DNA of 58,954 bases from Deltaproteobacteria bacterium. GTDB lineage: Bacteria; Desulfobacterota; WTBG01; CAIYCZ01; CAIRTM01. This document shows, one piece after another, positions 1-58,954 of this stretch (position 1 is the stretch's first letter; each line of letters starts with the position of its first letter). The stretch is taken from positions 1 through 58,954 of the forward strand of contig VGSH01000002.1 of the NCBI GenBank assembly GCA_016875025.1, written 5' to 3'. The notes beneath the pieces are model-generated. The model was not told where the DNA came from. It was given only the letters and a program-made list of their open reading frames with translations, and made no database searches. The position numbers and the translations under genes were made by a program.

Positions 1-1
1 C

Positions 2-241
2 GACGTGTTTATGCAGCCCTGCGCCGAAAAGGCTCTTGACGCCTCGCGCCTGACGTTTCTGGCGGCGTTTGAGCTGCACGCGGGCGGGCACGGCGATTAT
101 ATTGCGGCCGTGCAGTCCATGCCCGAAGATGCGCGTCTGTTTGCGCGCACCTGGCTGGAAGATGTTGTCGACGCGTACAGCGAGCATGCTGCGGCACTGC
201 TGCCGTCGCTGCGACTGTTCAGGAAAAAAACAGCGGCGTAG
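2..241 (+). CDS. C-terminal fragment of a CDS cut by the window edge (hypothetical protein)
   Basis: Frame open from base 2 to TAG 239-241. Strong G/C third-position bias like neighbouring genes. No motif recognised. Confidence 0.35.
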   Translation, partial: DVFMQPCAEKALDASRLTFLAAFELHAGGHGDYIAAVQSMPEDARLFARTWLEDVVDAYSEHAAALLPSLRLFRKKTAA

Positions 242-361
242 AAGGAATGCTGCCGCGTTGCGTCTCCAGCGTCCGAGACCGTGCCGCAACGTACCAAGGT
301 GCCGTCCTGACTCCATCGGCTTCGCGCAGGGCAGGCTTCGGGAGAAAAGCCGTATTGTTCA

Positions 362-434
362 GTCATTTCGACCGCAGGGAGAAATCCAGCGTTCGTTCAA
401 GATTTCTCACCGCCTGCGGCGGATTCGAAATGAC
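362..434. repeat. Family-A palindromic MITE-like element, minimal 73-bp copy
   Basis: Terminal inverted repeats GTCATTTCGA (362-371) and TCGAAATGAC (425-434). Internal arms CCGCAGGGAGAAATC ... GATTTCTCACCGCCTGCGG. Same termini and core recur at 14227-14405 and, degenerate, at 21665-21792. Confidence 0.7.
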
Positions 435-490
435 AGGAAAAATTAATTACGAAACAGTCCCTGAAGTACCTATCTGTTGAGCGGTGACAT

Positions 491-829
491 ATGGCAGTCA
501 GAAAAAAAGACACGTATTTTATCATCAGCTACCGTGATCCGGTCACTGAAAAGCATCTGACCGTCAAGGCCGGCACGGTCACAGACTCGTCGCTGGGCCT
601 GAGCTTCATCGCGATATCGGATTTTGTTTTCGATCAAAGCTCGCTGGTGGTCAACCCGCAGGAAGAGGATATGAAACGGCGCTTCGCTGAGGTCAAAACC
701 CTGCATCTTTCAATCTATACCGTGCTCTCCATCGAGGAAGTCGGGCCGCAGCATGCGGGCCTGCGCTTCAAAAAAGATAAGTCCAAACTGCTGGTGCTGC
801 CCGGCAGCGCTCCCGCGCATGGGGACTGA
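491..829 (+). CDS. DUF1820-like small protein
   Basis: 112 aa. The block FVFDQSSLVVNPQEEDMKRRFAEVKTLHLSIYTVLSIEEV resembles the DUF1820 family. Lies directly upstream of hrpB. Confidence 0.6.
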   Translation: MAVRKKDTYFIISYRDPVTEKHLTVKAGTVTDSSLGLSFIAISDFVFDQSSLVVNPQEEDMKRRFAEVKTLHLSIYTVLSIEEVGPQHAGLRFKKDKSKLLVLPGSAPAHGD

Positions 830-859
830 ACACGACTGCAGCCCAGGCATTGACGTTCC

Positions 860-3499
860 ATGAGCAGCGCGGTCCTGCCCATCAACACAATCCTTGATCA
901 GATCAGGTCTGTGCTGCGGCGCACAACTCGTCTTGTGGTGCAGGCCCCGCCCGGGGCCGGTAAAACCACGGTTATCCCACTGGCGTTGGTCGATGAGAGC
1001 TGGATCGAGGGCCGCAAAATAATCATGCTTGAGCCGCGCCGGCTTGCAGCCCGCGCTGCGGCCCGGCGCATGGCCGATCTGTCGGGTGAGCGCCTGGGCC
1101 GCATGGCCGGCTACCGCACCCGGCTTGACAGCTGCGCAGGGCCGCACACCCGCATTGAAGTCGTTACCGACGGCATTTTGACGCGCATGCTGCAGGCCGA
1201 CCCGGAGCTGCCCGGCGCCGGCCTGGTTATTTTCGACGAATTTCATGAGCGCTCGCTGCAGTCTGATCTGGCGCTGGCCCTGCTGCTGGATGCGCAGGCG
1301 GTCCTGCGGCCCGATGTGCGCGTGATCGTGATGTCGGCCACGCTTGACGCGGCCGCGCTTGCGCATGCCCTGCAGGCGGATGTTGTGAGCGCTGAGGGCC
1401 GCTGTTATGACGTCGTAACGCAGTACCGGGAGCGCGCTCTGCAGCATGCGCTTGAGCAGGAAGCAGCCCGGGAGGTCCTGCGCGCGCTGAGCTGCGAGCA
1501 GGGCAGCGTGCTCGTGTTTCTGCCGGGAGAGGCTGAAATCCGGCGCACAGCGGCACTGCTTTTAAAAAACGTGCCCGCAGACGCGCAGGTGGTGCCGCTG
1601 TACGGCAACCTGTCGCGCGCCGATCAGGACCGCGCTATTGCGCCGGCCGCGCCGGGCACGCGCAAGGTTGTGCTGGCGACCTCCATTGCCGAGACCAGCC
1701 TGACCATCGAGGGGGTGCGCGTGGTTATTGACTGCGGCCTTGCGCGCGTGCCCCGCTATGACGCGGGCGCCGACATGACAAGGCTTGCAACCCTGTCGGT
1801 CTCGCGCGCGGGCGCTGATCAGCGCCGGGGCCGGGCAGGCCGCAGCGAGCCCGGCGTGTGCTTCCGGCTGTGGACGCGCGCGCAGGACGCAAGCCTGCCC
1901 GGGCACTATGAGCCGGAAATAAAGAATGCCGATCTGGCCGCCTGCGCGCTTGAGCTTGCGCTCTGGGGCGTGGCTGACCCTTCAAAGCTTTTCTGGATCA
2001 CGCCCCCGCCTGCCGGGGCTTTCAAGCGCGCGCGTAAACTGCTGCTGCGCCTGGGCGCGCTTGATGCGCACGGCCGTATCACCGCTGAGGGTCGGCGCAT
2101 GGCCGGCATGGGCCTGCATCCGCGGCTTGCCTACATGGTGTGCCGGGGCCTTGAGCTTGGGCTGGGCGCTCTTGCCTGTGATCTGGCCGCACTTTTGAGT
2201 GAGCGCGACGTGCTGCGCATTGCCGGCAGTGCCCGTGATGCTGATATTGGCCTGCGCCTTGAGGCCCTGCAGGGCGCTGCCGTCTCAGGCTGCCGGGCTG
2301 ACGCGGCCGCCTGCCGCAGCGTGCTGGACGTCGCGGGCCGTTTGAAAAAGAAACTGGGGATCGATGGCACGGGAAGGGATGACATCGACAGCGCCGGCGT
2401 GCTGCTGGCGCATGCCTATCCTGACCGCATCGCGCAGAAACGCTCAGGGACGGAGTATTTGCTTGCCTGCGGGAGAGGTGCTTTTTTCCCGAATGTCGAT
2501 ACCCTGTGCGCGCATGAGTATCTGGCGGTTGCAACGCTGGACGGGGCTGCGCAGCGGGCGCGGATTTTTCTGGCTGCCCCGCTTGACCGGGAGCAGATTC
2601 TCAGATATTTCGAACCGCGCATAACCGTTGAAGAGCGCCTGGGCTGGGATGCACAGTCGCGCAGTGTCGTTGCCGAGCGCGTTCAGTGTCTGGACCAGCT
2701 TGTGCTGCGGCGCGAGCCATGGCGCGGAAAGCCTGATTGCGCGCGTGTACGCCGGGCCCTGCTTGACGGCATCACCGCGCTTGGCATCGCCTGTCTGCCC
2801 TGGACCGATGAGCTGCGCCAGTGGCAGGCGCGCGTTATGCTGCTGCGCTCAGTGTTCGGTGTCGAAACGTGGCCGGATGTCAGCGACGGGTATCTGTCCG
2901 CGCAGTATGAACGCTGGCTGGAACCGTATCTGGGCTCTGCGCGCCGACTCGACCAGGTGAGCGCGCGTGATCTGCAGGCAGCCCTGACTGCACTGCTGCC
3001 GGGCAGCGGGCATGCCGCGCTTGACCGGCTTGCTCCCCGCACCTGCCAGCTGCCCGGGGGGCGTCGCGTCCGGCTGCACTATCCTGCGGACGGCTCCCCG
3101 CCGGTGCTCTCAGCGCGCATACAGGACCTGTTCGGCCTGCGTGCTGTGCCGTCGGTTGCCGATGGACGGGTGCGGGTGCTCGTGCACCTGCTCTCGCCGG
3201 CTATGCGGCCGGTGCAGATCACGGCTGATCTGGACGGGTTCTGGAAGAACAGCTATCATGCGGTGAAAAAGAGCTCAAGGGCCGCTATCCGAAACACAGC
3301 TGGCCGGATGACCCGCTGCAGGCTGTGCCGCCGCGGCGGGTTAAATAGTGGGCTGTTGAAAAACACCCGTCTGCTGCGTTGCGCTCGTCATTCGTCACTG
3401 CGGCGTACGCAAAAGTACGCCTCATTCCTCATGACGTCGCGCGCCTTGCATCCGGGTATTTTTGAACAGCCCTCACAAGCGTTTTTACAACGCGGTTGA
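860..3499 (+). CDS. hrpB: ATP-dependent RNA helicase HrpB (DEAH box); 3' end apparently frameshifted
   Basis: Walker A APPGAGKTT, DEFHER box, HA2 and HrpB C-terminal region. The conserved terminal block KELKGRYPKHSWPDDPLQAVPPRRVK is readable only in the -1 frame after the A5 run at 3266-3270, and that frame stops at TAG 3346-3348. The ORF tail 3272-3499 as listed is out-of-frame read-through into a palindromic repeat. Confidence 0.9.
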   Translation: MSSAVLPINTILDQIRSVLRRTTRLVVQAPPGAGKTTVIPLALVDESWIEGRKIIMLEPRRLAARAAARRMADLSGERLGRMAGYRTRLDSCAGPHTRIEVVTDGILTRMLQADPELPGAGLVIFDEFHERSLQSDLALALLLDAQAVLRPDVRVIVMSATLDAAALAHALQADVVSAEGRCYDVVTQYRERALQHALEQEAAREVLRALSCEQGSVLVFLPGEAEIRRTAALLLKNVPADAQVVPLYGNLSRADQDRAIAPAAPGTRKVVLATSIAETSLTIEGVRVVIDCGLARVPRYDAGADMTRLATLSVSRAGADQRRGRAGRSEPGVCFRLWTRAQDASLPGHYEPEIKNADLAACALELALWGVADPSKLFWITPPPAGAFKRARKLLLRLGALDAHGRITAEGRRMAGMGLHPRLAYMVCRGLELGLGALACDLAALLSERDVLRIAGSARDADIGLRLEALQGAAVSGCRADAAACRSVLDVAGRLKKKLGIDGTGRDDIDSAGVLLAHAYPDRIAQKRSGTEYLLACGRGAFFPNVDTLCAHEYLAVATLDGAAQRARIFLAAPLDREQILRYFEPRITVEERLGWDAQSRSVVAERVQCLDQLVLRREPWRGKPDCARVRRALLDGITALGIACLPWTDELRQWQARVMLLRSVFGVETWPDVSDGYLSAQYERWLEPYLGSARRLDQVSARDLQAALTALLPGSGHAALDRLAPRTCQLPGGRRVRLHYPADGSPPVLSARIQDLFGLRAVPSVADGRVRVLVHLLSPAMRPVQITADLDGFWKNSYHAVKKSSRAAIRNTAGRMTRCRLCRRGGLNSGLLKNTRLLRCARHSSLRRTQKYASFLMTSRALHPGIFEQPSQAFLQRG
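3350..3472. repeat. 123-bp imperfect palindromic (REP/MITE-like) element
   Basis: Ends GGGCTGTTGAAAAA ... TTTTTGAACAGCCC are inverted repeats with 1 mismatch. Central hairpin GGCGTACGCaaaaGTACGCC. The arms pair imperfectly along the whole length. Confidence 0.65.
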
Positions 3500-3526
3500 A
3501 ATATTTTGCTGTAAAAGCGAGGACAT

Positions 3527-4006
3527 ATGCATGTATTCGTGATCATCGTGACCGCGCTTCTGATGCTGGCCGGCCTGGCCGGGGCAGTGCTGCCGGTTAT
3601 TCCGGGTCCTGCGCTGGTGCTGGCCGGAGCGCTGCTCTACGGCTGGTACGGCGATTTTGCGGTTATCACCTGGACTGCGCTCGCTGTGCTGGCGGTATTG
3701 ACCGGCCTGAGTTTCGTGCTTGATTACGCGGCCTCGATTATCGGCGCGCGCGCATTCGGTTCCGGCCGCTGGGGCATAATCGGCTCCTGCATCGGCGCCT
3801 GTGCCGGCTTTGTGGTGGCGAACGTTGCCGGCGCCGTTATCGGGATGATCGCCGGGGCCTGCCTGTTCGAGCTTGCCCGGGGCCGCGACCTGCGATCATC
3901 GCTCAAAATCGGATGCGGCACCCTTGTCGGCTTTCTGGCCGGCACGGTCGGCAAAGTGCTGCTCACTCTTGCCATGATCGTGATTGTTGTGCTGCAGCTT
4001 GTGTAG
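3527..4006 (+). CDS. DUF456-like integral membrane protein
   Basis: 159 aa, 4 hydrophobic helices, Gly/Ala-rich. N-terminal LAGLAGAVLPVIPGP is typical of DUF456. Confidence 0.6.
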   Translation: MHVFVIIVTALLMLAGLAGAVLPVIPGPALVLAGALLYGWYGDFAVITWTALAVLAVLTGLSFVLDYAASIIGARAFGSGRWGIIGSCIGACAGFVVANVAGAVIGMIAGACLFELARGRDLRSSLKIGCGTLVGFLAGTVGKVLLTLAMIVIVVLQLV

Positions 4007-4097
4007 TATGTTTTCCGGAGCGCACACCGGTATTTACAATCCGTTCATTATAGGATAGACTCGCCGGATTATTGGATCACCTTTTCAGGATACACCC

Positions 4098-5279
4098 ATG
4101 GATGCACCAGCAGCTGCGCTGCCCGAAAGCGTTACGACACATGTTCTCAAAGATGGGCGCACAGCCTATCTGATCGGAACAGCGCATGTCTCGCGCCACA
4201 GCGTTGATGACGTGCGCGCAACGATTGCCGCGCTCAAGCCCGACGCGGTTTGTGTTGAGCTGTGCCCTGCGCGCCACAGCGCCATGCTGCAGCGTGATAC
4301 CTGGCAGCAGATGAATATTTTCAGGGTTATCAGGGAGAAAAAAGCCGCGTTTCTGCTGGCCCAGCTTGTGCTGAGCTCCTTTTATCGCCGTATCGGCGAC
4401 CAGCTGGGAGTTCAGCCCGGCGCTGAAATGCTTGAGGCCGTGCGCCAGTGCGAACAAACCGGTGCGGCGCTTGTGCTTGCTGACCGGGCGGTCGACATAA
4501 CCCTGAAGCGTGTCTGGTCCGCCTTGTCGCTATGGAATAAACTCAAAATGATGGTGCATCTGCTGGCCGGCCTTTTTGTGACGGAAAAGATAGACGCGCA
4601 GCTGGTTGAGGATATGAAGAATAAAGACCAGCTCGAAAGTATTCTGGCAACGTTTACCGAAGCATTTCCTGAAATCAAGCGCCGCCTGATTGACGAGCGC
4701 GACGCGGTGCTGGCGCACAATATTCGCAGCGCGCCCGGCCACACCATTGTCGCGGTTGTGGGCGCGGGCCATGTGCCCGGCATTGTTCGCAGCCTGGATT
4801 GCGCTGAACGCGTGGATCAGTTTCTTGAACTGCCGCAGCGCTCACGGCTGGGATCGCTGCTGAAATGGTCGATTCCCGTCGGTATCGCCGGTCTGGTTGT
4901 GCTCGGTTTTTTCAGAGGAGGCCTTGACCACACGGTTGAGTCGATTTATATCTGGGTCCTGGTAAACGGGGCGCTGTCGGCTCTGGGCGCCGCAATTGCG
5001 CTGGCGCATCCCCTGACGATTCTGGCATGTTTCGTGGGCGCGCCGATTACCAGCCTGAATCCGATGATAGCCGCGGGATGGGTCGGCGGCCTGGTGCAGG
5101 CCTGGGTGCGCAAACCCACGGTGGCCGACCTTGAGAATCTGCCGGAGTCGATTGCGACATTCGGGGGTTTCTGGAAAAATCCGGCCTGCAGGATTCTGCT
5201 GGTGGTGGTTCTGGCCAATATCGGCAGCTCCCTGGGAACCTTTATTTCCGGCGGCTGGATCTTCGCCCGGGCCATGTAG
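4098..5279 (+). CDS. TraB/GumN (PrgY-like) family protein with C-terminal TM domain
   Basis: YLIGTAHVSRHSVDDV motif and VAVVGAGHVPGI. Four to five C-terminal TM helices. Confidence 0.8.
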   Translation: MDAPAAALPESVTTHVLKDGRTAYLIGTAHVSRHSVDDVRATIAALKPDAVCVELCPARHSAMLQRDTWQQMNIFRVIREKKAAFLLAQLVLSSFYRRIGDQLGVQPGAEMLEAVRQCEQTGAALVLADRAVDITLKRVWSALSLWNKLKMMVHLLAGLFVTEKIDAQLVEDMKNKDQLESILATFTEAFPEIKRRLIDERDAVLAHNIRSAPGHTIVAVVGAGHVPGIVRSLDCAERVDQFLELPQRSRLGSLLKWSIPVGIAGLVVLGFFRGGLDHTVESIYIWVLVNGALSALGAAIALAHPLTILACFVGAPITSLNPMIAAGWVGGLVQAWVRKPTVADLENLPESIATFGGFWKNPACRILLVVVLANIGSSLGTFISGGWIFARAM

Positions 5280-5295
5280 GTAAAGGGATACTGTA

Positions 5296-5631
5296 ATGGA
5301 TATATTTTTCAACAAAGATGACCGCCGCGCCAAGGACCGCTTCCAGGCCAATACCATGGTGCAGTATTTTATCAAACGGCGCAGCCTGCGCTACATGGAC
5401 TGCGAACTGGTCGATGTCAGCCGTAACGGTATTGCAATCCGGGTGCCGCTGTCGGAGGATATTACCACGGGCATGGACGTATCTCTTGAAATAACGGTGC
5501 CGGGCAGTATTGCCCAGATGACGTTTTCGGGCAGAGTGCACCGTGTGCTGCGCGGTGAGAAGATTCTGGCCGGCATAAAGTTTGACAGCGCGCTGGAGCA
5601 GGAGGTGCTTGAGCGGCTGATTGCCAGATGA
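5296..5631 (+). CDS. PilZ domain protein (paralog 1 of a tandem pair)
   Basis: 111 aa. N-terminal RRAKDRF (RxxxR-like) and DVSRNGIAI (D/NxSxxG) PilZ signature. Confidence 0.8.
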   Translation: MDIFFNKDDRRAKDRFQANTMVQYFIKRRSLRYMDCELVDVSRNGIAIRVPLSEDITTGMDVSLEITVPGSIAQMTFSGRVHRVLRGEKILAGIKFDSALEQEVLERLIAR

Positions 5632-5695
5632 AGCCGCCGGGGAGTCGGGCCGCCATACTGTGGAGGACAGCGCCCTGGAATCGTGGAGGACAGCG

Positions 5696-6031
5696 ATGGA
5701 TTTCTTTTTAGAAAGCAATGACCGTCGGGGCCATGAGCGCTTTGAGTGCAGGGCGATGGTGCAGTATTTTATCAAGAAACACAGCCTGCGCTACATGGAT
5801 TGCGAGCTGGTCGATGTAAGCCGCAGCGGCATGGGAATATCTATTGCCCTCCCGGAGGACATTGAGCCGGGCATGGAAGTGTCGCTTGAAATAACCATAC
5901 CGGGCAGCCTCGATCAGGTCACGGTACGGGGCACAATCCAGTGGTGTCAGCGGGGCGAGCGCATTCGGGCCGGTGTCAGGTTTGCGAACCTGCTGGAGCC
6001 GGAACTTATGACCAGGCTGATTGCGTGCTGA
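5696..6031 (+). CDS. PilZ domain protein (paralog 2 of a tandem pair)
   Basis: Start moved to ATG 5696 (MDFFLESNDRRGHERF). Collinear with 5296-5631: MVQYFIK..SLRYMDCELVDVSR.G. is identical in both. Confidence 0.8.
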   Translation: MDFFLESNDRRGHERFECRAMVQYFIKKHSLRYMDCELVDVSRSGMGISIALPEDIEPGMEVSLEITIPGSLDQVTVRGTIQWCQRGERIRAGVRFANLLEPELMTRLIAC

Positions 6032-6205
6032 TACGGCATCCGCTTCTGCAGCAGCGCGGGATTAGGAATCTATCCGCCTGAGACTGGGTGACAGTCACGG
6101 AATTATTGATTATACTAAAATTTTTAAAACTATGGAACAGACCTGCTGCCGGTGGATGTGCGTGCGTAACGCCGGTATGTACTATCACGTATGGGGTAGG
6201 GAGAT

Positions 6206-7114
6206 ATGACAACGTTACGCAGATGTCCGGTATGCCGGCATACGGTCAGCTCAGAGGACTGCACGCATTGTCCCGAATGCAGCGCGGCACTTTCGTTCGA
6301 CCTGCCTGTCTCAGACAGGGCGGTGCATGATATTTTACAAAACGTCAAACAACAGATTGACGCGATTGATGATGCCGCTGATGATGCGGGTCCGGTTGAC
6401 AGGGATATCGCGGCGATTCTGTCCGGCCGCGACTTCCAGTCGCTGCTGGGTGAAAGCAACAATGATGGAGAGGACATGCCTGCAGGGCAGGCATCCGGCG
6501 AGCCCCGCCCCGGGCCGGCCGCAGCCCCGCCGGCTGCTCCCGGCGGCAGTCACGGGAATGAACAACCCGATTTTCCCTCCGACAGCGCGCCCGATGCAGC
6601 AGGCCGGCAGAGCTCTTCTCCGTTCGGCACGGCGCTTGGTTCGTTGAAACACAAGCCTGAGACCCCGGATACGGAGGAACCGCAGCGCGGCTCCGACATA
6701 TGGGACCGTTATTCATTTCTGCTGGATGACGGGCCGGATTCCGGCGGCGCAGCCCCGCCCCCTGCGCCCGGCGCGCTGAAGCCGCGGACATGGTGGGGCC
6801 TCATGCGGCAGTCCCTGTACCTGCTGCTTGTCCTGCTTGCATGTATCATCCTTTTCAGGTTGTTCGCACCGAAGAAAAAAGAGTACACGATCGACGATTT
6901 TTTTCAGCCCGGCAAAACTGATGTTGAATTTCTCGATGCAATCGAGTATCTCGAAAAATATTATGAGCAGCATCCGGAACTGAAGCGCGGCACAGTGGTG
7001 CAGCAGGCTGATGAAGATCGGGCCGGGTCCGAGGCGGCATCCCGTTTCCGGGGCGGCTCTGAAAGCGGTGAGACCGCACAGGTTACTGAGAGTCCAGAGG
7101 AATCGGGCCCCTGA
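6206..7114 (+). CDS. Zinc-ribbon protein with long Pro/Ala/Asp-rich disordered region and one TM helix
   Basis: CPVCRH...CTHCPEC at the N-terminus. TM helix SLYLLLVLLACIILFRLF. No enzymatic motif. Confidence 0.6.
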   Translation: MTTLRRCPVCRHTVSSEDCTHCPECSAALSFDLPVSDRAVHDILQNVKQQIDAIDDAADDAGPVDRDIAAILSGRDFQSLLGESNNDGEDMPAGQASGEPRPGPAAAPPAAPGGSHGNEQPDFPSDSAPDAAGRQSSSPFGTALGSLKHKPETPDTEEPQRGSDIWDRYSFLLDDGPDSGGAAPPPAPGALKPRTWWGLMRQSLYLLLVLLACIILFRLFAPKKKEYTIDDFFQPGKTDVEFLDAIEYLEKYYEQHPELKRGTVVQQADEDRAGSEAASRFRGGSESGETAQVTESPEESGP

Positions 7115-7168
7115 GGCAGCGCCGGTTGCGGCCCCGGCGCGATCACCCTGTCCGCAGGGATACCACGC

Positions 7169-7939
7169 ATGATACGATCACTGATCCACACCATCGAACA
7201 TCAGTGCACTGCCTATTATCAGCCCATCGTCGAGCTTGACACCGGCCGGGTGGTCGGTTTCGAGTCGCTCACCCGCATCCGTGACGATAACGGCGCGGTG
7301 AGTTCGCCGGGCGCCTTCATCGACGAAATCGAGGGCGATATCGATACGCTGACCGCCCTTGTCAGGCAGATACTGTGCGCCATAGCCCACGACATGGTGC
7401 CGCTTTTCGAGCGCTATCCTGATTTTTATGTCAGCGTCAACATACCGCCCGCCATTTTAGGAACGCGCCGGGGAATTGATATCATCAAGGACCTGCACCT
7501 TGCACCCTATATCAGACGGCTTGTCGTCGAGGTTACAGAGCGCCAGTCCCTTACCATTGCCGGCTCTGCGGCCCTTGAATGGGCCAGTGCCAACGGCATC
7601 AGGATCGCCATTGACGATTTCGGCACCGGCAACAGCGGCATCAGCCAGATCGCCGGGCTCGATCTTGACATTCTCAAGATCGACCATGCCCTGGTCGCGC
7701 CGGTTCTTACCAGCCGGGCATCGGCCCGCATGCTGCGCGGTATCGTGGCCCTGGCCTCAGCCCTGCACATGCATACCATCGCCGAAGGCGTTGAGACGTG
7801 GGAACAGGCCTTTTTCATGCGGGCCGCCGGCGTTGATTACGGACAGGGATGGTACTGGAGCAGGGCGCTTCCTGCCGGAGACGTTGAAAAGGCTTTGAAT
7901 ACGGGCTTTGCAAACGAAACCGCGCCCCCGGAACCCTGA
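7169..7939 (+). CDS. Stand-alone EAL domain protein (c-di-GMP phosphodiesterase family)
   Basis: YYQPIVEL, EVTE, IAIDDFGTGNSG, KIDHAL, IAEGVET and GQGWYW motifs. Confidence 0.9.
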   Translation: MIRSLIHTIEHQCTAYYQPIVELDTGRVVGFESLTRIRDDNGAVSSPGAFIDEIEGDIDTLTALVRQILCAIAHDMVPLFERYPDFYVSVNIPPAILGTRRGIDIIKDLHLAPYIRRLVVEVTERQSLTIAGSAALEWASANGIRIAIDDFGTGNSGISQIAGLDLDILKIDHALVAPVLTSRASARMLRGIVALASALHMHTIAEGVETWEQAFFMRAAGVDYGQGWYWSRALPAGDVEKALNTGFANETAPPEP

Positions 7940-8011
7940 AGGCCGGTTGTTTGCAGGGTATCCTGTTCGTGTCCGGCGCCGGCCCACTGCCCCGTTCTGC
8001 CAAGTATTCTG

Positions 8012-8040
8012 TTGACAAGGGTTGATTTTTTACCTATAGA
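8012..8040 (+). promoter_or_regulatory. sigma70-like promoter for the OmpA/vWA gene
   Basis: TTGACA (8012-8017), 17-nt spacer, TATAGA (8035-8040). Confidence 0.45.
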
Positions 8041-8211
8041 ATAAAGCATTACCACGCCTGCCGGGCATGTACGCAGGCAGCCCATCAACAGCCTATGGAG
8101 CTCAAAATTCACGGGGCTTGTTCAGGCCTTGACATATAGCGGGTATCTGGATAATGTTCGGTTGCACGGATGTTAACACGGGTTTTTTTAACACATGAAA
8201 GGAACAGGGTT

Positions 8212-9273
8212 ATGAGAAAATGTCTTCAGTTAGTGCTATGCCTGATCGCGGTTACAGCATGGATGGGGTGCAGTGTTAAACAGCCGGCGCCTTTTTTTGA
8301 GCAGCCGGGCCTCGCGGCCAAGGTCAAAGCGGGCGAATATATTCAGGTTGTGGATAACTTCCTGATACTGCTTGACAACTCGCACACCATGCGGGATCCG
8401 TATGAGGGTGAACAGAAATTCTACCTGGCACAGTCGGCCGCGTTAAGTCTGAACGAAACCATTGCCGGCCTGAAGCTCAACGGCGGACTGCGTACCTTTG
8501 GCGCTCTGAGCATGTCGGCTGAATCGCGCACGAATCTTGTCTGCCCCGTGCAGCCCTATGCAGCAGCATCCTTTGCCGGCTGCATTACCGGCACGAAGGC
8601 CTCCTTCGGCAGCACGCCGCTGTATGAAGCTCTGGTTGCCGCTGCAGACGACATTGCAAATGTGAAAGGTAAAACCGCTATTATAATTATAAGCGACGGC
8701 AATTTCACCGGCGGCAGCCCCGCCGACGCCGTGACTATGCTGAAGCAGAAATACGGCGACAAGGTCTGTATTTCATCGATTACGATCGGCCGGGTCGGCG
8801 CATTGAGCGCTCTGACCACTCAGTCGCGCTGCGGCGCATACAGCTTGCTTGACGATGTCAAGACCGCGGACGGCATGGTCGATTTCGCCACGAAGGTATT
8901 TCTGGAGAAAGCACCGCCCAGGCCGATTGCGCCGGCAAAAATAATCATCAATTCCGTTCTGTTTGACTTTGACAGCAGCGTAATCAAGCCCGAAGCCGCA
9001 ATCGTGCTGAAGGAAGCCGCTGCAATGCTCAAGCAGAACGCAGGCAAGGCTGTCACGATCGAGGGGCACACCTGCTCAATCGGAACCGACCAGTACAATC
9101 AGGGCCTGTCCGAGCGGCGCGCGGGTTCGGTCAAAAAGTTTCTGGCTGACCAGGGTATTGACTGCGCGCGTATGAGTGCACAGGGCATCGGCAAAGCACG
9201 GCCTGTAGCTGACAACGCAACCGAAGACGGCCGCAGACGCAACCGCCGGGTTGAGTTTCATGTGAAGCAGTAA
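8212..9273 (+). CDS. Lipoprotein with vWA-like domain and C-terminal OmpA peptidoglycan-binding domain
   Basis: Lipobox WMGC after MRKCLQLVLCLIAV. MIDAS-like LLDNSHT. OmpA-C block TIEGHTCSIGTDQYNQGLSERRA...NRRVEF. Confidence 0.85.
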   Translation: MRKCLQLVLCLIAVTAWMGCSVKQPAPFFEQPGLAAKVKAGEYIQVVDNFLILLDNSHTMRDPYEGEQKFYLAQSAALSLNETIAGLKLNGGLRTFGALSMSAESRTNLVCPVQPYAAASFAGCITGTKASFGSTPLYEALVAAADDIANVKGKTAIIIISDGNFTGGSPADAVTMLKQKYGDKVCISSITIGRVGALSALTTQSRCGAYSLLDDVKTADGMVDFATKVFLEKAPPRPIAPAKIIINSVLFDFDSSVIKPEAAIVLKEAAAMLKQNAGKAVTIEGHTCSIGTDQYNQGLSERRAGSVKKFLADQGIDCARMSAQGIGKARPVADNATEDGRRRNRRVEFHVKQ

Positions 9274-9300
9274 GGCCGGGGTGATTCCTATGATACATAC

Positions 9301-9338
9301 ACGGGGATTTCGGACTCGTTCCGGATCCCCGTTTTTTT
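9301..9338 (+). terminator. Rho-independent terminator
   Basis: ACGGGGAT ... ATCCCCGT stem followed by a T7 run. Confidence 0.7.
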
Positions 9339-9457
9339 CATCTACGCGGCACGACCGGCCAATGCACAGGTGCATGCTGACCGCGCACATATCTTCCAGA
9401 CACGCGACGTCAGGGCTGCATGCAGGTACGTTTCACACGTGGTAACGGGCACTGATT

Positions 9458-10615
9458 ATGCGCGAGCACGCTGCAGACAAAACATCCCGTACCCCCTGCA
9501 ACCGTGTGCAGGTTCTACGGCAGGGCGACACGGCCTGCCTGCGCCTTGCGGGCGACTGGAGCATTCAGCGCGACAGTGCTGATGCTGATGCGGCACTGCA
9601 GGCTCTGCGTGCCGGCAGTGCCCGGGCTGTTGTGTTTGAAGCCTCAGAGCTTACCGGCTGGGACAGCTCCCTGATCACCTTTCTGCTGAAAACGCTTGCC
9701 CAATGCCGCGAACGAGGCCTCAGCGTTGACACGGCTGGGCTGCCGCAGGGCGTGCAGCGCCTGCTCGGCCTTGCCACCGCAATACCTGAGCGCAGCGGCG
9801 CCCGAAAAACCTTGAAGCGCGAGCCTTTCCTGTCTTCTGTCGGCAGCCAGACTCTTGCCCTGCTTGATGCGGGCCGGGACATGCTCACCTTCCTCGGCGA
9901 GGTAACCGTTGCCCTCGGACGGCTTGCAACCGGCCGGGCACGTTTTCCAAAAGCCGAATTTTTTGCCATCCTGAAAACCTGCGGGTCCGAGGCTCTGCCC
10001 ATCGTCTCCCTGATCAGCCTGCTGGTCGGCCTCATACTGGCATTCGTCGGCGCGGTGCAGCTCTCGATGTTCGGCGCCCAGATCTTCGTGGCAAGTCTGG
10101 TGGCCATCGCCATGGTGCGCGTTATGGGTGCGATCATGACCGGCATTATTATGGCCGGGCGCACCGGGGCCGCCTTTGCCGCTGAGATCGGCACAATGCA
10201 GGTAAACGAGGAGATCGACGCCCTGCAGACCATGGGTGTTTCGCCCATGGAATTTCTCGTGCTGCCGCGCATGCTGGCGCTGGTCATTATGATGCCTCTG
10301 CTGTGTGTCTATGCCGACCTGATGGGCATTCTCGGCGGTTTTATCGTGGGGGTGGGCATGCTGGACCTCACGGTCACCGAGTATTATCAGGAGACCGTCA
10401 GGTCCATTTCGCTTACCAATCTCTGGATCGGGCTTTTCCACGGCGCGGTGTTCGGCGTGATCGTCGCGCTTGCCGGCTGCATGCGCGGCATGCAGTGCGG
10501 CCGCAGCGCTTCGGCCGTGGGCACGGCCACGACCTCCGCCGTTGTCACCTCGATTATCAGCATCGTGATTGCCACCGCTATCATAACCATTGTCTGCAAT
10601 GTGCTGGGGATATAG
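9458..10615 (+). CDS. MlaE-family ABC permease with N-terminal STAS-like domain
   Basis: About 100 aa STAS-like N-terminus (LRLAGDWSI ... LTGWDSSLITFLL) fused to an MlaE/Ttg2B-type 5-TM permease. Confidence 0.85.
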   Translation: MREHAADKTSRTPCNRVQVLRQGDTACLRLAGDWSIQRDSADADAALQALRAGSARAVVFEASELTGWDSSLITFLLKTLAQCRERGLSVDTAGLPQGVQRLLGLATAIPERSGARKTLKREPFLSSVGSQTLALLDAGRDMLTFLGEVTVALGRLATGRARFPKAEFFAILKTCGSEALPIVSLISLLVGLILAFVGAVQLSMFGAQIFVASLVAIAMVRVMGAIMTGIIMAGRTGAAFAAEIGTMQVNEEIDALQTMGVSPMEFLVLPRMLALVIMMPLLCVYADLMGILGGFIVGVGMLDLTVTEYYQETVRSISLTNLWIGLFHGAVFGVIVALAGCMRGMQCGRSASAVGTATTSAVVTSIISIVIATAIITIVCNVLGI

Positions 10616-10617
10616 CC

Positions 10618-11373
10618 GTGAGCCATCCTGAGCCCCATATCCGCGTTGAAGACCTGACCATGGCATACGGCAGCTACGTCCTCCAGCGCGATCTGACTTT
10701 CACGGTCAACCGCGCCGATATTTTCATCATCATGGGCGGCAGCGGCTGCGGCAAAAGCACGCTGCTGCGCCATCTCGTGGGGCTCAAGGAGCCGGCGCGC
10801 GGACGTGTTTCCTACGGTCAAACTGACTTCTGGGCCGCCCCGGCACAGGAGCGCGACCGCATTATGCGCCGCATCGGGATTCTGTATCAAAGCGGCGCGC
10901 TGTGGAGTTCGATGACACTTGCCGAAAACATCGCGCTGCCCCTGCGTGAGTATACCCGCCTGGGAGCGGGGGAGATACAGGATATCGTCGAGCTCAAGCT
11001 CGCCCTTGTCGGTCTTGCGGGCTTCGGGGACTATTATCCGTCCGGGATCAGCGGCGGGATGAAAAAACGGGCCGGTCTTGCGCGCGCCATGGCCCTTGAC
11101 CCTGAAATTCTGTTTTTTGATGAACCCTCGGCCGGGCTCGATCCGGTCAGCGCGCGGCAGCTCGACGACCTGATACTGGAACTGCGCGACAGCCTGGGTT
11201 CCACCATCGTGATCGTTACCCATGAGCTTGCAAGCATTTTCGCTATCGGCAGCAATTCCGTGTTTCTCGACCCTGACACAAAAACCATGATCGCCGGCGG
11301 CAATCCCCGGCAGCTGCTGCAGGAAACCCGTGACCCGAAGGTGCGCACATTTCTGACACGCGGGGAACAATAA
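10618..11373 (+). CDS. MlaF-type ABC transporter ATP-binding protein
   Basis: GTG start 2 nt after the permease stop. Walker A GGSGCGKST, signature ISGGMKKR, Walker B ILFFDEPSAGLD. Confidence 0.9.
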   Translation: MSHPEPHIRVEDLTMAYGSYVLQRDLTFTVNRADIFIIMGGSGCGKSTLLRHLVGLKEPARGRVSYGQTDFWAAPAQERDRIMRRIGILYQSGALWSSMTLAENIALPLREYTRLGAGEIQDIVELKLALVGLAGFGDYYPSGISGGMKKRAGLARAMALDPEILFFDEPSAGLDPVSARQLDDLILELRDSLGSTIVIVTHELASIFAIGSNSVFLDPDTKTMIAGGNPRQLLQETRDPKVRTFLTRGEQ

Positions 11374-11416
11374 AGCGGCAGGAATTATTTGAAAGAAAAA
11401 GAGACGCCTGGGTTTT

Positions 11417-11442
11417 GTAGGGGCAGGCCCCTGTGCCTGCCG
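11417..11442. repeat. Family-D short GC hairpin repeat
   Basis: GTAGGGGCAGGCCCCTGTGCCTGCCGG. Its reverse complement recurs at 23942-23967. A related GGGGCAACC...GGTTGCCC hairpin lies at about 14893-14920. Confidence 0.6.
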
Positions 11443-11470
11443 GATGCCGTTCTGACCCGACCTGCGGGCA

Positions 11471-12484
11471 GTGGCAAATGATTTTTTCCAGCAGTTCCAT
11501 AACCAAAGGAGACACGCTGTGAGTAAACAGGTCAGTAAAACAGCCATCGGCGCCTTCGTCATCGGCGCCATCGCGCTTGTCGTCGCCATTGTGGTCATTG
11601 TCGGCTCAGGCAAGTTCTTCACAACGACCGTTCCCTGCATTTTTTATTTTGACGGATCGGTGCAGGGGCTCTCAGTCGGCTCTCCGGTTACCTTCAGGGG
11701 GGTACAGGTCGGCGAGGTCCGGCAAATCAGCCTGAGTTTTGATGCTGGCCGGGTGGAGATGGAGATCCCGGTACGTGCCGTGATTTTTCCGCATACAATA
11801 CATCTTGTGCGTGGTCAGCGGGGTATCAATAACATGAAGAAGGCTATTGAAATGGGTCTTCGGGCACAGCTGCAGACGCAGAGCCTGATAACGGGTCAGC
11901 TGATGATTGCCCTTGATTTTTCTCCGGACAGGCCCGCGCGTTATAAAGGCGACGGAGAGATTCTGGAGATACCCACCGTTCCGACCGTCATTGAGCAGCT
12001 CGCGCAGGTGGTCAAGTCGATCCGCTTCGATGAAATCCTCGAAAAACTCACGCAGGCGGTTGAGGGGATCGAGAAGCTGGTCAACTCTCCTGATCTTGCA
12101 GCAAGCCTACACAGCCTTGATGCGACCCTGAAGGATGTTCAGAGCCTCGTGCGCAATCTCGACAGCAAAATTGACCCGCTTTCCGGATCGGTTATCAGCG
12201 CTGCTGACGAATACGGGCGCCTTGCGAAGAATCTCAACGAGGAACTCGACAACATATCGACTGTCGTTGAGAAAACGCTCGCGTCCGCACAGGTCACAGC
12301 GGAAAAGATGGAAAAAACACTGTCCAACAGCGCAAGCATCACCGCGAACGGCTCCCCGGTCATGCATGAGCTCACGCGTTCCCTGCGGGAGCTCTCGGAT
12401 GCCGCGCGGAGTATGCGTACCCTGGCCGATTATCTCGAGCGTAATCCTGAATCGGTTATTTTTGGAAAAGGAGGTTCCCGATGA
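11471..12484 (+). CDS. MlaD/PqiB-like MCE domain protein
   Basis: N-terminal TM helix, MCE block DGSVQGLSVGSPVTFRGVQVGEV, long helical C-terminus. The start may instead be GTG 11519. Confidence 0.85.
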   Translation: MANDFFQQFHNQRRHAVSKQVSKTAIGAFVIGAIALVVAIVVIVGSGKFFTTTVPCIFYFDGSVQGLSVGSPVTFRGVQVGEVRQISLSFDAGRVEMEIPVRAVIFPHTIHLVRGQRGINNMKKAIEMGLRAQLQTQSLITGQLMIALDFSPDRPARYKGDGEILEIPTVPTVIEQLAQVVKSIRFDEILEKLTQAVEGIEKLVNSPDLAASLHSLDATLKDVQSLVRNLDSKIDPLSGSVISAADEYGRLAKNLNEELDNISTVVEKTLASAQVTAEKMEKTLSNSASITANGSPVMHELTRSLRELSDAARSMRTLADYLERNPESVIFGKGGSR

Positions 12485-13077
12485 TACGACATCTGTTTCT
12501 CGGCATCGCTGTTGTTCTGTGCGCATCCGCCTGCTCTTCTTCTCCGGATTCGCGCTTCTATATGCTGGCGCCCATGCAGGAGGCCGCAGTATCCGCCCCG
12601 GTTGCAGCGGACCAGACACGGGTGAGCCTGTGTGTCGGCCCGGTGCTGGTGCCGGGGTATCTTGACCGCCTGCCGGTGTGCGTGCGCGAAAGCGCGCATG
12701 AGGTGACCTTCGCGGAATTTCACCGCTGGGCCGAGTCGCTTGAAGACGGCATCGGCCGGGTTCTGCTGGGGAACCTCGCGCAGCTGCTGGACACGGCCCG
12801 CATTGACCTGTTTCCATGGAAAAGCCCGGCCCCGGCCGACTATCAGGTGCGGATCATGCTGATCAGATTTGACGGCGCCCCCGGTGAGCAGGCCGTGCTC
12901 AAGGCTCTCTGGTCAATCTCTGCCGCGGGACAGGAAAGGCCCGTATTTGAAACAATCAGCGCGATTGTCGAGCCGGTTGATTCGGGAACATATGAAGCCC
13001 TTGTTGAGGCCCAGAACAGGGCCCTTGAGCGGTTGAGCCGTGAGATTGCCGCTGCAATACAGGCGCAGCAGCCGTAG
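12481..13077 (+). CDS. PqiC-like ABC-transport auxiliary lipoprotein (DUF330-like)
   Basis: Overlaps the preceding stop by 4 nt. Lipobox LCASAC. Size and position typical of PqiC/YmbA. Confidence 0.7.
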   Translation: MIRHLFLGIAVVLCASACSSSPDSRFYMLAPMQEAAVSAPVAADQTRVSLCVGPVLVPGYLDRLPVCVRESAHEVTFAEFHRWAESLEDGIGRVLLGNLAQLLDTARIDLFPWKSPAPADYQVRIMLIRFDGAPGEQAVLKALWSISAAGQERPVFETISAIVEPVDSGTYEALVEAQNRALERLSREIAAAIQAQQP

Positions 13078-13272
13078 GCGGATCAAAATCGCTATCGCGA
13101 TCGTCATCGCGGTCGTCATCGCTGGTTGTAGGTGCAGGCCGGACAAAGTGAAACGTGTCCGGCAGATGTGTAGTATCAAAACACTTGTATATATTCCGCG
13201 TTTGAGGGGTGCAGGTCCAATCTACATGCCAATCAGCAATGTAACGAATCGACAAAGAAAGGAGCGGCGAGC

Positions 13273-14067
13273 ATGAAAACAAACCTGTTCATTCAACTGG
13301 TGACCGTAGCTGTATCAGCGCTGGTGCTGGCAGGGTGCGGGTCCGGCAAGGATCCTGAACATCCCGCCGCTGTTGTGGAGCCGGCGTTTGTGGAAGCCCC
13401 GGCCCTGGTGGCGGAGCACCCTGACGATGCGCAGAAAAGCGCCGCCGGCGCCGGGCAGGGCGCTGCTGCTGGGGAAAAAGCAGCGCCTGAGGCTGATAAC
13501 TCAATTGAGGATGATGTGGCGACCGCACATGAAATCGCCGATATCGTGATAACCGAACGCACTGATATTGATGCGATTGTTGCGAGGGATCCCGGGAAAT
13601 CCCTGACTGTTACGGGAACCGCCCAGGCCAGAGCGGTTATCGAGTCAATCAACATGGATACCCGTACCGTGATCGCGAAGACCGAAACAGGAGAGCTGAA
13701 GACGTTCGTGGCAGGCCCGGCTGTTCAACATCTGGATAAGCTTGCGGTCGGCAATCAAGTAACCGTGACCGTTGTGGAGGCCTGTGCGCTGTACCTGGGA
13801 ACGCAGGCGGAAGCAACCTCGGGAACTGCCGATGCCGTTCTTCGTCCCGCGGATGATTCCCCCGGAAGCATGGTCGTCAGCGCGGGTCAGGTTACTGCAA
13901 TGGTGCGAGCGCTGGATAAGGATGCGCGCACCTGTGAGCTGGAAATGCCCGGAGGGGAGGTCCAGGCGCTCAGTATCCCCGAAGGTATCGATCTGAGTCA
14001 GGTAAAGATCGGCGACAGCCTTACGGTCGAGACGGTCAAAACCATTGTGATCGAGGTCAAACAGTAA
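13273..14067 (+). CDS. Hypothetical lipoprotein with two internal beta-rich repeats
   Basis: Signal and lipobox LVLAGCGS. Ala/Glu-rich linker. Two similar segments of about 80 aa, each ending ...VG(N/D)..TV..V. Confidence 0.6.
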   Translation: MKTNLFIQLVTVAVSALVLAGCGSGKDPEHPAAVVEPAFVEAPALVAEHPDDAQKSAAGAGQGAAAGEKAAPEADNSIEDDVATAHEIADIVITERTDIDAIVARDPGKSLTVTGTAQARAVIESINMDTRTVIAKTETGELKTFVAGPAVQHLDKLAVGNQVTVTVVEACALYLGTQAEATSGTADAVLRPADDSPGSMVVSAGQVTAMVRALDKDARTCELEMPGGEVQALSIPEGIDLSQVKIGDSLTVETVKTIVIEVKQ

Positions 14068-14226
14068 TCTGTCAGGCGGCCGCGTATTCCGGATGCAGAC
14101 CGTCTGAGTGCCGCGGTGGTTGCAGATATGCGTTTTGTTGCGGCCAGTGTGTGCGGTGCGCACCATACAGGCTGCCGGACATTCCGCCCGGCGGAAGAGT
14201 CCGGCCTGTCATGTCTGAATAGTCCT

Positions 14227-14405
14227 GTCATTTCGACCGCAGTGAGGAATCCGGGTTTTACATAAGATTTCTCAGTCGCTTTTCCACCCTCCGTAGCAGG
14301 CTACTGCGGAGGACGGGTCCACCCTCCGTAGCACGGCTACTGCGGAGGACGGGTCCACCCTCCGTAGCAGGCTACTGCGGAGGACGGGCGCTCCTTCGAA
14401 ATGAC
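14227..14405. repeat. Family-A MITE-like element, expanded 179-bp copy with 3 tandem hairpin modules
   Basis: Same termini as 362-434: GTCATTTCGA at 14227-14236 and TCGAAATGAC at 14396-14405. Three tandem units CCACCCTCCGTAGCA(C)GGCTACTGCGGAGGACGGG at 14284-14318, 14319-14354 and 14355-14389. Confidence 0.8.
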
Positions 14406-14703
14406 GATAGGGGCTGCGGCATTCGGGAAAATAGTCTCTCGAGAGCCCGACGGATTTGATCTTATCATTACCGATCAGACCATGCCGCACATGACCGGTG
14501 ACCGGCTCGCGCGCAGCATTCTCGAGATCAGACCCGGCATGCCCATTATTGTATGTACGGGCTTCAGCGAGAATCTGGATGAGTCCTCCGCCAAAGCTCT
14601 GGGTATACAGGGTTTTGTCATGAAACCCGCCGGTGCCCTGGAAATGGCAGAGGCCATTCGTGCGGTGCTTGACGCGCGCGCTCCGGAGCGCCCGGATTTT
14701 TAA
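14401..14703 (+). pseudogene. N-terminally truncated response-regulator receiver domain
   Basis: FDLIITDQTMPHMTG ... PIIVCTGFS ... GFVMKP covers beta3 to alpha5 of a REC domain. Beta1-alpha1-beta2 with the acidic pocket is missing. The only ATG lies inside the right terminus of the repeat element. Closest paralog in the window is the C-terminal REC of the hybrid kinase at 35220-37130. Confidence 0.6.
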
Positions 14704-14750
14704 TGTGATTTATTGCATGCGGCCGTGACGGAGCATGGCCCTCCTCCCAC

Positions 14751-14822
14751 AATCGCTGTCGGTATCGCAATCGAAGATTTTAAAAATCCGAACCCGATCC
14801 ATCCCCAATCCCGATTTCGAGA
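14751..14822. repeat. Family-B (CGAT/CCCGAT-rich) palindromic repeat
   Basis: AATCGCTGTCGGTATCGCAATCGAAGATTTTAAAAATCCGAACCCGATCC...CCCGATTTCGAG. Shares the core TCGAAGRTTTTAAAAATCMGAACCCGA with 26795-26885. Confidence 0.7.
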
Positions 14823-15115
14823 AAAAGCCGGACACATTCCGCTTGCGCGGGATGACCGTCCGGCCTGCACGAGTAGTTCGGACTGCAGGGGCAACCCCCG
14901 GTGGTTGCCCTGGGGTTCAAGGTGCAAGGCAGGGTTCACCGACTGGTCGATCAAAAAGCCGGCGATATCCTGTACAGGCATCGGCACCTCGTTATGCCGG
15001 TGTGCGGCCAAAAAAGGGCATGCATGCAGCGGTATCTGTGGTATTATTTTTCGGCGATGTCCGGCAGACACTGCCGCGGCCGCATGTCGTGGTTGTATAG
15101 TGGATATGGTGAGAG

Positions 15116-17770
15116 ATGCAGCGAAACATTCAACATCGCATAATCAGACCTCTGTGGCGCTTCGCGCGCGCGACGAACTTTGCAGCCGTGTTCGGCCACG
15201 CACGGGCTCCGGTAGCGCTTCCAGCGGGGTTTGACTGGAAATTCTACCTTGATTTTTACCCCGACCTGCGCAAAGCGGGCCTGCGGACTGAGCAGGATGC
15301 GGCTGAGCATTACAGGTGGCACGGATTTTTTGAAAAACGTTTCACCTGTGCGCCTGATCATTACCTGATGGTCCGTCATGATGCTATCCGGCGCCGCCAG
15401 CTTCAGAATATTGCAGCTTTTAATGAACAGCACGTTCAAATTATTAAAAATGAGGCTGCTGCCGTTCAAATAGCCGTATCAGTGGTGATCAGCCTCTATA
15501 ATTACGGGCAGTATATTGAAGCCTGTCTGCGCTCTGTTCTGCAAAGCAGCCTGAAGGATATTGAGATCATTATTGTTAATGACGCTTCAACCGACAATTC
15601 GCTTTCGCTCTGCCGCAGACTTCTGGACTGCCCTGTACCAGTAACCATTCTCGACAAGAGCATCAATACCGGGGTGTCGCACTGCCGGAATATGGCAATC
15701 CGTCAGGCCACAGGCGATTATGTTTTTATTCTGGATGCTGACAATGAGATATATTCCGACTGTTTTGCGGAGCATCTGGCCTGCATGCGCGCTGATGCTC
15801 AGCTCGTAGCCTGCTACGGCGTGATAGATCTTTTTGATGAGTCCGGGCGTTTCTGCGGCCAGGTTTCCGATGCTCCATTTGATGTCGGTAAACTGCTGCA
15901 GGGCAATTATATCGATGCCATGGCCATGTTCGAGCGCCGGGCACTGATCGACATCGGCATGTACGATGAAAAACTGCTTGAGCAGGGCATCGGCTATGAA
16001 GATTACGAACTCTGGCTCAGGATAGGGCGGCAGGGGAAAAAAGTCGGCTGCATCGAGCGCCCGCTGAGCAGGTATCTTCAAAAAAATGAATCGATGGTAG
16101 CCGTGTCCAACCGCTTTTATCGCAGACCTCTGGTGGCATGGATACGGCAGAAATATTCGCCGCATAGTGTGACGGGCCGCAGGACTGCCGTGCTGGTCGT
16201 CGGGATGCACCGCAGCGGCACGTCGGCCCTGGCAGGGGTGCTCAGCCTTATGGGTGCGTATCCGGGCTTGGACCTGATCGGCCCGGAACGCTCAAATGTA
16301 AAGGGACATTTCGAATCCAGAAAAATTGTCGCGCTCAACGACGCATTGCTTGATGTCCTGGGCGCACGTGCACCTGAATCCGGCGATTTGCCCGCGGACT
16401 GGCTGGGGTGCGAAGAAACGCGCCGGGCCGCGGAGAGTTTAAAAAAAATTATTTCTGATGAGTACAGCGGACGGGAAATTTTTATGATCAAGGACCCGCG
16501 GCTATGCCTGCTGCTGCCCCTGTATCACGACATTCTGAACGAGCTGGAAATCGATGTCAGGGTTGTCGCGATACGGCGGGACGTGCGCGAGGTTGTCGAG
16601 TCCCTGTATGAACGCGATCGGTTGCCGCATGAACGCGGCCGTGCATATTATGAAAAACACATCAGAGCGCTTGACCATAATCTGGCAGGGCTGCAATTCA
16701 TTTCGGTCACCTTTGACCAGCTGATCGAAACTCCCGGTGCGGTTATGGAAACAATCCGGGCGTTCATTCCGTGTCTCTCGGCAGGTGACATCCCGGGCCT
16801 TGATTGCCAGATCGGGCAGTTTATCGAACCGGGTCTTCGCCACCACAGCATCCGCACGGCACAGAGCCCTGCATCAGTTTTTACCATTGTTGCGCGTACA
16901 TGGGATCACCTGTGCGGCAGCGCAGGGGGGCCGGATTTCCTGATTATCGGCGCTCAGCGCGCAGGAACAACCTCGCTGTACCATTACCTGTGCGCGCACC
17001 CGCAGATACATGCGCCTGCCCGCAAGGAACTGCACTGGTTTCATGCCGGTCCGCAGGACGAGGACGGCTATCACAACGGTCACAGGTCCCGGCAGTGGTA
17101 TGAACGCCAGCTTGCCGGTAACGGCAGAATCGCTTTTGACCGTCTGCTGCATCGCAGAAAGCTGACGTTTGAAGCAACCCCGGAGTATCTGTATCATCCG
17201 CTGGTGCCGCAGAAAGTGTTCCAGCTCTATCCGGCTGTCAAAATCATCGTTGTGCTGCGTGATCCGCTTGAGCGGGCCGTTTCCCAGTATTTTCATGAGA
17301 AAAACGCGGGTTTCATAGCGCCGGATCTTTCAATTGAGAAGTATTTCGACCGCGATCGAGAGATTGCTTCTGTGGAGGAGCAGAAGCTGTTGCATGACGA
17401 CGGCTATTTCAGCTTCGAGTTTGAGCACTGCTGTCCGATTGCCAGAAGTAATTACGGCCGTCAGCTCGCCCGATGGCTGCGCTGCTTTTCACGTGACCGG
17501 ATGCTTATTGTGCGAAGCGAGGATCTGTTTCATGATCCGGTTCCGGTTGTGGATGCCGTGTGCGGTTTTCTGGGGATAGCACGCTGTGCCGGCATTCTTC
17601 AAAAAAAGAATGTGGATTGTAACAGCAGCAACCGGCCACGGCTCAGCGACGGGCAGCGTGCACGGCTTCTATCATTTTTCCCCTATGATCTGAGCGTTGA
17701 TAAATTCTGCAGCCCAACGAGTGGTGCACTACAGTCTGTGCCGTCCGGCGAACCCGGCGGTTGCTCTTGA
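15116..17770 (+). CDS. Triple-domain protein: family-2 glycosyltransferase + two sulfotransferase domains
   Basis: GT2: VSVVISLYNYGQYIEACLRSVL...IIIVNDASTDNS...ILDADNE. Sulfotransferase A: VLVVGMHRSGTSAL. Sulfotransferase B: FLIIGAQRAGTTSLYHYL plus VVLRDPLERAVSQY (5'-PSB and 3'-PB PAPS-binding motifs). Confidence 0.85.
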   Translation: MQRNIQHRIIRPLWRFARATNFAAVFGHARAPVALPAGFDWKFYLDFYPDLRKAGLRTEQDAAEHYRWHGFFEKRFTCAPDHYLMVRHDAIRRRQLQNIAAFNEQHVQIIKNEAAAVQIAVSVVISLYNYGQYIEACLRSVLQSSLKDIEIIIVNDASTDNSLSLCRRLLDCPVPVTILDKSINTGVSHCRNMAIRQATGDYVFILDADNEIYSDCFAEHLACMRADAQLVACYGVIDLFDESGRFCGQVSDAPFDVGKLLQGNYIDAMAMFERRALIDIGMYDEKLLEQGIGYEDYELWLRIGRQGKKVGCIERPLSRYLQKNESMVAVSNRFYRRPLVAWIRQKYSPHSVTGRRTAVLVVGMHRSGTSALAGVLSLMGAYPGLDLIGPERSNVKGHFESRKIVALNDALLDVLGARAPESGDLPADWLGCEETRRAAESLKKIISDEYSGREIFMIKDPRLCLLLPLYHDILNELEIDVRVVAIRRDVREVVESLYERDRLPHERGRAYYEKHIRALDHNLAGLQFISVTFDQLIETPGAVMETIRAFIPCLSAGDIPGLDCQIGQFIEPGLRHHSIRTAQSPASVFTIVARTWDHLCGSAGGPDFLIIGAQRAGTTSLYHYLCAHPQIHAPARKELHWFHAGPQDEDGYHNGHRSRQWYERQLAGNGRIAFDRLLHRRKLTFEATPEYLYHPLVPQKVFQLYPAVKIIVVLRDPLERAVSQYFHEKNAGFIAPDLSIEKYFDRDREIASVEEQKLLHDDGYFSFEFEHCCPIARSNYGRQLARWLRCFSRDRMLIVRSEDLFHDPVPVVDAVCGFLGIARCAGILQKKNVDCNSSNRPRLSDGQRARLLSFFPYDLSVDKFCSPTSGALQSVPSGEPGGCS

Positions 17771-18008
17771 CACGGCCGTACTGTGTAACTATACTGTCGT
17801 CACCGCAGCCGACATACGGGCATGGCAGATGGCGCGGGTGCGCTCAGTATCGTTGAGCGATTCCTTCTTGAACATCAGTTTTGATAGTGAAGCTGTCGCA
17901 GGCGACGGTTAATCCGCGCAGGGATGCATACTGCGTTATATCAGCACAGGGGAGGTCGGTATGAATACGTTCAAGCAGTATGTGTTCAAAAATTTCGAGT
18001 AGATAACG

Positions 18009-18932
18009 GTGCTGTTTATCCTGCTGGCGGTTGTGGCGCTCAATTATTTTATTGCCGAAAAGCTCGCCCTGCTGAATTTGTTCTATCTGCCCTGCCTTGT
18101 CGCGGCTTTTGTGCTCGGCAAGCGCAAGGCGCTGCTTGTCAGTATGTTCAGCGTTGCGGCCGTGCTGTTTTACGTTGTCATGTATTATGATAATTTCACC
18201 TCGGCGCAGTCGACCCTGTCGTTGTATGTTAATATCATTTCATGGGCCAGTTTTCTTATTCTGGCATCCATTGTCGTGGGCCATTTGCATGAACAGAATG
18301 AAAACAATATCATACAGCTGAAAAGAGCCTATACGGGCATCCTTGAAATACTGTCAAAGTACATTGAGTCGGCCGACAAGTACACGCAGGGCCATTCCGT
18401 GCGTGTGTCGCATTATGCGACCGAAATCGCCACGGCCATGAAGCTGCCTGAGCGGGATATCGAGAACATAAAGGTGGCGGCGCTGCTGCACGATATCGGC
18501 AAGGTCGACATCAGCACTGATCTGATCGGCAAGGCCGCATCCCTGAGCACTGATGAGAAAACCATGATGGATACGCATACTGAGCGCGGGGCACAGATTC
18601 TGTCGTCGGTTGGGGGCGTGTTAAGCGATGCCATACCGCTGGTGCGGGCGCATCATCAATATTTCGATCATGAAGGGCAGCAGGGCTCGGCGAGTGACGA
18701 GGTACCGCTCGGGGCGCGCATTCTGGCGGTTGCCGACTCTTACGATGCCATGACCACCGACCGGCCGTACCGCTCCGGTATGCCGCCCTGGAAGGCCATG
18801 GAGGAACTGGAACGCTGCACGGGCACGCAGTTCGATCCCGACGTTGTGCACAGTTTCAAGTCCATACTCTTCCAGAATGCCGGCACGCACCGGATGCTGT
18901 CGGGACAGGAAGCCGCTGTCGAGCAGGCTTGA
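18009..18932 (+). CDS. Membrane-anchored HD-domain phosphohydrolase (HD-GYP-related, GYP motif not conserved)
   Basis: Three to four N-terminal TM helices. HSVRVSHYA, AALLHDIGK, HHQYFDHEGQ (no GYP), VADSYDAMTTDRPYR. GTG start has no SD. An in-frame ATG with a strong SD lies at 17961 but is followed by TAG at 18000-18002. Confidence 0.8.
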   Translation: MLFILLAVVALNYFIAEKLALLNLFYLPCLVAAFVLGKRKALLVSMFSVAAVLFYVVMYYDNFTSAQSTLSLYVNIISWASFLILASIVVGHLHEQNENNIIQLKRAYTGILEILSKYIESADKYTQGHSVRVSHYATEIATAMKLPERDIENIKVAALLHDIGKVDISTDLIGKAASLSTDEKTMMDTHTERGAQILSSVGGVLSDAIPLVRAHHQYFDHEGQQGSASDEVPLGARILAVADSYDAMTTDRPYRSGMPPWKAMEELERCTGTQFDPDVVHSFKSILFQNAGTHRMLSGQEAAVEQA

Positions 18933-18968
18933 GAACGGGCCGGGTCAGGGCCTGTTGTATGAGTCAAG

Positions 18969-20399
18969 GTGCGATTTGTGGATATCTCTGTCTGGATACC
19001 CTGGTTCATTACAGCCTTGTCGGTCGGCGTTGCGTGTGTGAGCGCCGGGCATGCCCTGATCTATAAGCGCGATCCCCGCTCTGCAACGCTGTGGGTGCTG
19101 GTGATTTCGCTGCTGCCGCTTGGCGGTTCGGTGCTGTATGTGCTGTTCGGTATCAATCGCGTGCACAGGCGTGCGCGCAGGCTGCGCGGTACGGACGGGA
19201 GTGAAATTACGGTTCCTGCCGATGGGGGTGAGGTTTCCTTAACGCCAATTTCATCGCATCAGGGGCTGTCGCATCTGGTCGAGACTGTAAGCGGCCTGCC
19301 CCTGACCGCGGACAACAGCGTGCGTCCCCTGTTCGGCGGCGCGCAGGCCTATCCATGCATGCTCGATGCCATTGCCCGGGCGCGTTACAGTGTTGTGCTG
19401 TCCTCGTACATCTTCGATCGCACCGGCATCGGAAAAGATTTCATCGAGGCTCTTGATGACGCAAATCGGCGCGGCGTGCAGGTGCGCGTGCTCATTGATG
19501 ATGTGCATGTGCGGCTTGTGCGCACGTCGGCCTGCGGCGCATTGAAGCTCCCGGTAGCCTCGTTCAATCCGCCGATTATTCCCGCACGGCTGTATGCAGC
19601 CAATCTGCGCAACCATCGCAAAATTCTCGTTGTGGACGGAAGCGTCGGATTCACGGGCGGCATGAACATTCATCGGCCCTGCTGGTGCCCTGATGCGCCT
19701 CACAAGGAGTGGCGCGATCTGCATTTTTGCGTGGAAGGGCCGGTGGTGGCCCATCTCGCGCAGGTTTTTGCCCGTGACTGGTTCGAGACTGTGAATGAAA
19801 ATATTGAAGAAGATTTCTGGGGCGCTACGGCATCGCCCGTACCGGGTGGCACTGCGCTTGCGCGGGGCATCGAGGCCGGGCCGGATGAAACGACCGATCG
19901 TATCAGGTGGACCTTTATGGGCGCGCTCAGCGCGGCCCGTCAATCGGTGCGTATCTGGACACCGTATTTTGCTCCTGACCAGGCTATTCTGGCTGCCCTG
20001 GGAACAGCAGCCCTGCGCGGTGTCGAGGTTGATGTGCTGATTCCGGCCACGTGCAACCATGCCCTGGTGCAATGGGCCGCCCGGGCACATTACTGGCAGG
20101 TGCTGGAGCACGGCGCGCGCATTTTCGAGCGCCCCGGCCCCTTTGACCACTCCAAGCTGATGATCGTTGATGGGCAGTGGATATGCATGGGATCGGCCAA
20201 CTGGGATGCGCGCAGCCTGCGGCTGAACTTTGAGCTGAATGTTGAGGTCATCGACGCTGCCCTTGCAGCCGGTCTTGAGGCCGAATTTCTGGCCGTGCGC
20301 TCCATCTCCGCACCGGTAACCGCGGAGGACATGCGCGCCCGCCCGCTGCCCCTTAAGCTGCGCGATGGCGCAGCGCGGCTTTTTACCCCCATAGTGTGA
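18969..20399 (+). CDS. cls: Cardiolipin synthase (PLD superfamily)
   Basis: Two N-terminal TM helices. Two HKD motifs: HRKILVVDG and HSKLMIVDG...GSANWD. Confidence 0.9.
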   Translation: MRFVDISVWIPWFITALSVGVACVSAGHALIYKRDPRSATLWVLVISLLPLGGSVLYVLFGINRVHRRARRLRGTDGSEITVPADGGEVSLTPISSHQGLSHLVETVSGLPLTADNSVRPLFGGAQAYPCMLDAIARARYSVVLSSYIFDRTGIGKDFIEALDDANRRGVQVRVLIDDVHVRLVRTSACGALKLPVASFNPPIIPARLYAANLRNHRKILVVDGSVGFTGGMNIHRPCWCPDAPHKEWRDLHFCVEGPVVAHLAQVFARDWFETVNENIEEDFWGATASPVPGGTALARGIEAGPDETTDRIRWTFMGALSAARQSVRIWTPYFAPDQAILAALGTAALRGVEVDVLIPATCNHALVQWAARAHYWQVLEHGARIFERPGPFDHSKLMIVDGQWICMGSANWDARSLRLNFELNVEVIDAALAAGLEAEFLAVRSISAPVTAEDMRARPLPLKLRDGAARLFTPIV

Positions 20400-20409
20400 G
20401 CCGTTAGAG

Positions 20410-20451
20410 TGCATGCGCCGGTTCATTCCGGAGCATGCATGCAAGTTTTTT
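20410..20451 (+). terminator. Probable rho-independent terminator after cls
   Basis: TGCATGCGCCGG / CCGGAGCATGCA stem (1 mismatch), then a T6 run 6 nt downstream. Confidence 0.45.
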
Positions 20452-20538
20452 CCCTCAAGAAACGGCTGCTTATTGCCGAACTGTGCATTGTAAGTTAGCA
20501 AACAGTCTATCAGTAGCGTTCAGAAAGGAAGGTAGCGT

Positions 20539-20643
20539 ATGTCCAAGGCGATGAATACCAAAAAAGAAGCCAAGAAAAAGCCCTCGAAAAGCATAAAAGA
20601 AAAAAGGGCCGAGAAAAAGCAGAAGAAATCGGAAAGGGCCTGA
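20539..20643 (+). CDS. 34-aa lysine-rich small protein (not in the ORF track)
   Basis: MSKAMNTKKEAKKKPSKSIKEKRAEKKQKKSERA, preceded by GAAAGGAAGG about 7 nt upstream. The overlapping minus-strand ORF 20470-20886 has no support. Confidence 0.45.
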   Translation: MSKAMNTKKEAKKKPSKSIKEKRAEKKQKKSERA

Positions 20644-20821
20644 ATGGTCATGTGAACTGTTTCTCAGAGACATTGCAAAGCAAAACCCGTCACCCCGGAT
20701 TGCTGTTCCGCTAGAGGCGGGTTTCGGTTTATTTACGGGCGCCTTCTTCGTTATGCCGCAGTGCAGCGAACAAGCGGGTGAGTGCATGGCCGCACCCGGC
20801 ACGAGCAGGTAGCTTTCGGAC

Positions 20822-21163
20822 ATGGATATGGAGATAACGGCAAACCAGGATAAGCGTATCAAGCCGCGCATAAGCGTCACCCTCAAGGCGGCGGTCAGTT
20901 TTGCAGGGCATGAAGGTGAGGAGCATCAGGCCCTGATATCAAACCTGAGCGTTACGGGCGCGCGCCTGCATTTTGAAAAAGCGGCGCCCCTGCGGGCAGG
21001 CACGGGTATTACCCTGAAAATTTATATGCCGGGCACAATTCTGCATCTTGATGTCGAGGGGGAAATTTTCTGGGTCAGGCGGCAGCGTGAATCGGTTTCA
21101 CTCGGCGTCAGGTTCAACGAAGCTATCAGCGAGTTCATGCTGCAGCGGCTTATAGGAAAATGA
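20822..21163 (+). CDS. PilZ domain protein
   Basis: KRIKPRISV (RxxxR-like) and NLSVTGARL (NxSxxG). C-terminal end resembles the tandem PilZ pair (MLQRLI vs LERLI/MTRLI). Confidence 0.75.
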   Translation: MDMEITANQDKRIKPRISVTLKAAVSFAGHEGEEHQALISNLSVTGARLHFEKAAPLRAGTGITLKIYMPGTILHLDVEGEIFWVRRQRESVSLGVRFNEAISEFMLQRLIGK

Positions 21164-21255
21164 GTACGGGAACTTCCGGTTCAGCTGTTCCGGCACTTTC
21201 TTGCGGCCTGCATGGCGCAAGCCTTTTTTTAGAAATTCTTTTTCAATTGTCCTGT

Positions 21256-21477
21256 TTATGTCCTGTCGTCTCGATCACCTGCAACGACATGAAAAGAAGT
21301 CTTCTCGCCATTCATGTGATGTCCCGGCGCACGTTTTTGGGAGGCGTGGATGGCGATGAGTTTTTCACAGATGTCTCTTAATTCATAGAGCGCATCACGC
21401 CCGGCGCCGTGTATGCCGTTCAGCTTTATTGTGTAGATCAGTTCCAGCATTTGCTCTATCGTACCCTGCTTGTCCAT
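21256..21477 (-). CDS. Hypothetical small protein
   Basis: 73-aa ORF with AGGAG 6-7 nt upstream of the ATG. No motif recognised. Confidence 0.4.
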   Translation of the reverse strand: MDKQGTIEQMLELIYTIKLNGIHGAGRDALYELRDICEKLIAIHASQKRAPGHHMNGEKTSFHVVAGDRDDRT

Positions 21478-21664
21478 GGACTTCTCCTGTGGTGTCGTTC
21501 CGGGGCCGCAGTTGTACCGTTGTGGGCCGGATAGTATGCAATAGTTATAAACTATAAGTGCGCGGCAGGCAAGGGCCGGTCTTCATTGAGAAAAGGCTAT
21601 GCCTTTTCTCAGCTTCGACCTGGTTTTAGAACATTTTCCATTTTAATACAACCGCATATGCAAT

Positions 21665-21792
21665 GTTATCTCGACCCCTTCGGTTCCGTTCAGGGCAGGC
21701 CCCGGGAGAAATTTTGATTGTAAGATTTCTTAGTCGCTTGTTTACCCTCCGTAGCAGGCTACTGCGAAGGACGGGCGCTTCATCGAAATCAT
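21665..21792. repeat. Family-A MITE-like element, degenerate 128-bp copy with 1 hairpin module
   Basis: GTTATCTCGAC (9/11 match to GTCATTTCGAC) ... GGGAGAAATT..AAGATTTCTTAGTCGCTT ... CCCTCCGTAGCAGGCTACTGCGAAGGACGGGCGCTTCATCGAAATCAT. Confidence 0.6.
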
Positions 21793-21884
21793 AATCCGGC
21801 TATGATATTAAGGAAAATTCTCTAGGGGCTACGCTGACCTATTACCACAAACGTTTGCGGGTGAAGGCATGGCCGGAGCATAAA

Positions 21885-22148
21885 TCAAAGCCGTTTTTTT
21901 GCAAAGGCTCTTCCTGAAGACGTTTTAAGGTATTTTTTGGATGAAACAGCTTTGTCGTAATTGGTAAATGCAACTGCAGATTTGAGTTTCCAGGGTTTGA
22001 ACTTGATGGTATGCAGGCATTTGCCGGTATTATGAGCATTTAAACGAATTTTAAGGTTCTCAGTAAAGCCGGTATAATAATGTTCGGGCTGGTTTATAGA
22101 TTCAAGAATGTAGACATAGTGGAACTTTCGCTTTGTGCGCGAATCCAT
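21885..22148 (-). CDS. GIY-YIG nuclease family protein (small, stand-alone)
   Basis: Start set at MDSRTKRKF. FHYVYILES...HYYTGFTENLKIRLNAHN matches GIY-YIG/URI. Clearly lower GC than the surroundings. Confidence 0.8.
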   Translation of the reverse strand: MDSRTKRKFHYVYILESINQPEHYYTGFTENLKIRLNAHNTGKCLHTIKFKPWKLKSAVAFTNYDKAVSSKKYLKTSSGRAFAKKRL

Positions 22149-22324
22149 CCCCCGCTTCTCCGTATTTTTGTGAAGTTCTTGAGCAGTGCGTCCACCCGGC
22201 ACATTCGTTGTGTGCCGGCCTGCCGGGTCTTAGCGTGCAGTTTAAATTTACAGTGTTCGCCCGGCTTCGCCCTGTGGACTTCGCCGCGGCAGTCTTCGCG
22301 TTTTGCTGTGCTGCACGCGAAGAC

Positions 22325-22685
22325 TGGAGGCGGGGGGAGTCGAACCCCCGTCCGGGAATCTTCTACGATGACGTCTACATGCGTATCTCCCGATTTGAAG
22401 TCTCGCTCTCTGAGCCTCCCGGGAGCGGGATGCTGTATGAGGGCCAGCTCAGGTTAGGTTTCGCCGCGCATACCCTGAGCACACGTGCGCGGCTATCCTG
22501 CTTTAGTCGACGTCCTTCAGCTCCCGGCAGGAGCGTTAACTGTCGGACGCTGGCCGGGGTTAAGCGGCCAGAGCGTAGTTATAATCGTCTGCGATTATGT
22601 TTTTTCCTACCTTTTTAGCGAGCCTGTAGGAACCTCGGCATGCAGCCAGCGCTTCAACTACCCCCGTCGAACCCGTTTCGCCCCC
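22325..22685 (-). ncRNA. ssrA: tmRNA (SsrA), tag ADDYNYALAA
   Basis: Minus strand reads 5'-GGGGGCGAAACGGGUUCGACGGGGG... The tag ORF is GCA GAC GAU UAU AAC UAC GCU CUG GCC GCU UAA. The 3' end is ...GGACGGGGGUUCGACUCCCCCCGCCUCCA. The acceptor stem carries a G3:U pair. CCA is not encoded. Confidence 0.92.
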
Positions 22686-22816
22686 TTTCTCTTGCTTTTG
22701 TCATGTGTTCAGTATATGTATGAAACCAGTGCAACATAATTAAACTATAGCACTATATTCCCTACAAATCAAATTGCGCGAACAGATGCGCTCAATTTGG
22801 GCAGGAGGAAATTCTC

Positions 22817-23710
22817 ATGAAGAAAAACAGCCTTATAACCGTGCTTATTGTGATTGCCGCTGTTGTGCTGGCCTGTGCTGCCGGCTACTTTTATGCTCAA
22901 AATAAAGATCTTCGCGAGCAGGCACGTGAGCAGCTGGAGGCTGAGCGTGCGGCATCGCAGGAGCGCGCCTCCGGGCTTGAACAGAAGGTCGAAGAGCTTG
23001 AAACCCGCCTGCGCGAGGATGTTGAAGAACCGCCGCCGGCTGAAGTGTTGCGTGGGGCGATTGAAAGCGAGGAGACATCGCAGCAGTTGCCCGAGGGACC
23101 TGGCGCTGCCTCGGTGCAGATACGGGTGATGAATTTTTTTCGCTATCTTGACTCAAAAGGCTATGCGCAGCGCAGGGGATTTGATGCGGGCTCGCAGGAG
23201 CTGTTTATGACCGCGCTGCAACGGCTCGATACAGCCCGTCCGCTTATCGGCGGCGAGAACCAGGATCTGTTGGCCCTGATGAAAAACATGACATTTTTCT
23301 TCCGTACGCTGGGGAAAGACACCCTGCTGACGGCCCGGGATATCGTCAACGGAGAAAGCGCGATAATGGAGCCGGTCATGGCCCTTTTTTATGAATGGCT
23401 CAATCCCTGGCAGCCGCAGCCGGAAGCCCCGGCGGTGTCGCGCGAGATGATGTATGCCTATACCGGCTTTTTCCTGCAGAGCATGGGGGGCCGGGCGTAC
23501 CTGTTCAGGCGTGAATCGGGCATTCGCATGCTGGCGCTCTATTACAGCATTCTGGTGCTGGATCAGGCCAACCGCGACGGACTTAACTCAGAGGGGATTG
23601 ACATTGTTCCGCCGCTTGAGGCATTGATTGAGGAGATGCGCTACAGCCGGCGCCTGTCGGATCGGCACCGGTATCTGGAGACGCTGCGGGAGATAAGGGG
23701 CCGCTATTAG
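22817..23710 (+). CDS. Hypothetical membrane-anchored protein with coiled-coil segment
   Basis: GGAGG SD. N-terminal TM helix LITVLIVIAAVVLACAAGYF, then a Glu/Arg-rich helix. No recognised domain. Confidence 0.6.
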   Translation: MKKNSLITVLIVIAAVVLACAAGYFYAQNKDLREQAREQLEAERAASQERASGLEQKVEELETRLREDVEEPPPAEVLRGAIESEETSQQLPEGPGAASVQIRVMNFFRYLDSKGYAQRRGFDAGSQELFMTALQRLDTARPLIGGENQDLLALMKNMTFFFRTLGKDTLLTARDIVNGESAIMEPVMALFYEWLNPWQPQPEAPAVSREMMYAYTGFFLQSMGGRAYLFRRESGIRMLALYYSILVLDQANRDGLNSEGIDIVPPLEALIEEMRYSRRLSDRHRYLETLREIRGRY

Positions 23711-23863
23711 AGCATATTCTTCATTGCAAAGAGAAAACCCGTTCGTGGTGAGCGTGTCGAACCATGAACGGGCTTCGTTAAACACCACCAACCGTTCGTC
23801 CCTTCGACAGGCTCAGGGCGAACGGTTGTGTTTTTGTGATTATGGTATTTAGAAAAATGCTCT
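23709..23863. repeat. Composite REP-like element (FDRLRANG-type hairpins)
   Basis: Outer inverted repeat AGAGCATATTC ... GAAAAATGCTCT. Inner hairpins CCCGTTCGTGG..CCATGAACGGG and CCGTTCG..CCCTTCGACAGGCTCAGGGCGAACGG. The second one reads PFDRLRANG in one frame, a widely seen pseudo-ORF repeat. Confidence 0.6.
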
Positions 23864-23941
23864 AAGAGGCGCTTGCGTATCGGTCGAATCCGTCGGATCA
23901 GACCGATAGGCCGGATACATTTCGAAGCTTGAGCGGCCGGA

Positions 23942-23967
23942 GGGCAGGCACAGGGGCCTGCCCCTAT
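23942..23967. repeat. Family-D short GC hairpin repeat (inverted relative to 11417-11442)
   Basis: GGGCAGGCACAGGGGCCTGCCCCTAT. Confidence 0.6.
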
Positions 23968-24021
23968 GGATTTGCACGATCTTGATAGGCGCTCTATCTC
24001 TGGCCGGCCAGCCGGTCGCTC

Positions 24022-24510
24022 CTACAGGCCTTCCAGGTGTTCCTGCGCGATTTCGCGCACGTCATCATCTTCGGCGGTCATGGCCATAATGCTCAGCTTG
24101 CTTTTGAGGCCTTCTTTTTTGTTGAGGGGCTCTTCATCCATAATGCGGACAAGCTTTTCAACTGACTGGCGGACGATCTTGACATCTTTGTAGTCAAGCA
24201 GCAGAAACAGTGTGCTCCAGTCATCAGGCAGGCCGTATTCCTTGACGTATTTTTTGACAGCCGTGTTGAACTTTTTCGTCCCCGCCCGCAGGTGAATTTC
24301 GTTAAGCGCGACGGCATGCTCGGGCGTCGCTTTTTTGCCCTTGAACAAATTCTCGATTTCTTTCAGGTACATTTTCTGGGCCCATTCTTTTTTGGGAGAT
24401 TTGGGCCTCTGCGCATCGGTGTCCCTGCCGGTATGAGAGCTTTTGTCCCTCTGGCGGTCAATGTCGCGCCAGCTCGGTTTTTCGTCGTAGTCATCGTGTT
24501 CGGGTACCAT
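24022..24510 (-). CDS. Hypothetical protein (charged N-terminus, helical C-terminal domain)
   Basis: 162-aa ORF with coding-like composition. No motif recognised. Confidence 0.55.
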   Translation of the reverse strand: MVPEHDDYDEKPSWRDIDRQRDKSSHTGRDTDAQRPKSPKKEWAQKMYLKEIENLFKGKKATPEHAVALNEIHLRAGTKKFNTAVKKYVKEYGLPDDWSTLFLLLDYKDVKIVRQSVEKLVRIMDEEPLNKKEGLKSKLSIMAMTAEDDDVREIAQEHLEGL

Positions 24511-24569
24511 GTGTGTACTCCATAGCTGCAGTGTGTACGGTTAAGTGCGCTTCTGTCTGACCGGACCCG

Positions 24570-25352
24570 TTATGTCCCGCTGAAATCCGGCTTGCGCTTT
24601 TCAAGAAATGCCCGCATGCCTTCACGGCGGTCGGGTGTGTCAAAAAGATCTACAAACGTGTCGATTTCAAGTCTCAGGGCCTCGTCCAGGCCGAGTTCAA
24701 TGCCGCGATTGATGACCTGCTTTGCCCGGCGCAGGGCTGTCTGGCCCTGACGGCACATGCTGGCTGCCATTTCGCGGACCGTGCTCATGAGTTCGCCATC
24801 AGGCACTACACGGTTTACGAGGCCCATGCCGAGCGCTTCGGCGGCCTTGATACGGGTTCCGGTGAATATCAGTTCCTTGGTTCTGGCAGCGCCGACCAGC
24901 CGGGCAGCGCGCTGGGTTGCGCCCCATCCGGGGATAATCCCGAGTATGGTTTCCGGCAGGCCGAACTGTGCGGCCTCGGCTGCAATACGTATATCGCAGG
25001 CAAGGGCGACCTCAAGGCCGCCGCCAAGGCAGAAGCCGTTAATCGCGGCAATGACCGGCTGGGGCAGGTCCTGCAGGGTATTCATGAAGCGATGACCCAG
25101 TTCAGAGTATACCCGGGCCTGTTGGGCGTTTTTTGACTGCATTTCAGCGATGTCGGCCCCGGCGACAAAGGCGCGGCCCGCGCCGGTGAGGATCAGCACG
25201 CGCACTTCCGGATCGCTGCCGACGGTCTTCACGGCGTCAAGGGCATCGGACGCTACCGTGGTGTTAAGGGCGTTGAGCACCTCGGGGCGATTAAAGGTCA
25301 GCAGTGCGATATGTGCGTCGCGTTCAAGGGTAAGGGTCGTGTATGTTTTCAT
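24570..25352 (-). CDS. Enoyl-CoA hydratase (crotonase family)
   Basis: [16 protein letters not shown] and [19 protein letters not shown]. 260 aa. Confidence 0.9.
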
Positions 25353-26533
25353 GTATTCTCCCGCTCAACGATAAGCGTTACGGCCTCGGCTCCGCCCAGA
25401 CACAGCGAAGCCATGCCCCGTCGCACGTTGCGCTGCTGCATGGCATACAGCAGGGTTACCAGCACACGCGCGCCGCTGGCGCCGATCGGGTGCCCCAGTG
25501 CCACCGCTCCTCCATTGACATTGAGCCGGTCGTAGCTGATACCCAGCTCGCGGCTGATGGCAACTGTTGAGGTCGCAAACGCCTCGTTGATTTCATGCAG
25601 ATCGATATCAGCCGGCGTGAGACCGGCTTTCTTGAGCACTTTGGGGATTGATTTCATGGGTGTGACCAGCACCTGCTCAAGCTCCCATCCGGCAGCTCCC
25701 TGGGCGCCCACGCGTGCAAGGGGGCGGATGCCCAGCTCGCGGGCCTTTGCGGCATCCATCACCACCAGCGCGGCAGCGCCGTCGCTGATCTTTGATGCGT
25801 TGCCCGCGGTGACCCGGCCGTCTTTTTTGAAAGCCGGCCGCAGGCGTTCAAGCGACTCCATGGTCACGGGGCGCGGTGTTTCATCTGTGTCGAACACAAG
25901 CGGGTCGCCCTTGCGCTGCGGTATGCTGACCGGGACAATTTCATCACGGAACCGGCCCTGTTTGATACTGCCGAGCGCGCGCTCATTTGACATGAACGCA
26001 AATTCATCCATGTCGCGGCGTGAAATGCTGTAGCGGTCGCTGACAAGCTCGGCCGTGTAGCCCATGTGCAGGTCATTGACCACGTCCCAGACGCCGTCGT
26101 GGATCATGGCGTCAATAACCGGGGCATTGCCCATACGGTAGCCGGTGCGCAGCTTTTCAAAATAGTACGGGGCCTGATTCATGTTTTCCATGCCGCCGGC
26201 CACAATGATATCGGCGTCTCCGCAGGAAATGGCCTGCGCGGCAAGCATGACGGCTTTTAGACCTGAACCGCATACTTTATTGATTGTCAGCGCGGCCGAT
26301 TCCATGGGTATGCCGGCTTTGATCGCTGCCTGGCGGGCGGGGTTCTGTCCGAGTCCGGCCGGCAGCACATTGCCCATAATGACTTCATCGACCTGATCGG
26401 CTCTGATGCCCGCGCGCTCGACAGCTGCTTTGATGGCCGTTGCGCCGAGCGTGTCTGCGGCAATATCGCGCAGAGCGCCATTAAAATCACCGATCGGCGT
26501 TCTGACCGCGCTTGCAATAATGACTTCGCGCAT
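25349..26533 (-). CDS. Acetyl-CoA C-acetyltransferase (thiolase II)
   Basis: [11 protein letters not shown] (active-site Cys), [25 protein letters not shown]. Stop overlaps the downstream crotonase start by 4 nt. Confidence 0.92.
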
Positions 26534-26794
26534 TGAGTGACTCCTGTAAAAAAAATTATATCCCCCGCGCAGCGCAGCTCATAAGCCTCACCCGTGCGTA
26601 CCCAGGGAGCGGGTAGCGGTTGAAGGGCGGGTTCAGGGCTGGGTTTTCAAGGGCGGCCGGCAGTGATGCCCGGCGCAGAGGGCTGCATCCTTGGTAATCA
26701 CGCTTATCATAAGCAAATGGAGCTTGTCAAGGGATTTCATGGTGTTAGCAACGGGCTGGGTAGAACCTTTCGCTGGCAGGGTTTGTTTTTTATC

Positions 26795-26885
26795 AAATCG
26801 CTATCACTATCGGGATCGGTATCGTAATCGAAGGTTTTAAAAATCAGAACCCGAGTTCGATCCCGATCCCGATAGCGATAGTTGA
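26795..26885. repeat. Family-B palindromic repeat (most complete copy)
   Basis: Arms ATCGCTATCACTATCGGGATCGGTATCG / CGATCCCGATCCCGATAGCGATAG around the core TCGAAGGTTTTAAAAATCAGAACCCGA. Lies just downstream of the uvrC stop. Confidence 0.75.
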
Positions 26886-26914
26886 ACATGGGTCATTAAA
26901 CACAGGGGCAGCGC

Positions 26915-28759
26915 TCACACTTTGCCCTTATTGCCAGCTGCGTCCTGTGCGTGCAGGGCATCGAAAACGGTGCGTGCGCGTTTGGCGCTGAGGCCGGGCA
27001 CAGCACAAATCTGCGCGGGATCGGCTGAGCGCACGCGCTCAAGGCTGCCGAAATGCCTGAGCAGTGCCTGCACGGTTTTAGGGCCGATGCCGGGAATTGC
27101 GGCCAGTTCAGAGCTGAAATCCTTTGTGCGCTTGACGCGGCGGTGGAAGCTCACGGCACAGCGGTGGGCCTCATCACGGATGCGCTGCAGCAGAAACAGC
27201 GCCTGTGAGTTGTGCGGAAACGTAACCGGGTTTTTGCGGTTGGGGATAAATACCTTTTCAGTCTGGTCGCGCTTGGCCCGGTCGCGCTCAGGTCCCTTGG
27301 CCAGTGAAGCCGCGTCAATGCTTTCGCAGCCGGCTTCCTGCAGCACGCGCAGCAGAATGGCCAACTGGCCTTTGCCGCCGTCAACCATGAACAAATCGGG
27401 GGGCGTCTCGGCGCCGTGAGTATGCCCGAGGTAGCGCTGCAGCACTTCATACATCATGGCGTAATCATCCGGCTGGTGAACGTTTTTAATACGAAAGGTG
27501 CGATAGGCTTTTTTCTGAGGCAGGCCGTCTTCAAACACGACAATCGAGCCGACCGCATCGGTGCCCATGATGTTTGAAATGTCACAGCAGGCAATGCGGT
27601 GAGGATGCCGCTGCAGGTGCAGCCGTCCGCGCAGCTCTTCAAGCGCGTCGCTGCTTTCGCCCCGGTTCTTCTGCAGGGCGATTTCGGCATTTCGGGCGGC
27701 CATGGCGATCAGGTCTTTTTTGCTGCCGCGCTGTGGATAGAGCACGCGCACAGCAGTACCCGTGAGTCCCCGCAGCCAGTGTTCCAGCAGCGCGGTATCG
27801 TGTGTTTTGAACGGCAGCACTACCTCATCAGGGATGAAGGGGTGCTGCTGGTAGTACTGCGATACAAACGAGGCGAGCGCATCCTGATCATCGGCTGCGC
27901 CGCTGCGCACTATACAGTCGCGCGATCCGGTGATGCGCCCTCCGCGCACGAACAGAATTGTCACGGCCATACGGTCGGCCTCGCGGGCGCAGGCAAACAC
28001 GTCGCGGTCAAGCCTGTCATGGCATACCATGACCTGTTTGGCCAGCGTTTGCTCCACAGCGCGCAAACTATCGCGCAGCTGCGCTGCGCGCTCAAAGTGC
28101 ATCTGAGCCGATGCCTCCTGCATTCGAGCCTTCAGATCGGAGAGCACCTCTGCGCTGCGACCGCGCAGAAACAGCTCCACCTGGCGCACGGTTTGAGCGT
28201 ACAGGGCTGGGTCAACGCCTCCGCTGCAGGGCGCCGTGCACTGGCCCAGCTGGTGGTAGACGCAGGGCCGGCCCTGCGCGAGACGGCGGCGATTGCATTT
28301 GCGCAACGGGAACAGGCGGTTAATCACCTTGAGCGTTTCGCGAACCGCGAGCGCTGAGGCAAACGGACCGAAATAGTGTGCGCCGTCTTTGCGCGGACGG
28401 CGCGCAATGGTCAGGTTGGGGTAGGGCTCTTTTATGGCCAGGCGCAGGCAGGGGTAGTCCTTGTCGTCGCGGAATACCACATTGTAGCGCGGCCGGTGCT
28501 GTTTGATCAGTGTGTTTTCGAGAATGAAAGCATCCTGCTCGGTGGGCGTGACGATTGTTTCAAAATCAATAACCCGGGAAACCATTATGCGGGTTTTGGG
28601 GCTGTCGATTGAGGACTGGAAATAGGTGCGCACGCGGTTGCGCAGGTTCTTGGCCTTGCCCACATACAAAACAGAACCCTGGCGGTCCTTCATCAGGTAC
28701 ACGCCAGGGTTGGTGGTCAGGCGGGATGCTTGTTCTGCGAGCTGTTTAATTGTGTCCAT
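26915..28759 (-). CDS. uvrC: Excinuclease ABC subunit C
   Basis: N-terminal GIY-YIG (GVYLMKDRQGSVLYVGKAKNLRNRV), UVR domain, RNase-H-like endonuclease domain, C-terminal (HhH)2. Confidence 0.95.
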   Translation of the reverse strand: MDTIKQLAEQASRLTTNPGVYLMKDRQGSVLYVGKAKNLRNRVRTYFQSSIDSPKTRIMVSRVIDFETIVTPTEQDAFILENTLIKQHRPRYNVVFRDDKDYPCLRLAIKEPYPNLTIARRPRKDGAHYFGPFASALAVRETLKVINRLFPLRKCNRRRLAQGRPCVYHQLGQCTAPCSGGVDPALYAQTVRQVELFLRGRSAEVLSDLKARMQEASAQMHFERAAQLRDSLRAVEQTLAKQVMVCHDRLDRDVFACAREADRMAVTILFVRGGRITGSRDCIVRSGAADDQDALASFVSQYYQQHPFIPDEVVLPFKTHDTALLEHWLRGLTGTAVRVLYPQRGSKKDLIAMAARNAEIALQKNRGESSDALEELRGRLHLQRHPHRIACCDISNIMGTDAVGSIVVFEDGLPQKKAYRTFRIKNVHQPDDYAMMYEVLQRYLGHTHGAETPPDLFMVDGGKGQLAILLRVLQEAGCESIDAASLAKGPERDRAKRDQTEKVFIPNRKNPVTFPHNSQALFLLQRIRDEAHRCAVSFHRRVKRTKDFSSELAAIPGIGPKTVQALLRHFGSLERVRSADPAQICAVPGLSAKRARTVFDALHAQDAAGNKGKV

Positions 28760-28777
28760 GGCGGACGCACATGGTAA

Positions 28778-29422
28778 TCAGCTGAGTGCCGCGATCGCTT
28801 CCTTTACCACGTCTTCGGAGCTGAGCGAGGCGATCGAGCGCAGCATGCCCTTCTGATCATAGTAGTCGATCAGCGGGGAGGTCTGTCGGTTGTAGGTTTC
28901 GAGGCGGTTCAGGATGGCCTCTTCGGTCTCATCGCTGCGCTGAATTACGGGCTGGCCGCATTTGTCGCAGATGCCTTCAACCTTCGTCGGCATGCTCTTA
29001 ACGTTGTAAATCGCCTGACAGGCCGCATTGGAGCAGGTGCGGCGCGTGGTCAGGCGGTCAAGCACCACCTGCTTGGGAATATCGAGATTGATAACCGCGT
29101 CAAGCTTTATGTCCAGCTTGGCAAGCAGCTTGTCAAGCATCTCGGCCTGAGGGATCGTGCGCGGAAAGCCGTCGAAAATAAAGCCGATCCGGCAATCGGG
29201 CTCTTTCAGGCGCTCTTCCACCATGCCCATAATCAGTGAATCGGGCACCAGATCGCCGCGGTCCATGTAGGCCTTGGCTTCTTTGCCGAGAGCGGTGCCG
29301 GCTTTGACCGCGTTGCGCAGGATATCGCCCGTTGAGATATGGGCGGCATTGTCGTGCTGTTTTAGTTTGCCGGAGACGGTTCCTTTGCCGGCGCCGGGCG
29401 GGCCTAATAGAATAATACGCAT
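28778..29422 (-). CDS. adk: Adenylate kinase
   Basis: GPPGAGKGT P-loop. Zn-type LID with CSNAAC...CDKCG. Confidence 0.95.
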   Translation of the reverse strand: MRIILLGPPGAGKGTVSGKLKQHDNAAHISTGDILRNAVKAGTALGKEAKAYMDRGDLVPDSLIMGMVEERLKEPDCRIGFIFDGFPRTIPQAEMLDKLLAKLDIKLDAVINLDIPKQVVLDRLTTRRTCSNAACQAIYNVKSMPTKVEGICDKCGQPVIQRSDETEEAILNRLETYNRQTSPLIDYYDQKGMLRSIASLSSEDVVKEAIAALS

Positions 29423-29501
29423 GGTTCCTCCTTGGATGTTCGGTTATTACTGCAGAAACTGATCATATCAGTTTGGTAACAAGGTGTTTACAGGATTTTC
29501 T

Positions 29502-29529
29502 ATTATAGGGGCTGCTGTCTTGAATGCAA
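29502..29529 (-). promoter_or_regulatory. sigma70-like promoter for adk-uvrC
   Basis: Minus strand: TTGCAT (29529-29524), 16-nt spacer, TATAAT (29507-29502). Confidence 0.5.
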
Positions 29530-29650
29530 GATTTTTTTAGGCGCCGTGCAGTGAGGGGCAGCCGGACAGCTGCGGATGCCATCGGTATGTGCGGTGTTCA
29601 GACTACACCTGTCGGAAGAGCGCATATCAATATGCCTAAAGCGTGGGCAT

Positions 29651-29694
29651 AAACAACCGCCCCCGGTGTACACTCCCGGCGGGGGCAGTTGTTT
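29651..29694 (-). terminator. Long GC hairpin downstream of 29710-30231 (probable terminator)
   Basis: AAACAACTGCCCCCGCCGG / CCGGGGGCGGTTGTTT, about 16 bp of stem. No long U run, so the assignment is tentative. Confidence 0.45.
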
Positions 29695-29709
29695 CCATGA
29701 CGGTTAGTG

Positions 29710-30231
29710 CTATGATGGGTCAGGCGTTTTGTCTTCCTGGCTTCTGCCAAAGTCGTCGCCCTGCAGGTCAATGAATACAAATCCAGTGATGAAATCAAGG
29801 ATTTCAAAAAAACCGATGCCGATATTCACACCTGCGATCAGGGGCTGTGCTTCCAGGCCCACCTCGAGGGGGTCGTAATATGGCGAACCTTCGCTGGCGT
29901 CGACAAGACTTACCTGCGCGCCGGCACGGTTATCAAACCCCAGCGGCCAGGGGATTTCTTTCTCACCGCGGGGGCCGCGCAGCCCGACGTAAAGACTGCT
30001 GTGTACACCAGCGTAGCCTGAAAGTAATTCTGTGGCTCGCACACCGGCGGATATGCCGGGTCCGACTCGTAAACGAAAACGAACAATATCAAGCAGGTCA
30101 AACACCCGGTTGGGGATATAACAAACAATGCTTGTGATGACGCCTGCTTCTGCACGGGCAGGACGCCCCATCTGGGCAAGGGTGCACAAAATGGTAAGTA
30201 ACATGATCAAGACAATACATGGTTTTTTCAT
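29710..30231 (-). CDS. Hypothetical secreted protein
   Basis: Signal peptide MKKPCIVLIMLLTILCTLAQ. Gly-rich beta-like body. Confidence 0.55.
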   Translation of the reverse strand: MKKPCIVLIMLLTILCTLAQMGRPARAEAGVITSIVCYIPNRVFDLLDIVRFRLRVGPGISAGVRATELLSGYAGVHSSLYVGLRGPRGEKEIPWPLGFDNRAGAQVSLVDASEGSPYYDPLEVGLEAQPLIAGVNIGIGFFEILDFITGFVFIDLQGDDFGRSQEDKTPDPS

Positions 30232-30437
30232 TCTGTCCGTCCTTTCTCAGGCTCGTGGTGATTGTTGGAAATACGCCCATACATGTGTTTTTTGCCGGAG
30301 CATACACCGCGTCAGGCATACGAAGCAAGCATAAAAAACGTTCAGGGAAATGCGGATAAAAAGGTTGCGAGCGATATTGTTTGCGGGTTACAATGGTATC
30401 TATTATACACCATCGGTACATTGAAGGAGTAGCGCGG

Positions 30438-31055
30438 ATGAAAATCATGGCAGTTATCGGCAGCCCCCGCAGGGGCGGCAACACCGAATTTCTGGTTGAG
30501 CGTGTTGCGCAGGGTGCTGCAAGCTGTACGGATATTGAGCTGGACACGCTGTTTGTCGCGGAACACAATATCGGCTACTGCGCCGGGTGCCTGACCTGCA
30601 CCTTTCCGCCGCCGGGCGCCAAAGCATGCCCCCTGCCGGATGACATGCCCGGCATCCTTGAGCGTATGGCCGCCTGCGAGGCTTTTATTTTCGGCACACC
30701 CAATCACATGCGCACCGTGAGCGCGCCGCTGCTGACGTTTTTCTCGCGCCTGCTGCCCCTCATGGAATTCATCCCTGACATAAATGCCGAAGGCCGTATC
30801 ACCGGCGGCGGTTTCACCTCGCGGCTCAGCGGGCGCAGGGCTGCTATCGTTGTCAGCCAGGGCGACCCGGTGTTTTCATCCGCGCTGGTGCACGCCGTGC
30901 TTGAGCGCAACCTGATCGATCTGGGAATGACGCGGGTGGGTGACGTTATCAGCCGCGGCAACATGGGGCCGCAGGATGTGCGCGCCAAAGCCGATGACCT
31001 GAAGGAGGCTTTCCAGCTTGGCGTTAATCTGGTTACCATGACCGGCATGCGCTGA
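30438..31055 (+). CDS. Iron-sulfur flavoprotein / NADPH-dependent FMN reductase family
   Basis: GAAGGAG SD. MKIMAVIGSPRRGGNT flavodoxin-like start. Compact Cys cluster GYCAGCLTC...KAC typical of Isf proteins. Confidence 0.75.
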   Translation: MKIMAVIGSPRRGGNTEFLVERVAQGAASCTDIELDTLFVAEHNIGYCAGCLTCTFPPPGAKACPLPDDMPGILERMAACEAFIFGTPNHMRTVSAPLLTFFSRLLPLMEFIPDINAEGRITGGGFTSRLSGRRAAIVVSQGDPVFSSALVHAVLERNLIDLGMTRVGDVISRGNMGPQDVRAKADDLKEAFQLGVNLVTMTGMR

Positions 31056-31105
31056 GTGCTGCCGGTGCAGCATGGCACATCCGCTGTGCGTTGAAGGAGG
31101 AACGA

Positions 31106-31783
31106 ATGGATCAGCTTAAAGACACAATGCTTGCCATGATTCAGCAGCGCTATCCCCTTGAACCGACATTCGTACCGGAGGATTTGCGTTCTATCCGGCT
31201 TCCGCTCGGGTTTATGACGCTGCAGCTTGACAACTGGCGCGCTTCCAAGGTGCGCAAAGTCAATGTTATGCGCTCAAGCGTCAAGTTTCCTCGCCTTGAA
31301 ATTCTGGCATTGGAGATATACCCGGCGAGCTGTTATGACATACCGCTGCTGGCGATTGACTTTTCCTGCATGAAGAAAAAGTCGTTCATCTACATGAACT
31401 TTATTCCTCTGTTTACGGACAGGCCGTACCTCCAGCGCTATGTCGAGCGGCTGCGCCCCGTGGTGAGCCGCTATGCGATCGGACCTCCTGCAAAACCCAA
31501 GGAGTGGATGCAGCCCTTTCTGACCGACTGCAGCATATACGCCATGGCAGATAACAGCCTGCTTGCAAAGGCTCATGCCTGCGCCCTTGACTGTCTGGGC
31601 TGCTACCTTGACCTGCTCGATGGGGCTGTTCCGGTTGATGAGCCCGGCTATGCGCAGCAGGTCGCCGCGGCAAGCCTGCAGTACTGCGATCAGCTGAGCG
31701 AAAAGGACGGCTCGCGCAAAATGCTCGGCAGGTTTATCGGCATGGACAGGGCAAATCGGATTTTTAATGAGGTGATACGGTAG
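31106..31783 (+). CDS. Ferredoxin-dependent bilin reductase (FDBR/PcyA-HY2 fold)-like protein
   Basis: GAAGGAGG SD. By-eye alignment to PcyA: VRKVNVMRSSVKFPRLEILALEIYPASCYDIPLLAIDFS...IYMNFIP vs [39 protein letters not shown]...AIADLSP. C-terminal LQYCDQLSEKDGSRKMLGRFIGMDRANRIFNEVI vs [34 protein letters not shown]. Confidence 0.65.
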   Translation: MDQLKDTMLAMIQQRYPLEPTFVPEDLRSIRLPLGFMTLQLDNWRASKVRKVNVMRSSVKFPRLEILALEIYPASCYDIPLLAIDFSCMKKKSFIYMNFIPLFTDRPYLQRYVERLRPVVSRYAIGPPAKPKEWMQPFLTDCSIYAMADNSLLAKAHACALDCLGCYLDLLDGAVPVDEPGYAQQVAAASLQYCDQLSEKDGSRKMLGRFIGMDRANRIFNEVIR

Positions 31784-31814
31784 ATGTTTCGGGCGCGCGG
31801 GGTGTCGATGCTTG

Positions 31815-32750
31815 TCAGGATTTATGGGGAGCCGGTGCAACAGGCTCGGGAATCGTGACGCCGTAGAGGTTGTCTGCAGGCGGGGTCCCCCTGCGCTCCA
31901 TTGATACAACACAGGTCTGCGCGCTGGGTCGGCCGCGCCGGTTGAGGGCCACCAGTGATTGAATGATCTCCCGGCTCAGGTAATTATTGTTCGCCAGCTC
32001 AGTGAGTTCTTCAAGGGCGGTGCGATTTTCAAATGATGCGGAGCGGTAGGGCCGGAGCGAGACAAGCGCGTCGTATATATCGCAGGCGGCGATGATTTCC
32101 ACGAGCAGATCACTGAGTTTTTTCCCTGCGGGATATCCCGTTCCGTCCGGACGCTCATGGTGGTCACGGGATATGCGTGCTGCAGGGGCATTCATGTCGC
32201 CGTCGGCCCAGGCCAGCAGCGCGAAGCCGGCCGTCGTATGATGTTCAAGATGCCTGCGCTCCTCTGCGGTAAGGGCCGTGCTTTTGGAAAGAATTGACAA
32301 GGGTATACTTGTTTTCCCCAGATCGTGGCTGGGGCCGGCTGCCATGATCTCCTGTTCGAGGTCAAGGCCGGGTACGGCAAGATGGCGGGCGAGCAGAATT
32401 GACAGCGCAAATACCATAAGCGCGTGACGATAGGTGTAGATGTCTTTCCTCCGGAAATAGTCCAGCGATTCAAGCACGATGGGTTGAACCCTGCGGTTTT
32501 TCATCAGGGCCAGAACTGCATCACGATCGGCAGGATTGGCGTAGATGGCGCTGTAGGGAGGCTGGCTCATCATGTCCAGCATATCATTGAACACGGAGCC
32601 GTGCTTTAAAAGGTACGCATATTCTCCCGCAGGCTGCGGGTGCTGCTTGCGGGCTTCCTGAATGGTTTTTTCAGACAGCTCTGCCCCGGCCGCATATAAC
32701 TCAGTGCCGTCCAGCGTTGTGACCGGATAGTTGAGCATCAATGTCTTCAT
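31815..32750 (-). CDS. HD-GYP domain protein (c-di-GMP phosphodiesterase family)
   Basis: HDLGKTSIP and HHERPDGTGYPAG canonical motifs, ACDIYDALVSLRPYR. About 130 aa of unassigned N-terminal domain. Confidence 0.88.
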   Translation of the reverse strand: MKTLMLNYPVTTLDGTELYAAGAELSEKTIQEARKQHPQPAGEYAYLLKHGSVFNDMLDMMSQPPYSAIYANPADRDAVLALMKNRRVQPIVLESLDYFRRKDIYTYRHALMVFALSILLARHLAVPGLDLEQEIMAAGPSHDLGKTSIPLSILSKSTALTAEERRHLEHHTTAGFALLAWADGDMNAPAARISRDHHERPDGTGYPAGKKLSDLLVEIIAACDIYDALVSLRPYRSASFENRTALEELTELANNNYLSREIIQSLVALNRRGRPSAQTCVVSMERRGTPPADNLYGVTIPEPVAPAPHKS

Positions 32751-33051
32751 GCGTACTCGGCGCCCTCAGCGTGCGAAGTTGACAGTGACAGGTGCAGGTG
32801 TTTTCGCTGGAACTGTTTTTTTAAACCGCAGTATAGGTAAGGCCTTAGTGTGTGTCAAGAAGTATTGCGTGAAGACAGGGACTGCCGGTGCTGTGTTGAT
32901 TCCCGGCATGTAATCGTGCCGGTTGCACTCTACCAATCGCAGCCAGTGCTGATGCCGACTGTATATGCCACTTTGCTGATTATCACGGGGCTATCATCCC
33001 CGGGAACAGTGGATTCCGTTTCACCCGTGCGCTTAGCTGTGTGCGCTCACC

Positions 33052-33081
33052 TTGACACGCGGCGGTAACTTCTATTATATA
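33052..33081 (+). promoter_or_regulatory. Possible sigma70-like promoter far upstream of the TPR gene
   Basis: TTGACA (33052-33057), 18-nt spacer, TATATA (33076-33081). Would give a leader of about 270 nt. Confidence 0.3.
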
Positions 33082-33355
33082 GTGCATCATTGACAGCGCC
33101 GTATACTGTTACAGCCGTTGCCCATTGTGAGGAGCGGCGCGACGTGGCAATCCTGTCTTGTCAGGCAGTGAAAAAGCCGGAGATTCCTTCGCTCCGCCCG
33201 CAATGACTTTTTTGCTGACTTTGTACGACGCAATCAGGATTGGTGTGCGCAACGATTTTGAAACGCCCCGGCCGTCGGGTTTTTCATGCTGGCCCGGCAC
33301 TGTGTCCGGGGCGGGAATGTTCAAGAATGATTTGTGTGCGGCAGGAGGATTGAAT

Positions 33356-33835
33356 ATGCACCCTGCGCCCCTTCAGTCAGGCGAGTCGCCGGAATATGCA
33401 AAGCTGTTGAAAGAAGCCCTTGTATATCTGCAGCGCCGGGAACCGAATATGGCGACTCACGTTCTGAAGCGCGCCCTCGAGGTGAAACCTCGTGATCCGC
33501 TCTGTATGTCCTACCTTGGCTTGTGCATGACAATGGTCAACCGGAATTCGCGCGAAGCGCTCGCGCTGTGCGAGGGGGCCTTGAAAATCGGCTGCTATGA
33601 TGCGGTTTTTTACTGTAATCTCGGGAAAGTGCATCTGTTGCGGGGCAGCCGCCGCAATGCCTATGCCGCCTTTCGCTCAGGCCTGAAAGTTGATCCCCGC
33701 AATCGTGACATACGGCAGGAGCTGCATGCCATGGGTGTCAGGCGGCATGCTGTTTTTGCCTTCCTGCCACGCAGGCATTTTGCCAACCGCATCGGCGGGC
33801 GCATCTGGTATATGCTGCGCCGTCTGTTCGGCTGA
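33356..33835 (+). CDS. TPR repeat protein
   Basis: Start set at ATG 33356 behind AGGAGG. Three to four TPR-like helical pairs (ALVYLQRREPNMATHVLKRALEVKPRDP...). Confidence 0.7.
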   Translation: MHPAPLQSGESPEYAKLLKEALVYLQRREPNMATHVLKRALEVKPRDPLCMSYLGLCMTMVNRNSREALALCEGALKIGCYDAVFYCNLGKVHLLRGSRRNAYAAFRSGLKVDPRNRDIRQELHAMGVRRHAVFAFLPRRHFANRIGGRIWYMLRRLFG

Positions 33836-34061
33836 GTTTTTTGCGCTGCGCACAGGCAGGGGCACGTACGTCCAGAGGGCCTGTTTGCATTGTTTTTGGA
33901 AAGTCCCGCAGCAAAAGATTCTATTGACTAAGTAACCCGTTCCTGACTATACTGCGGCCATCAACTGCAGCAGCCGGGCGTGTTTATGGCAGTCGTTGCG
34001 GACCAGCTGCATTGCTGCAGACATGGAAACGCAGTGGTGAAAAGCACGGGGAGGAAGGTAT

Positions 34062-34547
34062 ATGACAGGCACTGACATCCTTATTCTTGTTATTGCTGTT
34101 GTGTGCGCGCTGGGTGCGATTGGTGCCATAATTTTTTGGATAGTCTACCGGGCTCGCCAACAAAGGGCTTTTAAGCTCGGGATGGGGTGTTTCGATAACC
34201 GTCAGTTTTCTCAGGCGCTGCGTTTTTTCGGACAGGCGGAAATAGACTGGGGAATCAATATTGCGCATAAGACGCCTAAAACAATTTTAAAAGATCTTGA
34301 CCGTCTGGACATGATTGTGACGAAAGTTGCCGAGGCTGCCCGTGAGTGCGGGCATATTGTAGATGCCGGCAATCTGCAGGAAATGATCCGGGCACGCAAG
34401 GAAATCTGGTCGAACAGAAAGTATTTGAAATTCGGATCCCACAGCCTGAAAGCCGCGATACTTGAGCGCGACCGGCAGATCGTGAACAGCATTGAAAAAA
34501 TGCGCTCTCAGCTCCGCAGTATTTATCCGAAACAGCCTGCCGTGTGA
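34062..34547 (+). CDS. Hypothetical single-pass membrane protein
   Basis: GGAGGAAGG SD. TM helix ILILVIAVVCALGAIGAIIFWIVY followed by a helical soluble domain. Confidence 0.6.
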   Translation: MTGTDILILVIAVVCALGAIGAIIFWIVYRARQQRAFKLGMGCFDNRQFSQALRFFGQAEIDWGINIAHKTPKTILKDLDRLDMIVTKVAEAARECGHIVDAGNLQEMIRARKEIWSNRKYLKFGSHSLKAAILERDRQIVNSIEKMRSQLRSIYPKQPAV

Positions 34548-34628
34548 AAATCCGCCTTGCGCGTGCCCGCCACAGCCCGCTTCAGGCAGGGATATCCTGC
34601 CCCGACGTAAAGCGGCTCCGCTTCCGGC

Positions 34629-35015
34629 TCAGTCTTTTATAAGCGATGTGTAGGAGAATGTGACGTATTCCGGATCGATGATGGATTCATCAAAGCGCTG
34701 GAAGGGAAACGTGATAACGTCAAAGCATCCTGCCCCCAGACGCCAGCCGAAATACACTACCCCCATCGGGATTCCTTCAAAAAATCCCCCCAAAACCGCA
34801 AATGGATTGCTGTCGTGCTCCTGCTGGTAGGCTGCCCGGTTGTACATCTGCGCAGGTAGCTCAAGCGGTGAAGTGATGATATTTGTAAGGCCCCTGCCGA
34901 AGCGCTCAAAAGGCCTGACGCTGCGATCAGGTGCTTCATCACTGCCGCACCATGCGGGCGCACACCAGAGCAGTAGGACTGCGATTACACAACCGCGCAT
35001 TATTGCTTTCTGCAT
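34629..35015 (-). CDS. TIGR04073-like (exosortase-system-associated) secreted protein
   Basis: Start set at MQKAIMRGCVIAVLLL (GGAGA SD). FGRGLTNIITSPLELP...GIPMGVVYFGWRLGAGCFDVITFPF...IIDPEY matches the family pattern. Confidence 0.7.
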   Translation of the reverse strand: MQKAIMRGCVIAVLLLWCAPAWCGSDEAPDRSVRPFERFGRGLTNIITSPLELPAQMYNRAAYQQEHDSNPFAVLGGFFEGIPMGVVYFGWRLGAGCFDVITFPFQRFDESIIDPEYVTFSYTSLIKD

Positions 35016-35219
35016 GCTGTGGTCTCCGTTTCTCCGGGGGCTGCGGCTGAAAAGCTTCATCATTCAGGGTTCCGCTCATATATTCGCGGAAAAAGTATAT
35101 GCGCTGCATGCATGCGTGTCAATATATAATATGGCGCCGCAACGCGTCTGTGAAGTCAAGATTGTATGTGTGCTGTGATCGGGGTGTATGCCCTGTCATG
35201 GGCGGAACTGCACAGCAGT

Positions 35220-37130
35220 CTATCGGTGCTGTTTGTCAAACACCCGGCGAAGCGTTTCGGCAAGATCCTGTGCTTTTAACGGTTTCAGGATGAAAGCATT
35301 GATGCCGGCAGCATGCGCCTGCTGGGTCATGTCCTCCGTGCATCCGGTGCACAGGATCACCGGCAGCTCTGGGCGCCGGGTGATAATCGCCTGCGCAAGC
35401 TCCAGGCCGGTCATTTTCGGCATGGTGTAGTCTGTGATGACGGCGTCAAAGGCTTCCGGGTCTTTTTTGAACGCTTCGTATGCCTCGAAGCTGTCGGTGC
35501 ACCCGGTAACGCTGTATCCAAGCGATTCAAGCAGTTTTTTGCCGATATCAATCAGCATGGGTTCATCATCCACAAACAGGATGCGTTCCGTGCCGCGGGG
35601 AAGCGGGCCCGGGGTCTGTGTCTCCGGCAGTGCTTCCGACTTGATGGCTGGAAGGTATATTTCAAATGCCGTACCCCGGCCGGGCTCGCTGTGTATGCTT
35701 ATGGCACCGTCGCAGGATTGTATAATGCCGTGTACAACTGAGAGCCCCAGGCCTGTTCCCTCGCCATGCGGCTTCGTAGTGAAAAAAGGATCAAATATCC
35801 GTTCGATAATATCAGGCGATATGCCACTGCCGGTGTCGGCGACACGCAGCCGGATATGCCTGCCGGCCCTGAGCCCGGAGTACTGCTGCGCTGATTCGGC
35901 ATCAAGCACAACATCGACAAGGCTGACATCCAGCACGCCGCCCCTGTCCTGCATGGCATATCCGGCGTTGGTGCACAGGTTCATCATAACCTGATGAATC
36001 TGAGTCGGGTCGGCAATGATAACGGAGTCGCTGCGGATGCTCTGCCGTATTTCGATTGTCGAGGGCAGCGATGCCCTTAGCAGTTTAAGGGCCTCCTTAA
36101 TGACAATGCCGGGCATGACCGGGCGCTTTTCATGTTCGGTTTTACGGCTGAAGGTGAGAATCTGTTTCACCAGGCTGATAGCACGGTCCGTGGCCTTGAG
36201 AATGGACTGGAGATGCCTGCGGGTTGCGGGGCGGTCGCTCAACGTATCCATGGCGATCTGCGTATAGCCCAGAATCGCGGCGAGGATGTTGTTGAAATCG
36301 TGGGCGATGCCGCCTGCAAGCGCGCCGATTGCCTCCATCTTCTGGGCCTGCCGGTACTGCTGTTCAAGTTTGAGTTCCATGGTAACGTCGCGCTGCACGG
36401 TAATGAAGTTCGCGACTGTTCCGTCGGCCAGCCGCGTGCACGACAGGGTGGCCTCGGCATCATAGAGCGAGCCGTCCTTCTTTTTATTAACCACGACTCC
36501 CTTCCAAACCTCGCCGCGCGCAACGGATTGCTGCATGTGCCGGTAAAAACCCCGGTCATGTTTGCCGCTTTCAAGCATCTGAATTGCGGCGCCCAGGGCT
36601 TCATCACGGCTGTAGCCGGTCGTGCGTTCAAAGGCCGGGTTGACATACTGGATAAGGCCCTGTGTGTCGGTTATGATAATGGTTTCATCGATTGTGTTGA
36701 TCGCCGCGTCAAGCCGCATGAGCGACAGCTCGGCCTGTTCGCGCCTGCTGCGGTTTTCGGCTTCGCGCAGCACACGCTCGATGGCCGGCACCAGCCGGCT
36801 GAGGTTGTCCTTGTTGACAAAATCGGCAATGCCGGCCTTGACAGCATCAACAGTTGCCTCCTCGCCGATGGTGCCCGATACGAGCAGCATCGGCAGGTGG
36901 GGGGCCATCTGCTGGCGTATTTTTAAAGCGCCGCCGGAACTGAAGGCCGGCATGCTGTGGTCGGAGAGGATGATATCCCAGCTGCCGCGCTCAAGCGCGG
37001 CCCGCATCGCTTCAGCCGTGTCAACGCGTTCATGGATCGGTTCATACCCCTGAGTGCGCAGTTCGCGGACTATCAGCAGCGCATCGTTTTCATTGTCTTC
37101 GACAAGCAGCACATTCAGGTTTTTTTGCAT
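35220..37130 (-). CDS. Hybrid sensor histidine kinase (REC-PAS-HisKA-HATPase-REC)
   Basis: N-terminal REC (VLLVEDNEND...ILSDHSMP), PAS (ITDTQGLIQYVNPAFERTTGY), H-box IAHDFNNIL, DTGSGI, GTGLGLS, C-terminal REC (ILFVDDEP...VITDYTMP). Confidence 0.92.
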   Translation of the reverse strand: MQKNLNVLLVEDNENDALLIVRELRTQGYEPIHERVDTAEAMRAALERGSWDIILSDHSMPAFSSGGALKIRQQMAPHLPMLLVSGTIGEEATVDAVKAGIADFVNKDNLSRLVPAIERVLREAENRSRREQAELSLMRLDAAINTIDETIIITDTQGLIQYVNPAFERTTGYSRDEALGAAIQMLESGKHDRGFYRHMQQSVARGEVWKGVVVNKKKDGSLYDAEATLSCTRLADGTVANFITVQRDVTMELKLEQQYRQAQKMEAIGALAGGIAHDFNNILAAILGYTQIAMDTLSDRPATRRHLQSILKATDRAISLVKQILTFSRKTEHEKRPVMPGIVIKEALKLLRASLPSTIEIRQSIRSDSVIIADPTQIHQVMMNLCTNAGYAMQDRGGVLDVSLVDVVLDAESAQQYSGLRAGRHIRLRVADTGSGISPDIIERIFDPFFTTKPHGEGTGLGLSVVHGIIQSCDGAISIHSEPGRGTAFEIYLPAIKSEALPETQTPGPLPRGTERILFVDDEPMLIDIGKKLLESLGYSVTGCTDSFEAYEAFKKDPEAFDAVITDYTMPKMTGLELAQAIITRRPELPVILCTGCTEDMTQQAHAAGINAFILKPLKAQDLAETLRRVFDKQHR

Positions 37131-37176
37131 TGCATACTCCTGTATTTCAGCACCTTAAGTATAGCATATTTTTTTA

Positions 37177-37833
37177 TTACGGGCGGCTTTCGGCAGGCAC
37201 CGGGGTATGCGTGCAATAGCCGAGGTATACCTCTTCCATATGACGGCGGACAAATGTTCCGTAACGGCCCATGGCGTAGAGTTTGTGCAGTGCGGCTGTA
37301 TAGCATGTGCGCGAAATGGCTCCGTTGTGCAGCAGCGCAAATAGTGCCATTGGCGTATTCATGAAGGGGATGCCCCGCCTGCGGCAGTAAAGGCATACCT
37401 TTTTGTCATCGGTCAGTATGCCGTCAGGTTTGAGCGTATAAAAGGCCTGGATAAGCGTCCGGTCGGCTGAGGACAGAGCGGCGCGTCCCTGCGGGACGGA
37501 ATTCCCCCGGGCCGGGACTGTCAGCACGCTTCCGGCAAACAGCTGTGCATACAGCGACCGGTCCTCCGCATGTGCTGCGGCGCCGGGCGCACGGGTGATT
37601 TCATCGTAGAGGGCCTGCGTCAGGACTATCCTGTGCACGCGGGCGTAGGGTTCAAGCAGATGCAGCCTGTTTAAAAATATAAGTGAGCAGCTGTCCGCGG
37701 CGATTCTGCGGCCGGCGCTCAGCAGCAGGCGGTCAATGTTTAAAGTATGCATGTTCATATGCCCCGGAGTCATGGTGATCGTGTTGAGACTATGCCGGCC
37801 CTGAACCGGTGCCGCCGGGGTTGTTTGTACCAT
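37177..37833 (-). CDS. Hypothetical protein, possibly PIN-like/DUF3368-like
   Basis: Pattern ADSCSLIFL...LSSADRTLIQA...GILTDDKKV...RRGIPFMNT is weakly reminiscent of PIN-like nucleic-acid-binding proteins. Start codon uncertain (no SD at 37833). Confidence 0.4.
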   Translation of the reverse strand: MVQTTPAAPVQGRHSLNTITMTPGHMNMHTLNIDRLLLSAGRRIAADSCSLIFLNRLHLLEPYARVHRIVLTQALYDEITRAPGAAAHAEDRSLYAQLFAGSVLTVPARGNSVPQGRAALSSADRTLIQAFYTLKPDGILTDDKKVCLYCRRRGIPFMNTPMALFALLHNGAISRTCYTAALHKLYAMGRYGTFVRRHMEEVYLGYCTHTPVPAESRP

Positions 37834-38006
37834 GAAAAATGGTGCTGCAACAAGAGGGGATTTTTATTGTGGCTGCTGTTACAATCTGTTACAAAATGTT
37901 ACAGTGCTGAAAAGCATCGCAGCTGCAGGTTTGCTATACAGATTTCCCTGTGCCGGTTCTGGACCTGCGCCATGGACGCGGCGGATCATAAGTAAAAGAG
38001 GTTTCA

Positions 38007-39593
38007 ATGAAAGACTATCGACGTGCGGCCGTGTGGTGTGCAGCCATGTGTGCAGCTGTCATGTGGTGTGTCACCGGGGCTGATGCGCTGGTGCTGCGCG
38101 GTCAGTTTCCGGTTCATAACGGCATGTACTGGAATTTCAGTGATAACGCAACACAGCAGCAGATGACCTGGGCGGTACTTGGAGGGTTCGCGCGTTCCGA
38201 CGCCGGAGAGCTTATCGTGTTTGCGCGCCAGGGGAATGGCTTCCTTGCGCTCAGGCAGGAGTGGGACGGTCTGTACATGTGCGGTGAATACCGCATCGAC
38301 GGCTTCAGCATACCTGAAACGCCGGTCATGTTCATGCCGTTTGATATTGATTTCGACAAACCCGTCCAGAGTTCCACCCGCATGAGGACGTATACCGCCG
38401 GTGAGAATCCACGGCAGACCGCTGAATACGACTACAGTGTAACGGTTGAACTGCAGGCGCTTGAGGATATGTTCATCGAGGGGCGGGAAATACGCAATTG
38501 CGCCGTGCTGGTGAGGAAAGTCAGGTCGCAGGGCGCTGAGAGCGTCGAAACCTTCTGGCTGGCCCCGACCGTCGGTCCGGTCAGGATGCGCTTTGAGAGT
38601 CCGGGTGTGGTGAATACGTATAACATGCAGACCTACAGCACTGAACGGGGCGGGCCGGCGAGGGAGTTTTCCCTGAAACGATATTTCCCGCTTGTTCCGG
38701 GCAGGGCATACGATTACCGCGATCAGGCCGGCACTACAGTTACGGCAGCATTCGGCGGGCGCCTGGAACGGCTTGGCCGCCTGACGGTTCCCTATACCGA
38801 CCCTGACGGCGATGTGTATTATTTGAGGTGGGATGACAGCGGGTTGACGCTTCCGCTCAAGTACCGTGCTTCGATGGGCTTCGGTTTTGCCAGCCTGCCC
38901 CCGGACGGACCGCCGGTGCTGCTGCCGGCACGCTCAGCACCCGGCCGCCTGAACCATTCACTGACGTACCTGCGCACGGTACAGTGGCCTTCGCTGCAGC
39001 CCATGTTTGATTTTTATCCGGAAAACGAGATGGCGTCGGTCATCGTCGGCGTTGAAGACGTCAGTGTGCCGGCCGGAACCTACCGGGACTGTATAAAGCT
39101 CTGCGTCAGTTCGATAAACCGCTCGTACGAGATGCAGCGCGAAAAAATCCGTATCGGATTTATATGGCTTGCGCCCGGCGTCGGCCAAGTGAAAAGCGAG
39201 GGTGTGAGCCTTGCCAACAACTATCTGAAGGAAACGCCGGATTACATTTTCCAGAATGCGCGACTCGAGCTTGCTGCCATCAGAAAAGGCGAACCCACAA
39301 AAGCGGGGAAAACTGCCCCGCAAGCCGAACGGCCGGCGTCCGGCAACCGTGTCCCGGAGGAGAAACTCGTCTGGCAGGACAACAGCCAGGCCATGTTTGA
39401 CGCTACGGTTGATGCGGCGCCGTTTTTTGTGCGTCGTATGGTCAGGAGAAATCTGCTGGATGCGGTTATTGAGCGCGCCGGCGCCGGCGGTGAGGTACCC
39501 GAGGAGGCGGTCATAGCGGCGGTGCAGGCGACTACGCCGGAAAAGATGCGCGCTCAAATCGTGCGTGAGCTTGAACAGATGAAAACACGCTGA
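38007..39593 (+). CDS. Secreted protein with two beta-rich repeats and a C-terminal PCP-reductase-like (PF08369-type) domain
   Basis: AAGAGG SD. Signal-like AAVWCAAMCAAVMWCVTGADA. Two repeats ending ...RNCAVLVRK...FWLAPTVGPVRMRFE and ...VPAGTYRDCIKLCV...IWLAPGVGQVKSE. C-terminus AAPFFVRRMVRRNLLDAVIERAG..VPEEAV resembles the ChlB/BchB C-terminal PCP_red domain. Confidence 0.65.
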   Translation: MKDYRRAAVWCAAMCAAVMWCVTGADALVLRGQFPVHNGMYWNFSDNATQQQMTWAVLGGFARSDAGELIVFARQGNGFLALRQEWDGLYMCGEYRIDGFSIPETPVMFMPFDIDFDKPVQSSTRMRTYTAGENPRQTAEYDYSVTVELQALEDMFIEGREIRNCAVLVRKVRSQGAESVETFWLAPTVGPVRMRFESPGVVNTYNMQTYSTERGGPAREFSLKRYFPLVPGRAYDYRDQAGTTVTAAFGGRLERLGRLTVPYTDPDGDVYYLRWDDSGLTLPLKYRASMGFGFASLPPDGPPVLLPARSAPGRLNHSLTYLRTVQWPSLQPMFDFYPENEMASVIVGVEDVSVPAGTYRDCIKLCVSSINRSYEMQREKIRIGFIWLAPGVGQVKSEGVSLANNYLKETPDYIFQNARLELAAIRKGEPTKAGKTAPQAERPASGNRVPEEKLVWQDNSQAMFDATVDAAPFFVRRMVRRNLLDAVIERAGAGGEVPEEAVIAAVQATTPEKMRAQIVRELEQMKTR

Positions 39594-39610
39594 TACCGGA
39601 GGGATGCACC

Positions 39611-40321
39611 ATGGGCGAGGACATGAAATGGCTGGAGATCGGGTTCACGTTTGTGTACCTGACCGTGATATGGTCGATCGTCATTGTGGAGTCGATCAAG
39701 ATGAACGGGCTGCCCGACCGCGAGCGCAGCATCGCATCCCTGTTCAGGACAGCGTTTCTGTTTCTGATAGCGGGTGACTCGGTCCTGCTGCTGACGCGCG
39801 TCATTGCCTTCAATATGGGCAGCCTTGAGTACAGTCCGTTTTTCCTGGGCGGCGATGTGCATCTGGCCGGTATCGGCAATCTGGCGACCGGAATCACGAT
39901 GACCATCTTTTATCTCTATGTGCTGGAGGCCTGGCGCCGCAGGTATGGACGCGGCATCGGACCGGTGTACTGGGGGGTCATCGCGGTTACGATTGCGCGT
40001 TTCATTTTTATGACATTCCCGCAGAATCAGTGGGGCAACCATGAGCCGCCGCTGGACTGGTCGATGTACAGGAATATATTTATAACCGTGTCCGGTCTTG
40101 CGGTGGCAACGCTTATCCTGATCGACTCAGCCAGGCAGAGCGACAGGGCTTTCAAATATATCGCCTATATGATTTTCGTCTCTTACATAAGCATGTGGAT
40201 ATTCGTTGCGAATTATCCGGCAGTGCCCTGGATCGGCATTATGATGATCGTGAAGACACTGGCCTATATGGCCGTGGCCGTGATCAGCTACCGGGCGTTT
40301 TTTGTGAAAAAGGCGGGGTAG
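39611..40321 (+). CDS. Seven-TM integral membrane protein of unknown family
   Basis: 236 aa, 17 nt after the preceding stop. Seven hydrophobic helices. Positive charges on loops 1-2, 3-4, 5-6 and the C-terminus, giving an N-out/C-in topology. Lys in the middle of TM7 (IMMIVKTLAYMAV). Confidence 0.65.
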   Translation: MGEDMKWLEIGFTFVYLTVIWSIVIVESIKMNGLPDRERSIASLFRTAFLFLIAGDSVLLLTRVIAFNMGSLEYSPFFLGGDVHLAGIGNLATGITMTIFYLYVLEAWRRRYGRGIGPVYWGVIAVTIARFIFMTFPQNQWGNHEPPLDWSMYRNIFITVSGLAVATLILIDSARQSDRAFKYIAYMIFVSYISMWIFVANYPAVPWIGIMMIVKTLAYMAVAVISYRAFFVKKAG

Positions 40322-40338
40322 GTTGGTGCGCATGGGCA

Positions 40339-41181
40339 CTACTGCTGAAACAAACCCGCCGTGCGGGCGCGCTCCATCAGGCACTCAATCGCCGCGCGGC
40401 CCTCATCACCGTAGTCTTCGGTAAAAGAATTCACATACAGCTCAATATGGCGCGCGATAACCTGTTCGTCCAGCTCCTGAGCGTGTGACCGGATATACCC
40501 GCGTGCGTCGTCGGGGCGGGTGCGCGCGTGCAGCAGGCTTGCTCGGATGGTGTGCTCAACGCGTTCGATCAAGTCCGGTGCAAGGCTGCGGCGGGCCACA
40601 ATAGCGCCGAGCGGTACGGGGTGTCCGGTTTCGCTTTCCCACCATGCGCCCAGGTCAGCCAGCACGTGCAGGCCGCAGGCCTGGTAGGTGAACCGGCCTT
40701 CGTGAATAATAACGCCGGCGTCAAACTCACCCCGGCTGACAGCCGGCATGATGCGGTCAAAGGGGAGCGAATAAGCCGGTTGCAGGTCGGGCGCATATAG
40801 GCGCAGCAGCAGGTGGCCCGTGGTCAAATCACCGGGCACCGCAACACGCAAGCGGCCTGCTGCCAGATCATGCCGTGACAGGTTACGGCTGCGGCTGACC
40901 AGCAGGGGTCCGCAGCCCCGGCCCAGTGCGCCTCCGGCCTGCAGCAATTGGTAGCGGCCGTGCAGCTTTCCGTAGGCATAAAAAGATACCTTGGCCACAT
41001 CAAGGACGCCCTGCAGGGCCATGCGATTGAGAGTGTCGATGTCTTCAAGACGGGTCGCAACCGCGGGCGCATCCGGTCCCAGGCGGCCGTTGATCCAGGC
41101 TTCAAAAATAAAGGTGTCGTTGGGGCAGGGCGATATGCCCAGTGTCAGCACAGGATTCATGGCGGGCCCGGTCACAGGCAT
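40339..41181 (-). CDS. mqnD: 1,4-dihydroxy-6-naphthoate synthase (futalosine pathway)
   Basis: LTLGISPCPNDTFIFEAW N-terminal signature. Periplasmic-binding-protein-like fold size. The start may be ATG 41160 (MNPV). Confidence 0.8.
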   Translation of the reverse strand: MPVTGPAMNPVLTLGISPCPNDTFIFEAWINGRLGPDAPAVATRLEDIDTLNRMALQGVLDVAKVSFYAYGKLHGRYQLLQAGGALGRGCGPLLVSRSRNLSRHDLAAGRLRVAVPGDLTTGHLLLRLYAPDLQPAYSLPFDRIMPAVSRGEFDAGVIIHEGRFTYQACGLHVLADLGAWWESETGHPVPLGAIVARRSLAPDLIERVEHTIRASLLHARTRPDDARGYIRSHAQELDEQVIARHIELYVNSFTEDYGDEGRAAIECLMERARTAGLFQQ

Positions 41182-41861
41182 TTGAGAAGTTCTTTTTGTG
41201 CGTTACGGGCGGCTTCGGAGAGCTGCCAGTTTGCGTAGTCGCGGTCGCCGCATACATTCGAGACGGCGCGCACAACGCTGCAGGCAATACCTGCCTTACA
41301 GGCCATCAGGGCCACGGCGGCTGATTCCATGTCCTCGCACAGGAGCTCCTGGCGGTCGAACTTGAAACGCCCGCTCACGCGCTCAGCGCGCTGCAGGCTG
41401 CCTGAGCACGCTGACACGGTCAGGAATACCGCGCGTTTGAGTTTGCGGCTGCCGCGGGCTTCCTGCAGGTCGATGGTATTGAACACGCGCTCGCCGGAAG
41501 CGGGTTTTGCCAGCGGCAGGTCTATGGCCTGCATGGTCAGGAACTCAGCCCCGGTGTCAACGCCCGCATCGGCAAACACAGCCCGGGTGCCGGTTACGGT
41601 CCGGCCGAGTGCATCCATGCCCGCATTATAGACGCCGCAGACACCCACGTTGAAAATACGCTCAGGTGTATAGAGCGCTATGCCCAGCGCAGCGGCCGCA
41701 GCGGCATTGGCTATCCCTGCGCCGCTGCGTATCAGTATTGGGCCGTCGCCGCCCGCTCTGTATACCGTAAAATCAAGCACATGGGCCTGCTGTCGGCACT
41801 GCAGGCTCTCCACCAGCAGGGCCAGTTCGAATTCGGTTGCGGCGATAATCAGCGTTGACAT
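41172..41861 (-). CDS. mqnB: Futalosine hydrolase
   Basis: PNP/UDP nucleosidase fold: LIIAATEFE, RSGAGIANAA, CEDMESAAVA, VRAVSNVCGDRD. Immediately upstream of mqnD. Confidence 0.75.
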   Translation of the reverse strand: MSTLIIAATEFELALLVESLQCRQQAHVLDFTVYRAGGDGPILIRSGAGIANAAAAAALGIALYTPERIFNVGVCGVYNAGMDALGRTVTGTRAVFADAGVDTGAEFLTMQAIDLPLAKPASGERVFNTIDLQEARGSRKLKRAVFLTVSACSGSLQRAERVSGRFKFDRQELLCEDMESAAVALMACKAGIACSVVRAVSNVCGDRDYANWQLSEAARNAQKELLKCL

Positions 41862-42028
41862 GCATAACTCCTGAATTGCGGCGGCTGTGCGCTACCTTTG
41901 TAGTAAAACTCACCCTGTAAAGCAAGTTTTATAATTTGCATGTTTCATGCCCGTCCAGAACACACTGCTGGACCGGCATGGAAAGCCCGCCGGAGGAAAT
42001 TGTTCGGCTGGTGACCGCGCCAGTTCTG

Positions 42029-42057
42029 TTGACTTACACAGTCATGCGGAATATAAT
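42029..42057 (+). promoter_or_regulatory. Near-consensus sigma70 promoter for the DAHP synthase gene
   Basis: TTGACT (42029-42034), 17-nt spacer, TATAAT (42052-42057). Lies about 90 nt upstream of ATG 42148. Confidence 0.6.
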
Positions 42058-42147
42058 ACATTTTTTTGCCGCCCGGGGCGCAGCGCGTATTCACGCACCA
42101 CAGCTACGCATATGCGGGCCCGGGAGAGCCCGTTGAGGAGACTGATC

Positions 42148-43176
42148 ATGAGTTACGAACCGTTACATGAAATTCCGCTGCCTGAGGAAATCCGCGCCGC
42201 CATCCCTCTGGACGATGATCTGTCCGCGATCAAGAAGGAGCGCGACCGGATTATCAGGGATATTTTCGAGCGCCGTGATGACCGTTTCCTGATCATCATA
42301 GGCCCCTGCTCGGCGGATAACGAGGATGCCGTGTGCGAGTATATCACGCGCCTGGCGCGCCTGCAGGAGCAGGTGCGCGACCGCCTTGTGCTGATTCCCC
42401 GCATTTATACCAACAAGCCGCGCACGACCGGCACCGGCTACAAGGGCATGATGCATCAGCCGGACCCGCACAAGGAGCCCAATATTGCCGCAGGCATCAC
42501 GGCCATCCGCTCCATGCATATCCGAGCCCTGCGTGAAACCGGCCTCTCCGCCGCCGATGAGATGCTCTATCCCGGCAATTCCCCGTATCTTGAAGACCTG
42601 CTCAGCTACAACGCCGTCGGAGCCCGCTCGGTCGAGAATCAACAGCACCGCCTGACCGCCAGCGCTCTTGATGTGCCCGTGGGCATGAAAAATCCGACCA
42701 GCGGCGATCTGCCGGTCATGTTCAATGCCATTTACGCGGCGCAGCACTCGCATGTGTTCGTGCATAACCGCTGGGAGGTCAGAACCACCGGCAACCCCTG
42801 GGCGCATGCGATTCTGCGCGGCGCGGTTGATCCGTACGGCAACTGCATCCCCAATTATCACTTTGAGGACCTGATGCGCACCGCTGTCGAGTATCAGAAG
42901 CGCGGGCTTGCCAACCCGGTCATTATCGTTGATACGAATCACGCCAATTCCAACAAGCATTTTCTCCAGCAGCCGCGCATCGCCATGGAGGTCATGCAGA
43001 GCCGCGCCGGTGACAGCCTGCTGAAGGATTATGTTCGCGGCCTGATGATTGAAAGCTACCTTGTCGAGGGCACGCAAAGTCTGAACGAGAATGTCTTCGG
43101 CAAATCCATTACCGATCCCTGCCTGGGCTGGCAGGACACGGAACGCTGCCTGCTGCAGCTGGCCGAGGTCGCCTGA
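42148..43176 (+). CDS. 3-deoxy-7-phosphoheptulonate (DAHP) synthase, class I AroG/F/H type
   Basis: DDRFLIIIGPCS, KPRTT, GARSVENQQHR, VGMKNP, IVDTNHANS, VEGTQS, GKSITDPCLGW. Collinear with E. coli AroG. Start set at MSYEP. Confidence 0.92.
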   Translation: MSYEPLHEIPLPEEIRAAIPLDDDLSAIKKERDRIIRDIFERRDDRFLIIIGPCSADNEDAVCEYITRLARLQEQVRDRLVLIPRIYTNKPRTTGTGYKGMMHQPDPHKEPNIAAGITAIRSMHIRALRETGLSAADEMLYPGNSPYLEDLLSYNAVGARSVENQQHRLTASALDVPVGMKNPTSGDLPVMFNAIYAAQHSHVFVHNRWEVRTTGNPWAHAILRGAVDPYGNCIPNYHFEDLMRTAVEYQKRGLANPVIIVDTNHANSNKHFLQQPRIAMEVMQSRAGDSLLKDYVRGLMIESYLVEGTQSLNENVFGKSITDPCLGWQDTERCLLQLAEVA

Positions 43177-43197
43177 GGATGACCCGCTGTCGGGGGT

Positions 43198-44811
43198 TCA
43201 GTTTTTTTGCGGGGCGGTTCTCACGATGATGCGCCCGTCGGGTGCGAGCACGAGCCGGGGCTGCGCAGCAAGCCGCTGGATGATGATATCTCGCACGGCA
43301 GCGCCGCTCGAATGCTCGATGCGGGCTGTGCTGAATTCAGCGTAGCCGTTGCCGCCGCGCGCAAGGAATGAATTGGTTGCAACGCGGTAGCGCCGTTGCG
43401 GGTCGAGCGGACGATAGCCGCCGCCGGATTCCAGCACCGCAATCCCCGTGACGCGCTGCCCCGGCCCGGCGTGCGGATCAACATGCACCCTCAGGCCGCT
43501 TACCTGCAGAAAACCTCCCCATAGCTGCGGCAGGCGGGCGACACTGCGCTCGAGCGCTTCTTTGAGCGTGGCGCCGTTCATGCTGATAATGACGGAGTTG
43601 TTGTCAAAGGGCAGCATGGTTTCAATATCCAGCCTGGTCAGCGGACCCGCCGGCAGGATACCGTCGCCTCGGATGCCTCCGCCGTTATAGAGCGCAGCAT
43701 CGGTGCCGCAATGTTCGCGCAAACTGTCGGCGATGAAATTGCCGATCGGGGCTTCGCGGCTGCGCACAGTTGCTGCCCGGCAGTCAATCTCCGCGTCTGT
43801 GAAGGTGAGCGTTTGATTCGGCGGCAGCTGCGCGCGGTAGCGGGCGATAAACTTCTGCATGTGCGGGCTCTGTCCTGATGCGGCGTCTATTGCCTGCGGC
43901 AGCCAGGCATACTCCGGCAATGATCCTGCGGCAGTGCGTATGCGCAGCACGCCCAGCGCAGCCCCGCCATAGCCGGCCTGCACAATGACGGTTTGCCGTC
44001 CGTCCGCGTGCCTGACTCTGAGTTCCCTGCCCGCCGGCAGCAGATCATGTGAGTGCCCTCCGCAGATGACATCGAGTTCGGGTATCTGCCGGGCAAGGCG
44101 GTGGTCTTGTTCAAGGCCCAGGTGCGTCAGCGCGATAACCAGGTCGGGTGCGTGCTGTTTAATTGACGCTGTGATTCGTTGCCGCATGTGCGGGGATGCG
44201 GGGTCCAGCACCCTGATGTCAGGTCCCGGACTTGAGATATCCGCGATTTCCGGTGTTATGAATCCCGCTATTAGCAGGCGCCTGCCTCCGCGTTCAAGCA
44301 CGATCATCGGCTCTATCATGCCTGCAAGCGCATGCCCCGCCGGTATGTCCATGTTTGTTGCCACCATCGGAAACGGGCAGTGCGCAAGGGCTCTCGCCAG
44401 TTCCTGCGGCCCGCGGTCAAATTCATGATTGCCCGGAACCGCAGCCTCAATGCCCATCAGGCCAAGGCCGCCGAACAGGGCCTCGCCGCCGAAATGGATG
44501 AAATACGGTCCGCTCAGCGTGTCGCCGCTGTTGAAGCGCAGGACGACGCCGTCTGTCTGCTGCGCAATTGAATCCATGCGTGCGGCCAGACCGGCGAATC
44601 CGCCGGCTGATTGCGTGCCCCTGTCCGTCTGTACCGTGAACGGTTCAAGCCGGCCGTGCAGGTCGTTGCTTGTCAGAAGGATGATGTCTGCGGCCGGGCT
44701 GACATCTGCGCTGCGGTCGTGCGGCCTCTGACGGCAGCCCGCTGTGCACAGCATGCACGCCAGAACAGCTGCGGCTGTGTACAGCGTGAGGTGCCGGGGA
44801 AATGTGCGCAT
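43198..44811 (-). CDS. Bifunctional metallophosphatase/5'-nucleotidase lipoprotein (UshA-like)
   Basis: Lipobox CTAGC. NDLHG, GNHEFD and GGHSH metallophosphatase motifs. C-terminal 5'-nucleotidase domain. Confidence 0.88.
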   Translation of the reverse strand: MRTFPRHLTLYTAAAVLACMLCTAGCRQRPHDRSADVSPAADIILLTSNDLHGRLEPFTVQTDRGTQSAGGFAGLAARMDSIAQQTDGVVLRFNSGDTLSGPYFIHFGGEALFGGLGLMGIEAAVPGNHEFDRGPQELARALAHCPFPMVATNMDIPAGHALAGMIEPMIVLERGGRRLLIAGFITPEIADISSPGPDIRVLDPASPHMRQRITASIKQHAPDLVIALTHLGLEQDHRLARQIPELDVICGGHSHDLLPAGRELRVRHADGRQTVIVQAGYGGAALGVLRIRTAAGSLPEYAWLPQAIDAASGQSPHMQKFIARYRAQLPPNQTLTFTDAEIDCRAATVRSREAPIGNFIADSLREHCGTDAALYNGGGIRGDGILPAGPLTRLDIETMLPFDNNSVIISMNGATLKEALERSVARLPQLWGGFLQVSGLRVHVDPHAGPGQRVTGIAVLESGGGYRPLDPQRRYRVATNSFLARGGNGYAEFSTARIEHSSGAAVRDIIIQRLAAQPRLVLAPDGRIIVRTAPQKN

Positions 44812-44826
44812 GGCCGCGGACGCTGG

Positions 44827-45759
44827 TCAGGAAGGCAGACGTTCCGCGATTGTTTTCAGGGTTTCCTCAAGGCTGCCCAGGCGTTTTTCCACCAGGCGGA
44901 TGCGCTCCAGTATCTGGTTCTGGTAATGCAGGTAACTGTCGCCGTGCGTTACCAGCAGGTCCTTGATCTGCTTGATCTCGTCCTGCTCCTGCGCTGCGGC
45001 CGTTGCGTCTTCGCGCTCAAGGTAGGCTTTGCGGTTAATGCGCTGATCGCGCTTGAAGGTGTCAAGATATTTGATTTCGCCGCTTTCAAAATATTCACGC
45101 GCGATGCCCTCGCGCATGTCATTGGCGTAGTTCCACTCGCCTTTCATGACGCCGTTTTCATAGTATTCGCGCAGCAGCCCCTCGCGCTTGCCGTTGATAT
45201 AGTTGCCGCGCGATTTGAGCTGTCCGTTGTCATAAAATTCTCGCACAATACCCTCGGGCCTGCCGTTGACGTTTTCCAGCTCGCTTTTGAGCTGCCCGTT
45301 CTCATAGTATTCCCGGCTCATTCCCTCTGGTTTGCCGCTGCTGGCCTCCCATTCGAGCTTCAGGGAGCCGTTTTCGTAATACTCGCGGCTGATGCCCTCA
45401 AGCGTGCCGTTGTGAAATCCGGTCTCCTTGAACAGGACACCGCCCGGATAGTACTCGCGCGTGGTGCCCTGCGCCCGGTCGTTATGAAACTGTATTTCAA
45501 GCCACAGGGATCCGTTCTCACGGAACAGGGTGGTCAGACCGTGGCGCATATTTTTTGCATACACCGCTTCGGCAAGCAGCTTGCCGCTGTCGTAATACTG
45601 GCGGACTATGCCGTCGGGGATAGTTCCCTCACGCTGGATAACATCATAGTTTTTGTCGACAACCGTGCGGGCGACTTCCTTCTCGCCGGTGTAAAAAACC
45701 AGCGTTATCGTCCCGTCGGCATTGTCAATTTTTTTACGGATTATGTCTGAGCTGTTCAT
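44827..45759 (-). CDS. MORN-variant/YwqK-like repeat protein with C-terminal coiled coil
   Basis: About 8 repeats of G..REYYENGQLK.E......G. The last 70 aa are heptad-like. Confidence 0.75.
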   Translation of the reverse strand: MNSSDIIRKKIDNADGTITLVFYTGEKEVARTVVDKNYDVIQREGTIPDGIVRQYYDSGKLLAEAVYAKNMRHGLTTLFRENGSLWLEIQFHNDRAQGTTREYYPGGVLFKETGFHNGTLEGISREYYENGSLKLEWEASSGKPEGMSREYYENGQLKSELENVNGRPEGIVREFYDNGQLKSRGNYINGKREGLLREYYENGVMKGEWNYANDMREGIAREYFESGEIKYLDTFKRDQRINRKAYLEREDATAAAQEQDEIKQIKDLLVTHGDSYLHYQNQILERIRLVEKRLGSLEETLKTIAERLPS

Positions 45760-46071
45760 GGATACTTCCCCGTGCGGTTATCATGGCAGCGCCGTGGAGC
45801 GTGAACGGTGGGCTACCGGATATCGGCATGTGCAACCGTATCAGCAGGCCTGCCGTGCTGTACAACTGTACACAAAAAACGCAAAAACAGCCAATAAAAA
45901 AAATTGAAATTATACTTGATGTTTTTTTGCGGAAATAATATTGTTTTTTTACAAATCCAGACACGTGCGGCAAAATATTGATATATTTGATACGGGGTTG
46001 TATTTGTGTGTTTTGTGACGTGACGTGACGTGCCGGTGAATTTTGTGAACGGGACATACGGGGGAGCTGGG

Positions 46072-46782
46072 ATGCCAAAGATATTGATCATTGATGATGA
46101 TGCCCGCCTGGTTGAAAACGTGGCCAAGTATATGCATGATTTCGGCTTTGCGATCGACAGCGCCCTGAACGGTATCGAAGGCCTGGAAAAAGTTGCAACG
46201 TTTGCCCCTGACCTCATCGTGCTCGACCTGATGATGCCGGGCCTTGACGGTGTTGAGGTGTGTCGAGAAATACGTAAGACAAGCACGCTTCCCGTGATCA
46301 TGCTCACGGCGCGGGCAGATGAGACCGATGTCGTCGCCGGTCTTGAAGTCGGCGCCGACGACTACATCACCAAGCCGTTCAGCCTGCGCGAGCTTGTCGC
46401 CCGCATCAAGGCGCGTCTGCGCCACGACCGGACCGAGAGCATGTCGCAGGCGCATAAAGATGTTATTACCCACGGTATTCTGACGCTTGATTCAGTCAGG
46501 CGCGAAGTCTCTAAACAGGACGTGCACGATCCGCAGGTTCAGCAGAAAATAACCCTGACCGGCACCGAATTTAATCTGTTGTGGCTGCTCGCATCCAACC
46601 CTGGCGTCGTGTTTAGCCGCGAGAAGCTGCTCGAAGACCTGCGCAGCCGCGAGCTGGAAGCCTTTGACCGCTCAATCGACGCCCATATCAGTCATCTGCG
46701 TAAAAAAATCGAGGACAATCCCAAAACCCCGCGCTATATTGTCACGGTCTGGGGGGCCGGTTATAAGTTTCAGGGTCGCTGA
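46072..46782 (+). CDS. OmpR-family response regulator
   Basis: ILIIDDD, DLIVLDLMMPGLDG, C-terminal winged helix LT.TEFNLLWLLA...RYIVTVWGAGYKF. Confidence 0.93.
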   Translation: MPKILIIDDDARLVENVAKYMHDFGFAIDSALNGIEGLEKVATFAPDLIVLDLMMPGLDGVEVCREIRKTSTLPVIMLTARADETDVVAGLEVGADDYITKPFSLRELVARIKARLRHDRTESMSQAHKDVITHGILTLDSVRREVSKQDVHDPQVQQKITLTGTEFNLLWLLASNPGVVFSREKLLEDLRSRELEAFDRSIDAHISHLRKKIEDNPKTPRYIVTVWGAGYKFQGR

Positions 46783-46785
46783 TCC

Positions 46786-48177
46786 ATGGCCGGTTTCAGG
46801 ATTGGACTTTTCTGGAAGCTGTGTCTGTCGATTCTTGCCAGCATGGCCTGCAGCCTTGTTATTATAACGGTTTTGTACCTGGGATTAACTCCCCACACAC
46901 CGCTTCGTCCGCACATCAAGACCGCCCTTTTGCATGAAACACAGCGTATCGCGCGTCTGATCGAGGAGGGCCTCGCTGCGGGCGACAGCCCCGTCGCTGT
47001 TCTTGAACGCCTGCATGCAGACGACAGCGCCAGCATCACGCTCTACGGAGCAGACGGCTGCGTAATTGCACGCAGCCTTGATTACGGAATTACCGTGCCT
47101 GACTGCATTCCGGCTGAGGTGATTGATACTGTTGCGCAGCAGGGCTGGTTTCTTGAAGTCACCTATCCCCGAAGGGTGCTTTCCCCTGTGGTTTTTGTGC
47201 CTGCCCGGCGTGACGGCGGCCGGCATTGTATCGTGCGCTGCGATTATCCGGTTACCAAGCGGTTCCTGCGTATTCTGCCTCCCTGGATGATTGAAGGCGT
47301 GGTGCTTCTGTCGCTTTTGATCTGCGTCCTGCTGCTGTCGCGCTATCTGACCCGGCCCCTGCGCCATCTCACCCGGGCGGCCCGGGAAATGGGACAGGGC
47401 AATTTCGGGCGTACGATAACCGTTGCATCTCATGATGAAGTCGGCGAGCTGGCCCAGGCCATGTCGAGCATGTCGCAGCGCATAGCGAACGACTATGCCG
47501 CGCGCAGGGAGCTGTTTGCCGATATCTCCCACGAACTGCGCTCGCCGCTGGCGCGCATGCTGACCGATGCCGAGATACTGCTTGAACGCCCGATGGGCCC
47601 GGCCGATCAGGAGCAGCACCTGCGCGCGATCTGTACTGAAATCGAAAATCTCAATCAGCTGATCGGCGATCTGACCATCCTTGCCAAAGCAGAACTGGAT
47701 GAGTTTGATGTTGCCCCCGCACCGCATCCCCTGCAGGATGTCGTGCTGCAGTCCGTGGCACTGTTTCTGCCCCAGATTGAGGAAAAGCGCATCAGGCTTC
47801 TTCAAACAATTCCGCAGGACCCCGGCTATGTCATGCTCGATCCAAAGCGCATCGGCCAGGTCGTGTCCAATCTGGTTGCCAATGCCCTGCGCTACACGCC
47901 CGAGGGCGGAACACTCGAGATCGGCATCAATGTCAGGAACGGCGTGGCTGAAGTCTGGCTGCGCGACAACGGCCCCGGTATTCCTGAAGACAAACTGCCT
48001 TTTATTTTTGAGCGTTTTTTCCGGGTTGACAAGTCGCGCTCCCGCACAACCGGCGGCTCAGGGTTGGGCCTGGCGATCGTGAAGAAATTTGTCGAGGTGC
48101 ACGGCGGGCAGGTGCAGGTCGAAAGTACGCCGGGAAAGGGAACGTGCGTCAGCTTTACGCTGCCCCGGTCGTTGTAG
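46786..48177 (+). CDS. Sensor histidine kinase (2 TM, HAMP, HisKA, HATPase_c)
   Basis: H-box ISHELRSPL, N-box NLVANALRYT, DNGPGI, GGSGLGLAIV. Confidence 0.92.
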   Translation: MAGFRIGLFWKLCLSILASMACSLVIITVLYLGLTPHTPLRPHIKTALLHETQRIARLIEEGLAAGDSPVAVLERLHADDSASITLYGADGCVIARSLDYGITVPDCIPAEVIDTVAQQGWFLEVTYPRRVLSPVVFVPARRDGGRHCIVRCDYPVTKRFLRILPPWMIEGVVLLSLLICVLLLSRYLTRPLRHLTRAAREMGQGNFGRTITVASHDEVGELAQAMSSMSQRIANDYAARRELFADISHELRSPLARMLTDAEILLERPMGPADQEQHLRAICTEIENLNQLIGDLTILAKAELDEFDVAPAPHPLQDVVLQSVALFLPQIEEKRIRLLQTIPQDPGYVMLDPKRIGQVVSNLVANALRYTPEGGTLEIGINVRNGVAEVWLRDNGPGIPEDKLPFIFERFFRVDKSRSRTTGGSGLGLAIVKKFVEVHGGQVQVESTPGKGTCVSFTLPRSL

Positions 48178-48216
48178 CAGGGGAAATCGGGTGGCCGGGA
48201 AGGAGTTGCAGGTGCT

Positions 48217-48876
48217 TCAGGCGGCCAGCCGCATGCGCATTTCGGCAATGGTTGCGGCGTAGTCGGGTGTGCCCAGGATGCCCGAGCCCGAAACGAACAC
48301 GTCCGCGCCGGCGTCGCTCACCTGGCGGATATTGTCCACCACGATGCCGCCGTCAACCTCGACCGGAATATTCTTTCCGGCCGCAGTCAGCATGGCCTTG
48401 AGGAGGCGCAGCTTGTCCAGCATGGCCGGGATGAATTTCTGCCCGCCGAATCCCGGGTTGACTGTCATGATCAGGATCATGTCAAGATCATCCAGCACAT
48501 GATCCAGCACGCACAGGGGCGTGGCGGGATTGAGCGCGGCCGCGGCCTTGGCCCCGCGGCCGCGGATGGCCTGCAGGGTGCGCTGCAAATGCGGGCAGGC
48601 TTCGGGGTGCACGGAAATAAGCGCACTGCCCGCGTCGGCAAAGGCGTCGATGTAGCGGTCTGCATCGGCAATCATCAGATGCACGTCAAGCGGCAGGCCG
48701 GTCACCCTTCGAGCGGCCGCCACAACCATGGGGCCGATCGTAATGTTGGGAACAAAATGCCCGTCCATAACGTCAAGGTGGATATAGTCGGCCCCGGCTG
48801 CCTCAAGCGCGCGGATTTCATCACCCAGCCGTGAAAAATCAGCTGAAAGCACCGAGGGCGATATTTTTTTGTCCAT
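48217..48876 (-). CDS. rpe: Ribulose-phosphate 3-epimerase
   Basis: ISPSVLSADF, HLDVMDGHFVPN, MTVNPGFGGQKF, VDGG. Confidence 0.95.
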   Translation of the reverse strand: MDKKISPSVLSADFSRLGDEIRALEAAGADYIHLDVMDGHFVPNITIGPMVVAAARRVTGLPLDVHLMIADADRYIDAFADAGSALISVHPEACPHLQRTLQAIRGRGAKAAAALNPATPLCVLDHVLDDLDMILIMTVNPGFGGQKFIPAMLDKLRLLKAMLTAAGKNIPVEVDGGIVVDNIRQVSDAGADVFVSGSGILGTPDYAATIAEMRMRLAA

Positions 48877-49006
48877 GAACGGTTCTCTCCTGTGATCTTT
48901 GCTGTGCGCTTCAGGAAACGTGTGCAGCACCTGATGCGCTGTGAGTGCGGGGCGCTTGGTACATTTTTGTGCGGTCCTTGATTACATGGGCATGATTGCC
49001 GCTGTC

Positions 49007-49189
49007 TCAGGCCTTGGGGTTCGAACCAGATGAGCGCAGCAGCACTTCGTCAATCTTTTTTTTATCAAAGCGCCAGGAATTGCCGACGCGAAATCCCGGA
49101 ATAGTTCCCTGCTTCGCATGTTTATACACCGTCAAAACAGACATTTTCAGGTACTGGGCAACTTCCTTGGGGGTCATGATTTCAGGCAT
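49007..49189 (-). CDS. Excisionase/MerR-type helix-turn-helix DNA-binding protein
   Basis: MTPKEVAQYLKMSVLTVYKHAKQGTIPGFRVGNSWRF is the typical excisionase-family HTH_17 pattern. Confidence 0.75.
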   Translation of the reverse strand: MPEIMTPKEVAQYLKMSVLTVYKHAKQGTIPGFRVGNSWRFDKKKIDEVLLRSSGSNPKA

Positions 49190-49567
49190 TGGTTCTCCTT
49201 TGTGTCGTGGCGTGCCTGCTGACAGCGCTGATGCAGCACCGGGATCAGGCAGCAGTTGTTTCGCGGCGCGGTACCGGCCGGGCCTTTTTCATTGAGCACG
49301 TCCGGAAACTAATTCTGATAGAGCCTTTCAGATGATGAACAGGCTTTGTAAAAATGCAATCTATTAAAAACAGCATTATTATATGCTAAATATTGCATTG
49401 TTTGTCAATAAAAAATAAATATTTAGATTTTTTTGTTTTAGAAACACAGCCTTCAGTGCCGCTGAGACATACAGGAAAGACGGTTGATACTGAAGTATCC
49501 GGTTTGCCGAGTATGGGCGTGCCTGAGCGGCTGAGATGCTGTAACTGCAGCTTCCGAAAGGCGCAAC

Positions 49568-49735
49568 CTATTCAGAGTTTTCGGGCGGAGTGTCGGCTTG
49601 CTCGTTCTGCCGGTCGCGAAATGCTTTCAGGTTTTCCTCGATTTCGCTGAATTTCTGCTCACAATCGGCAAACTGTTTATCAAAGGTTGTAAACAGTTCT
49701 TCGAGTTCGTTGTCTTTTTCTTCTTCTTCACTCAT
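49568..49735 (-). CDS. 55-aa acidic helical protein (hypothetical)
   Basis: MSEEEEKDNELEELFTTFDKQFADCEQKFSEIEENLKAFRDRQ... GAGG about 9 nt upstream. The longer 117-aa version lacks coding character. Confidence 0.4.
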   Translation of the reverse strand: MSEEEEKDNELEELFTTFDKQFADCEQKFSEIEENLKAFRDRQNEQADTPPENSE

Positions 49736-49938
49736 TGCAGCCGCCTCGTTGCGTGATTCACCGATTGAAGGAGTATAGCAGATACCAGCGCTTAAAGCCA
49801 AAAAAACTTCGCGCGCGATTGAGCCGGTTTGTTCTTTTATACAGGCCGCGGTCGTTTTCCGGGCGGATACCTCCTGCGGATTATTTTTTGTGAAATATCG
49901 GGTTGCGCAGCGCAGAAGCATGTGGTATATTCATTATA

Positions 49939-49972
49939 GTTGGGAACCCAACCAATGCTGTGCATTGCATTG
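49939..49972. promoter_or_regulatory. Two adjacent palindromes (operator-like) upstream of the ferredoxin-FDBR gene
   Basis: GTTGGGAACCCAAC (49939-49952, perfect 6+2+6) and CAATGCtgtGCATTG(CATTG) (49953-49972), 75-110 nt upstream of ATG 50048. Confidence 0.4.
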
Positions 49973-50047
49973 GCCGGGTATGTGAGCAGCCGGATGCCTG
50001 CGGCAGTCCGGTAAAAACCGGTATAGACACAGGGAGGTTCAGTATCC

Positions 50048-51031
50048 ATGGCGCGTGAGAACAAAAAAACGGATTTTATACTTGACGAAGAGAAGTGTAT
50101 CGGATGCGGCATCTGCATTGATGCCTGCCCGCTTAAAATTCTCGAGATTGTGAACGGGCTCTGCATCATGACCGATGCGACCAAATGCCTGGAGTGCGGA
50201 ACCTGTATCCGTGAATGTCCGCAGGATGCCATTACAATACCGGGGGTAAAGGTTTCATCGAAAACCGGCTCTGATGCTCCGCGAGCAGCCTCCGCGCCCG
50301 TCGTTAAGGGCGATGAAAAGTTCACCCCCATTCTGCAGCATCTTACCGATATGCTGATGCAGGAGCTCGCTTCGGAGCAGATTTTTGAGCATGCCGGGAC
50401 GGACATCCGCAGTCTGGAGGAGTTTGATGTTGAGGGCCACAGTTGTTTTTACCGTGCCTACAAAGCACCCAAGCTTGAGAAAATCGGCTTGTCGAGGATG
50501 AATTTTTACGGCACAATGGTGGCTGACGTGGTGGTTGTAACGCCGGCTGCCAACTATGATATTCCCTATTATATCATGGACTGGGATGAGTCCGATGAGC
50601 ACATTTTCTTCATCTGCGACCTCATGTCGGGCGATGACGTCGGCCGCAACCAGCAGATGCTGCAGAAATATTATTATGAGCCGCTTGAGGACCTCTATCA
50701 GGAATTCGCAGCCATGCCGGGCATGCGGCCGAGCGTGTTTCACTGGGTGCGGGCGCTGCATTCGCCCTATATTATCACCGGCACGGTTGAGAAAAACCCT
50801 GAAAGCGTGGCCGGTATTTTCAAGTGCGCGGTTGACTATTTCAACGCCTGGCTGAATATTTACAAAGCAGCGCAGCCCCGCGACCCGCAGTCGCCGGAAA
50901 TGCGGCTTATCAATGAGCGCCGCCGTCAGATCCGGGCGGTCTACAAGGAAAATGATCCGGGAGTCGGCTCGCTCAACAAGTTCCTGGGAGACAAGATGGC
51001 CGACATAGCCCTGTCGATTATCGAGCCATAA
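50048..51031 (+). CDS. Fusion protein: 2x[4Fe-4S] ferredoxin domain + FDBR (bilin-reductase fold)-like domain
   Basis: CIGCGICIDACP and CLECGTCIRECP. After a Ser/Ala/Pro linker: FYRAYKAPKLEKIGLSRMNFYGTMVADVVVVTPAANYDIPYYIMDWDE...FFICDLMS, HSPYIITG, and C-terminal YKENDPGVGSLNKFLGDKMADIALSII. These align by eye with PcyA blocks. Confidence 0.65.
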   Translation: MARENKKTDFILDEEKCIGCGICIDACPLKILEIVNGLCIMTDATKCLECGTCIRECPQDAITIPGVKVSSKTGSDAPRAASAPVVKGDEKFTPILQHLTDMLMQELASEQIFEHAGTDIRSLEEFDVEGHSCFYRAYKAPKLEKIGLSRMNFYGTMVADVVVVTPAANYDIPYYIMDWDESDEHIFFICDLMSGDDVGRNQQMLQKYYYEPLEDLYQEFAAMPGMRPSVFHWVRALHSPYIITGTVEKNPESVAGIFKCAVDYFNAWLNIYKAAQPRDPQSPEMRLINERRRQIRAVYKENDPGVGSLNKFLGDKMADIALSIIEP

Positions 51032-51103
51032 TGTCCGGACGTGTGAGCGCAGTTGCATGATTCGTGATTGAGTCGGCTGAAAAACGTACGGAAGGGTTAT
51101 GCT

Positions 51104-53035
51104 ATGCATACCACTGCACAGGCCTCGGGCTGGGCCGGCACTATCGCGCATGTTGATCTAACGCAGCGGTCGGTACAAACTATCGAAACCGCTCGCTACA
51201 GCCGCGACTATATCGGCGGGCTGGGCATGAGCCTGCGCCTGTACCGGGATATGGCCCGGCCTGATGCGGATGCGTTTCATCCCGACAGCCCGCTGCTGTT
51301 CATGACCGGTCCGCTGGCAGCCACGCCGGCGCCGAGTGCCTCGCGCCTTGTGGTGTGCGGCAAGTCGCCCTGCGTATTTCCTGAGCACTTCGTTTCGGCA
51401 AATCTGGGCGGTTTCATTGCCGCTGAGCTCAAAAAGGCCGGCTATGACGGCCTGGTCGTGACCGGCCGGGCCGACAGCCCGGTATACCTGCATATTCAGG
51501 ACGGCACCATCGAGATCCGATGCGCCCGGCACCTGTGGGGGCAGGGCAACTATGCCACCCGGGAGCGCCTGCTGCGCGATCACGGCAGCCGCTCCCGCAT
51601 GCTCTCGATCGGCCCGGCCGGAGAAAACCGGACCCGCATCGGCATTGTGTTCTCTGATGCCGGCAGCTGCGCCTCAATGGGGTTCGGTTCGGTCATGGGT
51701 TCCAAACATCTCAAGGCCGTGGTCGTGCAGGGCAGCGGCAGCATCGGGGTTGCCGATCCTGATGCTATCAAACATATCCGGCAGACCTATCGTGCCATGA
51801 CCGGCCAGGGGTATTTTCACCTGTTCAACAAGCCGATCGTGCTGCCCGGGGCAACGGTGCAGAAGAAGGTGCACTGCCACGGCTGCCCGCAGGGCTGCTG
51901 GAGGTCACTGCACCGCAGCCCGGAAGGCCGCGAGGATGTGCGCAAATGCCAGATCGGCAATTTCTACATGCTGTGGGACAAACAGCTGCACGGCACGTTT
52001 ACCGAGGCAAGCTTTGAAGCTCCCACCATGGCCAATGATTACGGCGTGTGTGCCATGGACATGGTGTTCATCCTGCTGTGGCTTGACCGCTGCCGCTCGC
52101 AGGGCCTTGTAACGCAGGCTTCCACAGGCCTTGCATTTGATCAGATGGGCAGCCGGGAGTTTCTCGATGATGTGCTCAAAAAAACTTCGCTGCGACAGGG
52201 CTTTGGCGATCAGCTGGCTGAAGGCCTGCTGCGGCTCTCCCGCTCAGTTGGAGGAGAGGCTCAGACCATTGCCGAAAACATGCTGACTGAGAGCGGTCGG
52301 GCGATCGCCTACGGGCCGAAAGTATTCGCCATGGCAGCGCCCATTTACGCGACCGAGCCGCGGCCGTGCATCACTGAGCTGCATGAAATCTGCGAACCAC
52401 TGACCAAGTGGGCTCGCTGGCATCTGTCCGGCGGCACCGAGGGCTATATGTCGACCGATGTGCTGCGGCGTATTGCGCAAGCTTTCTGGGGCAGTTGCGA
52501 GGCCGTGGATTTCAGCACGCATGCGGGCAAGGCCCTGGCAGCCGTCAAGGTGCAAAACCGCCAGTTTATAAAGGAGTCGCTCAACCTGTGCGATTTCGCC
52601 TGGCCGGTGTATGATGCCGCTAATACGCCCGATCATGTCGGTGATCCCGATCTGGAGCGCACGCTGTTCACGGCCGTGACCGGCATTGATGCGACGCGCG
52701 ATGATTTTGACCGCATCGCCGGGCGGCTCGTGACCCTGTACCGCTGTATTCTGCTGGGAGAAGGCCGCAGCGACGACACCCTGCCCGAATTCATGTTCAT
52801 CGAGCGGCCCGAGATGATCGCTGATGTGTTCGGCATGTATAATCCGGAGCTGTATCTTCCCGGCAGCGGTGCGGAGATCATCTCGCGCAAGGGCAGGGCG
52901 CTCGACCGGGAGCAGTTTGCGGCCATGATGGATGAGTACTACGAGCTGCGTGGATGGGATGTGCAGACCGGTCTGCCGAAGCCTGAGACCCTGCAGCGGC
53001 TCGGCTTGAGCGCGCAGCCGCAGAACTGCTCCTGA
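51104..53035 (+). CDS. Aldehyde:ferredoxin oxidoreductase (AOR) family tungsto/molybdopterin enzyme
   Basis: GWAGTIAHVDLT, YIGGLGMS, GPAGENRTRI, GSVMGSKHLKAVVV (AOR N-terminal domain). CHGCPQGC cluster motif. Start set at ATG 51104 behind GGAAGGG. Confidence 0.85.
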   Translation: MHTTAQASGWAGTIAHVDLTQRSVQTIETARYSRDYIGGLGMSLRLYRDMARPDADAFHPDSPLLFMTGPLAATPAPSASRLVVCGKSPCVFPEHFVSANLGGFIAAELKKAGYDGLVVTGRADSPVYLHIQDGTIEIRCARHLWGQGNYATRERLLRDHGSRSRMLSIGPAGENRTRIGIVFSDAGSCASMGFGSVMGSKHLKAVVVQGSGSIGVADPDAIKHIRQTYRAMTGQGYFHLFNKPIVLPGATVQKKVHCHGCPQGCWRSLHRSPEGREDVRKCQIGNFYMLWDKQLHGTFTEASFEAPTMANDYGVCAMDMVFILLWLDRCRSQGLVTQASTGLAFDQMGSREFLDDVLKKTSLRQGFGDQLAEGLLRLSRSVGGEAQTIAENMLTESGRAIAYGPKVFAMAAPIYATEPRPCITELHEICEPLTKWARWHLSGGTEGYMSTDVLRRIAQAFWGSCEAVDFSTHAGKALAAVKVQNRQFIKESLNLCDFAWPVYDAANTPDHVGDPDLERTLFTAVTGIDATRDDFDRIAGRLVTLYRCILLGEGRSDDTLPEFMFIERPEMIADVFGMYNPELYLPGSGAEIISRKGRALDREQFAAMMDEYYELRGWDVQTGLPKPETLQRLGLSAQPQNCS

Positions 53036-53038
53036 TAT

Positions 53039-53055
53039 GGCCGCGGCCTTTTTTT
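53039..53055 (+). terminator. Weak terminator-like GC palindrome + T7 run after the AOR gene
   Basis: GGCCGCGGCC followed by TTTTTTT. The stem is very short. Confidence 0.25.
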
Positions 53056-53180
53056 GCCTGCCGCACGTTTTTTTCCTTGAAAACACCCCCGCTAAGCTAT
53101 TTAATACTCTCACAGCAGGTTAGTGGCCGGCTTTCGGACGCCCTGCCGGTCGTATGCTTTTGCGCAGGAAGGTGTATGTG

Positions 53181-54485
53181 ATGCAGCAGACACACACGCT
53201 CATACTCGGGGCCGGTCTTGCAGGACTGTCGGCGGCGTATCATCTGGACGGGCATGAGTATCTGGTGATTGAAAAGAACAGCTCTCTCGGCGGCCTGTGC
53301 ACAAGCGAGGAAAAGCAGGGTTTTGTGTTTGATCAGACCGGGCACTGGCTGCACATGCGCGATGAGAACATGCAGCGGCTTGCTGCCGCGCTGCCGGGTC
53401 TGGACCGGGTCACAATTGAGCGCCGGGCCCATGTTTTTTCGCACAACACCATTACCTGCTACCCGTTTCAGTCGCACACCTTCGGCCTGCCCCCGCAGGT
53501 CATCAGAGAATGCGTGCTGGGCTTTATCCGCGCGCGATATGAAAGCGACCGCTCGCGGCCGCCGGCAAACTTTTACGAGTGGTGCATGGCCAACCTCGGC
53601 GAGGGCATTTCCCGCCATTTCATGATTCCCTACAATTCAAAGCTCTATACCGTGCATCCGCGGGAGTTCGCCTGCCACTGGTGCGATACCTATATACCGG
53701 TGCCGACCATCGAACAGGTCGTGGACGGCGCGCTTACCGATCCTGAGCATGACAGCGCAGGCTATAATGCGACCTTCAGCTACCCGCGCAGCGGCGGCAT
53801 CGGAGCGCTGCCGGAGGCTCTTTTCAGCCTGTGCCAGCCGGAGCGTTTTTTGTTTAATGTGCATCCTGTTGCCATCGATATGCAGCGCAGGATTGCGCGC
53901 CTTGCGAGCGGCGATGAGATCGCTTTCAAGACGCTGATCAGTACCATTCCCCTGCGGGATTTTCTGCAGCTTGTGCGCTGTGGCGGGTCCGACCGGCTGC
54001 ATGAGGCTGCCGGCCGCATGAAAATAGCATCGGTCAGCTATTATAATGCCGCTTTTAAAACAGCGCCCGCGCATCCGGGTCACTGGTTCTACATTCCCGA
54101 AGAGCGCTTCATGCCCTGCAGGGTCGGTTTCTACAGCAATGTGCATGAGGGCATGGTCCCTCCGGGGTGCTCGTCGGCCTATATAGAATACACGCATCAG
54201 GGCCCCCTTGCCGATGAGGGCGCCTTCAGGAGCGCAAGCGTGGAGCTGCTGCTGCAGATGGGCCTTTTTGCAAGCGCCGATGATATATTGTTCATGGACT
54301 ACCGCCTGATTGAAAACGGTTACGTCATCTTCCACCGGGAGTATCCCGAGGATATGCAGATGATCGAGCGTTGGTGCCGGGAAAGCGGTGTTGTGCTTGC
54401 CGGCCGCTACGGCCGCTGGGTTTATTCTGCCATGGAGGATGCCGTGCTGGACGGCATGCGCGCGGCTGAAACGGTGCGGGGCTGA
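53181..54485 (+). CDS. FAD-dependent oxidoreductase (amine-oxidase / UDP-galactopyranose-mutase / protoporphyrinogen-oxidase-like fold)
   Basis: Dinucleotide-binding start LILGAGLAGLSAAYHL...VIEKNSSLGGL and C-terminal LAGRYGRWVYSAMEDAV. Subfamily cannot be decided by eye. Confidence 0.7.
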   Translation: MQQTHTLILGAGLAGLSAAYHLDGHEYLVIEKNSSLGGLCTSEEKQGFVFDQTGHWLHMRDENMQRLAAALPGLDRVTIERRAHVFSHNTITCYPFQSHTFGLPPQVIRECVLGFIRARYESDRSRPPANFYEWCMANLGEGISRHFMIPYNSKLYTVHPREFACHWCDTYIPVPTIEQVVDGALTDPEHDSAGYNATFSYPRSGGIGALPEALFSLCQPERFLFNVHPVAIDMQRRIARLASGDEIAFKTLISTIPLRDFLQLVRCGGSDRLHEAAGRMKIASVSYYNAAFKTAPAHPGHWFYIPEERFMPCRVGFYSNVHEGMVPPGCSSAYIEYTHQGPLADEGAFRSASVELLLQMGLFASADDILFMDYRLIENGYVIFHREYPEDMQMIERWCRESGVVLAGRYGRWVYSAMEDAVLDGMRAAETVRG

Positions 54486-54544
54486 GAGCGCATGCCAGCG
54501 CTGCTTTGCTCAGGAACCGGGGTTGTTTTTTACAGGATTGACGT

Positions 54545-56797
54545 ATGCGTCGTTCGTATCTTGTGCTGACAGCGCTGGTAGCGCTTTATTGCCTGTCGCG
54601 GCTGGCTGTTGTTTATTACGGCTATTCGCACATATCCCATCCGTATTTTGACGAGCCCGTATCAGGCACCCTGACCTATGACCTGCTGCAGGGAGGCCTG
54701 CGCGCTCCGCTCATGGCCTATCAGTATGAGCAGCGCTCGGGCGACATGATGATCGAGGCCCTGCTGATGTATCCGCTGGCCGCCCTTTTCGGTCACTCCA
54801 TGTTCACGATCAAGCTGTTTGCCCTGCTGTGCTCGCTTGCGTGCATGCTTGGCTGGGTGTACCTCATCAACCGCTATTTCGGCATGACGGCCGCGCTCCT
54901 GTTTGCCGCCCTGTTTGCCCTGCCTCCGCCCATGTTCGTCCGCCTGGGCCTGGTCGGAACGTTCAGCTCGCATCATATGATCAATCAGATTCTGATCGTG
55001 CAGCTGATATGCCTGTTTCGCATGCTTGAAAAAAATGACAGGCCTGTCCCGCTCCTGCTGTGGCTGGTCTTCGGCCTGTGCGCGGGTTTGGGAACGTATG
55101 CGTTTTACAGCTACATCATATTCAACGCGTTCTGCGCGCTGTTTGTGCTGTGCTGCATGCCGCGGATGATTTCTCTGCGGGGGCTCTGCGCTCTGTGCGC
55201 CGGAGGCCTTATCGGCTTTGCGCCCTGGCTGTGGCGTACGCTCTTTTACTCAAGCGGCGGAGGGAGCTTTCTTGCAGGGCTCTTTAAAAACATTTCTCTG
55301 TCGCCCTGGTCGTTTGTTCAGACTTTTTTCCATACGGTTCCGTACACACTCGGATACGGCTATCCCGGACGCGATATCGGCTTGGCCGGGGTCATCATTG
55401 CGCTTCTGTTGCTTGTCGCGATTGCCGGGAGCATACGCGCAGCGGTGCGTTCTCCCGGGGCGGTTAATGCCCTTTCATTGCATGGGCGATTTGAAGACAC
55501 AGTGCAGCCGCTGCGATTGTGCCTGTTTGTGACCCTGTTCCCTGTTTTTTTTCTTGTATGCCTGATGCTTTCGCCCATGCAGCTCAATCCGCTTGAGTAC
55601 TGGCCCACGATCGGCATATTCGCCAGTTTCGCGCCTGCCGATGTCATTCGCTGCCGCTGGGTAACGATCCTGTTTCCGTTTTATTTCGCTGTCGCGGCCC
55701 TTTGCCTGCGCTTGCTCTTCGGGCACGGGCGCTGGGCCGTGCGGGTCTGCACCGTGGCAGTCTGCCTTGCCGTCCTGACCCTCAATGGTGTGCATCTGAC
55801 GGGCATGCTGTCCCGCGAGGACGCCGGGAAAATTTTTCTGTACCAGGGCTATAATTTCGATCAGTATGCCAGCCGCCTGCTCCTGCCTTCAAGGTCATCC
55901 TCCCGTCTGACTACCGCTGAACGGATCGTCGCCGGCTATCCTGTTGAAAACAGCGAGGAGGCATGGCGGGCGCTCGGCACCAGGCTTTTTTTCGAGGCAG
56001 TCGCGCGCTCTGATGCCGAAGAGTACATCACGGGCTACGTTGAAGCGGCCCCCGGGCATCGGCGCGGCCCCCTTGGCTACGGCCTGCTCCGGGTTCTGCA
56101 CGGCATGCCGGAAAAGGCGGATGCGCCGTGGGTACGCGCGCTCGCCGAACGGTATCCGGACATTTTTTACAAAAACTGGGGCTGCCAGTTCCTCGGATAC
56201 ACCTACTATGGATTCATGCTGAATCGCGTCCGTCTGCTCGAATCACTAGCGGCTTCCGAACGCTTTTTTTTCAAGTCCTTTCTGGAAGAGTTACGGACCG
56301 GCCGTCGTGACGAATCCAACCGGCAGTTCGTCGACCGTGTGAGTGACCATGACGATCAAACGGTCGAGCGCCTTTTTATGCAGGATATTGCAGCTGTTCC
56401 TGAACGCTACCGGGGCCGTGCCGTGCAGGGCATCGGCCGGCTTGTGGGTGCGGAGATGCTTTTTGATACGCTGCATGTGCCGAACTACCCCCTCGACAGC
56501 AGCGTGGGTGAAAAATTTGATGATGATTTGAAGGCGTATTTTTATCGTGGGGTCGGCAACGGTTTCGCCGAAACGCTGTGCCGCTACTGGCGCAGGCTCA
56601 TGCCGCCCGACAGCCTCAGCTGCGACAGGTATGCACGCGGGCTTGAGATTGAATGGCAGCGCTGCTTAAGCCTGATGCAGCAGATGCCCGCTGAACGCTC
56701 CGACCTGATATGGGAAGGTTTCCTTGAGGAGCTCGAAGAGCGCGATCTGAACGAATCCATCCGGGCGTTTATCACCCGCAGACTTTCGATGCGGTAG
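54545..56797 (+). CDS. GT-C fold (ArnT/PMT family-39-like) membrane glycosyltransferase with large C-terminal soluble domain
   Basis: About 13 TM helices in the first 440 aa or so. Acidic first-loop motif YFDEP. C-terminal soluble domain of about 300 aa, helical. Confidence 0.6.
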   Translation: MRRSYLVLTALVALYCLSRLAVVYYGYSHISHPYFDEPVSGTLTYDLLQGGLRAPLMAYQYEQRSGDMMIEALLMYPLAALFGHSMFTIKLFALLCSLACMLGWVYLINRYFGMTAALLFAALFALPPPMFVRLGLVGTFSSHHMINQILIVQLICLFRMLEKNDRPVPLLLWLVFGLCAGLGTYAFYSYIIFNAFCALFVLCCMPRMISLRGLCALCAGGLIGFAPWLWRTLFYSSGGGSFLAGLFKNISLSPWSFVQTFFHTVPYTLGYGYPGRDIGLAGVIIALLLLVAIAGSIRAAVRSPGAVNALSLHGRFEDTVQPLRLCLFVTLFPVFFLVCLMLSPMQLNPLEYWPTIGIFASFAPADVIRCRWVTILFPFYFAVAALCLRLLFGHGRWAVRVCTVAVCLAVLTLNGVHLTGMLSREDAGKIFLYQGYNFDQYASRLLLPSRSSSRLTTAERIVAGYPVENSEEAWRALGTRLFFEAVARSDAEEYITGYVEAAPGHRRGPLGYGLLRVLHGMPEKADAPWVRALAERYPDIFYKNWGCQFLGYTYYGFMLNRVRLLESLAASERFFFKSFLEELRTGRRDESNRQFVDRVSDHDDQTVERLFMQDIAAVPERYRGRAVQGIGRLVGAEMLFDTLHVPNYPLDSSVGEKFDDDLKAYFYRGVGNGFAETLCRYWRRLMPPDSLSCDRYARGLEIEWQRCLSLMQQMPAERSDLIWEGFLEELEERDLNESIRAFITRRLSMR

Positions 56798-56802
56798 TTT
56801 TT

Positions 56803-56910
56803 ATCGCTTGCGAAATCGGGATTGCCAGCGGGGTCGTCCGTGTGCGGTCAGGGATTCGATTTCGATACCGATAACGATCCCGATCCCGTTTTTGTGAACC
56901 TTTAACCTTG
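56803..56910. repeat. Family-B repeat copy
   Basis: ATCGCTTGCGAAATCGGGATTGCC ... GGGATTCGATTTCGATACCGATAACGATCCCGATCCCG then TTTTTGTGAACCTTTAACC. Confidence 0.6.
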
Positions 56911-56940
56911 CCACATTCGTAAAAAGTCCCAGCTGTCAAC

Positions 56941-57000
56941 CTGAGCGAAGAGAAGAGTCTCCTAATATATTGGAAATACGAGATTCTTCGCTTTGCTCAG
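56941..57000. repeat. REP-like palindrome (FALLRMT-type)
   Basis: CTGAGCGAAGAG ... CTTCGCTTTGCTCAG inverted repeat. The sequence GAGATTCTTCGCTTTGCTCAGAATGACA is a widely dispersed bacterial repeat type. Confidence 0.55.
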
Positions 57001-57044
57001 AATGACAAAAAAGGCGGATTCAGACTTTTTACGACTTCATCAGC

Positions 57045-57075
57045 CTTGAACCCTAACCGAACTCCCAACTCATAG
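57045..57075. repeat. Family-C (CCGAACTCC/CCCAACTC) repeat copy
   Basis: CTTGAACCCTAACCGAACTCCCAACTCATAG. Related to 57986-58016 and 58716-58746. Confidence 0.5.
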
Positions 57076-57076
57076 A

Positions 57077-57775
57077 TCAGGCTCTGAAGCGGATGCGGAT
57101 TGTTTGCAGAAATGATTTCAAGGCTGCCTTGAAAAGCTTCCATTTTTTTATCGATACTTCGCCGGTCTGACGGTTGCTGTGGGGCACGGCGATGTTTTTT
57201 ACCGGGTGCCGGTTGAGAACAAATAAACCTGCTATGGCCACATTGGGCGCAAACGTATCGGGCGGGATGCGCTGCAGCAGCTGTGTGAGAATATCGCTGC
57301 GCATAAGCCGGAAGGGGCAGTTGACGTCCTGCACACCGCGGCCGTAGCACAGGCTGACGGCCATCCTTGAAATAAAGCTGACAATGCGTCTGGGCAGGGC
57401 CTGCTCACGGGCTGACCTGATGCCGAACACGGCTGCGCAGCCGCTGCGCTCCTGCCAGAGTTTTTGAAAATGTTCGGCCCGCATTTCATTGTCGCTGTCG
57501 ACCTGAAAGACCCACTCTGCGTTGGCCGCCGCCAGATGGTAGCCGGTCAGGATGGTAGGGCCGTGGCCCGAATTTTCCTTGTTAATGACGGTGACGGCCG
57601 GATCACCCTCATAGGCCGCAAGACGGTTCGCGGTTTTGTCGCGCGATCCGTCATTGAGAATCAGCAGATCGTAGGTAATCTGCAGATTGCCAAGGGCTGC
57701 TTTCCAGTCGTCGATAACGTCGCTGATGCAGGCTTCCTCATTATAAACCGGCATGACTACCGTGACATCTTTCAT
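57077..57775 (-). CDS. Family-2 glycosyltransferase (polyprenyl-phosphate sugar synthase, ArnC/GtrB/DPM1-like)
   Basis: VTVVMPVYNEE, ILNDGSRD, QVDSDNE. Start set at MKDV. Confidence 0.85.
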   Translation of the reverse strand: MKDVTVVMPVYNEEACISDVIDDWKAALGNLQITYDLLILNDGSRDKTANRLAAYEGDPAVTVINKENSGHGPTILTGYHLAAANAEWVFQVDSDNEMRAEHFQKLWQERSGCAAVFGIRSAREQALPRRIVSFISRMAVSLCYGRGVQDVNCPFRLMRSDILTQLLQRIPPDTFAPNVAIAGLFVLNRHPVKNIAVPHSNRQTGEVSIKKWKLFKAALKSFLQTIRIRFRA

Positions 57776-57895
57776 GGTGTATCCTTGCGTTAATATTTGC
57801 AGAAGGGCATGTTTGCGTGTCCTCAGCCTAACCGCTGACAACAATACGACGCTTCGTTCGCGGTGTCAAATGTTCAGCGCTGCAGGCACGGCGAT

Positions 57896-57965
57896 TATGA
57901 AATCGAAACCGATCCCGACCCCGAGTACAGTTTTTGAACCTTGAACTCTTGAACTCTTGAACGGG
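57896..57965. repeat. Family-B repeat copy with CTTGAAC tandem tail
   Basis: ATGAAATCGAAACCGATCCCGACCCCGAG..TTTTTGAACCTTGAACTCTTGAACTCTTGAACGGG. Confidence 0.55.
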
Positions 57966-57985
57966 CGAAAGTTTTTTCGCCTGCG

Positions 57986-58016
57986 CTCCGAACTCCAGTC
58001 TCCCAACTCCGAACTA
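57986..58016. repeat. Family-C repeat abutting the rdgB stop codon
   Basis: CTCCGAACTCCAGTCTCCCAACTCCGAACTA. An inverted partner lies at 58716-58746. Confidence 0.6.
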
Positions 58017-58625
58017 ACCGTCTGCCTGCAGGCTTTTCAGGAACTCCGGCAGCAGTTCCCTCAGGGCGGCTGCGGCCCGGCCGCGGTGGCTGAGGCTGTT
58101 TTTCTCTTTGGCCGGGAGCTCGGCGAACGTGCGGCCCGAGGGTTCATGCAGAAATACGGGGTCATAGCCGAACCCGCCGCTGCCGACAGGCGCTTCGGTA
58201 ATGCGGCCCCGGCACAGGCCCTGGACAACGAGTTCCCGGCCTCCCGGCGCGACAACTGCGATCACGCAGCGAAACTGCGCTCCGCGTTGCTCCGGCGGCG
58301 CACCGTGCAGACGCTCCAGCAGCAGCGCGATATTGCGCCCGTCGCTGCGCGGCTCACCCGCAAAGCGCGCTGAATAAATGCCGGGCGCCCCATTGAGCGC
58401 ATCCACTTCAAGACCCGAGTCATCGGCCATGGCAACGCAGCCGGTATGCGAACAGATTGCGCGGGCTTTTTTCAGGGCGTTTTCCTCGAAGCTGTCCCCG
58501 TCTTCGACAACGTCAGGGCAGCCCGGAAATGCGCTCAGCGGAACGATCGAAAAATTGTCAGCTGCGAGTATCTGCTGAAACTCTTTCAGCTTATGGGGGT
58601 TGGCGGTGGCGAGAACTATGTTCAT
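58014..58625 (-). CDS. rdgB: dITP/XTP pyrophosphatase (non-canonical purine NTP pyrophosphatase)
   Basis: VLATANPHKLKEF, ADDSGLEVDALNGAPGIYSAR, GFGYDPVF. Start set at MNIV. Confidence 0.93.
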   Translation of the reverse strand: MNIVLATANPHKLKEFQQILAADNFSIVPLSAFPGCPDVVEDGDSFEENALKKARAICSHTGCVAMADDSGLEVDALNGAPGIYSARFAGEPRSDGRNIALLLERLHGAPPEQRGAQFRCVIAVVAPGGRELVVQGLCRGRITEAPVGSGGFGYDPVFLHEPSGRTFAELPAKEKNSLSHRGRAAAALRELLPEFLKSLQADG

Positions 58626-58715
58626 GGTCGCAGGCTCGGTCAATGGTTAATGAGCGTTGTATCCCTGGTGCGCAGGCCCCGGAATTATAGGGCCGGGTGG
58701 TGGCAGTGTCAAGAA

Positions 58716-58746
58716 TAGTTCGGAGTCCGGAGATGGGAGTTGGGAG
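58716..58746. repeat. Family-C repeat, inverted copy upstream of rdgB
   Basis: TAGTTCGGAGTCCGGAGATGGGAGTTGGGAG, which is the reverse complement of CTCCCAACTCCCATCTCCGGACTCCGAACTA. Confidence 0.6.
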
Positions 58747-58882
58747 AAGAATGGCCGGTCCAACTGGTCCACGGCGTCCACAGTATCCACCCTTTTTTAC
58801 CCTAAATTTGTCACGCGCGGTGACGTTTTGCGCCGGTAAGTGCTGCACCATGCCTCTTTTTTGGAATATAATCACAGGTAAA

Positions 58883-58901
58883 CCCCCGGCTTTGCCGGGG
58901 G
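58883..58901 (-). terminator. GC hairpin, possible terminator of a minus-strand gene beyond the window end
   Basis: CCCCCGG cTTTG CCGGGGG. On the minus strand only TTT follows. Confidence 0.3.
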
Positions 58902-58954
58902 ACTCACAGAGTTTGACATTTGCGGGAATATAAGAAAACCTCCTGATTCGGTGA

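Follow-up and report, generated by a model that had tools for sequence, protein, structure and literature searches.

A bilin reductase-fold protein of a probable deep lineage in uncultured Thermodesulfobacteriota and its lineage-specific flavoprotein neighbor

The products of ferredoxin-dependent bilin reductases (FDBRs) serve as the chromophores of phycobilisomes and phytochromes, and FDBRs take electrons one at a time and need one-electron donors. The window analyzed here, i.e., the whole stretch of 58,954 nt, carries FDBR-like genes of an uncultured, sulfate-reducer-type bacterium from a lineage of presumed anaerobes, in which an O2-dependent heme oxygenase is unexpected. If the 225-aa proteins of the family under study are active, the question arises as to which substrate a bilin-reductase fold would have where O2-dependent biliverdin is unexpected, a point relevant to what the FDBR family did originally. 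A second question is whether the flavoprotein gene directly upstream encodes a dedicated electron donor. The gene under study and its key residues are located as follows.

31106..31783, + strand: FDBR-like gene, 225 aa, FDBR-family protein of a probable uncharacterized deep lineage
31093..31100, + strand: Shine-Dalgarno sequence GAAGGAGG of the FDBR-like gene, read from the sequence, 5 nt before the ATG
31307..31309, + strand: Ala68 codon, equivalent of PcyA His88 by HMM alignment; residue kept in at least 90% of family members
31358..31360, + strand: Asp85 codon, equivalent of PcyA/PebS Asp105 by HMM alignment; invariant in 78 sequences
31706..31708, + strand: Asp201 codon, equivalent of PcyA Asp220, HY2 Asp256, and PebS Asp206 by HMM alignment and Table 2 of PMC13446030; invariant in 78 sequences

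The ORF reads from the ATG at 31106 to the stop at 31783 over 225 aa. An earlier note on this DNA had placed it there, together with the ORF 30438-31055 upstream; both positions agree with the sequence, the spacing of 50 nt between the two genes is exact, and the Shine-Dalgarno sequence described as strong is present. The peptide blocks it quoted are likewise all found, namely VRKVNVMR, LEILALEIYPASCYDIPLLAIDFS, IYMNFIP, and LQYCDQLSEKDGSRKMLGRFIGMDRANRIF in the translation of the FDBR-like ORF and GYCAGCLTC...C in the upstream one. A TTG at 31091 was considered as an alternative start and rejected because the full-length homologs, all of approximately 225 aa, start at the Met of the ATG at 31106, which also follows the Shine-Dalgarno sequence.

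By profile and fold, the 225-aa protein belongs to the FDBR superfamily. The Pfam family Fe_bilin_red (PF05996) matches it with 84.4 bits (E 1.3e-23; gathering cut-off 31) in an alignment spanning profile positions 3-225 of 228, and its AF2 model (pLDDT 95.9) shows the alpha/beta/alpha sandwich with a central antiparallel sheet. Foldseek comparison of this model yields TM scores of 0.90 for PebB, 0.91 for HY2, 0.87 for PebA, and 0.81 for PcyA, all 46 of the 46 significant matches being FDBR or RCCR. Sequence matches among PDB chains are FDBRs only, and the best E value for PebB improves from 9e-11 with the single sequence to 1.6e-19 with the family profile. The claim that the resemblance to FDBRs goes beyond chance is thus borne out by the profile and by solved FDBR structures (TM 0.81-0.91), and the HMM and structure searches assigned the protein to no unrelated fold.

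Conservation within the family is high. Across 78 full-length homologs, the mean column identity is 73% and 36 columns are invariant, including D85 and D201, which lie in the likewise invariant motifs LLAIDFSxMKKK and SEKDGSRKMLGRF. The family as a whole is under strong purifying selection. Residue equivalences were obtained by HMM alignment to Synechocystis PcyA. As the earlier note had read from the sequence, the Asp105 equivalent is retained (D85, within the AIDFS block) and the His88 equivalent is Ala (A68). Furthermore, Glu76 of PcyA corresponds to M55, and D201 lies in SEKDGSR, which corresponds in the alignment to EKDPAR in PebB and to ERDPAH in PebA, so that the second catalytic Asp of the PebA/PebB/PebS/HY2-type FDBRs is present as well. 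The active-site signature of the family at PcyA positions 76/88/105/220 is therefore Met/Ala/Asp/Asp. In PebA, PebB, PebS, and HY2-type enzymes, this acidic pair acts as the proton donors. Since the His88 position is Ala while the Asp105 equivalent is kept, a chemistry unlike that of PcyA is predicted, as had been suggested. Among the FDBRs tabulated in PMC13446030, an Ala beside the catalytic Asp, at the Asn/His position, has no characterized precedent.

The same residues bear on the possibility that the 225-aa protein has kept the fold but only binds or carries tetrapyrroles, without catalysis. The Ala beside the catalytic Asp, as opposed to the His or Asn of characterized enzymes, would fit such a role, and the Asp105 equivalent is missing altogether from a sister clade; PcyA-like domains moreover serve as structural subunits of the Ycf2-FtsHi complex, which appears among the fold matches (8xqw, 8xks). 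However, the invariance of D85, D201, LLAIDFSxMKKK, and SEKDGSRKMLGRF over 78 sequences argues for retained catalysis, and a carrier role is considered highly improbable.

Comparison with known FDBRs places the family apart from all characterized types. PebB, HY2, and PebA (6qx6, 6kme, 2x9o) share the alpha/beta/alpha fold with the 225-aa protein (TM 0.87-0.91), are of similar size, likewise consist of a single domain, and are its best PDB sequence matches, yet the identity is only 18-22%. Both catalytic Asp residues are common to the 225-aa protein and to PebS (D105, D206) and HY2 (D256), whereas the PcyA His88 position is Ala in the former and Asn in the PebB/HY2/PebA type. Its scores with the NCBIfam equivalogs (31-56 bits) stay far below the respective cut-offs (206-327): NF009720, NF009723, and NF009722, the equivalogs of the PebB/HY2/PebA type, give 56, 51, and 38 bits against 263, 327, and 283, and NF002760 (PcyA) gives 31 bits against 206. 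On these scores, orthology with PcyA, PebA, or PebB was rejected. Furthermore, the host belongs to a non-photosynthetic lineage of presumed anaerobes, unlike the hosts of PebB, HY2, and PebA, and the gene context, again unlike theirs, includes neither phycobiliproteins nor a phytochrome nor a heme oxygenase. PcyA shares the fold (TM 0.81) and the Asp105 and Asp220 equivalents with the 225-aa protein; the two differ in Glu76 (Met55) and His88 (Ala68). In a neighbor-joining tree, the core clade of the 31106 protein has a bootstrap value of 100 and the superclade of the 225-aa family one of 90, and the sequences labeled PcyA, PebA, and PebB, the PcyA group among them, fall outside the 225-aa clade.

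The pre-PcyA lineages are, like the 225-aa family, FDBR homologs of non-photosynthetic bacteria, and the origin of FDBRs has been traced to heterotrophic bacteria, beside heme oxygenase and bilin-binding globins (PMC10151467, PMC13446030). Their signatures in Table 2 are Ala/Asn/Glu/Ser for pre-1, Val/Asn/Asp/Asp for pre-2, and Ala/Thr/Asp/Arg for pre-3, with Ala/Asn/Asp/Asp for PebS (PMC13446030), and their defining gene contexts are heme oxygenase, Fe-S, two V4R, and globin (BBAG), or a B12-binding protein and globin (PMC10151467; PMC13446030). Pre-2 shares with the 225-aa family both the Asp/Asp pair and the 116-residue spacing from Asp to Asp, but the signatures of all three lineages differ from Met/Ala/Asp/Asp. 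Gene clusters of the pre-PcyA type were absent from the homolog neighborhoods examined, and the pre-PcyA hosts are Myxococcales and diverse aerobes, in contrast to Thermodesulfobacteriota for the 225-aa family. Membership in pre-PcyA lineages 1-3 was rejected because neither the active-site residues nor the neighboring genes agree with theirs; the tree is neighbor-joining only, lacks the named pre-PcyA references POZ53557, MCC5789364, CAP_1520, and MBL9008304, and contains pre-1-like and pre-3-like sequences recognized by residue signature only.

All nine of the nine genome loci of the family derive from Thermodesulfobacteriota/delta-proteobacterium MAGs, and members at NCBI include MCK5513836, MBW2553526, and MCK5009014. 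PMC13193486 mentions two "uncharacterized" clades, one of which may be this family. The literature searched yielded no specific report of a bilin reductase from Desulfobacterota or any other anaerobe. The reading we prefer, to which a probability of approximately 55% is assigned as a whole, is that ORF 31106-31783 encodes a soluble, functional FDBR-fold enzyme and that the 225-aa clade constitutes its own uncharacterized deep lineage, seen only in uncultured Thermodesulfobacteriota MAGs; it is drawn from sequence and from the structural model. Such an enzyme would be supplied with electrons one by one, by a flavin or Fe-S donor of low potential, and would reduce, with two electrons, a C=C bond of a propionate-bearing conjugated tetrapyrrole; the most economical guess is that it reduces a bilin at the A-ring or at 15,16, in the manner of PebA, PebB, or HY2. 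The family is distinctive in that it occurs in presumed strict anaerobes only, keeps both catalytic Asp residues, has no heme oxygenase or globin context, and co-occurs with several deeply divergent FDBR-like paralogs.

The question of the electron donor leads to the gene upstream, which is laid out as follows.

30438..31055, + strand: FMN_red gene, 205 aa, flavodoxin-fold FMN reductase family; Pfam FMN_red E 2.5e-17
30423..30429, + strand: Shine-Dalgarno sequence GAAGGAG of the FMN_red gene, read from the sequence, 8 nt before the ATG
30365..30394, + strand: sigma-70-like promoter candidate TTGCGA-18-TACAAT upstream of FMN_red; 9 of 12 consensus positions
30579..30629, + strand: Cys cluster C48-x2-C51-x2-C54-x9-C64, candidate Fe-S ligand set of the FMN_red protein
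31056..31105, + strand: intergenic gap between FMN_red and the FDBR-like gene, 50 nt, with no promoter-like or terminator-like site

The FMN_red ORF runs from the ATG at 30438 to the stop at 31055; a TTG start at 30381 was rejected, given that the ATG agrees with the homologs and follows a Shine-Dalgarno sequence. Promoter candidates in the region are as numerous as expected by chance, so that the site at 30365..30394 is a weak one. The AF2 model (pLDDT 92.3) has its best Foldseek matches in AzoR, YwqN, SP1951, flavone reductase, NQO2, and WrbA (TM 0.6-0.7). Among the more than 100 homologs, which are 204-206 aa in length, three of the cysteines (C48, C51, C64) never vary and at least 90% of sequences also have C54, the motif CX2CX2CX9C being found in 107 of 109; model confidence is lower in the loop of residues 51-60. 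The conserved four-Cys motif may hold an Fe-S cluster.

The description of this gene product in the earlier note as a flavodoxin-fold FMN_red protein with a compact Cys cluster stands on the Pfam match, the model, and the homologs, but its designation as Isf-like is not borne out. Isf, with the Methanosarcina thermophila protein as prototype, does share the Pfam family FMN_red, a flavodoxin-like fold, a length of approximately 200 aa, a compact N-terminal CxxCxxC...C, and an anaerobic host with the upstream protein. The last Cys spacer, however, is 9 residues in the upstream protein against 5-7 in Isf, for which the motif is CX2CX2CX5-7C, also quoted as X4-7 (PMC3164229). Among PDB chains, no Isf structure was matched at E of 10 or below, whether by phmmer with the protein itself or by a search with the profile of its family, and none is among the best 50 Foldseek matches of the model; the sequence, profile, and fold searches gave flavone reductase, YwqN, and azoreductases instead, and on this basis Isf identity was set aside. 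The nearest characterized relatives are stand-alone two-electron FMN reductases. The N-terminal domain of flavone reductase FLR/Cd1 (7d38) is the best sequence match (E 4e-15 with the family profile, the Cys-rich stretch included), and flavone reductase and AzoR-type azoreductases are the best fold matches; the upstream protein nevertheless lacks the C-terminal substrate-binding tail of FLR (~100 residues, needed for flavone activity), and azoreductases lack its Cys motif. Isf itself, according to Cruz and Ferry in 2006, reportedly oxidizes ferredoxin and reduces O2 and H2O2, and it is not known as a donor to biosynthetic enzymes.

Co-transcription of the two genes is plausible because they lie on the same strand, 50 nt apart, without a terminator-like site, and the FMN_red and FDBR genes of the paired clade are probably co-transcribed, the gap in related loci being 50 to 120 nt. 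An RNA element or attenuator was considered and discarded: the region has no Rfam matches, and the 7-bp hairpin that the gap can form does not exceed shuffled sequences in stability (z 0.65).

FMN_red lies upstream of the FDBR gene in 12 of 12 loci with an FDBR identity of at least 75%, all of which fall within the syntenic block ORF29710 - FMN_red - FDBR - HD_5 - TPR. The proposal of a dedicated partner stands to this extent and fails outside it: an FMN_red gene is near FDBR in none of approximately 20 loci at an FDBR identity of 70% or below, and in the reverse test no FDBR gene adjoins the FMN_red orthologs of 66% and 55% identity. Beyond one clade, therefore, the pairing is not conserved in related genomes, an outcome that the earlier note had itself named as speaking against its proposal. 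Since the whole neighborhood is syntenic in the paired clade, the linkage of the pair carries little independent weight. From these comparisons, the adjacency is read as lineage-specific and inherited with the surrounding synteny, and not as a two-component module by which the family could be defined.

It follows that the FMN_red protein may possibly serve as a partner of the FDBR, while the stronger version, in which it is an Isf-type [4Fe-4S]/FMN protein acting as dedicated low-potential donor within a functional two-gene operon, is unlikely. Several observations favor the latter. The co-oriented pair survives local changes in its clade, among them an inserted DUF1302 gene upstream and, in locus L027, the loss of the downstream HD_5 gene; the four Cys are nearly universal among FMN_red homologs; in loci L023 and L024, the other FDBR paralog type is preceded at 40 nt by a distant paralog of FMN_red, which is 30% identical and also has four Cys; a PNPOx-type flavoprotein is found near FDBR in other clades; and a ferredoxin is fused to the protein throughout the second-paralog family. 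Set against them are the absence of the pair at lower identity in both directions, the synteny, the Cys spacing, the lack of any Isf match by profile or among the best 50 fold matches, and the nature of the nearest relatives, which are self-sufficient two-electron reductases, whereas FDBRs require one-electron donors. On present evidence, "Isf operon" should not be propagated in annotation as a functional module.

Further redox genes accompany a second FDBR-like gene in the window.

50048..51031, + strand: second FDBR paralog, two 4Fe-4S Fer4 domains fused to an FDBR-like domain; Fe_bilin_red 44 bits
51068..53035, + strand: gene of the aldehyde:ferredoxin oxidoreductase (AOR) family, following the second paralog; AFOR_N 4e-61, AFOR_C 4e-44

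Pairwise alignment of the 31106 and 50048 paralogs, both of the FDBR family, gives an identity of only 21%, and the clade of the second paralog (bootstrap 100) is separate from that of the first in the neighbor-joining tree. Its ferredoxin fusion is kept in approximately 80 homologs, down to 43% identity. The AOR gene had been proposed as the partner of this paralog, but relatives of 70%, 63%, and 51% identity have no AOR gene beside theirs, and AOR was rejected as a conserved partner. Of the recurring logic by which each FDBR would have its own redox partner, the conserved ferredoxin fusion remains, as does the recurrence beside FDBR-like genes of ferredoxin domains, AORs, and small flavoproteins of differing kinds; the partner, however, changes between lineages.

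With respect to the substrate, no heme oxygenase, globin, V4R, or phytochrome (GAF/PHY) gene is present among the annotated genes of the window or in 12 Pfam-annotated homolog neighborhoods, so that gene context in neither connects the family with biliverdin. This raises the alternative that the FDBR fold is kept for a substrate other than heme oxygenase-derived biliverdin, within a catabolic or detoxifying reductive network and not in chromophore biosynthesis; candidate substrates are a product of anaerobic heme breakdown, exogenous bilins or chlorophyll catabolites of detritus, and a cyclic tetrapyrrole. Recurring neighbors are of xenobiotic- or aromatic-handling types, and comprise azoreductase-like FMN_red, PNPOx/Nim-like protein, MarR, EamA exporter, AOR, Zn-ADH, SDR, phosphotriesterase-like protein, arylsulfotransferase, and Phenol_MetA_deg porin. 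Some MAGs carry at least four FDBR-like paralogs, and in one of them three of the at least four genes form one cluster and one has a signal peptide. In addition, the FDBR relative RCCR, found among the fold matches, reduces a chlorophyll catabolite. Pre-3 variants are able to bind porphyrins (PMC13446030). On the other hand, the neighborhoods are heterogeneous and contain no recognizable tetrapyrrole-specific enzyme, both Asp residues are placed as in true bilin reductases, and the search for heme oxygenase covered neighborhoods, so that one may lie elsewhere in the genomes. A non-biliverdin role is accordingly regarded as rather doubtful. The PNPOx-like neighbor was also considered as a HugZ-type heme-degrading enzyme, a candidate rejected because its only solved relatives are Rv2991 and Mll6688, whose function is unassigned.

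A wider interpretation, offered tentatively and with considerable reserve, is that the radiation of FDBRs in Thermodesulfobacteriota, with its 225-aa, ferredoxin-fused, secreted, and membrane-anchored types, might form a heme oxygenase-free anaerobic system that reduces conjugated pigments, linear tetrapyrroles or others, supplied by phototroph detritus or by the anaerobic breakdown of heme, with interchangeable flavoproteins, fused ferredoxins, and AORs feeding in electrons. If true, it would show a role of the FDBR fold, perhaps the original one, without O2-derived biliverdin.

As regards the relatives of the preferred functional enzyme, a sister clade has lost the Asp105 equivalent, so that they need not all be reductases.

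ORF A, the upstream FMN_red gene, and ORF B, the gene under study, which resembles ferredoxin-dependent bilin reductases (FDBRs), are co-oriented on the plus strand with an intergenic gap of 50 nt, in a window of 57% G+C, and are flanked by one divergent and one convergent gene:

29710-30231, minus strand, divergent gene flanking the pair
30438-31055, plus strand, ORF A: ATG 30438 to stop 31055, 205 aa, GAAGGAG 8 nt upstream
31106-31783, plus strand, ORF B: ATG 31106 to stop 31783, 225 aa, GAAGGAGG 5 nt upstream
31815-32750, minus strand, convergent HD_5 gene on the other flank

The ATG starts of both ORFs are confirmed by their homologs, all of which begin at the same Met, and each peptide block quoted in the earlier note is found in the translations. 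Across the window, FDBR-like ORFs number exactly two, and a single gene belongs to ORF A's FMN_red family. The gene at 29710-30231, divergent to the FMN_red gene, codes for a 173-aa hypothetical protein that is conserved, carries a signal-like sequence at its N-terminus, and has no match in Pfam; the gene is syntenic in most clade relatives (65-82% identity).

ORF B encodes a true FDBR-family protein, which is structurally canonical and conserved. It matches Pfam Fe_bilin_red with an E-value of 1.3e-23 and 84.4 bits (cut-off 31), covering nearly the full model. Matches of the single sequence in the PDB are FDBRs only, i.e., cryptophyte PebB (9e-11), PebA (3e-7), and PcyA (3e-6), and the family profile retrieves PebB (1.6e-19), PebA (9e-14), and PcyA (1e-6). 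The AlphaFold2 model, obtained with 78 homologs as input (pLDDT 95.9, pTM 0.92), resembles HY2 (Foldseek TM 0.91), PebB (0.90), PebA (0.87), PcyA (0.81), and RCCR (about 0.78), and all 46 significant Foldseek matches belong to the FDBR/RCCR fold family. Because the Pfam, PDB, and Foldseek matches all point to the FDBR fold, assignment to an unrelated fold fails, and the FDBR-like identity proposed previously stands.

Active-site residues were mapped by HMM alignment to Synechocystis PcyA, the numbering of which agrees with the known H74, E76Q, I86, H88, D105, D220, and V225. PcyA H74 and E76 correspond to N53 and M55 of ORF B, H88 corresponds to A68 (at least 90% conserved in the family), and D105 and D220 (equivalent to HY2 D256 and PebS D206) correspond to D85 and D201, both of which are invariant in 78 sequences. 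The earlier reading of a retained Asp105 and a His88-to-Ala replacement was therefore right, and the family retains, in addition, a second Asp as proton donor, as is usual in PebA, PebB, PebS, and HY2. The motifs LLAIDFSxMKKK and SEKDGSRKMLGRFIG are nearly invariant across the family. The family signature, Met/Ala/Asp/Asp, differs from those of PebS (Ala/Asn/Asp/Asp), pre-1 (Ala/Asn/Glu/Ser), pre-2 (Val/Asn/Asp/Asp), and pre-3 (Ala/Thr/Asp/Arg) (Table 2, PMC13446030). ORF B was also considered as a PcyA, PebA, or PebB ortholog and rejected, with NCBIfam equivalog scores of 14-56 bits against cut-offs of 206-327.

A word-indexed search recovered 85 relatives of ORF B, nearly all of 225 aa, which are named in their sources either "hypothetical protein" or (JGI) "15,16-dihydrobiliverdin:ferredoxin oxidoreductase"; all nine loci in species-representative genomes belong to uncultured Thermodesulfobacteriota or "delta proteobacterium" MAGs. 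An exhaustive profile search of 1.84 billion representatives yielded 256 matches, with the core ORF B family as one 50%-identity cluster and about 20 more clusters below 1e-30. A neighbor-joining tree was built from 112 sequences, as a distance tree that does not include the named pre-PcyA references, and was anchored by NCBIfam labels above cut-off (P0423, PcyA; P0340, PebB; P0330, PebA). The core family forms a clade (bootstrap 100) nested in a superclade (bootstrap 90) whose proteins are roughly 225 aa long and include no labeled PcyA, PebA, or PebB sequence, and the ferredoxin-fused paralog family forms a separate clade (bootstrap 100). Pre-1-like (Asn/Glu/Ser) and pre-3-like (Thr/Asp) sequences, known by signature, are placed elsewhere than the ORF B family. 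Within the superclade, the Asp105 equivalent is replaced by Phe, Leu, or His in a sister group (P0312-P0329 and P0356) that keeps the second Asp, a change suggestive of a shift in function or of lost catalysis. Pre-PcyA FDBRs are known and active in heterotrophic bacteria, and are partly defined by clusters with heme oxygenase (HO), Fe-S, V4R, and BBAG globin genes, or with a B12-binding protein and globin (PMC10151467, PMC13446030); two further FDBR clades have no characterized member (PMC13193486), and the ORF B family may be one of them. A literature search for FDBRs in Desulfobacterota or other anaerobes found no linking paper. ORF B thus represents a distinct, uncharacterized FDBR lineage in uncultured Thermodesulfobacteriota; its active site is Asp/Asp, and Ala replaces His88. 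At one relative's locus, L049:3917-4576, the FDBR homolog is interrupted, so that two adjacent ORFs (3917-4282 and 4286-4576) make it up; the break may come from a frameshift, in-frame stop, or assembly error, or mark a pseudogene.

The product of ORF A matches Pfam FMN_red (2.5e-17); its family comprises over 100 proteins, each 204-206 aa long, and 107/109 members keep the motif C48-x2-C51-x2-C54-x9-C64. The AF2 model (pLDDT 92.3) is less confident in the Cys loop only, and its Foldseek neighbors, AzoR, YwqN, SP1951, flavone reductase, NQO2, and WrbA (TM 0.6-0.7), are FMN-dependent two-electron reductases. Flavone reductase FLR/Cd1, a stand-alone FMN ene-reductase, provides the best sequence match through its N-domain (4e-15 with the family profile). 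No iron-sulfur flavoprotein (Isf) chain was detected among PDB sequences with either the single sequence or the family profile, and the last Cys spacer of 9 residues lies outside the Isf motif definition, CX2CX2CX5-7C (PMC3164229). On the basis of the fold neighbors, the FLR match, the lack of an Isf chain, and the x9 spacer, ORF A encodes a Cys-rich FMN reductase with a flavodoxin fold, which may bind an Fe-S cluster; its supposed Isf membership is reduced to a resemblance.

Conservation of the pairing was surveyed in genome loci, metagenome loci, and exact-protein look-ups, with six-frame ORFs scanned using HMMs of both families. FMN_red lies directly upstream in all 12 loci with an FDBR at least 75% identical to that of the window (L004, L005, L025-L033, and the window), which share the block ORF29710 - FMN_red - FDBR - HD_5 - TPR with small local changes only and FMN_red-FDBR gaps of 50 to 120 nt. 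By contrast, FMN_red is present in none of about 20 non-redundant loci with sufficient upstream sequence and an FDBR at most 70% identical, and no FDBR lies within 5 kb of the FMN_red orthologs at L017 (66% identity) and at L018 and L019 (both 55%). Conservation of the pairing therefore holds inside one narrow clade and breaks down outside it. The adjacency is real but clade-specific, so that a dedicated-partner role of ORF A is unsupported as a family trait, and inside the clade the pairing is not independent of general synteny. Because the 50-nt gap contains no terminator-like site, co-transcription of both ORFs in the narrow clade would be plausible. L005 additionally carries short UvrC-like fragments (5048-5396; 57-64% identical), about 1.4 kb from full-length uvrC; a partial duplication has probably left these fragments behind.

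Other 225-aa FDBR genes have different neighbors. In a larger second subclade (58-60% identical), many loci (L002, L003, L010, L011/L015, L016, L038, L041-L043, L046, L047, and L051-L053) share the block EamA - PNPOx-like (Pyridox_ox_2) - GIY-YIG (91 aa) - (hyp210) - FDBR - hyp191 - (MarR) - AOR (aldehyde:ferredoxin oxidoreductase), in which neither hyp191 nor hyp210 matches a Pfam family. A third group neighbors phosphotriesterase-like, cupin, PNPOx_N, Zn-ADH, WYL, or arylsulfotransferase genes. A 264-aa membrane-anchored Fe_bilin_red paralog with Gly at the second Asp position is encoded at L015:1005-1799 (the L011:3966-4796 region), upstream of the 225-aa gene by 5 kb, and groups with an N-terminally anchored FDBR-like clade (P0344, P0371, P0398, P0400, and P0402).

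The second paralog of the window is followed by two further genes:

50048-51031, ferredoxin-fused FDBR-like gene (Fd-FDBR)
51068-53035, AOR-family gene
53154-54485, Amino_oxidase/NAD_binding_8 flavoprotein gene

Its Fer4 fusion is kept in homologs with as little as 43% identity. The AOR neighbor is missing at 70% (L058/L059), 63% (L020-22), and 51% (L023/24) identity, and does not qualify as the conserved partner previously proposed. In L023/24, the gene 40 nt upstream of Fd-FDBR encodes a distant FMN_red paralog (30% identical to ORF A, CxxCxxxCx7C; L023:5340-6975). An Amino_oxidase-type gene is also located near Fd-FDBR in L023/L024, and a third, very divergent Fe_bilin_red gene begins at the locus end (L023:12500-12975). 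Furthermore, three Fe_bilin_red genes form one cluster in GCA_028282925.1 (L058:1367-9673 / L059:370-7164), encoding an Fd-fused protein of 326 aa, a 234-aa protein, and a 263-aa protein with a signal peptide, the latter two with Asn at the Asp105 position and an ATC_hydrolase gene between them. Flavodoxin, Phenol_MetA_deg, PNPOx, MarR, SDR, and FAD/CCG oxidoreductase (FAD_binding_4, CCG) genes lie on its flanks. FDBR-like genes number at least four in this MAG, which is also the source of L008/L014.

Small flavoproteins, ferredoxin domains, and AORs thus recur near FDBR-like genes, which loosely supports redox enzymes fed by low-potential donors; of the recurring redox-partner logic suggested earlier, the recurrence persists but the partners are interchangeable. 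No HO, globin, V4R, GAF/PHY, or other tetrapyrrole gene was found among roughly 40 window genes scanned or in the Pfam-annotated homolog neighborhoods, and the neighbor repertoire looks as much like xenobiotic/aromatic handling as chromophore biosynthesis. In the putative reaction of ORF B, a one-electron donor would drive the two-electron reduction of a bilin-like tetrapyrrole. Elsewhere in the window, 15116-17770 encodes an 884-aa fusion of a family-2 glycosyltransferase domain and a sulfotransferase domain.

Follow-up and report, generated by a model that had tools for sequence, protein, structure and literature searches.

Why an uncultured anaerobe should carry a ferredoxin joined to a protein folded like the ferredoxin-dependent bilin reductases (FDBRs), and what such a protein might do beside an AOR-family enzyme, is the question raised by one locus in the window, the whole 58,954-nucleotide stretch of DNA analysed here. 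A preliminary description of the window had claimed a fusion of the two domains, and the open reading frame concerned, which encodes 327 amino acids at 50048-51031 on the + strand, is present as it was given there. The gene (Fd-FDBR) and its candidate catalytic residues are arranged as follows.

50032..50037, + strand: Shine-Dalgarno-like GGGAGG, 5' of the Fd-FDBR ATG, read straight from the sequence
50048..50260, + strand: 2x[4Fe-4S] ferredoxin domain, residues 1-71 (Pfam Fer4, conservation, pLDDT)
50096-50131, + strand: motif C17-x2-C20-x2-C23-x3-C27-P, residues 17-28, CxxCxxCxxxCP
50186-50221, + strand: motif C47-x2-C50-x2-C53-x3-C57-P, residues 47-58, CxxCxxCxxxCP
50261..50314, + strand: Ser/Ala/Pro/Lys-rich flexible linker, residues 72-89 (low pLDDT, variability)
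50315..51031, + strand: 'type A' reductase domain with the FDBR fold, residues 90-327, plus stop codon (Pfam, Foldseek, profile matches)
50525-50527, + strand: Asp160, candidate proton donor (alignment to HY2)
50579-50581, + strand: Asp178 ('IMDWD'), candidate proton donor (alignment to GtPebB)
50954-50956, + strand: Asp303 ('ENDPG'), candidate proton donor (alignment to HY2 and PebB)

The fusion is real. Fer4 matches with 49.6 bits against a Pfam cutoff of 21.1, as do many related Fer4 families, and all eight cysteines of the ferredoxin domain are conserved in the family alignment A1. In the AlphaFold2 model (mean pLDDT 87.6) this domain has a pLDDT of 85-95, and the value falls below 50 over linker residues 73-89, a region that differs in both length and sequence among the family members of A1. 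Fe_bilin_red (PF05996) covers residues 134-319 with 44.4 bits (cutoff 31), spanning profile positions 38-219 of 228. The best 44 PDB matches to the model found with Foldseek all have the FDBR/RCCR fold, with a probability of 1.00, and comprise HY2, PebB, PcyA, RCCR and PebA (target-normalised TM 0.62-0.76), PebS (0.63-0.70) and the 406-residue FDBR-like subunit of the Ycf2-FtsHi motor (~0.4). The match of residues 90-327 to this family and fold is far beyond chance. A profile of the type-A family finds HY2 with an E-value of 4e-11, PebB with 3e-6, RCCR with 2e-3 and PcyA with 1.3. None of the NCBIfam FDBR equivalog cutoffs is reached (34 bits vs 327) and there is no match to the NCBIfam PcyA model. 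As identity to the characterised FDBRs among the Foldseek matches is just 12-19%, we infer rather than observe that the domain has retained activity.

Three acidic residues occupy catalytic positions of the known reductases. Asp178 corresponds in the alignments to GtPebB chain Asp101 in the central sheet, Asp303 to the Asp of the 'KDPG' motif (GtPebB chain Asp221, HY2 chain Asp239) and, in a phmmer alignment, Asp160 to HY2 Asp123 (chain Asp99). In the family alignments Asp178 and Asp303 are invariant and Asp160 is at least 90% conserved, and some 40 further positions are invariant among homologs that are 48-92% identical. The retention of the key Asp of 'IMDWD', proposed earlier by eye, is thereby borne out. 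The accompanying proposal that Val replaces the His88 of PcyA holds only in an ungapped hand alignment to PcyA, and the phmmer alignment to HY2 instead pairs the neighbouring Asp160 with HY2 Asp123.

The combination of ferredoxin and FDBR fold is common to about 70 independent protein clusters at 90% identity, nearly all of them from uncultured Thermodesulfobacteriota, which rules out an assembly artefact. Gene neighbourhoods were surveyed at 49 type-A loci, and the ferredoxin is fused or adjacent to the reductase in 49/49. The two are separate adjacent genes in one subclade of seven loci (L019, L021-L025 and L032), where the ferredoxin gene stops ~21 nt before the reductase gene and the position of the linker is taken by a stop codon, a ribosome-binding site and a start codon; in L032 the ribosome-binding-site-like sequence and the ATG were read directly. 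The occurrence of fused and split forms, a Rosetta-stone pattern, indicates that the ferredoxin serves the reductase as its dedicated redox partner. The loci derive from Thermodesulfobacteriota MAGs, and the presence of HydF and of AOR, an O2-sensitive enzyme family, indicates an anaerobic setting. No description of a ferredoxin-fused FDBR-fold enzyme was found in the literature, and type A is best explained as a previously undescribed clade of the FDBR/RCCR superfamily that is confined to uncultured anaerobes.

The AOR-family gene begins 72 nt after the Fd-FDBR stop codon and runs in the same direction, as had been reported from first inspection, and the stretch from 51031 to 51104 contains no terminator-like hairpin. 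It is followed by two further co-directional genes.

51090..51096, + strand: Shine-Dalgarno-like GGAAGGG, 5' of the ATG at 51104, read straight from the sequence
51104..53035, + strand: AOR-family tungsto/molybdopterin enzyme, 643 aa (AFOR_N, AFOR_C, Foldseek)
51875-51898, + strand: [4Fe-4S] motif C258-x2-C261-x3-C265 of the AOR-family protein
51947-51949, + strand: C282 of the invariant K281-C282-Q283 insertion of the AOR-family protein
51965-51967, + strand: invariant Tyr288 of the AOR-family protein
53154-54485, + strand: FAD amine-oxidase/PRK07208-like gene, context (Pfam, NCBIfam matches)
54545-56797, + strand: PMT_2-type membrane glycosyltransferase-like gene, context (Pfam, NCBIfam matches)

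The ATG at 51104 is the most likely start of the AOR-family gene, the alternative given by the ORF lister being a TTG at 51068 (655 aa). The protein matches AFOR_N with 206.6 bits and AFOR_C with 151.7 bits (Pfam). Its ortholog profile scores 264 bits against P. furiosus AOR, 245 against FOR and 213 against BamB, and Foldseek places it at a TMq of 0.70-0.75 to all AOR-family structures. Tyr288 aligns with the catalytic Glu313 of P. furiosus AOR. C282 aligns with BamB Cys322, so that K281-C282-Q283 corresponds to BamB K321-C322-F323 within an insertion shared with BamB and missing from P. furiosus AOR; the motif is found in all FDBR-linked copies and in 114/120 members of the orthogroup. The synteny of the FAD amine-oxidase-like and PMT_2-type genes extends to L001, L002 and L040 only, no other Fd-FDBR locus showing it, and these two genes probably serve a separate envelope function.

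Across the relatives, the more constant partners of type A are a second, unfused FDBR-like paralog (type B), an SDR and a FAD_binding_4/CCG pair, together with TetR/MarR regulators. Type B, which is related to type A with an hhalign probability of 98.9% at 21% identity, lies directly downstream of it in 37/49 loci; an SDR is likewise found in 37/49 loci and the FAD_binding_4 and CCG genes in about half of the 49. Over its FAD domain, and only there, the FAD_binding_4 partner is similar to D-lactate dehydrogenase and glycolate oxidase. A gene for a small membrane protein also occurs in the clusters of most relatives, and the TetR/MarR regulators, thiolase, AKR-Fer4 and uptake-type genes (DUF1302, DUF1329, MMPL and BNR) lend the neighbourhoods a catabolic flavour. 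PNPOx-like neighbours match generic family members only, and none of the unannotated neighbour clusters occurs in more than nine loci. The window's own lineage (the window, L001, L002 and L040) has no type B, SDR or FAD/CCG genes nearby; these have been lost or are kept elsewhere, and context borrowed from the relatives may not be valid for this lineage.

Neighbours that could reveal the substrate are few. A 252-aa family has coproporphyrinogen oxidase as its best PDB match (E 1.6e-3) and a 469-aa protein has a sub-threshold match to ferrochelatase (22 bits, cutoff 27); each is present in 7-8 of the 49 loci, and together they may give a weak hint of tetrapyrroles in a minority of loci. No ChuW-type anaerobic ring-opening enzyme, a possible source of linear tetrapyrroles, was seen, and no genes for bilin-binding proteins were seen in the surveyed neighbourhoods. 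A UbiD decarboxylase that adjoins a distant relative speaks for aromatic side-chain chemistry and not for tetrapyrroles.

It is proposed, with a probability of roughly one half, that Fd-FDBR, a member of the FDBR/RCCR superfamily, reduces C=C bonds in anaerobic catabolism by way of its tethered ferredoxin. The clostridial-type 2x[4Fe-4S] N-terminal domain would accept low-potential electrons and, carried on its flexible linker, would pass them singly to a conjugated substrate lodged in the FDBR fold, with the beta-sheet on one side and the C-terminal helices on the other, while protons would come from Asp160, Asp178 and Asp303. On balance a conjugated C=C system would be reduced step by step, in the manner of a bilin reductase, and the role would lie in anaerobic catabolism or biotransformation, not in pigment biosynthesis. 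In most relatives type B could perform a successive reduction, as with PebA and PebB. The AOR-family gene would be an optional but recurrent member of the pathway. Its product, a divergent enzyme of the tungsten/molybdenum-pterin kind that carries a BamB-like Cys, would probably either give electrons to the tethered ferredoxin or take them from it. A tetrapyrrole-derived compound made without O2 is the best, if tentative, guess for the substrate, the alternative being a different (hetero)aromatic with vinyl or alkylidene substituents.

The preliminary description had put forward a closed two-gene redox couple, in which the AOR-family enzyme oxidises an aldehyde (or reduces an acid) and the electrons travel through the fused ferredoxin to the FDBR-like site. 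Ferredoxins of the 2x[4Fe-4S] type are the usual partners of AOR enzymes, the two genes are closely spaced and co-directional, and in the window's clade Fd-FDBR has no redox neighbour other than the AOR. The association also recurs, with the same orthogroup (51-84% identity) lying within 10 kb in 11/49 loci, a 40% identical paralog in a twelfth (L045), and at least four gene arrangements among the AOR-bearing loci, which include a Spirochaetota genome; sampling from the AOR side retrieved FDBR-like or shared cluster genes in 2/3 loci. The recurrence thus stands, but the pair is not a conserved unit: the AOR is missing from L002, an 83% identical relative, and from about three quarters of the loci, and its orthogroup outnumbers the Fd-FDBR family. 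Moreover, the invariant Tyr in place of Glu313 and the BamB-type Cys make aldehyde oxidation doubtful, and at 264 bits the protein lies far under the NCBIfam AOR equivalog cutoff of 868, so that on its sequence it may be something other than a ferredoxin reducer that oxidises aldehydes. The closed couple is therefore unlikely. Similarly low odds are given to a pathway in which both proteins consume low-potential electrons, a BamB-like, Cys-ligated tungsten enzyme reducing a (hetero)aromatic ring and Fd-FDBR the conjugated double bonds that result from this or lie next to it, with the ferredoxin as a BamC-like relay. The conserved K-C-Q insertion, whose counterpart Cys322 in BamB we take to be a tungsten ligand, would fit such a scheme, as would the recurrence of CCG-domain (HdrD/BamD-like) Fe-S proteins, thiolase and SDR in the clusters and the UbiD gene of the distant relative. 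However, BamB is no closer to the AOR-family protein than AOR/FOR are, either in profile score or in TMq (0.73-0.74 vs 0.71-0.75), and BamD-I homologs, a CoA ligase and a dienoyl-CoA hydratase are all missing from the window.

That the substrate may not be biliverdin had also been suggested at the outset, and the survey agrees. The Pfam hits precomputed for the annotated type-A loci include no heme oxygenase, phytochrome or globin, and CBCR, BBAG globin and V4R genes are absent from the surveyed loci, which makes an ordinary biliverdin reductase unlikely; canonical heme oxygenase requires O2 and the hosts are anaerobic. An ordinary FDBR that makes a phytobilin chromophore from biliverdin, merely fused to its donor, would account for the Fe_bilin_red score and the PebB/HY2-type Asp residues, and pre-PcyA enzymes of heterotrophs do act on biliverdin (PMC10151467, PMC13446030), but with the catabolic neighbours, the TetR and MarR regulators and the shortfall against the FDBR equivalog cutoff it is very improbable. 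Equally remote is a non-catalytic FDBR-like domain that acts as a ligand-binding or scaffold module, with the ferredoxin serving another enzyme such as the AOR. The Foldseek match to the Ycf2-FtsHi subunit (8xqw_H) offers a precedent, and AOR-family enzymes often have an adjacent dedicated Fe-S subunit (WOR5 6x1o_B and BamC are among the matches). Against this, the acidic residues and some 40 other positions are invariant, and the ferredoxin accompanies the FDBR domain in every locus, the AOR in only 12.

Known systems place the C=C reductase proposed here in context. AOR/FOR of P. furiosus and BamB of class II benzoyl-CoA reductase (4z3w) share both Pfam domains and the CxxCxxxC [4Fe-4S] motif with the AOR-family protein, the fold of which is equally near to all solved members; it differs in the exchange of Glu313 for Tyr, in a highly divergent catalytic C-terminal domain, and in that its gene adjoins the Fd-FDBR fusion rather than a polyferredoxin subunit, BamC-I genes being absent. 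RCCR (PF06405) is a catabolic, ferredoxin-dependent superfamily member with the same fold as type A (target-normalised TM 0.62-0.73), but type A reaches only 17.6 bits with RCC_reductase, under the 24.9 cutoff, and a profile E-value of only 2e-3, and RCCR, unlike type A, is a plant enzyme that acts downstream of an oxygenase.

The pre-PcyA proteins, like type A, are FDBR-superfamily members outside the oxygenic phototrophs (PMC10151467; Frascogna et al. 2026, PMC13446030), and in Pre-2 and Pre-3, too, the equivalent of Asp105 is retained and His88 is missing. They branch with PcyA, and their clusters contain heme oxygenase, an Fe-S protein, V4R and globins, or a B12-binding protein and a globin (PMC10151467). 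The type-A profile barely finds PcyA, the NCBIfam PcyA model does not match, those cluster genes are absent and the Fe-S partner is a fused ferredoxin; type A is therefore not one of the published lineages Pre-1, Pre-2 or Pre-3. Sequences of the Candidatus Schekmanbacteria type (e.g. OGL42193.1), which fall between FDBRs and RCCRs (PMC10151467), are uncharacterised FDBR-like proteins of uncultured, probably anaerobic bacteria that the type-A profile finds (P0111, E 8.7e-18). They nevertheless form a separate cluster at BLAST E <1e-25, are unfused and ~233-241 aa long, lie among radical-SAM and housekeeping genes, and score 86-90 bits with the PebA/PebB models against 34 for type A.

PebB and HY2 (PF05996; 6qwq/6qx6, 6kmd/6kme) give the best sequence-profile matches. 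They are just 15-19% identical to type A, employ a free plant-type [2Fe-2S] ferredoxin in place of a fused or adjacent 2x[4Fe-4S] ferredoxin, and differ in setting from type A, which occurs in non-photosynthetic anaerobes, in a catabolic-type context and with no heme oxygenase or bilin-binding partner genes. The alpha/beta/alpha sandwich is the same (Foldseek E ~1e-10, target-normalised TM 0.68-0.74), type A keeps both the Asp of the central sheet and that of the C-terminal 'DPG', and the succession of type A and type B recalls the pebA-pebB operon. The joining of such a fold to its own iron-sulfur carrier, beside a tungsten-type enzyme in an anaerobe, suggests that the FDBR family may also have an O2-independent role outside pigment synthesis.

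The protein encoded at 50048–51031 of the window combines a ferredoxin domain with a reductase domain whose fold is that of ferredoxin-dependent bilin reductases (FDBRs) and is referred to here as Fd-FDBR. It is set out below with the other open reading frames (ORFs) of the window mentioned in the text.

Open reading frames of the window
50048–51031, plus strand: Fd-FDBR, 327 aa, with GGGAGG 10 nt 5' of the ATG
ATG 51104 (most likely start), 72 nt after the Fd-FDBR stop: gene of the aldehyde ferredoxin oxidoreductase (AOR) family, with GGAAGGG upstream
49007–49189, minus strand: helix-turn-helix-like ORF of 60 aa (MPEIMTPKEVAQYLKMSVLTVYKHAKQGTIPGFRVGNSWRF...), in the 1.1-kb gap upstream of Fd-FDBR
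15116–17770, plus strand: 884-aa ORF, a family-2 glycosyltransferase fused to a sulfotransferase domain
38007–39593, plus strand: 528-aa ORF lacking Pfam matches at E ≤1e-5

The 60-aa ORF is 93–97% identical in L001 and L002, two of the numbered loci of relatives that were surveyed, which exceeds the conservation of its neighbours, and it may encode a small regulator or a protein of excisionase type.

The N-terminal part of Fd-FDBR carries CxxCxxCxxxCP motifs at residues 17–28 and 47–58, read in translation, and is matched by the Pfam model Fer4 at 49.6 bits across two stretches, the predicted signature of a 2x[4Fe-4S] bacterial-type ferredoxin. Residues 134–319 match Fe_bilin_red (PF05996) at 44.4 bits against a gathering score of 31, and with these two matches the fusion proposed in the preliminary description is confirmed. 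An AlphaFold2 model built from a 31-sequence family alignment has a mean pLDDT of 87.6, with values below 50 confined to the linker (73–89) and the first three residues. When this model was compared with the PDB by Foldseek, the top 44 matches were all proteins of the FDBR/RCCR alpha/beta/alpha sandwich with a probability of 1.00, as the preliminary description had anticipated for the fold. They include HY2 (E 1.3e-10), PebB, PcyA, RCCR, PebA and PebS at 12–20% identity, and the target-normalised TM is 0.62–0.76 for HY2, PebB, PcyA, RCCR and PebA, and lower for PebS and for a Ycf2-FtsHi subunit. The latter, the Chlamydomonas Ycf2/Orf2971-FtsHi protein-import motor subunit (PDB 8xqw_H / 8xks_P), was matched at E 1.8e-8, which indicates that the FDBR fold also has uses other than bilin reduction.

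The acidic proton-donor positions of the FDBRs, in the central sheet and the C-terminal helix, are kept in Fd-FDBR. In both profile and phmmer alignments Asp178 of the 'IMDWD' motif falls on the central-sheet Asp of G. theta PebB (chain position 101), whilst Asp303 ('ENDPG') aligns with the Asp of the 'KDPA/KDPG' motif (chain 221 in PebB and chain 239 in tomato HY2) and Asp160 with chain Asp99 of HY2. With offsets between chain and published numbering of 2 for GtPEBB and 24 for HY2, the counterparts are presumably the catalytic residues Asp99/Asp219 of GtPEBB and Asp123/Asp263 of HY2. Within the family Asp178 and Asp303 are invariant, so that the retention of the 'IMDWD' Asp noted previously holds throughout, and Asp160 is found in at least 90% of sequences. 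The accompanying statement that the equivalent of PcyA His88 is replaced by Val is true of an ungapped PcyA alignment only; the adjacent Asp160 occupies the HY2-type donor position.

Fd-FDBR is not an isolated oddity of one assembly. With only the FDBR-like domain as query, 81 clusters were returned at E ≤1e-3, about 70 of which are proteins of 318–339 aa with both Fer4 and Fe_bilin_red at 48–92% identity, and precomputed PF05996 matches exist in about 75 homologs. The source databases name these homologs '4Fe-4S binding protein', 'ferredoxin' or 'dihydropyrimidine dehydrogenase PreA subunit', names behind which the FDBR domain has so far gone unnoticed. When each species was represented by one genome, 25 loci were obtained, all from metagenome-assembled genomes (MAGs) of uncultured Thermodesulfobacteriota or 'delta proteobacterium' except two, one labelled Proteobacteria and one a Spirochaetota single-cell genome; a metagenome scan added 50 further loci. 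The domain-only profile found just 129 matches at E ≤1e-3, and 11 at E ≤1e-30, among 1.84 billion representative proteins, and hence the family is small and tight.

The clade of Fd-FDBR, whether fused or split, is called type A. In one subclade (L019, L021–L025 and L032) ferredoxin and reductase are separate adjacent genes divided by a clean stop codon at all seven loci; in L032, read directly, the ferredoxin ORF ends in TAA and is followed by a sequence resembling a ribosome binding site, GGAAAGGAGAG, and then an ATG. The ferredoxin is fused to the reductase or lies immediately upstream at all 49 type-A loci with at least 6 kb of flank. By a classic line of evidence, this alternation of fused and split forms marks the ferredoxin as the dedicated partner of the reductase. 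The free ferredoxin in trans that is usual for FDBRs is replaced with a 2x[4Fe-4S] ferredoxin, fused or adjacent, in 49/49 loci. An assembly or frameshift artefact, the alternative raised alongside the original proposal of a single fused gene, is ruled out by the approximately 70 independent clusters with the fusion and by the clean stop codon of the split form. At one locus (L016:8001–9000) Fd-FDBR passes from frame 0 to frame 1 in the linker; the gene is a pseudogene unless this long-read MAG contains a sequencing error.

The surroundings of type A were surveyed by clustering all neighbouring ORFs and annotating them with Pfam. The most frequent companion, immediately downstream in 37/49 loci, is a second, unfused FDBR-like paralog of about 235 aa, called type B, which is 21% identical to type A (hhalign probability 98.9%) and, like HY2, carries Asn in place of the central Asp whilst keeping 'NDPG'.

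Type B genes
L020/L026:9029–9739: type B, with equivalents in 37 loci; absent from the window
L028:16500–17204 and L088:3967–4665: divergent type B subtype with the motif 'HDPGV...FGR'

An SDR is likewise present in 37 of the 49 loci, and about half have a FAD_binding_4 protein together with a CCG-domain Fe-S protein, a pair usually accompanied by a small predicted membrane protein of 126–140 aa. The FAD_binding_4 partner was compared with PCMH/VAO-type and GlcD-type proteins; the alignment was confined to the FAD domain and marginally favoured D-LDH and glycolate oxidase. MarR or TetR regulators are common, and rarer neighbours comprise GGR-like flavoproteins, AKR-Fer4, PNPOx-like proteins, FMN reductase, thiolase, O-methyltransferase and uptake-type genes (DUF1302, DUF1329, MMPL, BNR). 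A role as heme degraders of HugZ type or as F420-dependent biliverdin reductases was considered for the PNPOx-like proteins, but they match generic PNPOx proteins only and so nothing is deduced from them. The clearest operon, L026, reads DUF1302, DUF1329, TetR, AOR, SDR, membrane protein, FAD_binding_4, CCG, Fd-FDBR (A) and FDBR (B). The clade of the window (the window, L001, L002 and L040) represents a minimal version: type A, accompanied by AOR in some loci only, and after it a flavoprotein resembling amine oxidases and a membrane protein of PMT_2 type, the last two probably serving a separate envelope function. A search upstream for Moco/Tuco and cobalamin riboswitches gave none at E up to 1. 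Among distant relatives, the unfused FDBR-like protein P0100 keeps, at L035:3575–9084 and in L036, the module of FDBR-like protein, small 141-aa protein, FAD_binding_4 and CCG, next to which stand a decarboxylase of the UbiD family and an oxidoreductase resembling luciferases. As this distant, unfused protein retains the set, the module of FDBR-like protein, flavoprotein and CCG protein is suggested to be older than the ferredoxin fusion.

The gene 72 nt downstream of Fd-FDBR is a member of the AOR family, as first described, with AFOR_N at 206.6 and AFOR_C at 151.7 bits (both above gathering score) and CHGCPQGC at residues 258–265; the gap between the two genes contains no terminator-like hairpin. 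Orthologs 51–84% identical to the copy in the window lie within 10 kb at 11/49 loci, and a twelfth AOR, in L045, is only 40% identical.

Position of the AOR-family gene
Directly downstream of type A: the window, L001, L040
After types A and B: L007/L049, L018, L051, L052
Within the same operon, upstream: L020/L026, L025, L032
Divergently transcribed: L031

The expected recurrence of AOR beside Fd-FDBR was found at these 11 loci, but the gene is missing from most loci, including L002, where Fd-FDBR is 83% identical. The AOR orthogroup outnumbers the Fd-FDBR family, as it comprises more than 120 clusters at ≥53% identity, and it was also sampled from its own side through three orthologs on long contigs (L088, L089 and L090). 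L088 has an FDBR-like gene of the type B lineage 3.3 kb upstream, and L090, from the same MAG as L012, has its AOR ortholog next to a MarR gene and two GGR-like flavoproteins, members of families also seen repeatedly in Fd-FDBR clusters. Within L089:8001–17947 the AOR ortholog (56% identical) adjoins a B12-binding radical-SAM gene with hemB, a cobA-hemD fusion and hemC a few kb off, a proximity that may be coincidence or another tetrapyrrole link. The link between AOR and Fd-FDBR is genuine but facultative.

The type of AOR-family enzyme involved bears on what it could contribute. The ortholog profile scores 264 bits against Pyrococcus furiosus AOR, 245 against FOR and 213 against BamB, a class II benzoyl-CoA reductase subunit, mostly via the N-terminal domain, whilst the NCBIfam AOR equivalog model, with a cutoff of 868, gives 264 bits. 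An AlphaFold2 model (pLDDT 79.6, pTM 0.87) matches all solved members equally (Foldseek TMq 0.70–0.75), and structure comparison was hence set aside as a means of deciding between AOR and BamB. In the catalytic domain, the Glu that AOR sensu stricto has near the tungsten (Glu313 of the P. furiosus enzyme) aligns with an invariant Tyr288; the alignment did not place His448. An invariant K281-C282-Q283, found in all FDBR-linked copies and 114/120 orthologs, lies in a five-residue insertion that AOR lacks and aligns exactly with K321-C322-F323 of BamB, in which Cys322 is the protein ligand of tungsten. The Cys position is shared with BamB, yet the profile score is lower than that to AOR (213 versus 264 bits) and the TM values are equal; genes for the partners BamC-I are absent from the vicinity of the window AOR gene. 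Because Glu313 is replaced by Tyr288 and Cys282 is of BamB type, it is doubtful that the enzyme would oxidise aldehydes to reduce ferredoxin, and it may instead be a second low-potential reductase.

The best-supported model is that Fd-FDBR would act in anaerobic catabolism as a proton-coupled C=C reductase of FDBR type, tethered to its ferredoxin, with the AOR-family enzyme as an optional pathway partner. The observation behind the preliminary description was correct, well beyond chance, but its mechanistic chain, from aldehyde or acid through AOR and fused ferredoxin to the FDBR-like site, is right in part only.

The substrate of type A is possibly of tetrapyrrole type. To our knowledge all characterised members of the FDBR fold act on tetrapyrroles; the catalytic Asp positions are retained, and the tandem of A and B resembles pebA/pebB. 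Two neighbour families point in the same direction.

Neighbours with a possible tetrapyrrole connection
L032:4460–5215, L025:1517–2272, L030:694–1449 and L009:6787–7509: 252-aa family, with no Pfam match above threshold
L021:5652–7058 and L025:6361–7806, also L023, L024, L069, L071, L073 and L076: ferrochelatase-like protein of 469–481 aa

The 252-aa family, present at seven loci, has human coproporphyrinogen oxidase (CPOX) as its best PDB match (E 1.6e-3) over nearly full length, and it was dismissed as a third FDBR paralog on this match and an hhalign probability of 6%. The coproporphyrinogen III oxidase family that it matches is O2-dependent. The 252-aa genes usually stand beside FMN reductase in gene clusters of anaerobes. 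The 469-aa protein, at eight loci, sits between thiolase and TetR/Fd-FDBR genes and matches Pfam Ferrochelatase over a long stretch but below threshold (22 bits; cutoff 27); it has no sequence match in the PDB, and its ferrochelatase likeness is kept as a hint. Against a tetrapyrrole, a ring-opening enzyme is absent from the surveyed neighbourhoods, and the SDR, flavoprotein/CCG pair, thiolase, tungsten enzyme, regulators and uptake genes recall anaerobic aromatic side-chain catabolism, as does the UbiD decarboxylase that adjoins a distant relative. No heme oxygenase or bilin-binding protein occurs in the precomputed Pfam hits of annotated type-A loci, in the recurrent neighbour clusters or in the scanned window ORFs, which agrees with the preliminary description of the window, and the neighbourhood survey showed no recurrent gene for a phytochrome, a globin or a radical-SAM protein of ChuW type. 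A further proposal, which we consider unlikely, is that types A and B form an oxygen-independent branch of the FDBR superfamily with which strict anaerobes of sediments and soils, together with a BamB-like tungsten enzyme and CPOX-like and ferrochelatase-like proteins, would break down or remodel tetrapyrroles derived from heme, chlorophyll or bilins.

The ferredoxin-tethered C=C reductase, if active, would be a self-sufficient radical enzyme with possible biocatalytic use and a possible entry to a new anaerobic pathway, possibly of tetrapyrrole degradation, for which ChuW/ChuY is the sole anaerobic route we know of. Phytochromes and phycobilisomes owe their chromophores to FDBRs. The origin of FDBRs is inferred by Rockwell et al. 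(PMC10151467) to postdate oxygenic photosynthesis; 'archae-FDBRs' are an open question in the field (Frascogna et al., PMC13446030). Were the oxygen-independent branch of A and B real, it would be the first FDBR-fold chemistry free of an upstream oxygenase, would contradict the published inference that every FDBR-fold enzyme depends ultimately on O2 and postdates oxygenic photosynthesis, and would provide the 'archae-FDBR' sought in the field. The type-A clade belongs to uncultured anaerobes, has a clostridial-type ferredoxin hard-wired to it, is surrounded by O2-sensitive redox enzymes and shows no heme oxygenase in the surveyed neighbourhoods; such a clade offers a concrete, clonable test of the oxygen-linked origin of FDBRs. 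We know of no earlier natural ferredoxin–FDBR fusion. The papers on the pre-PcyA lineages (PMC10151467, PMC13446030) mention neither such a fusion nor Desulfo-taxa, and the clade is apparently undescribed, although literature coverage beyond these papers was limited and it may have been described earlier.

Within the superfamily, the family profile lies closest to HY2 (E 4e-11), followed by PebB (3e-6), RCCR (2e-3) and PcyA (1.3). Fd-FDBR is none of the named FDBRs PcyA, PebA or PebB, as it falls below every NCBIfam equivalog cutoff (the best, PebB PRK13250, gives 34.2 bits against 327, and the PcyA model does not match), nor is it an RCCR, with RCC_reductase (PF06405) at 17.6 bits against a gathering score of 24.9. 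The pre-PcyA lineages (Pre-1, Pre-2, Pre-3) branch with PcyA (PMC10151467); judged by profile scores, Fd-FDBR does not belong to them, because its profile is nearer to HY2 and PebB and the NCBIfam PcyA model is silent. Their gene clusters differ as well: those of Pre-1 and Pre-3 hold heme oxygenase, an Fe-S protein, a V4R pair and a BBAG globin, and that of Pre-2 a B12-binding protein and a globin (PMC10151467), whereas none of these partners is found in the surveyed type-A loci. As for the 129 distant relatives, the 10 sampled representatives all fall short of the FDBR equivalog cutoffs and carry the source name 'hypothetical protein' or none. One of their clusters contains OGL42193.1 from Candidatus Schekmanbacteria, a group placed by Rockwell et al. 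'in between FDBRs and ... RCCRs' (PMC10151467); it is distinct from type A, being unfused and set in an unrelated gene context.
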